Shown in pieces: positions 1 to 6,408 of a stretch of 6,408 nt of DNA (positions are counted from its first letter, which is position 1; each line of letters opens with the position of its first letter). The notes below the pieces were generated by a model. That model was given only the letters and a program-made list of their open reading frames with translations, searched no databases and was not told where the DNA came from. This stretch comes from Escherichia phage Copypasta. The position numbers and the translations under genes were made by a program. The stretch lies in the sequence record OR791786.1; one strand, 5' to 3'.

Positions 1-45
1 AATAGTGGACTCTTGTTCCAAACTGGAACAACACTCACAACTAAC
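1..45 (+). other. Plus-strand replication origin core, downstream part: 3' arm of the nick-site hairpin (gtggactc, 5..12, pairing with gagtccac at 6394..6401) and a second hairpin at 13..31 (ttgttcc / aaact / ggaacaa); pII recognition region
   Basis: Seen in sequence: inverted repeat 6394..6401 / 5..12 spanning the window junction with an 11-nt loop gttctttaata, and a perfect 7-bp stem at 13..19 / 25..31. Established knowledge: the Ff plus-origin consists of two hairpins downstream of the packaging signal and minus-origin, with pII nicking in the loop of the first. Confidence 0.85.
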
Positions 46-153
46 TCGGCCTATTCTTTTGATTTATAAGGATTTTTGTCATTTTCTGCTTACTGGTTAA
101 AAAATAAGCTGATTTAACAAATATTTAACGCGAAATTTAACAAAACATTAACG
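46..153 (+). promoter_or_regulatory. AT-rich region between the origin core and the gene II promoter, corresponding to the Ff replication enhancer (domain B); contains helically phased TTTAAC repeats
   Basis: Seen in sequence: very AT-rich tract; TTTAAC at 113..118, 124..129 and 136..141 and TTAAC at 148..152, spaced about 11-12 bp. Established knowledge: the Ff origin domain B is an AT-rich enhancer bound by IHF. Exact boundaries are approximate. Confidence 0.6.
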
Positions 154-182
154 TTTACAATTTAAATATTTGCTTATACAAT
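154..182 (+). promoter_or_regulatory. Candidate sigma-70 promoter for gene II: -35 TTTACA (154..159), 17-nt spacer, -10 TACAAT (177..182)
   Basis: Seen in sequence: near-consensus hexamers with optimal 17-nt spacing, about 45 nt upstream of the gene II ATG. Established knowledge: the gene II promoter lies in the intergenic region and the gene II mRNA leader is the target of pV translational repression. The transcription start itself is not determinable from sequence. Confidence 0.6.
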
Positions 183-225
183 CATCCTGTTTTTGGGGCT
201 TTTCTGATTATCAACCGGGGTACAT

Positions 226-1458
226 ATGATTGACATGCTAGTTTTACGATTACCGTTCATCGATTCTCTTGTTTGCTCCAGACTTTCAGGTAATGACCTG
301 ATAGCCTTTGTAGACCTCTCAAAAATAGCTACCCTCTCCGGCATGAATTTATCAGCTAGAACGGTTGAATATCATATTGACGGTGATTTGACTGTCTCCG
401 GCCTTTCTCACCCGTTTGAATCTTTGCCTACTCATTACTCCGGCATTGCATTTAAAATATATGAGGGTTCTAAAAATTTTTATCCCTGCGTTGAAATTAA
501 GGCTTCACCAGCAAAAGTATTACAGGGTCATAATGTTTTTGGTACAACCGATTTAGCTTTATGCTCTGAGGCTTTATTGCTTAATTTTGCTAACTCTCTG
601 CCTTGCCTGTATGATTTATTGGATGTTAACGCTACTACCATTAGTAGAATTGATGCCACCTTTTCAGCTCGCGCCCCAAATGAAAATATAGCTAAACAGG
701 TTATTGACCATTTGCGAAATGTATCTAATGGTCAAACTAAATCTACTCGTTCGCAGAATTGGGAATCAACTGTTACATGGAATGAAACTTCCAGACACCG
801 TACTTTAGTTGCATATTTAAAACATGTTGAACTACAGCACCAGATTCAGCAATTAAGCTCTAAGCCATCCGCAAAAATGACCTCTTATCAAAAGGAGCAA
901 TTAAAGGTACTGTCTAATCCTGACCTGTTGGAATTTGCTTCCGGTCTGGTTCGCTTTGAGGCTCGAATTAAAACGCGATATTTGAAGTCTTTCGGGCTTC
1001 CTCTTAATCTTTTTGATGCAATTCGCTTTGCTTCTGACTATAATAGACAGGGTAAAGACCTTATTTTTGATTTATGGTCATTCTCGTTTTCTGAACTGTT
1101 TAAAGCATTTGAGGGGGATTCAATGAATATTTATGACGATTCCGCAGTATTGGACGCTATCCAGTCTAAACATTTTACAATTACTCCCTCTGGCAAAACT
1201 TCCTTTGCAAAAGCCTCTCGCTATTTTGGTTTCTATCGTCGTCTGGTTAATGAGGGTTATGATAGTGTTGCTCTTACCATGCCTCGTAATTCCTTTTGGC
1301 GTTATGTATCTGCATTAGTTGAGTGCGGTATTCCTAAATCTCAATTGATGAATCTTTCCACCTGTAATAATGTTGTTCCGTTAGTTCGTTTTATTAACGT
1401 AGATTTTTCCTCCCAACGTCCTGACTGGTATAATGAGCCAGTTCTTAAAATCGCATAA
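226..1458 (+). CDS. II: Gene II protein (pII), replication initiator nickase/endonuclease for rolling-circle replication, 410 aa
   Basis: ORF 226..1458 translates to 410 aa beginning MIDMLVLRLPFIDSLVCSRLSGNDL, matching my recollection of Ff pII in sequence and length; position immediately downstream of the intergenic region. Stop TAA at 1456..1458. Confidence 0.96.
   Translation: MIDMLVLRLPFIDSLVCSRLSGNDLIAFVDLSKIATLSGMNLSARTVEYHIDGDLTVSGLSHPFESLPTHYSGIAFKIYEGSKNFYPCVEIKASPAKVLQGHNVFGTTDLALCSEALLLNFANSLPCLYDLLDVNATTISRIDATFSARAPNENIAKQVIDHLRNVSNGQTKSTRSQNWESTVTWNETSRHRTLVAYLKHVELQHQIQQLSSKPSAKMTSYQKEQLKVLSNPDLLEFASGLVRFEARIKTRYLKSFGLPLNLFDAIRFASDYNRQGKDLIFDLWSFSFSELFKAFEGDSMNIYDDSAVLDAIQSKHFTITPSGKTSFAKASRYFGFYRRLVNEGYDSVALTMPRNSFWRYVSALVECGIPKSQLMNLSTCNNVVPLVRFINVDFSSQRPDWYNEPVLKIA
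1123..1458 (+). CDS. X: Gene X protein (pX), 111 aa, translated from an in-frame internal start within gene II; identical to the C-terminal third of pII
   Basis: Seen in sequence: ATG at 1123 in frame with gene II (codon 300), preceded by a strong Shine-Dalgarno-like gagggggatt (1111..1120); product MNIYDDSAVLDAIQSKHF... is 111 aa. Established knowledge: Ff gene X is an in-frame internal restart of gene II yielding a 111-aa protein. Confidence 0.9.
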   Translation: MNIYDDSAVLDAIQSKHFTITPSGKTSFAKASRYFGFYRRLVNEGYDSVALTMPRNSFWRYVSALVECGIPKSQLMNLSTCNNVVPLVRFINVDFSSQRPDWYNEPVLKIA

Positions 1459-1469
1459 GGTAATTCAAA

Positions 1470-1733
1470 ATGATTAAAGTTGAAATTAAACCATCTCAAG
1501 CGCAATTTACTACCCGTTCTGGTGTTTCTCGTCAGGGCAAGCCTTATTCACTGAATGAGCAGCTTTGTTACGTTGATTTGGGTAATGAATATCCGGTGCT
1601 TGTCAAGATTACTCTCGACGAAGGTCAGCCAGCGTATGCGCCTGGTCTGTACACCGTGCATCTGTCCTCGTTCAAAGTTGGTCAGTTCGGTTCTCTTATG
1701 ATTGACCGTCTGCGCCTCGTTCCGGCTAAGTAA
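1470..1733 (+). CDS. V: Gene V protein (pV), single-stranded DNA-binding protein, 87 aa
   Basis: ORF 1470..1733, 87 aa, MIKVEIKPSQAQFTTRSGVSRQGKPYSLNEQLCYVDLGNEYPVLVKITLDEGQPAYAPGLYTVHLSSFKVGQFGSLMIDRLRLVPAK, matching Ff gene 5 protein as I recall it; SD-like aagg at 1457..1460. Confidence 0.97.
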   Translation: MIKVEIKPSQAQFTTRSGVSRQGKPYSLNEQLCYVDLGNEYPVLVKITLDEGQPAYAPGLYTVHLSSFKVGQFGSLMIDRLRLVPAK

Positions 1734-1734
1734 C

Positions 1735-1836
1735 ATGGAGCAGGTCGCGGATTTCGACACAATTTATCAGGCGATGATACAAATCTCCGTTGTACTTTGT
1801 TTCGCGCTTGGTATAATCGCTGGGGGTCAAAGATGA
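1735..1836 (+). CDS. VII: Gene VII protein (pVII), minor coat protein at the tip of the virion that emerges first, 33 aa
   Basis: ATG at 1735, one nucleotide after the gene V stop (taaCatg); translates to MEQVADFDTIYQAMIQISVVLCFALGIIAGGQR (33 aa); stop TGA 1834..1836. Too short for the ORF track but matches known pVII. No Shine-Dalgarno, consistent with translational coupling to gene V. Confidence 0.9.
   Translation: MEQVADFDTIYQAMIQISVVLCFALGIIAGGQR
1790..1817 (+). promoter_or_regulatory. Candidate strong sigma-70 promoter upstream of genes IX/VIII: -35 TTGTAC (1790..1795), 16-nt spacer, extended -10 TGgTATAAT (1809..1817)
   Basis: Seen in sequence: consensus TATAAT with an upstream TG (extended -10) and a reasonable -35, embedded in the gene VII coding sequence. 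Established knowledge: Ff phages have a strong promoter feeding the abundantly expressed gene VIII. The exact identity with the mapped promoter is inferred. Confidence 0.5.
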
Positions 1837-1931
1837 GTGTTTTAGTGTATTCTTTCGCCTCTTTCGTTTTAGGTTGGTGCCTTCGTAGTGGCATTACGTA
1901 TTTTACCCGTTTAATGGAAACTTCCTCATGA
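1833..1931 (+). CDS. IX: Gene IX protein (pIX), minor coat protein at the tip of the virion that emerges first, 32 aa
   Basis: ATG at 1833 overlaps the gene VII stop (aTGA); translates to MSVLVYSFASFVLGWCLRSGITYFTRLMETSS (32 aa); stop TGA 1929..1931 overlaps the gene VIII ATG. Confidence 0.9.
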   Translation: MSVLVYSFASFVLGWCLRSGITYFTRLMETSS

Positions 1932-2149
1932 AAAAGTCTTTAGTCCTCAAAGCCTCCGTAGCCGTTGCTACCCTCGTTCCTATGCTGTCTTTCGCTGCTG
2001 AGGGTGACGATCCCGCAAAAGCGGCCTTTGACTCCCTGCAAGCCTCAGCGACCGAATATATCGGTTATGCGTGGGCGATGGTTGTTGTCATTGTCGGCGC
2101 AACTATCGGTATCAAGCTGTTTAAGAAATTCACCTCGAAAGCAAGCTGA
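1928..2149 (+). CDS. VIII: Gene VIII protein (pVIII), major coat protein precursor, 73 aa (23-aa signal peptide plus 50-aa mature protein)
   Basis: ORF 1928..2149, 73 aa: MKKSLVLKASVAVATLVPMLSFA / AEGDDPAKAAFDSLQASATEYIGYAWAMVVVIVGATIGIKLFKKFTSKAS. Mature residue 12 is Asp, which I recall as the fd form (Asn in M13/f1). Confidence 0.98.
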   Translation: MKKSLVLKASVAVATLVPMLSFAAEGDDPAKAAFDSLQASATEYIGYAWAMVVVIVGATIGIKLFKKFTSKAS

Positions 2150-2164
2150 TAAACCGATACAATT

Positions 2165-2192
2165 AAAGGCTCCTTTTGGAGCCTTTTTTTTT
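2165..2192 (+). terminator. Rho-independent terminator after gene VIII (central Ff terminator): stem aaaggctcc / loop tttt / ggagccttt followed by a T-run
   Basis: Seen in sequence: GC-containing inverted repeat 2165..2173 / 2178..2186 followed by eight or more T residues (2184..2192). Established knowledge: Ff phages have a strong rho-independent terminator immediately distal to gene VIII. Confidence 0.9.
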
Positions 2193-2205
2193 GGAGATTT
2201 TCAAC

Positions 2206-3480
2206 GTGAAAAAATTATTATTCGCAATTCCTTTAGTTGTTCCTTTCTATTCTCACTCCGCTGAAACTGTTGAAAGTTGTTTAGCAAAACCTCATACAGA
2301 AAATTCATTTACTAACGTCTGGAAAGACGACAAAACTTTAGATCGTTACGCTAACTATGAGGGCTGTCTGTGGAATGCTACAGGCGTTGTGGTTTGTACT
2401 GGTGACGAAACTCAGTGTTACGGTACATGGGTTCCTATTGGGCTTGCTATCCCTGAAAATGAGGGTGGTGGCTCTGAGGGTGGCGGTTCAGAGGGTGGCG
2501 GTTCTGAGGGTGGCGGTACTAAACCTCCTGAGTACGGTGATACACCTATTCCGGGCTATACTTATATCAACCCTCTCGACGGCACTTATCCGCCTGGTAC
2601 TGAGCAAAACCCCGCTAATCCTAATCCTTCTCTTGAGGAGTCTCAGCCTCTTAATACTTTCATGTTTCAGAATAATAGGTTCCGAAATAGGCAGGGTGCA
2701 TTAACTGTTTATACGGGCACTGTTACTCAAGGCACTGACCCCGTTAAAACTTATTACCAGTACACTCCTGTATCATCAAAAGCCATGTATGACGCTTACT
2801 GGAACGGTAAATTCAGAGACTGCGCTTTCCATTCTGGCTTTAATGAGGATCCATTCGTTTGTGAATATCAAGGTCAATCGTCTGACCTGCCTCAACCTCC
2901 TGTTAATGCTGGCGGCGGCTCTGGTGGTGGTTCTGGTGGCGGCTCTGAGGGTGGTGGCTCTGAGGGTGGCGGTTCTGAGGGTGGCGACTCTGAGGGTGGC
3001 GGTTCCGGTGGTGGCTCTGGTTCCGGTGATTTTGATTATGAAAAGATGGCAAACGCTAATAAGGGGGCTATGACCGAAAATGCCGATGAAAACGCGCTAC
3101 AGTCTGACGCTAAAGGCAAACTTGATTCTGTCGCTACTGATTACGGTGCTGCTATCGACGGTTTCATTGGTGACGTTTCCGGCCTTGCTAATGGTAATGG
3201 GGCTACTGGTGATTTTGCTGGCTCTAATTCCCAAATGGCTCAAGTCGGTGACGGTGATAATTCGCCTTTAATGAATAATTTCCGTCAATATTTACCTTCT
3301 TTGCCTCAGTCGGTTGAATGTCGCCCTTATGTCTTTGGCGCTGGTAAACCATATGAGTTTTCTATTGATTGTGACAAAATAAACTTATTCCGTGGTGTCT
3401 TTGCGTTTCTTTTATATGTTGCCACCTTTATGTATGTATTTTCGACGTTTGCTAACATACTGCGTAATAAGGAGTCTTAA
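2206..3480 (+). CDS. III: Gene III protein (pIII), minor coat/adsorption protein precursor, 424 aa (18-aa signal peptide; N1 and N2 domains, two Gly-rich linkers, C-terminal anchor domain); GTG start
   Basis: Translation from GTG 2206: [18 protein letters not shown] / [62 protein letters not shown]..., ending ...[10 protein letters not shown]; 424 codons. SD GGAG at 2193..2196, 9 nt upstream of the GTG. The C-terminal [14 protein letters not shown] is the fd-type sequence as I recall it. The ORF track's ATG at 2176 lies inside the terminator hairpin and is not the start. Confidence 0.96.
2461..2520 (+). repeat. Four tandem 15-bp repeats (GAGGGTGGYGGYWCW) encoding (EGGGS)3-EGGGT, the first glycine-rich linker of pIII
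   Basis: Seen in sequence: gagggtggtggctct / gagggtggcggttca / gagggtggcggttct / gagggtggcggtact. Confidence 0.95.
2911..3027 (+). repeat. Tandem GGT/GGC-rich repeats encoding the second glycine-rich linker of pIII (GGGS and EGGGS units)
   Basis: Seen in sequence: repeated ggtggcggctct / gagggtggcggttct units; translation [39 protein letters not shown]. One unit reads GGC GAC TCT (Asp at 2986..2988) instead of the Gly codon present in the other units. Confidence 0.95.
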
Positions 3481-3482
3481 TC

Positions 3483-3821
3483 ATGCCAGTTCTTTTGGGT
3501 ATTCCGTTATTATTGCGTTTCCTCGGTTTCCTTCTGGTAACTTTGTTCGGCTATCTGCTTACTTTCCTTAAAAAGGGCTTCGGTAAGATAGCTATTGCTA
3601 TTTCATTGTTTCTTGCTCTTATTATTGGGCTTAACTCAATTCTTGTGGGTTATCTCTCTGATATTAGCGCACAATTACCCTCTGATTTTGTTCAGGGCGT
3701 TCAGTTAATTCTCCCGTCTAATGCGCTTCCCTGTTTTTATGTTATTCTCTCTGTTAAGGCTGCTATTTTCATTTTTGACGTTAAACAAAAAATCGTTTCT
3801 TATTTGGATTGGGATAAATAA
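3483..3821 (+). CDS. VI: Gene VI protein (pVI), minor coat protein at the pIII end of the virion, 112 aa
   Basis: ORF 3483..3821, 112 aa, MPVLLGIPLLLRFLGFLLVTLFGYLLTFLKKGFGKIAIAISLF...; starts 2 nt after the gene III stop. Confidence 0.96.
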   Translation: MPVLLGIPLLLRFLGFLLVTLFGYLLTFLKKGFGKIAIAISLFLALIIGLNSILVGYLSDISAQLPSDFVQGVQLILPSNALPCFYVILSVKAAIFIFDVKQKIVSYLDWDK

Positions 3822-3823
3822 AT

Positions 3824-4870
3824 ATGGCTGTTTATTTTGTAACTGGCAAATTAGGCTCTGGAAAGACGCTCGTTAGCGTTGGTAAGATTCAGGATAAAAT
3901 TGTAGCTGGGTGCAAAATAGCAACTAATCTTGATTTAAGGCTTCAAAACCTCCCGCAAGTCGGGAGGTTCGCTAAAACGCCTCGCGTTCTTAGAATACCG
4001 GATAAGCCTTCTATTTCTGATTTGCTTGCTATTGGGCGTGGTAATGATTCCTACGACGAAAATAAAAACGGTTTGCTTGTTCTTGATGAATGCGGTACTT
4101 GGTTTAATACCCGTTCATGGAATGACAAGGAAAGACAGCCGATTATTGATTGGTTTCTTCATGCTCGTAAATTGGGATGGGATATTATTTTTCTTGTTCA
4201 GGATTTATCTATTGTTGATAAACAGGCGCGTTCTGCATTAGCTGAACACGTTGTTTATTGTCGCCGTCTGGACAGAATTACTTTACCCTTTGTCGGCACT
4301 TTATATTCTCTTGTTACTGGCTCAAAAATGCCTCTGCCTAAATTACATGTTGGTGTTGTTAAATATGGTGATTCTCAATTAAGCCCTACTGTTGAGCGTT
4401 GGCTTTATACTGGTAAGAATTTATATAACGCATATGACACTAAACAGGCTTTTTCCAGTAATTATGATTCAGGTGTTTATTCATATTTAACCCCTTATTT
4501 ATCACACGGTCGGTATTTCAAACCATTAAATTTAGGTCAGAAGATGAAATTAACTAAAATATATTTGAAAAAGTTTTCTCGCGTTCTTTGTCTTGCGATA
4601 GGATTTGCATCAGCATTTACATATAGTTATATAACCCAACCTAAGCCGGAGGTTAAAAAGGTAGTCTCTCAGACCTATGATTTTGATAAATTCACTATTG
4701 ACTCTTCTCAGCGTCTTAATCTAAGCTATCGCTATGTTTTCAAGGATTCTAAGGGAAAATTAATTAATAGCGACGATTTACAGAAGCAAGGTTATTCCAT
4801 CACATATATTGATTTATGTACTGTTTCAATTAAAAAAGGTAATTCAAATGAAATTGTTAAATGTAATTAA
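3824..4870 (+). CDS. I: Gene I protein (pI), inner-membrane assembly ATPase, 348 aa, with Walker A motif GKLGSGKT near the N-terminus
   Basis: ORF 3824..4870, 348 aa, MAVYFVTGKLGSGKTLVSVGKIQDKIVAGCKIATNLDLRL...; P-loop motif GSGKT seen in the translation; starts 2 nt after the gene VI stop. Confidence 0.96.
   Translation: MAVYFVTGKLGSGKTLVSVGKIQDKIVAGCKIATNLDLRLQNLPQVGRFAKTPRVLRIPDKPSISDLLAIGRGNDSYDENKNGLLVLDECGTWFNTRSWNDKERQPIIDWFLHARKLGWDIIFLVQDLSIVDKQARSALAEHVVYCRRLDRITLPFVGTLYSLVTGSKMPLPKLHVGVVKYGDSQLSPTVERWLYTGKNLYNAYDTKQAFSSNYDSGVYSYLTPYLSHGRYFKPLNLGQKMKLTKIYLKKFSRVLCLAIGFASAFTYSYITQPKPEVKKVVSQTYDFDKFTIDSSQRLNLSYRYVFKDSKGKLINSDDLQKQGYSITYIDLCTVSIKKGNSNEIVKCN
3947..3969 (+). other. Perfect 9-bp inverted repeat with 5-nt loop (aacctcccg / caagt / cgggaggtt) inside the gene I coding sequence
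   Basis: Seen in sequence at 3947..3955 and 3961..3969; encodes QNLPQVGRF. Function is not determinable from sequence; candidates are an mRNA structural or processing element or part of the rho-dependent termination region reported within Ff gene I. Confidence 0.5.
4544..4870 (+). CDS. XI: Gene XI protein (pXI), 108 aa, in-frame internal translation start within gene I (Met241 of pI); membrane assembly protein
   Basis: Seen in sequence: ATG at 4544 in frame with gene I (codon 241), product MKLTKIYLKKFSRVLCLAIGFASAFTYSYI... is 108 aa with a hydrophobic segment. Established knowledge: Ff gene XI is an internal in-frame restart of gene I giving a 108-aa protein. Confidence 0.85.
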   Translation: MKLTKIYLKKFSRVLCLAIGFASAFTYSYITQPKPEVKKVVSQTYDFDKFTIDSSQRLNLSYRYVFKDSKGKLINSDDLQKQGYSITYIDLCTVSIKKGNSNEIVKCN

Positions 4871-6128
4871 TTTTGTTTTCTTGATGTTTGTTTCATCATC
4901 TTCTTTTGCTCAAGTAATTGAAATGAATAATTCGCCTCTGCGCGATTTCGTTACTTGGTATTCAAAGCAAACAGGTGAATCTGTTATTGTCTCACCTGAT
5001 GTTAAAGGTACTGTGACTGTATATTCCTCTGACGTTAAGCCTGAAAATTTACGCAATTTCTTTATCTCTGTTTTACGTGCTAATAATTTTGATATGGTTG
5101 GCTCTAATCCTTCCATAATTCAGAAATATAACCCAAATAGTCAGGATTATATTGATGAATTGCCATCATCTGATATTCAGGAATATGATGATAATTCCGC
5201 TCCTTCTGGTGGTTTCTTTGTTCCGCAAAATGATAATGTTACTCAAACATTTAAAATTAATAACGTTCGCGCAAAGGATTTAATAAGGGTTGTAGAATTG
5301 TTTGTTAAATCTAATACATCTAAATCCTCAAATGTATTATCTGTTGATGGTTCTAACTTATTAGTAGTTAGCGCCCCTAAAGATATTTTAGATAACCTTC
5401 CGCAATTTCTTTCGACTGTTGATTTGCCAACTGACCAGATATTGATTGAAGGATTAATTTTCGAGGTTCAGCAAGGTGATGCTTTAGATTTTTCCTTTGC
5501 TGCTGGCTCTCAGCGCGGCACTGTTGCTGGTGGTGTTAATACTGACCGCCTCACCTCTGTTTTATCTTCTGCGGGTGGCTCGTTCGGTATTTTTAACGGC
5601 GATGTTTTAGGGCTATCAGTTCGCGCATTAAAGACTAATAGCCATTCAAAAATATTGTCTGTGCCTCGTATTCTTACGCTTTCAGGTCAGAAGGGTTCTA
5701 TTTCTGTTGGCCAGAATGTCCCTTTTATTACTGGTCGTGTAACTGGTGAATCTGCCAATGTAAATAATCCATTTCAGACAATTGAGCGTCAAAATGTTGG
5801 TATTTCTATGAGTGTTTTTCCGGTTGCAATGGCTGGCGGTAATATTGTTCTGGATATTACTAGCAAGGCCGATAGTTTGAGTTCTTCTACTCAGGCAAGT
5901 GATGTTATTACTAATCAAAGAAGTATTGCGACAACGGTTAATTTGCGTGATGGACAGACTCTTTTACTCGGTGGCCTCACTGATTATAAAAACACTTCTC
6001 AGGATTCTGGCGTACCGTTCCTGTCTAAAATCCCTTTAATCGGCCTCCTGTTTAGCTCCCGCTCTGATTCTAACGAGGAAAGCACGTTATACGTGCTCGT
6101 CAAAGCAACCATAGTACGCGCCCTGTAG
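4848..6128 (+). CDS. IV: Gene IV protein (pIV), outer-membrane secretin for phage export, 426-aa precursor with a 21-aa signal peptide
   Basis: ATG at 4848 preceded by SD-like aaggt (4836..4840); translation MKLLNVINFVFLMFVSSSSFA / QVIEMNNSPLRDFVTWYSKQ..., ending ...YVLVKATIVRAL; overlaps the 3' end of gene I by 23 nt in a different frame. The ORF track's upstream ATG at 4809 would add 13 residues in front of the signal peptide and is not the start. Confidence 0.95.
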   Translation: MKLLNVINFVFLMFVSSSSFAQVIEMNNSPLRDFVTWYSKQTGESVIVSPDVKGTVTVYSSDVKPENLRNFFISVLRANNFDMVGSNPSIIQKYNPNSQDYIDELPSSDIQEYDDNSAPSGGFFVPQNDNVTQTFKINNVRAKDLIRVVELFVKSNTSKSSNVLSVDGSNLLVVSAPKDILDNLPQFLSTVDLPTDQILIEGLIFEVQQGDALDFSFAAGSQRGTVAGGVNTDRLTSVLSSAGGSFGIFNGDVLGLSVRALKTNSHSKILSVPRILTLSGQKGSISVGQNVPFITGRVTGESANVNNPFQTIERQNVGISMSVFPVAMAGGNIVLDITSKADSLSSSTQASDVITNQRSIATTVNLRDGQTLLLGGLTDYKNTSQDSGVPFLSKIPLIGLLFSSRSDSNEESTLYVLVKATIVRAL

Positions 6129-6206
6129 CGGCGCATTAAGCGCGGCGGGTGTGGTGGTTACGCGCAGCGTGACCGCTACACTTGCCAGCGCCCTAGCGCC
6201 CGCTCC
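6128..6206 (+). other. Packaging signal (morphogenetic signal) imperfect hairpin immediately after gene IV; may also contribute to transcription termination
   Basis: Seen in sequence: GC-rich region with extensive self-complementarity (for example gtagcgg ... ccgctac, and gcgcattaagcgcggcggg with gcgccctagcgcccgc partners). Established knowledge: the Ff packaging signal is a roughly 78-nt hairpin at the start of the intergenic region. Coordinates are approximate. Confidence 0.7.
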
Positions 6207-6390
6207 TTTCGCTTTCTTCCCTTCCTTTCTCGCCACGTTTGCCGGCTTTCCCCGTCAAGCTCTAAATCGGGGGCTCCCTTTAGGGTTCCGATTTAGTGCT
6301 TTACGGCACCTCGACCCCAAAAAACTTGATTTGGGTGATGGTTCACGTAGTGGGCCATCGCCCTGATAGACGGTTTTTCGCTCTTTGCCG
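6207..6390 (+). other. Minus-strand (complementary-strand) origin region: hairpins recognised by host RNA polymerase to make the RNA primer on the viral single strand
   Basis: Seen in sequence: multiple inverted repeats, for example ccccgtcaagctctaaatcgggg (stem ccccg/cgggg) and gggccatcgccc. Established knowledge: the Ff minus-origin lies between the packaging signal and the plus-origin. Boundaries are approximate. Confidence 0.65.
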
Positions 6391-6393
6391 TTG

Positions 6394-6408
6394 GAGTCCA
6401 CGTTCTTT
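6394..6408 (+). other. Plus-strand origin, upstream part: 5' arm (gagtccac) and loop of the nick-site hairpin; the presumed pII nick position coincides with the window end and start (ttcttt | aatagtgg)
   Basis: Seen in sequence: gagtccac at 6394..6401 is the reverse complement of gtggactc at 5..12 and the loop gttctttaata spans the junction. Established knowledge: pII nicks the viral strand within this loop; the exact phosphodiester bond is from memory and should be verified. Confidence 0.8.

Follow-up and report, generated by a model that had tools for sequence, protein, structure and literature searches.

A complete 6408-nt Ff phage genome of the fd lineage, written from the pII nick site

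The closest described relatives of the DNA that we analyzed are Ff phages. FfIris (PP430148.1) is a wastewater isolate obtained on E. coli MG1655 + F, and Copypasta (OR791786) is a Rhine River isolate with a genome of 6408 nt (PMC10868210). A filamentous virion with single-stranded DNA (ssDNA), dependence on the F pilus, and non-lytic release have been shown experimentally both for Copypasta (PMC10868210) and for the FfIris series (bioRxiv 10.1101/2023.03.19.532758). The genomes of FfIris and of fd strain 478 (J02451 / NC_025824) also have 6408 nt. In contrast, f1 and M13 (V00606, NC_003287) have 6407 nt, with the same eleven genes, gene order, and origin architecture.

The window (the whole stretch of 6408 nt that we analyzed) is, with very little doubt, the complete circular genome of a natural fd-lineage Ff strain, given as the plus (viral) strand and written from the first base 3' of the pII nick. 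By megablast, 30 Ff records cover at least 80% of the window; the top match is FfIris (99.7% identity), followed by fd (99.2%). When the circle was rotated and aligned globally, FfIris differed from the window by 22 substitutions (99.66% identity) and fd strain 478 by 53, with no indels in either case, while f1 and M13 differed by 180 and 188 substitutions, respectively, plus one 1-nt indel each. Identity to f1 and M13 is about 97% (for M13, 188 substitutions and one gap over 6408 nt, or 97.1%). This is above the usual nucleotide-identity cut-off of >95% for species, and on that measure the window is assigned to Inovirus M13 (Ff: fd, f1, M13). The preliminary description had read the sequence as one complete, circularly permuted genome of fd type with the same length as fd. 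The alignments bear this out: the genome, of about 6.4 kb, is colinear with the Ff type genomes over its full length, and large insertions, deletions, and foreign (non-Ff) segments are absent. Given its near-identity to these relatives, the phage would likewise be expected to have an ssDNA filamentous virion, to depend on the F pilus, and to be released without lysis. It is an ordinary Ff genome of a kind that is already known, a natural strain variant with nothing new.

The preliminary description also listed eleven genes in the canonical order with products of 410/111/87/33/32/73/424/112/348/108/426 amino acids, and the open reading frames have exactly these lengths. All eleven genes (II-X-V-VII-IX-VIII-III-VI-I-XI-IV) are intact, lie on the + strand, and have no internal stops, and their positions agree with the annotations in the fd, M13, and FfIris records.

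226-1458, +: gene II, pII, 410 aa, rolling-circle nickase/initiator (Pfam Phage_CRI, 2e-77; G2P_X_C, 4e-35)
1123-1458, +: gene X, pX, 111 aa, from an internal ATG at 1123 in frame with gene II (same position annotated in fd, M13, and FfIris)
1470-1733, +: gene V, pV, 87 aa, ssDNA-binding protein (Pfam Phage_DNA_bind, 1e-42)
1735-1836, +: gene VII, pVII, 33 aa, minor coat protein (Pfam Inovirus_G7P_2, 1e-21)
1833-1931, +: gene IX, pIX, 32 aa, minor coat protein (position and length of the annotated fd gene IX)
1928-2149, +: gene VIII, pVIII precursor, 73 aa, major coat protein (Pfam Phage_coatGP8, 8e-28)
2206-3480, +: gene III, pIII, 424 aa, GTG start, pilus/TolA attachment, two Gly-rich linkers (Pfam Phage_Coat_A, 6e-66)
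3483-3821, +: gene VI, pVI, 112 aa, minor coat protein (Pfam DUF5455, 4e-35)
3824-4870, +: gene I, pI, 348 aa, Zot-family assembly ATPase (Pfam Zot, 2e-53)
4544-4870, +: gene XI, pXI, 108 aa, from an internal ATG at 4544 in frame with gene I (same position annotated in FfIris)
4848-6128, +: gene IV, pIV, 426 aa, outer-membrane secretin (Pfam Secretin, 5e-44; GspD N0; Secretin_N)

We scanned the nine distinct proteins of the window against Pfam, and eight of them matched the expected families, all above the curated cut-offs. The exception was pIX (32 aa), for which there was no Pfam match. Because the sole difference in gene IX from either fd or FfIris is a synonymous change at 1907 (relative to FfIris), the pIX protein is identical to theirs. 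Exact protein look-ups matched pII to Copypasta (WPH57059.1), pI to fd G1P, the pVIII precursor to CAPSD_BPF1/fd, and pIV to FfIris, FfLilac, and Copypasta; pI is likewise shared with FfIris and with Copypasta. Residue 12 of mature pVIII is Asp, as in fd and f1, whereas it is Asn in M13 (N35D relative to M13 in precursor numbering).

Several features place the window in the fd lineage. It has an extra A at 3822, between genes VI and I and just 5' of gene I, which among the aligned genomes is common to fd and FfIris only and which explains why fd-type genomes have 6408 rather than 6407 nt; f1 and M13 lack it. Its origin carries the fd-type repeat CACAACTAACTCGG where the f1/M13 type has CAACCCTATCTCGG. 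Its nearest neighbors are also of fd type, with 22 substitutions for FfIris and 53 for fd as compared to roughly 180-200 for f1/M13-type genomes. (For FfLilac we counted 46, which is approximate as it covers only the correctly aligned part of that genome.)

Coding sequence accounts for 5831 nt (91%) of the window, and the remaining 577 nt fall into seven non-coding segments: the main intergenic region (225 + 280 nt), and then segments of 56, 11, 2, 2, and 1 nt. All seven correspond to known Ff elements, in keeping with the earlier statement that no sequence is left over for an undescribed system. This negative result, a textbook Ff genome that is fully explained, is the main value of the analysis.

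1-225, +: right part of the main intergenic region, with the plus origin 3' of the nick (identical to fd J02451 throughout)
5-31, +: hairpin D right arm (5-12) and hairpin E (13-31; 13-20 pairs with 24-31), then a putative pII-binding/enhancer region of fd type (from folds)
2165-2196, +: intrinsic terminator 3' of gene VIII, with a 9-bp stem, a 4-nt loop, and a T run (the highest-ranked terminator-like site)
6130-6200, +: hairpin A, long and imperfect, with a 20-bp core stem (from the DNA fold of the intergenic region)
6252-6367, +: hairpins B (6252-6306) and C (6329-6367), presumed minus-strand origin (from the DNA fold)
6394-6408, +: hairpin D left arm and most of its loop (from the DNA fold of the joined ends), with the pII nick between 6408 and 1

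Folding the DNA recovered all of the hairpins A to E. Hairpin A, which we take to be the packaging signal of established Ff knowledge, is unchanged in all seven of the correctly rotated references (FfLilac was excluded). Hairpins B and C presumably form the minus-strand origin, where host RNA polymerase would make the primer. Homologous copies of the B/C hairpins, with a compensatory change, are present in other replicons. A B/C hairpin element of Ff type, a putative priming signal, lies 3' of repA in IncFII plasmids. The terminator at 2165-2196 is, we assume, the known Ff central terminator, and a site resembling the gene II promoter (TTTACA-17-TACAAT) lies at 154-182. No Rfam family reached its gathering score in a scan of the whole window, which is expected because Ff origins are DNA elements.

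The ends of the window meet within the plus-strand origin. As the preliminary description had noticed, the 15 nt at the end (GAGTCCACGTTCTTT) and the 12 nt at the start (AATAGTGGACTC) form the arms and loop of the nick hairpin: in the fold of the joined ends, 6394-6401 pairs with 5-12 to give 8 bp around an 11-nt loop (6402-6408 plus 1-4). Hairpin E follows directly 3' of the nick hairpin in this fold (z = -4.3; none of 200 shuffles was as stable). The origin made by joining the ends is contiguous and agrees in alignment with eight reference genomes, and the nick sequence TTCTTT/AATAGT (the slash marks the nick, which is annotated in J02451) is present in the main intergenic region. (In FfLilac, the nick hairpin differs from the window's, with natural covariation of the closing pair of hairpin D.) The nick core CTTT/AATAGTGGACTCTTGTTCCA is common to Ff phages and phasyl plasmids. 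For the elements within 1-225 (plus origin, pII-binding and enhancer region) we use the labels of the established Ff literature, which we presume to apply here. Bases 1-169 of the window, which are identical in fd, also occur as an exact piece in a "phasyl" mini-replicon from sewage Klebsiella (K. variicola KVTMDU, p14_KVTMDU; NZ_CP151201), where they interrupt its nick site; this phasyl-fd recombinant may be real or may be an artefact of assembly.

Base 1 of the window corresponds to nt 5782 of fd, which is annotated in J02451 as the rep_origin "origin of viral strand synthesis," so the window is cut exactly at the pII nick. The boundaries had been described as an artefact of linearization "at or near" this site; they are indeed a matter of representation and not of biology, and "at or near" can be sharpened to exactly at the nick. 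Under arbitrary linearization, the start would coincide with the nick with a chance of 1 in 6408, which implies that it was either picked deliberately or derived from nicked or unit-length molecules. The second option would make the boundary a pair of real molecular ends, from sequencing of pII-nicked replicative form or of unit-length linear plus strands. Besides the exact coincidence, this is favored by the starts of the other public Ff records, as none of the eight that we compared begins at the nick (the first base is at window 628 for fd, f1, and M13 and at 6129 for the FfIris series). However, the start is accounted for just as well if the sequence was deliberately rotated to the annotated origin, and assembled contigs of the identical genome break at other positions. 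We consider real ends unlikely.

These contigs come from the Logan assemblies of SRR33432467 and SRR33432470 (contigs L019 and L020). Each has 6438 nt with a 30-nt terminal overlap, and each rotates to a circle of 6408 nt that matches the window at 100% identity and reads across the junction from 6408 to 1; their own breaks are at window 5395 and 5595. Circularity is thus seen both in the contiguous origin that the window's ends form and in the terminal redundancy of these contigs. The contigs prove the circular closure and the private alleles described below, but the two runs may share the window's isolates, so they do not amount to an independent biological occurrence.

Could the window instead be a unit taken from something larger (a tandem multimer or an integrated copy), or a chimera assembled from a mixture of Ff strains? 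Its alleles are shared in a mosaic fashion, with fd at 2469-2487 and with FfIris over the greater part of gene IV. However, shared ancestry or natural recombination among co-circulating Ff phages would produce such a mosaic just as readily, the ends close seamlessly, and the identical circle was assembled from two separate runs. Also, no complete E. coli genome or PLSDB plasmid contains more than 8% of the window; searches of these two collections returned f1-origin and vector fragments only and no full Ff copy. We therefore regard a larger or chimeric source as very improbable and retain the reading of a complete circular genome.

Although the lineage implied by "fd-type" is correct, the window is not reference fd. 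The laboratory genome (strain 478) does have the same length, the same extra A at 3822, and an identical origin region (1-225), but the alignment with J02451/NC_025824 shows 53 substitutions, 24 of them in gene IV; a copy of fd in IMG/VR (L012) has the same 53 differences; and FfIris is closer. Identity with reference fd is refuted by the alignment, and there is next to no chance that the window, a distinct strain, represents it. The differences from fd comprise 42 synonymous changes, 7 intergenic changes, and 4 amino-acid changes (from fd to the window: E249K in pII, G261D in pIII, and I87N and V312I in pIV), and none of the 53 lies in a hairpin stem. With 42 of 53 changes synonymous and the stems spared, this pattern marks the lineage as functional and subject to purifying selection. 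The 22 differences from FfIris comprise 15 synonymous, 3 intergenic, and 4 amino-acid changes (from FfIris to the window: R83K in pII, G28D in the pVIII precursor, and E215D and G261D in pIII). The fd lineage is still in circulation, with a divergence of around 0.3-0.8% that is nearly all synonymous.

An engineered Ff derivative (a display vector, helper phage, or phagemid) can be dismissed as a practical matter: public data abound in Ff backbones and f1-origin blocks and vector-like matches are many, but the window aligns to wild-type fd without indels, it carries neither a marker nor a second origin nor any foreign segment, all of its bases align to natural isolates, and its closest relatives come from wastewater and a river.

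The steps of the Ff life cycle are established biology, and near-identity suggests that they would apply to this natural strain as well. pIII would bind the tip of the F pilus and then TolA, and the ssDNA would get into the cell, where priming by host RNA polymerase at hairpins B and C would lead to the double-stranded replicative form. pII would then nick the plus strand in the hairpin D loop, between window positions 6408 and 1, drive rolling-circle synthesis, and reseal unit-length circles. The ssDNA would be coated by pV, with hairpin A left exposed as the putative packaging signal. Finally, pI/pXI and the pIV secretin would extrude the filament without lysis of the cell, as it gains pVII/pIX, thousands of pVIII subunits, and lastly pIII/pVI.

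We found nothing useful in the literature on "phasyl" or on a priming signal of Ff type in IncFII plasmids. We offer only tentatively the compound proposal that the window represents a wild strain of the fd lineage that has yet to be catalogued and that Ff phages and phasyl plasmids exchange DNA in nature via initiator-mediated cleavage and joining at the nick core; taken as a whole, it is possible rather than probable.

A minor value of the window is that it adds one wild fd-lineage genotype with private alleles, including G261D in the second Gly-rich linker of pIII (nt 2987). The exact pIII sequence has no record in a collection of 15 billion proteins, with either plausible start (GTG or TTG) read as Met, so the pIII of Copypasta is probably different. 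Exact-pattern searches found the context of G261D in neither IMG/VR nor the JGI metagenome contigs, and found the context of the private alleles 6382T/6388C nowhere in IMG/VR. (In a check of alleles with fuzzy regular expressions, we disregarded columns 2490 and 2987, which gave false calls because both lie in repeated Gly-linker sequence.) G261D is also present in both Logan contigs. A paper on methods for sewage phages describes two identical isolates with 99.66% identity to FfIris (PMC12648497). The window differs from FfIris to the same extent (22/6408), but a link between these isolates and the window is a guess.

By near-identity over its whole length, the window is already known: it is a variant, at strain level, of a phage that ranks among the most thoroughly studied. 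When we compared it by megablast with 50,697 phage records, 30 Ff records covered at least 80% of it, and the top matches were the wastewater isolate FfIris (PP430148, 99.7%) and fd strain 478 (J02451/NC_025824, 99.2%). References were then rotated to the window start and aligned globally.

Differences between the window and rotated Ff references
FfIris: 22 substitutions, no indels
fd: 53 substitutions, no indels
f1: 180 substitutions, one 1-nt indel
M13: 188 substitutions, one 1-nt indel
FfAmethyst: 199 substitutions, indels of 1 nt
FfViolet: 197 substitutions, indels of 20 nt
FfLavender: 595 substitutions, indels of 4 nt

The absence of indels against fd and FfIris bears out the proposal, made in the preliminary description, that the window represents a single complete fd-type Ff genome in circularly permuted form. 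The alignment to fd, f1 and M13 that it had suggested revealed no inserted, deleted or non-Ff segment. A single base, the A at 3822 between genes VI and I, accounts for the fd-type length of 6408 nt versus 6407 nt.

All eleven Ff genes lie in canonical order on one strand with no internal stops. Every length given in the preliminary description was exact, according to the ORF list and direct translation.

Genes and intergenic elements of the window
226-1458, + strand: gene II, 410 aa
1123-1458, + strand: gene X, 111 aa
1470-1733, + strand: gene V, 87 aa
1735-1836, + strand: gene VII, 33 aa
1833-1931, + strand: gene IX, 32 aa
1928-2149, + strand: gene VIII, 73 aa
2206-3480, + strand: gene III, 424 aa, GTG start
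3483-3821, + strand: gene VI, 112 aa
3824-4870, + strand: gene I, 348 aa
4544-4870, + strand: gene XI, 108 aa
4848-6128, + strand: gene IV, 426 aa
154-182: promoter-like site ahead of gene II (promoter scan)
2165-2186 plus T run: strong intrinsic terminator after gene VIII (terminator scan)
6130-6200: hairpin A, packaging signal (this and the following from the fold of the 505-nt intergenic region)
6252-6306: hairpin B, minus-strand origin
6329-6367: hairpin C, minus-strand origin
Spanning the joined ends: hairpins D and E, plus-strand origin

Eight of the 9 distinct proteins matched the expected Pfam families far above the curated cut-off (Phage_CRI with G2P_X_C, Phage_DNA_bind, Inovirus_G7P_2, Phage_coatGP8, Phage_Coat_A, DUF5455 for pVI, Zot, and Secretin with N0/Secretin_N). 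The Pfam search gave no model match for pIX (32 aa), which is identical to fd pIX because the sole change in gene IX (at 1907, relative to FfIris) is synonymous. Coding sequence occupies 5831 nt (91%), and the rest is the main intergenic region (225 + 280 nt) and segments of 56, 11, 2, 2 and 1 nt, so the earlier statement that nothing is left over holds. The total counts of terminator and promoter sites in the window were not above those in shuffled sequence; therefore, the gene VIII terminator and the gene II promoter-like site are identified by position, not statistically.

Base 1 of the window aligns with fd nt 5782, which is annotated in J02451 as rep_origin, "origin of viral strand synthesis," so the base that opens the window lies immediately 3' of the pII nick. 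When the joined ends were folded as single-stranded DNA, 6394-6401 (GAGTCCAC) paired with 5-12 (GTGGACTC) to form hairpin D, with an 11-nt loop (GTTCTTT, then AATA after the join), and hairpin E (13-20/24-31) followed directly. The fold had a z-score of -4.3 and none of 200 shuffles folded equally well. This fold, and a junction sequence that is unbroken in all 8 reference genomes, confirm the earlier claim that the window's ends jointly form the plus-origin nick hairpin. FfLilac (PP430150), aligned to 6394-6408 and 1-12, has the left arm GAGTCCAAC and the right arm ATTGGACTC, with A-T in place of the closing C-G pair and a loop that is one base longer. The swap of the closing pair is a small natural covariation, or compensatory change, and supports hairpin D.

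The window starts at the pII nick to the base, which has a 1 in 6408 chance under arbitrary linearisation, and 0 of 8 compared public Ff records start there: the fd, f1 and M13 records start at window 628 (a HincII site), and those of the FfIris series start immediately past the stop codon of gene IV (window 6129, for the records with a determined rotation). This suggests that the start was either chosen deliberately, by rotation, or reflects the physical ends of nicked or unit-length molecules. Under both explanations, the boundary is not biological, as originally proposed.

The exact pII protein is already on record, and among the contigs encoding it are two from Logan assemblies of public runs, SRR33432467_430 and SRR33432470_5766. 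Both are 6438 nt long and have a direct repeat of 30 nt at their ends, which implies a unit length of 6408, and after rotation both units are base-for-base identical to the window. Because these contigs break at window 5395 and 5595, both read through the junction from 6408 to 1, which independently proves the circle. No complete E. coli genome and no PLSDB plasmid contained more than 8% of the window, so nothing points to integration or to a larger surrounding sequence.

The window is not the fd reference itself, given the 53 differences: 42 are synonymous, 7 are intergenic (none within a hairpin stem), and 4 change amino acids (from fd to the window, E249K in pII, G261D in pIII, and I87N and V312I in pIV). 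The 22 differences from FfIris comprise 15 synonymous, 3 intergenic and 4 amino-acid changes (R83K in pII, G28D in the pVIII precursor, and E215D and G261D in pIII). This strong synonymous excess is the pattern of a functional lineage under purifying selection, unlike sequencing error. Nine alleles are missing from all 8 references (1185T, 2490A, 2874T, 2987A, 3755T, 5579C, 5822G, 6240T and 6382T); the identical Logan units confirm them, and 5579C is also in a related Logan contig (L021). The G-to-A change at 2987 (gene III codon 261, G261D) turns the third EGGGS unit of the second glycine-rich linker of pIII into EGGDS; it is carried by both window-identical contigs and is probably neutral. 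The exact pIII protein was absent from a collection of 15 billion proteins.

Copypasta was described as a 6408-nt Rhine River isolate that was demonstrated to be filamentous and F-dependent (PMC10868210), and its pII, pI and pIV proteins on record are the window's. A 2025 methods paper reported two identical sewage isolates, with no data deposited, at 99.66% to FfIris (PMC12648497). The window's 22 differences in 6408 nt give the same value, but a link to those isolates is only a guess.

Given the near-identity to fd, the window would be expected to follow the textbook Ff cycle. From established knowledge of Ff phages, pIII would attach first to the F pilus and next to TolA; hairpins B and C would be where host RNA polymerase primes synthesis of the complementary strand; and pII would nick between 6408 and 1, drive rolling-circle replication and reseal unit circles. 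pX and pV would regulate replication and sequester single-stranded DNA, hairpin A would direct packaging, and the filament, coated by pVII/pIX, pVIII and pIII/pVI, would be extruded via pI/pXI and the pIV secretin.

Relatives of the Ff origin occur in other replicons. NZ_CP151201.1 (plasmid p14_KVTMDU), from Klebsiella variicola in sewage, is a 1452-nt "phasyl" arp replicon; phasyl is usually 1283-1284 nt (as in NZ_CP149236, ~95% identical). Phasyl natively has hairpins D and E and the same nick core as Ff, and its Rep belongs to Pfam REP_ORF2-G2P, not to Phage_CRI like pII. At 1067-1235, NZ_CP151201.1 has an insert of 169 nt with 100% identity to bases 1-169 of the window and of rotated fd. 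The insert opens exactly at the nick and is flanked by phasyl's own left half (GTCCACGCTGTTT, up to the nick) and right half (AATAGTGGACTCTTTTTCCATATTGGAACA, from the nick on). This looks like recombination between an fd-type phage and phasyl at the rolling-circle nick site. It is known from this one record alone, and an assembly artefact is possible.

IncFII plasmids have a homologue of hairpins B and C (window 6254-6365) about 500-700 nt downstream of repA, presumably a shared single-strand priming signal of the RNA polymerase type. E. coli plasmid NZ_CP059839 (L014 2501-2618) matches at 93 of 121 nt across both hairpins, and its stem has changed in a compensatory way, from TAAATCG/CGATTTA to TGAATCG/CGATTCA; hairpin C is identical (33/33 nt) in ~180 Salmonella pSLT-like virulence plasmids (pSLT, NC_016855, L013 2501-2533). 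At the DNA level, Erwinia phages PEar1, PEar2, PEar4 and PEar6 have only the B-C block in common with the window, at ~83% (~6343-6468 of PEar1, MT901797, matches 6253-6379). The same is true of K. pneumoniae plasmid p4 (NZ_CP132687, 6.8 kb; 5804-5929, ~83%), which is annotated with a set of inovirus genes (coat, attachment, Zot and secretin); it looks like a phage replicative form that was deposited as a plasmid.

Blocks of ~456 nt, ~95% identical to 6116-6408 plus 1-163 and of the f1 type rather than the fd type, are found in public records labelled Lambdavirus lambda (OR474059), Listeria phage LM 4-14-1 (3074 nt), Escherichia phage ECO95 1-6-1 (2111 nt), in two IMG/VR contigs (L010 and L011), and in small "plasmids" of Micromonospora, Ruficoccus, Staphylococcus, Aeromonas, Mucilaginibacter and Proteus. 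These are most likely phagemid-vector sequence or engineered constructs.

Follow-up and report, generated by a model that had tools for sequence, protein, structure and literature searches.

Introduction

The origin of plus-strand synthesis in the filamentous phage f1 is divided into domain A (f1 5769-5819) and domain B, the replication enhancer, which runs from f1 5820 to about 5910 (PMC5405960, citing Dotto et al. and Greenstein et al. 1988). As quoted in the same source, Greenstein et al. found that the host protein IHF protects f1 5825-5857, the stronger region, and that a second and weaker protection is seen in vitro over f1 5886-5942. The yield of f1 in IHF-deficient hosts is given there as ~3% of normal.

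A second group of described sites that resembles the locus treated here is that of ArcA, the response regulator of the ArcAB redox system. In its phosphorylated form (ArcA-P) this protein binds TGTTAA-type direct repeats spaced 11 bp apart, three to five of which are present at most in vivo sites (Park et al. 2013, PMC3798270). The majority of the Escherichia coli sites overlap promoter elements and repress; those that activate vary in position. Among the sites with four repeats on one strand are those of yejG, fumA and astC (Park et al. 2013, Table S4), and the ArcA-P footprint at astC covers ~44 bp. At the PY (traY) promoter of plasmid R1 an ArcA-P footprint, TGTTAAGTAAATGTTAA, lies at -76 to -60 and is required for tra activation (PMC7303359). 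It consists of two TGTTAA direct repeats 11 bp apart, on the non-template strand in AT-rich DNA upstream of the promoter, and ArcA-P acts there as a co-activator with TraJ against H-NS. ArcA thus already controls F-type pilus genes. The F pilus is the receptor of the Ff phages, and arcA was also isolated as sfrA and fexA.

In this paper we analyse an array of four TTAAC repeats which precedes gene II of Escherichia phage Copypasta. The feature as such is already known as the stretch protected by IHF that lies between enhancer and gene II promoter, and the observation of the array rediscovers this distal part of the Ff origin enhancer. The repeats probably constitute the conserved recognition core of a platform for host proteins, situated between the distal end of the plus-strand enhancer and the gene II promoter. 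A possible additional link to ArcA is, as far as our literature search reached, new; it is computational and directly testable.

Genome and coordinates

The window, by which we mean the whole of sequence record OR791786.1 (6408 nt), is the complete, rotated genome of an Ff filamentous phage of the fd lineage. Over 6408 nt it shares 99.7% identity with FfIris and 99.2% with fd (J02451), and its positions 1-260 are identical to fd 5782-6041. In the fd record viral-strand synthesis is annotated to originate at 5782, and the first base of the window is accordingly taken to be the first base 3' of the nick made by the gene II protein. Window position x therefore equals fd 5781+x and f1/M13 5780+x. 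The conversion was cross-checked with the M13KE deletion G6748del, which corresponds to wild-type 5933 and window 153, where a G is present as expected. The features discussed below are collected in Table 1.

The best sigma-70-like site within positions 1-400 is the gene II promoter, which has 10 of 12 consensus bases and is invariant across the Ff phages except at position 164. Its -35 hexamer, TTTACA, begins at 154, directly downstream of the array, which agrees with the candidate -35 named in the initial annotation. Since a T5 run at 190-194 has been placed in the literature near the 5' end of the gene II untranslated region, transcription would start near 189, and relative to this start the array occupies about -76 to -37.

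Table 1. Features of the origin and gene II promoter region of phage Copypasta (window coordinates; scores in bits refer to the ArcA matrices described in the text)
Feature	Position	Strand	Remarks
Core plus-strand origin, 3' part (domain A, f1 5769-5819)	1..39	+	fd rep_origin annotation; limits from PMC5405960
Strong IHF-protected region as reported, f1 5825-5857	45..77		PMC5405960 citing Greenstein 1988
IHF-like core AATCAAAAGAATA	52-64	-	Within the strong footprint 45-77
Weaker IHF-protected region as reported, f1 5886-5942	106..162		PMC5405960 citing Greenstein 1988
TTTAAC repeat 1	113..118	+	Invariant in 8 Ff sequences; bottom-strand GTTAA core, DR4 TTGTTAAATC 120->111, 10.4 bits
Distal ArcA-box-like 18-mer GCGTTAAATATTTGTTAA	114..131	-	17.2 bits, higher than 70% of 115 ChIP-seq boxes
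IHF-consensus-like core 1 TAACAAATATTTA	115..127	+	One mismatch to WATCAANNNNTTR, at the T of WATCAA; within the weak footprint
TTTAAC repeat 2	124..129	+	Invariant in Ff; bottom-strand DR3 GCGTTAAATA 131->122, 7.4 bits
TTTAAC repeat 3	136..141	+	Invariant in Ff; bottom-strand DR2 TTGTTAAATT 143->134, 11.6 bits
Promoter-proximal ArcA-box-like 18-mer ACGTTAATGTTTTGTTAA	137..154	-	17.9 bits, higher than 76% of ChIP-seq boxes; overlaps the first -35 base
IHF-consensus-like core 2 TAACAAAACATTA	138..150	+	Same single mismatch as core 1; within the weak footprint
TTAAC repeat 4	148..152	+	Invariant in Ff; bottom-strand DR1 ACGTTAATGT 154->145, 7.1 bits; adjoins the -35 hexamer
Gene II promoter	154..182	+	Sigma-70 scan; -35 TTTACA 154-159, 17-nt spacer, -10 TACAAT 177-182
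IHF consensus match in the gene II promoter spacer	163-175	-	At most 1 mismatch
Gene II, replication initiator	226..1458	+	410 aa + stop; ATG at 226

The TTAAC array

TTTAAC at 113, 124 and 136 and TTAAC at 148 had been listed in the initial annotation, and all four were found on the plus strand, the fourth copy reading ATTAAC in full. The start-to-start distances of the pentamer are 11, 12 and 11 bp, with a mean of 11.3 bp. The spacing had been characterized as 11-12 bp, or roughly one helical turn; the distances are as described, but the phase is only approximate at 10.5 bp per turn, at which ~86 degrees separate the fourth copy from the first. With 11.3 bp per turn all four copies would be in phase.

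The hexamer TTTAAC is not notably over-represented, there being 13 copies in the genome against 7.4 expected, and at least 13 in 10 of 200 shuffles. It is the phased chain which is unusual. Four identical 5-mers in a chain with 10-12 bp spacing occur a single time in the 6408-nt genome, and by chance in 3 of 2000 dinucleotide shuffles of the whole genome and in 4-9 of 20000 when the AT-rich surroundings alone are shuffled (~3e-4). The phased TTAAC array is therefore real and non-random. A repeat search also revealed a 23-bp direct repeat in two copies (112-130, ATTTAACAAATATTTAACG, and 135-153, ATTTAACAAAACATTAACG) which are 84% identical. Tandem Repeats Finder did not report the array, the units being too short and too diverged.

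Conservation among filamentous phages

The alignment covered eight Ff sequences from three lineages (fd/FfLilac, f1/M13/FfViolet and FfLavender). The independent lineages in it are few (three), and the identity of FfLavender in the array region is 84%.

In the fd, f1/M13 and FfLavender lineages none of the 23 motif positions varies, and the spacing is likewise unchanged, there being no indels between the motifs. Twelve nearby positions vary (106, 108, 110, 111, 120, 122, 130, 133-135, 146 and 147). Of the 43 positions in 105-147, 12 are variable and none of these is inside a motif (P ~3e-4 under random placement, a value to be read with the small number of lineages in mind). Further upstream 35 of 80 positions in 31-110 vary across the Ff phages; positions 54-71 are nearly invariant.

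The two 23-bp copies and the fast divergence of the intergenic surroundings are what would be left by a neutral tandem duplication of which the array is a relic. Such a history does not explain why two TTAAC copies stand 11 bp apart within each unit, and it is at odds with the absence of variation from the motifs when 12 of their neighbours vary, as well as with repeat spacing that is free of indels in all Ff lineages. We consider it very improbable that the array is nothing more than a relic.

Outside the named isolates the array was found in a metagenomic contig that is Lavender-like (L081). When metagenome contigs were scanned by 17-mer, 91 loci were obtained, made up of this one natural Ff relative, five cloning-vector fragments and, for the rest, chance matches. 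Among viral contigs, a search for relatives of gene II recovered only fd itself and a single IKe-like contig; an IMG/VR contig of the IKe lineage has 64% gene II identity. None of the IKe-lineage sequences examined (IKe, PEar4, PEar6 and IMG/VR locus L013) has phased TTAAC repeats, and the array is likewise not found in If1. The phasing is consequently conserved among the relatives within the three Ff lineages, and this conservation does not extend to the IKe lineage.

Relation to IHF

The connection with IHF made in the initial annotation holds, in that the weaker footprint reported for f1 5886-5942 covers positions 110-153 (PMC5405960, citing Greenstein et al. 1988) and the repeat pairs are one mismatch away from the IHF consensus. 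The genome was scanned with the consensus WATCAANNNNTTR, in place of a curated weight matrix, allowing at most 1 mismatch and using shuffles as controls. Fifteen matches were obtained, four of them within 52-175. In local shuffles four matches in 40-180 had a probability of 0.007, and two matches in 106-162 a probability of 0.027.

In each of the two weak cores the first TTAAC supplies the "WATCAA" half, in the form TAACAA, and the next TTAAC supplies the "TTR". The 11-bp offset within a pair would accordingly follow from the presence of one TTAAC in each half of an IHF-like core, and the pairing of the repeats from the 23-bp duplication. Both cores deviate from the consensus in the same manner (TAACAA and not TATCAA), and the deviation is fixed in every Ff lineage. 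Nine invariant motif positions (113, 114, 124, 128, 129, 136, 137, 151 and 152) fall outside what the IHF consensus specifies; by a hand count 11 of 22 unconstrained neighbouring positions are variable. Some IHF sites, such as lambda H', have an A/T-rich tract 5' of the core. An invariant A6 tract is present at 99-104, 10 bp 5' of core 1, and is supportive at most, as the whole region is AT-rich.

The array shares phage group and coordinates with the f1 enhancer sites of Greenstein, Zinder and Horiuchi (1988, as cited in PMC5405960). It differs from the strong f1 site at 52-64 on the minus strand, which is without the TTAAC grammar. The weak region, moreover, lies half beyond domain B, adjoins the gene II -35 hexamer and contains more conserved positions than the IHF consensus calls for. 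The grammar of identical pentamers suggests that IHF is not the sole ligand of the array and possibly not the main one under selection.

Possible relation to ArcA

Read on the bottom strand, the repeats are CGTTAAT, TGTTAAA, CGTTAAA and TGTTAAA, that is, four GTTAA direct repeats at 11, 12 and 11 bp. Four identical pentamers on the same strand are the grammar expected of a dimer of the OmpR/PhoB type. It is possible, though short of probable, that the array is a four-direct-repeat site for phosphorylated ArcA, which either replaces the IHF site or exists alongside it.

Of the 128 ArcA boxes which Park et al. (2013, Table S3) defined by ChIP-seq, 115 were used for a position weight matrix, and its scores correlated with the published ones (r=0.994). 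Both candidate boxes of Table 1 exceed the lowest in vivo box (9.1 bits; mean about 15), and the next best match in the phage genome reaches 10.2 bits. Local shuffles yielded one box of at least 17 bits with P=0.012-0.025 and two boxes with P=2-4.5e-4. The two boxes do not count as independent, since the array is at the same time a duplication of 23 bp. The matrix is not promiscuous in AT-rich DNA, as neither the If1 genome nor the region of D_HF5_61, with 30% GC, contains a match of at least 12 bits.

The published 10-bp matrix for single repeats was recovered from Table S4 of Park et al. the largest residual being 0.38 bit. Repeats DR1 to DR4 score 7.1, 11.6, 7.4 and 10.4 bits, and the 10-mer of DR2 (TTGTTAAATT) is identical to oppA1 DR1, for which 11.63 bits has been published. 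Their sum of 36.5 bits is higher than that of all 22 E. coli sites with four repeats (maximum 33.4 for yejG, median 21.2). Local shuffles matched this sum in 1 of 10000 cases and the value of the weakest repeat in 0 of 10000. Multi-repeat ArcA sites have same-strand repeats about 11 bp centre-to-centre, additional ones following at 11, 12 or 22 bp. The 11/12/11 spacing agrees with this and is shared with the yejG and fumA sites, which are bound in vivo.

In other Ff lineages the proximal box scores 19.3 bits (f1/M13) and 19.0 bits (FfLavender). The distal box drops to 15.8 bits in f1/M13 and to 13.3 bits in FfLavender, which weighs against an ArcA site, as does the absence of the array from If1 and the IKe-lineage sequences examined. 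ArcA boxes sought upstream of the gene II homologues of IKe, PEar4, PEar6, L013, If1, D_HF5_61 and Dulem viruses 52 and 57 had no common pattern. In favour of ArcA, the model accounts for six of the nine invariant positions left over by the IHF consensus, and these are positions of high information in the ArcA matrix.

At the sequence level the two models are confounded, because a perfect GTTAA box is almost automatically an IHF site with one mismatch: once both GTTAA cores of a box are perfect, a T at its position 12 is sufficient. Of real ArcA boxes 7% match the IHF consensus with at most 1 mismatch. Two details favour a direct-repeat binder, namely that the A responsible for the IHF mismatch is invariant in both cores, and that the invariant "AC" after "TTA" (128-129 and 151-152), which IHF does not specify, corresponds to the conserved G-T of the ArcA repeat. 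A dimer that binds direct repeats would fit four identical pentamers on one strand, where an IHF site needs two different half-elements. In favour of IHF, it is the sole candidate with reported binding. Our literature search found no paper linking ArcA to Ff gene II, and we know of no ArcA dependence of Ff replication apart from that caused by loss of the F pilus.

If ArcA-P does bind, two dimers would sit on the bottom-strand GTTAA repeats, between about -75 and -35 in the gene II promoter region, and could couple gene II transcription, or the access of IHF to the enhancer, to the oxygen or redox state of the cell. A site which adjoins the -35 hexamer would suggest occlusion; that at PY of F-like plasmids, at -76 to -60, co-activates. 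With considerable doubt we put forward the fuller proposal that the Ff phages carry a near-optimal four-repeat ArcA-P operator at about -75 to -35, overlapping the weak IHF region, and that replication and gene II expression may in this way be wired to the ArcAB signal.

Like the site of R1 PY, the predicted Ff site has TGTTAA direct repeats with an 11-bp offset, in AT-rich sequence ahead of a promoter. The distal Ff box is located at about -75 to -58 and the R1 site at -76 to -60, and both belong to the F-pilus/Ff system. In contrast to the two non-template repeats of R1, the Ff array would present four candidate repeats, on the template strand and reaching the -35 hexamer. With yejG, fumA and astC it shares the four same-strand repeats, and with the astC footprint its approximate length (111-154). 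The Ff repeats are individually stronger than those of the E. coli four-repeat sites, even the weakest having 7.1 bits, and unlike yejG, fumA and astC they are located on a phage replicon beside a rolling-circle origin.

Other DNA-binding proteins were considered and rejected. For Fis, compared by eye, GAAATTTAACAAAAC has a G and a C 15 bp apart and is without the preferred bases at -3/+3, so that it fits worse than ArcA. The repeats recognized by PhoP (TGTTTA) and CpxR (GTAAA) are each one base per half-site off GTTAA, and likewise fit more poorly than ArcA. A structure in single-stranded DNA was also rejected, the fold of 90-185 being no better than that of shuffles (z = -1.6). The perfect 11-nt inverted repeat (118-128/162-172) which underlies this fold is perfect just in fd and degraded in f1 and FfLavender.

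Intrinsic curvature and UP elements

The array resembles the phased A-tract curved DNA found ahead of strong promoters, and UP elements, in that it is AT-rich, roughly helically phased and situated -40 to -75 from a sigma-70 promoter. The phased repeats and the A/T-tract spacers between them might thus amount to intrinsic curvature, or to an UP-element-like sequence, which stimulates the promoter or the enhancer without a dedicated sequence-specific protein. We regard this as unlikely. Curvature was calculated with three dinucleotide wedge models, for which the controls (A4T4, bent; T4A4, straight; kinetoplast DNA) behaved correctly. A peak of 17-20 degrees per 30 bp is predicted within 110-153, which places it at the 91st-97th percentile of the genome, and the prediction is higher in f1 (21-23 degrees per 30 bp) and in FfLavender (27-30). 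The AT-richness is among the highest in the genome, 80-nt segments of at most 20% GC occurring just near 90-103 and 4791-4820.

The proximal UP subsite of Estrem et al. reportedly has the consensus AAAAAARNR. Positions 142-150 (AAAACATTA, about -47 to -39) agree by eye with 6 of the 8 specified positions of this consensus.

The repeat unit itself is unlike an A-tract. There is a TpA step in TTTAAC, and a control of the T4A4 type comes out straight in these models. Phased A-tracts, taken as runs of at least 4 A/T without TpA in phase with the helix, are not present in the array, where the spacer tracts are short and vary with lineage. Predicted curvature is moderate and lineage-dependent, differing about two-fold between lineages whose TTAAC cores are invariant, and it is the A/T-tract spacers that have taken up the substitutions, contrary to what selection for curvature should produce. 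The strongest local bend in the predictions is found elsewhere, near 194 in the 5' UTR of gene II. The intrinsic bend that had been offered as one interpretation of the repeats is therefore retained in part: moderate curvature is predicted, and the TpA step and the variation in strength between lineages speak against it as the basis of the array. Static bending is at best a secondary property.

For the host-protein platform which we prefer, bending induced by bound protein in AT-rich, TpA-rich DNA would help to organize the nucleoprotein complex of the origin and enhancer, with static curvature of the sequence not being the main agent. As the array ends at the -35 hexamer, it might also be able to influence gene II transcription.

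Position relative to the enhancer and possible consequences

In window terms domain B, as delimited genetically, extends from 40 to about 130. The initial annotation had assigned the whole region to this enhancer, which is appropriate for 110-130 with repeats 1 and 2; repeats 3 and 4 (136-152) lie outside it, in the DNA upstream of the promoter. Genetic data are available from M13KE. Revertants without f1 5869-5901, in which repeat 1 and half of core 1 are gone, propagate at the wild-type rate, contrary to the lowered plus-strand initiation expected on deletion of domain B and a point against the platform; their background carries the gene II change M40I, which lessens the need for domain B. 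In M13KE the loss of G153, which lies between repeat 4 and the -35 hexamer, arose spontaneously and is a propagation-enhancing mutation, a point in favour of the platform.

A function required mainly when ArcA-P is high, that is at low oxygen, would fit both the conservation of the array and the dispensability of f1 5869-5901. Were the ArcA reading true, it could reconcile the strict natural conservation of TTAAC with a partial deletion that is free of cost in an aerobic laboratory propagation assay. A much-studied phage regulatory region would then have an unrecognised oxygen or redox input, and replication of the phage would be linked to a regulator which controls the phage's own receptor.

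The f1-origin fragment in vector-derived records includes the array, its match to the window ending at 163. Common phagemids may for this reason carry a strong ArcA-P site, if the prediction is correct, and high-copy plasmids with an f1 origin could titrate ArcA-P.

Relationship to fd and the closest record

Between the window and fd (J02451) there are 54 differences: 53 of them are also seen against an IMG/VR copy of fd, and the remaining one, at position 6382, is visible only against the J02451 record itself. FfIris is the closest record, at 99.7%. Two of the changes are found 20–27 nt 5' of the nick, a C>T at 6382 and an A>C at 6388 (cgCTCtttGCCg versus cgCCCtttGACg), and all of the fd, M13-vector and Lavender-like sequences inspected there carry the other form of this stretch.

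Repeats surrounding the gene II promoter

Two further repeat features occur around the TTTAAC array and the gene II promoter.

Additional repeat features near the gene II promoter
Feature	Position	Strand	Sequence	Remarks
ArcA-repeat-like 10-mer	94–103	+	TGGTTAAAAA	9.9 bits; orientation opposite to that of the four-repeat array
Perfect inverted repeat, 11 nt	118–128 / 162–172		CAAATATTTAA / TTAAATATTTG	flanks the -35 hexamer on both sides

In the alignment of Ff phages the inverted repeat is perfect in the fd lineage only, and the 10-mer is not kept in FfLavender. The right arm of the inverted repeat coincides with another IHF-like core (163–175, minus strand) located within the promoter spacer. 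G153 (f1/M13 position 5933) is situated between repeat 4 and the -35 hexamer, and its spontaneous loss in M13KE (G6748del) has been reported to enhance propagation. Such a deletion would bring the entire array 1 bp nearer to the -35 and would turn the proximal ArcA-like repeat ACGTTAAT into AAGTTAAT.

Static curvature in the vicinity of the origin is predicted to be strongest at 185–205, centred at approximately 194, where all four wedge models place it among the highest 1% of values in the genome. This peak falls on runs of five and four T residues in the gene II 5' UTR, which is the operator region for the gene V protein.

An ArcA-like box was also observed in Dulem virus 57, from lemur saliva (locus L114, 383–400; PP511699.1, 3282–3299), where TTGTTAATTAAATGTTAC scores 23.4 bits with the E. 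coli matrix. A small divergent ORF lies beside the box, and the gene II homolog follows some 365 bp downstream.

Conserved block in the strong IHF region

TTTATAAGG, at 54–71 within the core of the strong IHF region, shows almost no variation among the Ff phages. IKe, PEar4 and a relative from IMG/VR have a similar block, TGTTTTATAAG(A/G)TAATT(T/C)AT, at a distance from the nick comparable to that of the Ff block; its positions include 550–575 in locus L002 and 968–995 in locus L013. Scored against the IHF consensus, none of the blocks in these three relatives matched with one mismatch or fewer.

The origin region of Erwinia phage PEar4 (locus L006, 400–525; MT901799.1, ca. 6400–6525) looks permuted in order when set beside that of IKe. 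What lies 3' of the nick (TAATAGTGGACTC...) is found about 100 nt ahead of the 5' arm GAGTCCACTATGTTT, which itself continues directly into downstream sequence. Possible explanations are a duplication, a rearrangement and an artefact of assembly.

Probable vector-derived f1 origins

Three database matches (H33–H35), in records labelled as lambda, Escherichia phage ECO95 and Listeria phage LM 4-14-1, are limited to positions 1–163 of the window and stop at TTTAAA (161–166), a DraI site. In five metagenome contigs (L022, L024, L027, L107 and L111) the M13 intergenic region, through the GGGGTA just 5' of the gene II start codon, is fused to a recognisable beta-lactamase gene. These look like f1 origins of cloning vectors rather than natural phages.

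Follow-up and report, generated by a model that had tools for sequence, protein, structure and literature searches.

Location and anatomy of the hairpin in gene I

The window analysed here (6,408 nt) is the complete genome of phage fd, opened at the replication nick site and matching J02451 at 99.9 %; fd coordinates are obtained by subtracting 627 from those of the window (Table 1). Gene I, whose homologues are covered by the precomputed Pfam domain PF05707, follows directly on gene VI, with only two bases between the gene VI stop codon and the gene I ATG. An earlier note, made from the letters of the sequence, had pointed to a perfect hairpin with a GC-rich stem about 120 nt into this AT-rich gene, and the description holds in every part: the two arms are 100 % complementary, forming a 9-bp stem (G-C in six of the nine pairs) closed by a 5-nt loop, and the stem starts exactly at codon 42, i.e. 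123 nt downstream of the first base of the ATG and 125 nt beyond the gene VI stop.

The hairpin lies in frame across pI codons 42–49, encoding the peptide NLPQVGRF, and in three of its nine pairs both partners are wobble bases, codon 46 being matched with codon 44, codon 47 with codon 43 and codon 48 with codon 42. Its right arm includes an SD-like GGAGG, and RNA folding extends the stem by three weak pairs across an internal loop. The site is without an annotated feature in the database records of fd, f1, M13, IKe and I2-2.

Table 1. Features at and around the gene I hairpin, in window coordinates
Feature	Position	Strand	Description
Gene VIII central terminator hairpin	2165-2186	+	the genome's only other perfect 9-bp short-loop stem, followed by a T-run
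Gene VI	3483-3821	+	directly upstream of gene I; stop codon 3819-3821
Gene I (hairpin host)	3824-4870	+	pI, Zot-family assembly ATPase; GC 36 %, GC3 27 %
Hairpin	3947-3969	+	AACCTCCCG-CAAGT-CGGGAGGTT; fd 3320-3342, f1/M13 3319-3341
Left arm	3947-3955	+	AACCTCCCG; pI codons 42-44, AAC CTC CCG = N L P
Loop CAAGT	3956-3960	+	codon 45 (CAA, Q) and first two bases of codon 46
Right arm	3961-3969	+	CGGGAGGTT; base 3 of GTC, GGG, AGG, TT of TTC = V G R F

Folding stability

RNA folding was among the checks that the earlier note proposed. In a 43-nt context the hairpin formed at −15.6 kcal/mol (z = −3.76), and none of 200 dinucleotide shuffles folded as well. The stem was kept in contexts of 300–1900 nt, eight of its pairs having probabilities of 0.94–1.0 and the outermost A-U pair one of 0.745; the core pairs stayed at 0.94 or above in contexts of 500–1900 nt. 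While the strongest local folds of the genome are found in the intergenic region, the gene I hairpin is the strongest in coding sequence and, outside the intergenic region, ties with the gene VIII terminator.

Folded as DNA, the sequence again stands out (−10.3 kcal/mol, z = −4.84), as might be expected of an element acting in the single-stranded genome, where it could fold back without being covered by pV or SSB, mark a site for some host or phage protein, provide a secondary priming site or make complementary-strand synthesis pause; hairpins also make up the known ssDNA signals of the phage, both the packaging signal and the minus-strand origin. Regardless, we regard such a role as very unlikely: the known Ff DNA signals are all intergenic and much longer (at least 13 bp), 9 bp is short for a DNA hairpin recognised by protein, and the hairpin is single-copy, without related sequence elsewhere in the genome, and not conserved in If1, IKe and I2-2 despite their common replication and packaging strategy.

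Codon make-up and chance expectation

The six codons that determine the stem are all minority codons ending in G or C, set in a gene with a GC3 of 27 %; their shares in fd are 22 % (AAC), 9 % (CTC) and 20 % (CCG) in the left arm, and 11 % (GTC), 7 % (GGG) and 7 % (AGG) in the right arm. When codons were shuffled with the protein preserved, all nine in-register pairs arose at the hairpin site in 1 of 1000 shuffles, and a local minimum free energy (MFE) at or below that observed in 0.5 % and 0.65 % of shuffles in two runs. The outcome depends, however, on the test applied. Taken over the whole genome, 31 % of codon shuffles had a minimum 32-nt coding-sequence MFE as low as that observed or lower (p = 0.31), and some perfect stem of 9 bp or more with a loop of 3–8 nt appeared in 16 % of genome dinucleotide shuffles, falling to 0.9 % when at least six G-C pairs were required. 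The hairpin is therefore improbable locally, but as a post-hoc choice from the whole genome its improbability is not overwhelming.

These figures bear on the main alternative, only slightly less likely than the reading favoured below, namely that the hairpin has no function and that the peptide N-L-P-x-V-G-R-F is intrinsically palindrome-prone. Pro CC can pair with Gly GG, Leu CT with Arg AG and Asn AA with Phe TT, so that first and second codon positions already supply six of the nine pairs, and five to seven in-register pairs are usual in shuffles. Since the register aligns wobble with wobble, the stem could be perfected at no protein cost, either by drift or by a quasi-palindrome template-switch ‘correction’ during ssDNA replication; perfection of quasipalindromes by template switching is reportedly established. 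Some perfect 9-bp stem in 16–20 % of shuffled genomes, and equal energy in 31 %, are in line with this explanation, whereas the site-specific probability of 0.001–0.0065 and the minority status of all six stem codons argue against it.

Variation within the fd/f1/M13 (Ff) group

Further evidence on the same point comes from the Ff group, for which 16 haplotypes from about four lineages were available, with 35 % of wobble sites variable. The stem is invariant in fd, f1, M13 and wild Ff phages, while adjacent and loop wobble sites drift; for example, the wild variant L179 carries an A>G change at gene nt 135, the wobble position within the loop, and keeps the stem intact. Among the nine consecutive wobble sites over the hairpin, variation is confined precisely to the three outside the stem, all six stem sites being constant (Fisher 0.012), a pattern seen in 1 of 222 windows, and this speaks for a function. 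Under an unconditional test, the stem invariance is marginal (0.077–0.09), and it may be neutral, as paired bases in an ssDNA genome may simply be less mutable. If the hairpin had no function, its persistence in Ff would follow from the youth of the clade together with fewer mutations at paired ssDNA bases.

Ff relatives of intermediate distance, i.e. at 66–90 % pI identity, which would allow drift to be tested, were absent from 5.8 billion protein clusters; the sole candidate, a match at 73 %, turned out to be a truncated If1-like protein, and scans of metagenome and viral contigs with degenerate peptide patterns added one new Ff lineage only.

Comparison with gene I homologues outside Ff

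Outside Ff, register-free MFE tests against codon shuffles were used, since in-register scoring hid hairpins in a shifted register. The conservation that could be followed through fd, f1, M13 and wild Ff did not extend further: the If1 clade has a broken stem, IKe a partial one (7 bp) at the corresponding site, and I2-2 has lost it by uncompensated synonymous changes, although the I2-2 peptide is identical to that of IKe. Compensatory substitutions, for which the earlier note had proposed to look, failed to appear; across the homologues, paired cells amounted to 61.1 % vs 64.7 % in shuffles and the covariation score to 0.091 vs 0.128, so that the formal pair count comes without covariation, the invariant pairs being the Pro/Gly C-G ones only. 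With compensatory change lacking and the stem lost between IKe and I2-2, the hairpin does not qualify as a conserved cis-regulatory RNA structure, and the best Rfam matches, at about 18 bits (E 0.2–0.5), were far under the gathering thresholds.

The missing covariation fits a hairpin without function, as does the nature of the peptide segment beneath it, which belongs to a variable, indel-prone part of pI, with a two-codon deletion exactly at the hairpin's place in 68 of 85 lineages. Hairpins also come and go between close relatives with identical peptides (L091 vs L092, L023 vs L098, IKe vs I2-2), and they are absent from L092, L098 and L040, the nearest relatives of the two other lineages bearing a hairpin at this site. 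On the other side, a Xenorhabdus prophage (p 0.002) and lineage L023 (p 0.0025) each have an independent hairpin of different sequence on the same Pro/Gly core. Finding hairpins at p ≤ 0.0025 at the same site in two more lineages argues against mere accident (binomial for at least 2 of 16, about 7e-4 by our own estimate).

Another hairpin, at codons 29–35 of the IKe clade, is kept despite 42.5 % wobble divergence. Over gene I codons 1–65, hairpins with z < −2 were found in 12 of 85 lineages vs 2 and 3 in control regions (Fisher 0.002), which would also argue against a functionless hairpin; under a stricter, region-restricted null, the values were 0.018 at p ≤ 0.02 and 0.056 at p ≤ 0.05, and we do not claim this enrichment as established. 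It would be tempting to speculate that many inoviruses place a strong stem-loop, built from synonymous codons, in the first ~150 nt of the Zot-type ATPase gene, a device repeatedly re-invented that would keep the message of the capsid genes apart from that of the toxic assembly gene where genomes lack intergenic space, but we consider so general a rule improbable.

The early stem-loops differ in position: those of marine lineages cover the Walker A motif at codons 9–23, that of IKe/I2-2 lies at codons 29–35, and those of Ff, the Xenorhabdus prophage and L023 fall within codons 39–52.

Candidate roles of the hairpin

With 9 bp, six G-C pairs and a 5-nt loop, the stem is of the kind found in intrinsic terminators. 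It is, however, followed by TTCGCTAAAA, and as there is no U-tract 3' of the stem, the hairpin is not an intrinsic terminator; a terminator scan does not report the site, while it does find the gene VIII terminator. Several other classes were set aside. An RNase III site requires about two helical turns (~20 bp) of dsRNA vs the 9 bp present, and a REP-like dispersed palindrome does not fit a single-copy hairpin, the other CCTCC/GGAGG sites being unrelated and at chance frequency. Neither can the GGAGG serve as an internal start site, as it is without a start codon downstream. The idea that the CCUCC motif might pair with ribosome-binding sites, also raised in the earlier note, did not stand up: the motif is locked in the stem to its own GGAGG, and its best duplex at the initiation region of gene I reaches −7.4 kcal/mol, and those at the other initiation regions tested −4.2 to −9.5 kcal/mol, vs −14.2 kcal/mol for the hairpin, which therefore is not an anti-SD or RBS-sequestering element.

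The further roles offered there, i.e. processing or stability, attenuation and a link to Rho termination, are all plausible candidates. Attenuation could take the form of a translational brake, in which the stem, the minor codons (AGG above all) and the SD-like GGGAGG of codons 47–48 would slow early ribosomes, holding toxic pI scarce, while translation uncoupled from transcription would favour Rho. No codon is rarer in E. coli than AGG, which accounts for 7 % of Arg codons in fd, GGAGG occurs only twice on the + strand of the genome, both times in gene I, and the hairpin falls within the first 50 codons, hairpins early in the gene recurring in other lineages; moreover, pI is said to be made at very low levels and to be lethal when overproduced. 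Nevertheless, a brake seems unlikely to us. Lying 123 nt from the start codon, the stem cannot occlude the gene I initiation site, with which its pairing is weak, and a 9-bp stem is easily opened by a ribosome once elongation is under way. Judged by the codon usage of E. coli, AGG alone of the stem codons is really rare, CCG and AAC being host-preferred; the GGAGG count is at chance level, and If1 and I2-2 do without the stem.

Most likely, the hairpin is either an accident or a small mRNA element peculiar to this lineage, and in neither case a new kind of system. The reading that we tentatively favour is that it may act, at the RNA level, as an Ff-specific 3'-end barrier or stability element for the gene III–VI transcripts, tied to Rho termination early in gene I. 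Genes III and VI would be transcribed from weak upstream promoters, and Rho would halt most of this transcription near the start of gene I, which is poorly translated and whose proximal part reportedly holds a Rho-dependent terminator in f1/M13. The ragged 3' ends of Rho-terminated RNAs would then be trimmed by 3'->5' exonucleases to the first stable stem-loop; such trimming back to a hairpin has reportedly been seen at trp t' and elsewhere. Because the gap of two bases between gene VI and gene I is in practice too small to hold a 3' structure of the III–VI transcript, a 3' barrier has to sit inside gene I, and the hairpin, which does form stably in its mRNA context, as is required of a 3'-end-protecting hairpin, might both set and protect the 3' end of the III–VI messages. 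Gene I, the product of which is toxic in excess, would remain on rare read-through transcripts only.

Rho loads on some 70–80 nt of unstructured, untranslated RNA that is rich in C and poor in G. The opening 120 nt of gene I have about 10 C and about 20 G per 78 nt, a composition that counts against the link to Rho; as a predictor of Rho loading, base composition is uninformative here. Modest tracts with C in excess of G lie at 3654–3731, within the translated gene VI, and at 3920–4020, including the hairpin. The accessible literature and database records gave neither mapped positions of the Rho terminator in gene I nor a transcript-end map at the hairpin, and one review puts a ‘major rho-dependent terminator’ in the intergenic region, without details.

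If functional, the hairpin would be a compact regulatory RNA structure made purely of synonymous codons, in a genome without spare intergenic room, and would help to explain how Ff phages keep toxic pI scarce and yet make pIII and pVI. There is a practical side as well: recoding and refactoring of M13 and fd genomes are routine, as is their use for display vectors and DNA-origami scaffolds, and codon ‘optimisation’ of gene I would destroy the stem. If not functional, it would be a cautionary case of a palindrome-prone peptide giving rise to a perfect, design-like hairpin.

Comparison with known systems

Within the same genome, the rho-independent terminator of gene VIII likewise has a short loop on a perfect 9-bp stem, with a local folding energy equal to that of the gene I hairpin (−14.9 kcal/mol); it is intergenic and followed by a T-run, whereas the gene I hairpin is in frame within a gene and runs into TTCGCTAAAA. 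A short stable hairpin in or beside a Rho region is also known from lambda tR1, where boxB lies between rutA and rutB. In contrast to boxB, which is the binding site of N and has a defined loop, the fd hairpin is without an evident partner or C-rich rut flanks.

With the products of template switching at quasi-palindromes, the hairpin shares a perfect short inverted repeat where constraints dictate an imperfect one, and ssDNA replication favours the fold-back templating by which such products arise. The likeness would be one of mutational origin, not of function.

The Rho-dependent terminator reportedly present in gene I of f1/M13 agrees with the hairpin in phage group, gene and general location, as well as in the low gene I expression expected of both. 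There is also a likeness in form to the hairpins at the 3' ends of Rho-terminated transcripts, known from E. coli trp t' and from genome-wide maps. Unlike these, the fd hairpin, which is only a candidate for such a 3' end, is built from codons in coding sequence and not in an untranslated tail, and the region upstream is not C-rich. In common with them, it is stable, GC-rich and free of a U-tract, it lies in a poorly translated stretch beyond the last gene to be well expressed, and its stability should be enough to stop PNPase and RNase II.

A perfect GC-rich hairpin within gene I

The 6408 nt make up the whole circular genome, linearised exactly at fd position 5782, i.e. the annotated viral-strand origin (pII nick site); fd coordinates therefore equal window coordinates minus 627. 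Gene I shares 99.9 % identity with that of phage fd (J02451) and 97 % with those of M13 and f1. The GC-rich inverted repeat that the earlier note had described in this AT-rich coding region is indeed perfect, with six G–C pairs out of nine. RNA folding, which had been suggested as a check, bears the structure out: the local fold reaches −15.6 kcal/mol (z −3.76), and the stem is retained in mRNA contexts of 300–1900 nt with core pair probabilities of 0.94–1.0. In a 32-nt scan of the genome, the hairpin (−14.9 kcal/mol) is level with the gene VIII terminator and is surpassed only by the origin and packaging hairpins of the intergenic region. The local DNA fold amounts to −10.3 kcal/mol (z −4.84); a role at the ssDNA level is nonetheless highly improbable in our estimation.

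Features of the hairpin region (window coordinates)
Feature	Position	Remarks
Gene VI	ends 3821	
Gene I	3824-4870	pI, Zot-family assembly ATPase
Left arm	3947-3955	
Loop		CAAGT, between the arms
Right arm	3961-3969	perfectly complementary to the left arm (9 bp)
GGAGG, first copy	3963-3967	coding strand, within gene I
GGAGG, second copy	4648-4652	coding strand, within gene I

The stem-loop coincides exactly with codons 42–49 (AAC CTC CCG CAA GTC GGG AGG TTC, encoding N-L-P-Q-V-G-R-F). Six pairs are supplied by first and second codon positions (Asn AA with Phe TT, Leu CT with Arg AG, Pro CC with Gly GG), while the other three join wobble positions, i.e. those of codons 42, 43 and 44 with those of codons 48, 47 and 46, respectively. 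Therefore, this peptide in itself predisposes its coding sequence to palindromes, and synonymous changes alone suffice to complete the stem or to abolish it. All six stem-determining codons end in G or C, in a gene with a G/C content at third codon positions (GC3) of 27 %, and each is a minority choice in fd (AAC 22 %, CTC 9 %, CCG 20 %, GTC 11 %, GGG 7 %, AGG 7 %).

When synonymous codons were permuted within genes, keeping the protein fixed, all nine in-register pairs arose at this site in 1 of 1000 shuffles, and an equal or better local energy in 0.5–0.65 %. Anywhere in the genome, a perfect 9-bp short-loop stem occurred in 16–20 % of shuffled genomes; the share was 0.1–0.9 % when six or more G–C pairs were required, and 31 % for a coding-region hairpin of equal energy. 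There is thus a local excess over chance, and the genome-wide result depends on the statistic used. Since the hairpin was chosen by visual inspection of the whole genome, the statistical case is suggestive, not compelling.

Conservation within and outside the Ff group

In a large protein collection, pI sequences form one cluster at ≥90 % identity, with the next at 66 %, so that only shallow drift is available for a conservation test among Ff phages. Our sample comprised 16 gene I haplotypes, which fall into some four lineages: fd, M13/f1, the FfLavender group (drawn from assemblies and sequencing runs of Salmonella and Klebsiella) and, from a metagenome, contig L179, whose retrieval was not biased towards intact stems because every wobble position was left free in the degenerate pattern search. 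Variation affects 35 % of wobble positions over the first 230 codons. Of the nine successive wobble sites over the hairpin, gene nt 123, 135 and 147 vary, lying one base 5' of the stem, in the loop and one base 3' of it, respectively, and none of the six stem sites does (conditional Fisher 0.012; unconditional probability of no change 0.077). The same pattern was found in 1 of 222 windows. A lower mutation rate of paired bases in an ssDNA genome may mimic selection on the stem.

L179 (OGVK01007936.1, 791–1574) differs from fd by ~5.7 % over the first 700 nt, and beyond ~nt 696 of gene I the two no longer align, perhaps because of an indel, some rearrangement or chimerism at the contig end. Another gene I copy (JPUP01000095.1, 860–1906), filed under a marine SAR11 single-cell genome (‘SAR11 cluster bacterium PRT-SC02’), differs from fd at 29 positions, as many as M13, and is almost certainly laboratory M13 contamination. 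Further inovirus contigs have been assigned to Actinomadura, Candidatus Nanosynbacter and an ‘uncultured archaeon’ MAG.

Beyond the Ff group, conservation of the stem fails. In 68 of 85 non-redundant pI lineages (loci L031–L168, Halomonas, Vibrio, Marinomonas and others), two codons are deleted exactly at fd Pro44-Gln45 (window 3953–3958, the hairpin centre), giving L--IG instead of L-PQ-VG; this pI segment is therefore variable and indel-tolerant. The compensatory substitutions that the earlier note had proposed to look for did not emerge: the 26 distinct sequences keeping P-x-V-G show no covariation in the fd stem and fewer paired cells than column shuffles (61.1 vs 64.7 %), the only invariant pairs being two C–G pairs forced by Pro and Gly. 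The If1 clade has an interrupted stem with 4–7 of nine in-register pairs including G–U (4–6 Watson–Crick; codon-shuffle z +1.0 to −1.2), and IKe has a 7-bp stem at this site (−12.4 kcal/mol). In I2-2, identical to IKe over the first 60 pI residues with 42.5 % of wobble sites different, the stem is lost (−3.0) via uncompensated synonymous changes. Conservation despite synonymous drift, which the earlier note had suggested checking, is thus seen within Ff and breaks down in If1, IKe and I2-2. This sporadic phylogenetic pattern, together with the weak genome-wide statistics, speaks for a functionless product of a palindrome-prone peptide, a possible reading that we nevertheless regard with some doubt; in the ssDNA replicon, quasi-palindrome template switching may have brought such a stem to perfection.

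Hairpins elsewhere in early gene I

A register-free test, comparing local minimum free energies with codon shuffles, revealed very strong hairpins of different sequence around the same Pro/Gly core in two other lineages, i.e. a Xenorhabdus bakwenae prophage (CTGCCCC-GTGT-GGGGCGG, −15.1 kcal/mol, p 0.002) and L023 (a bulged 14-bp stem, −15.3 kcal/mol, p 0.0025); the nearest relatives of each that share its peptide have no such hairpin. The X. bakwenae SF857 chromosome (1003657–1016233) carries two Ff/If1-related gene I copies ~8.5 kb apart, suggesting tandem or duplicated inovirus prophages; their hairpin regions are identical in sequence, and the GC-rich hairpin sits at the site homologous to that in fd, with its register shifted.

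Gene I codons 1–65 are enriched in exceptionally strong hairpins, with z<−2 in 12 lineages vs two and three in codons 65–130 and 130–195 (Fisher 0.002). The enrichment is weaker when codons are shuffled only within each region, i.e. nine vs two and five lineages at p≤0.05 (Fisher 0.056) and six vs none and two at p≤0.02 (Fisher 0.018), fd itself reaching p 0.053. In the IKe clade (IKe and PEar1), a perfect 7-bp GC-rich hairpin (GGTGGCA-TTGT-TGCCACC; codons 29–35, gene nt 85–102; codon-shuffle z −4.5) is kept in I2-2 with one C–G to U–G change despite the 42.5 % wobble divergence. In marine lineages, the Walker A codons are spanned by hairpins of about −21 kcal/mol. A number of marine inovirus lineages (L084, L167, L168, L165 and L125) show hairpins of −18 to −22.6 kcal/mol (z −3.4 to −7.5, whole-gene codon shuffle) in codons 9–31, at the Walker A (P-loop) motif or immediately 3' of it, with mutual pairing of codons for Gly (GGC), Ser (AGC) and Ala (GCC/GCT). 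These data hint at a position-flexible role of such early hairpins in gene I, which we do not regard as established, and it seems improbable that inovirus assembly genes recurrently carry a movable hairpin, encoded by codon choice, near their start.

Possible roles of the hairpin

As no T-run follows the stem, the hairpin is not an intrinsic terminator. It is too short for an RNase III site, its distance from the start codon is too great for it to mask gene I initiation, and the defining tests for a conserved RNA family and a dispersed repeat were negative. On the minus strand (3939–3969), the hairpin precedes TTTTGAAG, which looks more like a terminator tail than does TTCGCTAAAA on the plus strand; antisense transcription is not known in Ff.

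The idea that CCUCC pairs with a ribosome-binding-site-like sequence had to be abandoned, since the motif is sequestered in the stem by its own GGAGG: no other pairing, with the gene I initiation region as partner, is better than −7.4 kcal/mol, vs −14.2 for the hairpin. Both motifs occur at chance frequency in the genome, and neither of the only two coding-strand copies of GGAGG, the full Shine–Dalgarno pentamer, is followed by a start codon. A translational brake composed of the stem, AGG and the Shine–Dalgarno-like sequence is an unlikely proposition.

The most economical role, which we advance tentatively, is that of a putative 3'-exonuclease barrier or 3'-end-defining structure on gene III–VI transcripts, which Rho would terminate in the early part of gene I. 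With a gap of just two bases between genes VI and I, such a barrier must sit inside gene I. The proposal builds on two points from the literature: proximal gene I of f1/M13 reportedly contains a Rho-dependent terminator, and Rho-terminated RNAs in general are reported to be trimmed back to a stable hairpin. Base composition just upstream of the hairpin singles out no good Rho-loading site.

The mapping papers of the 1980s may have described the dyad already, and it would at most be a lineage-specific example of an already known element type in one of the best-studied genomes. It is similar in size and stability to the Ff central terminator hairpin and also resembles the stem-loops found at the mature 3' ends of transcripts terminated by Rho.
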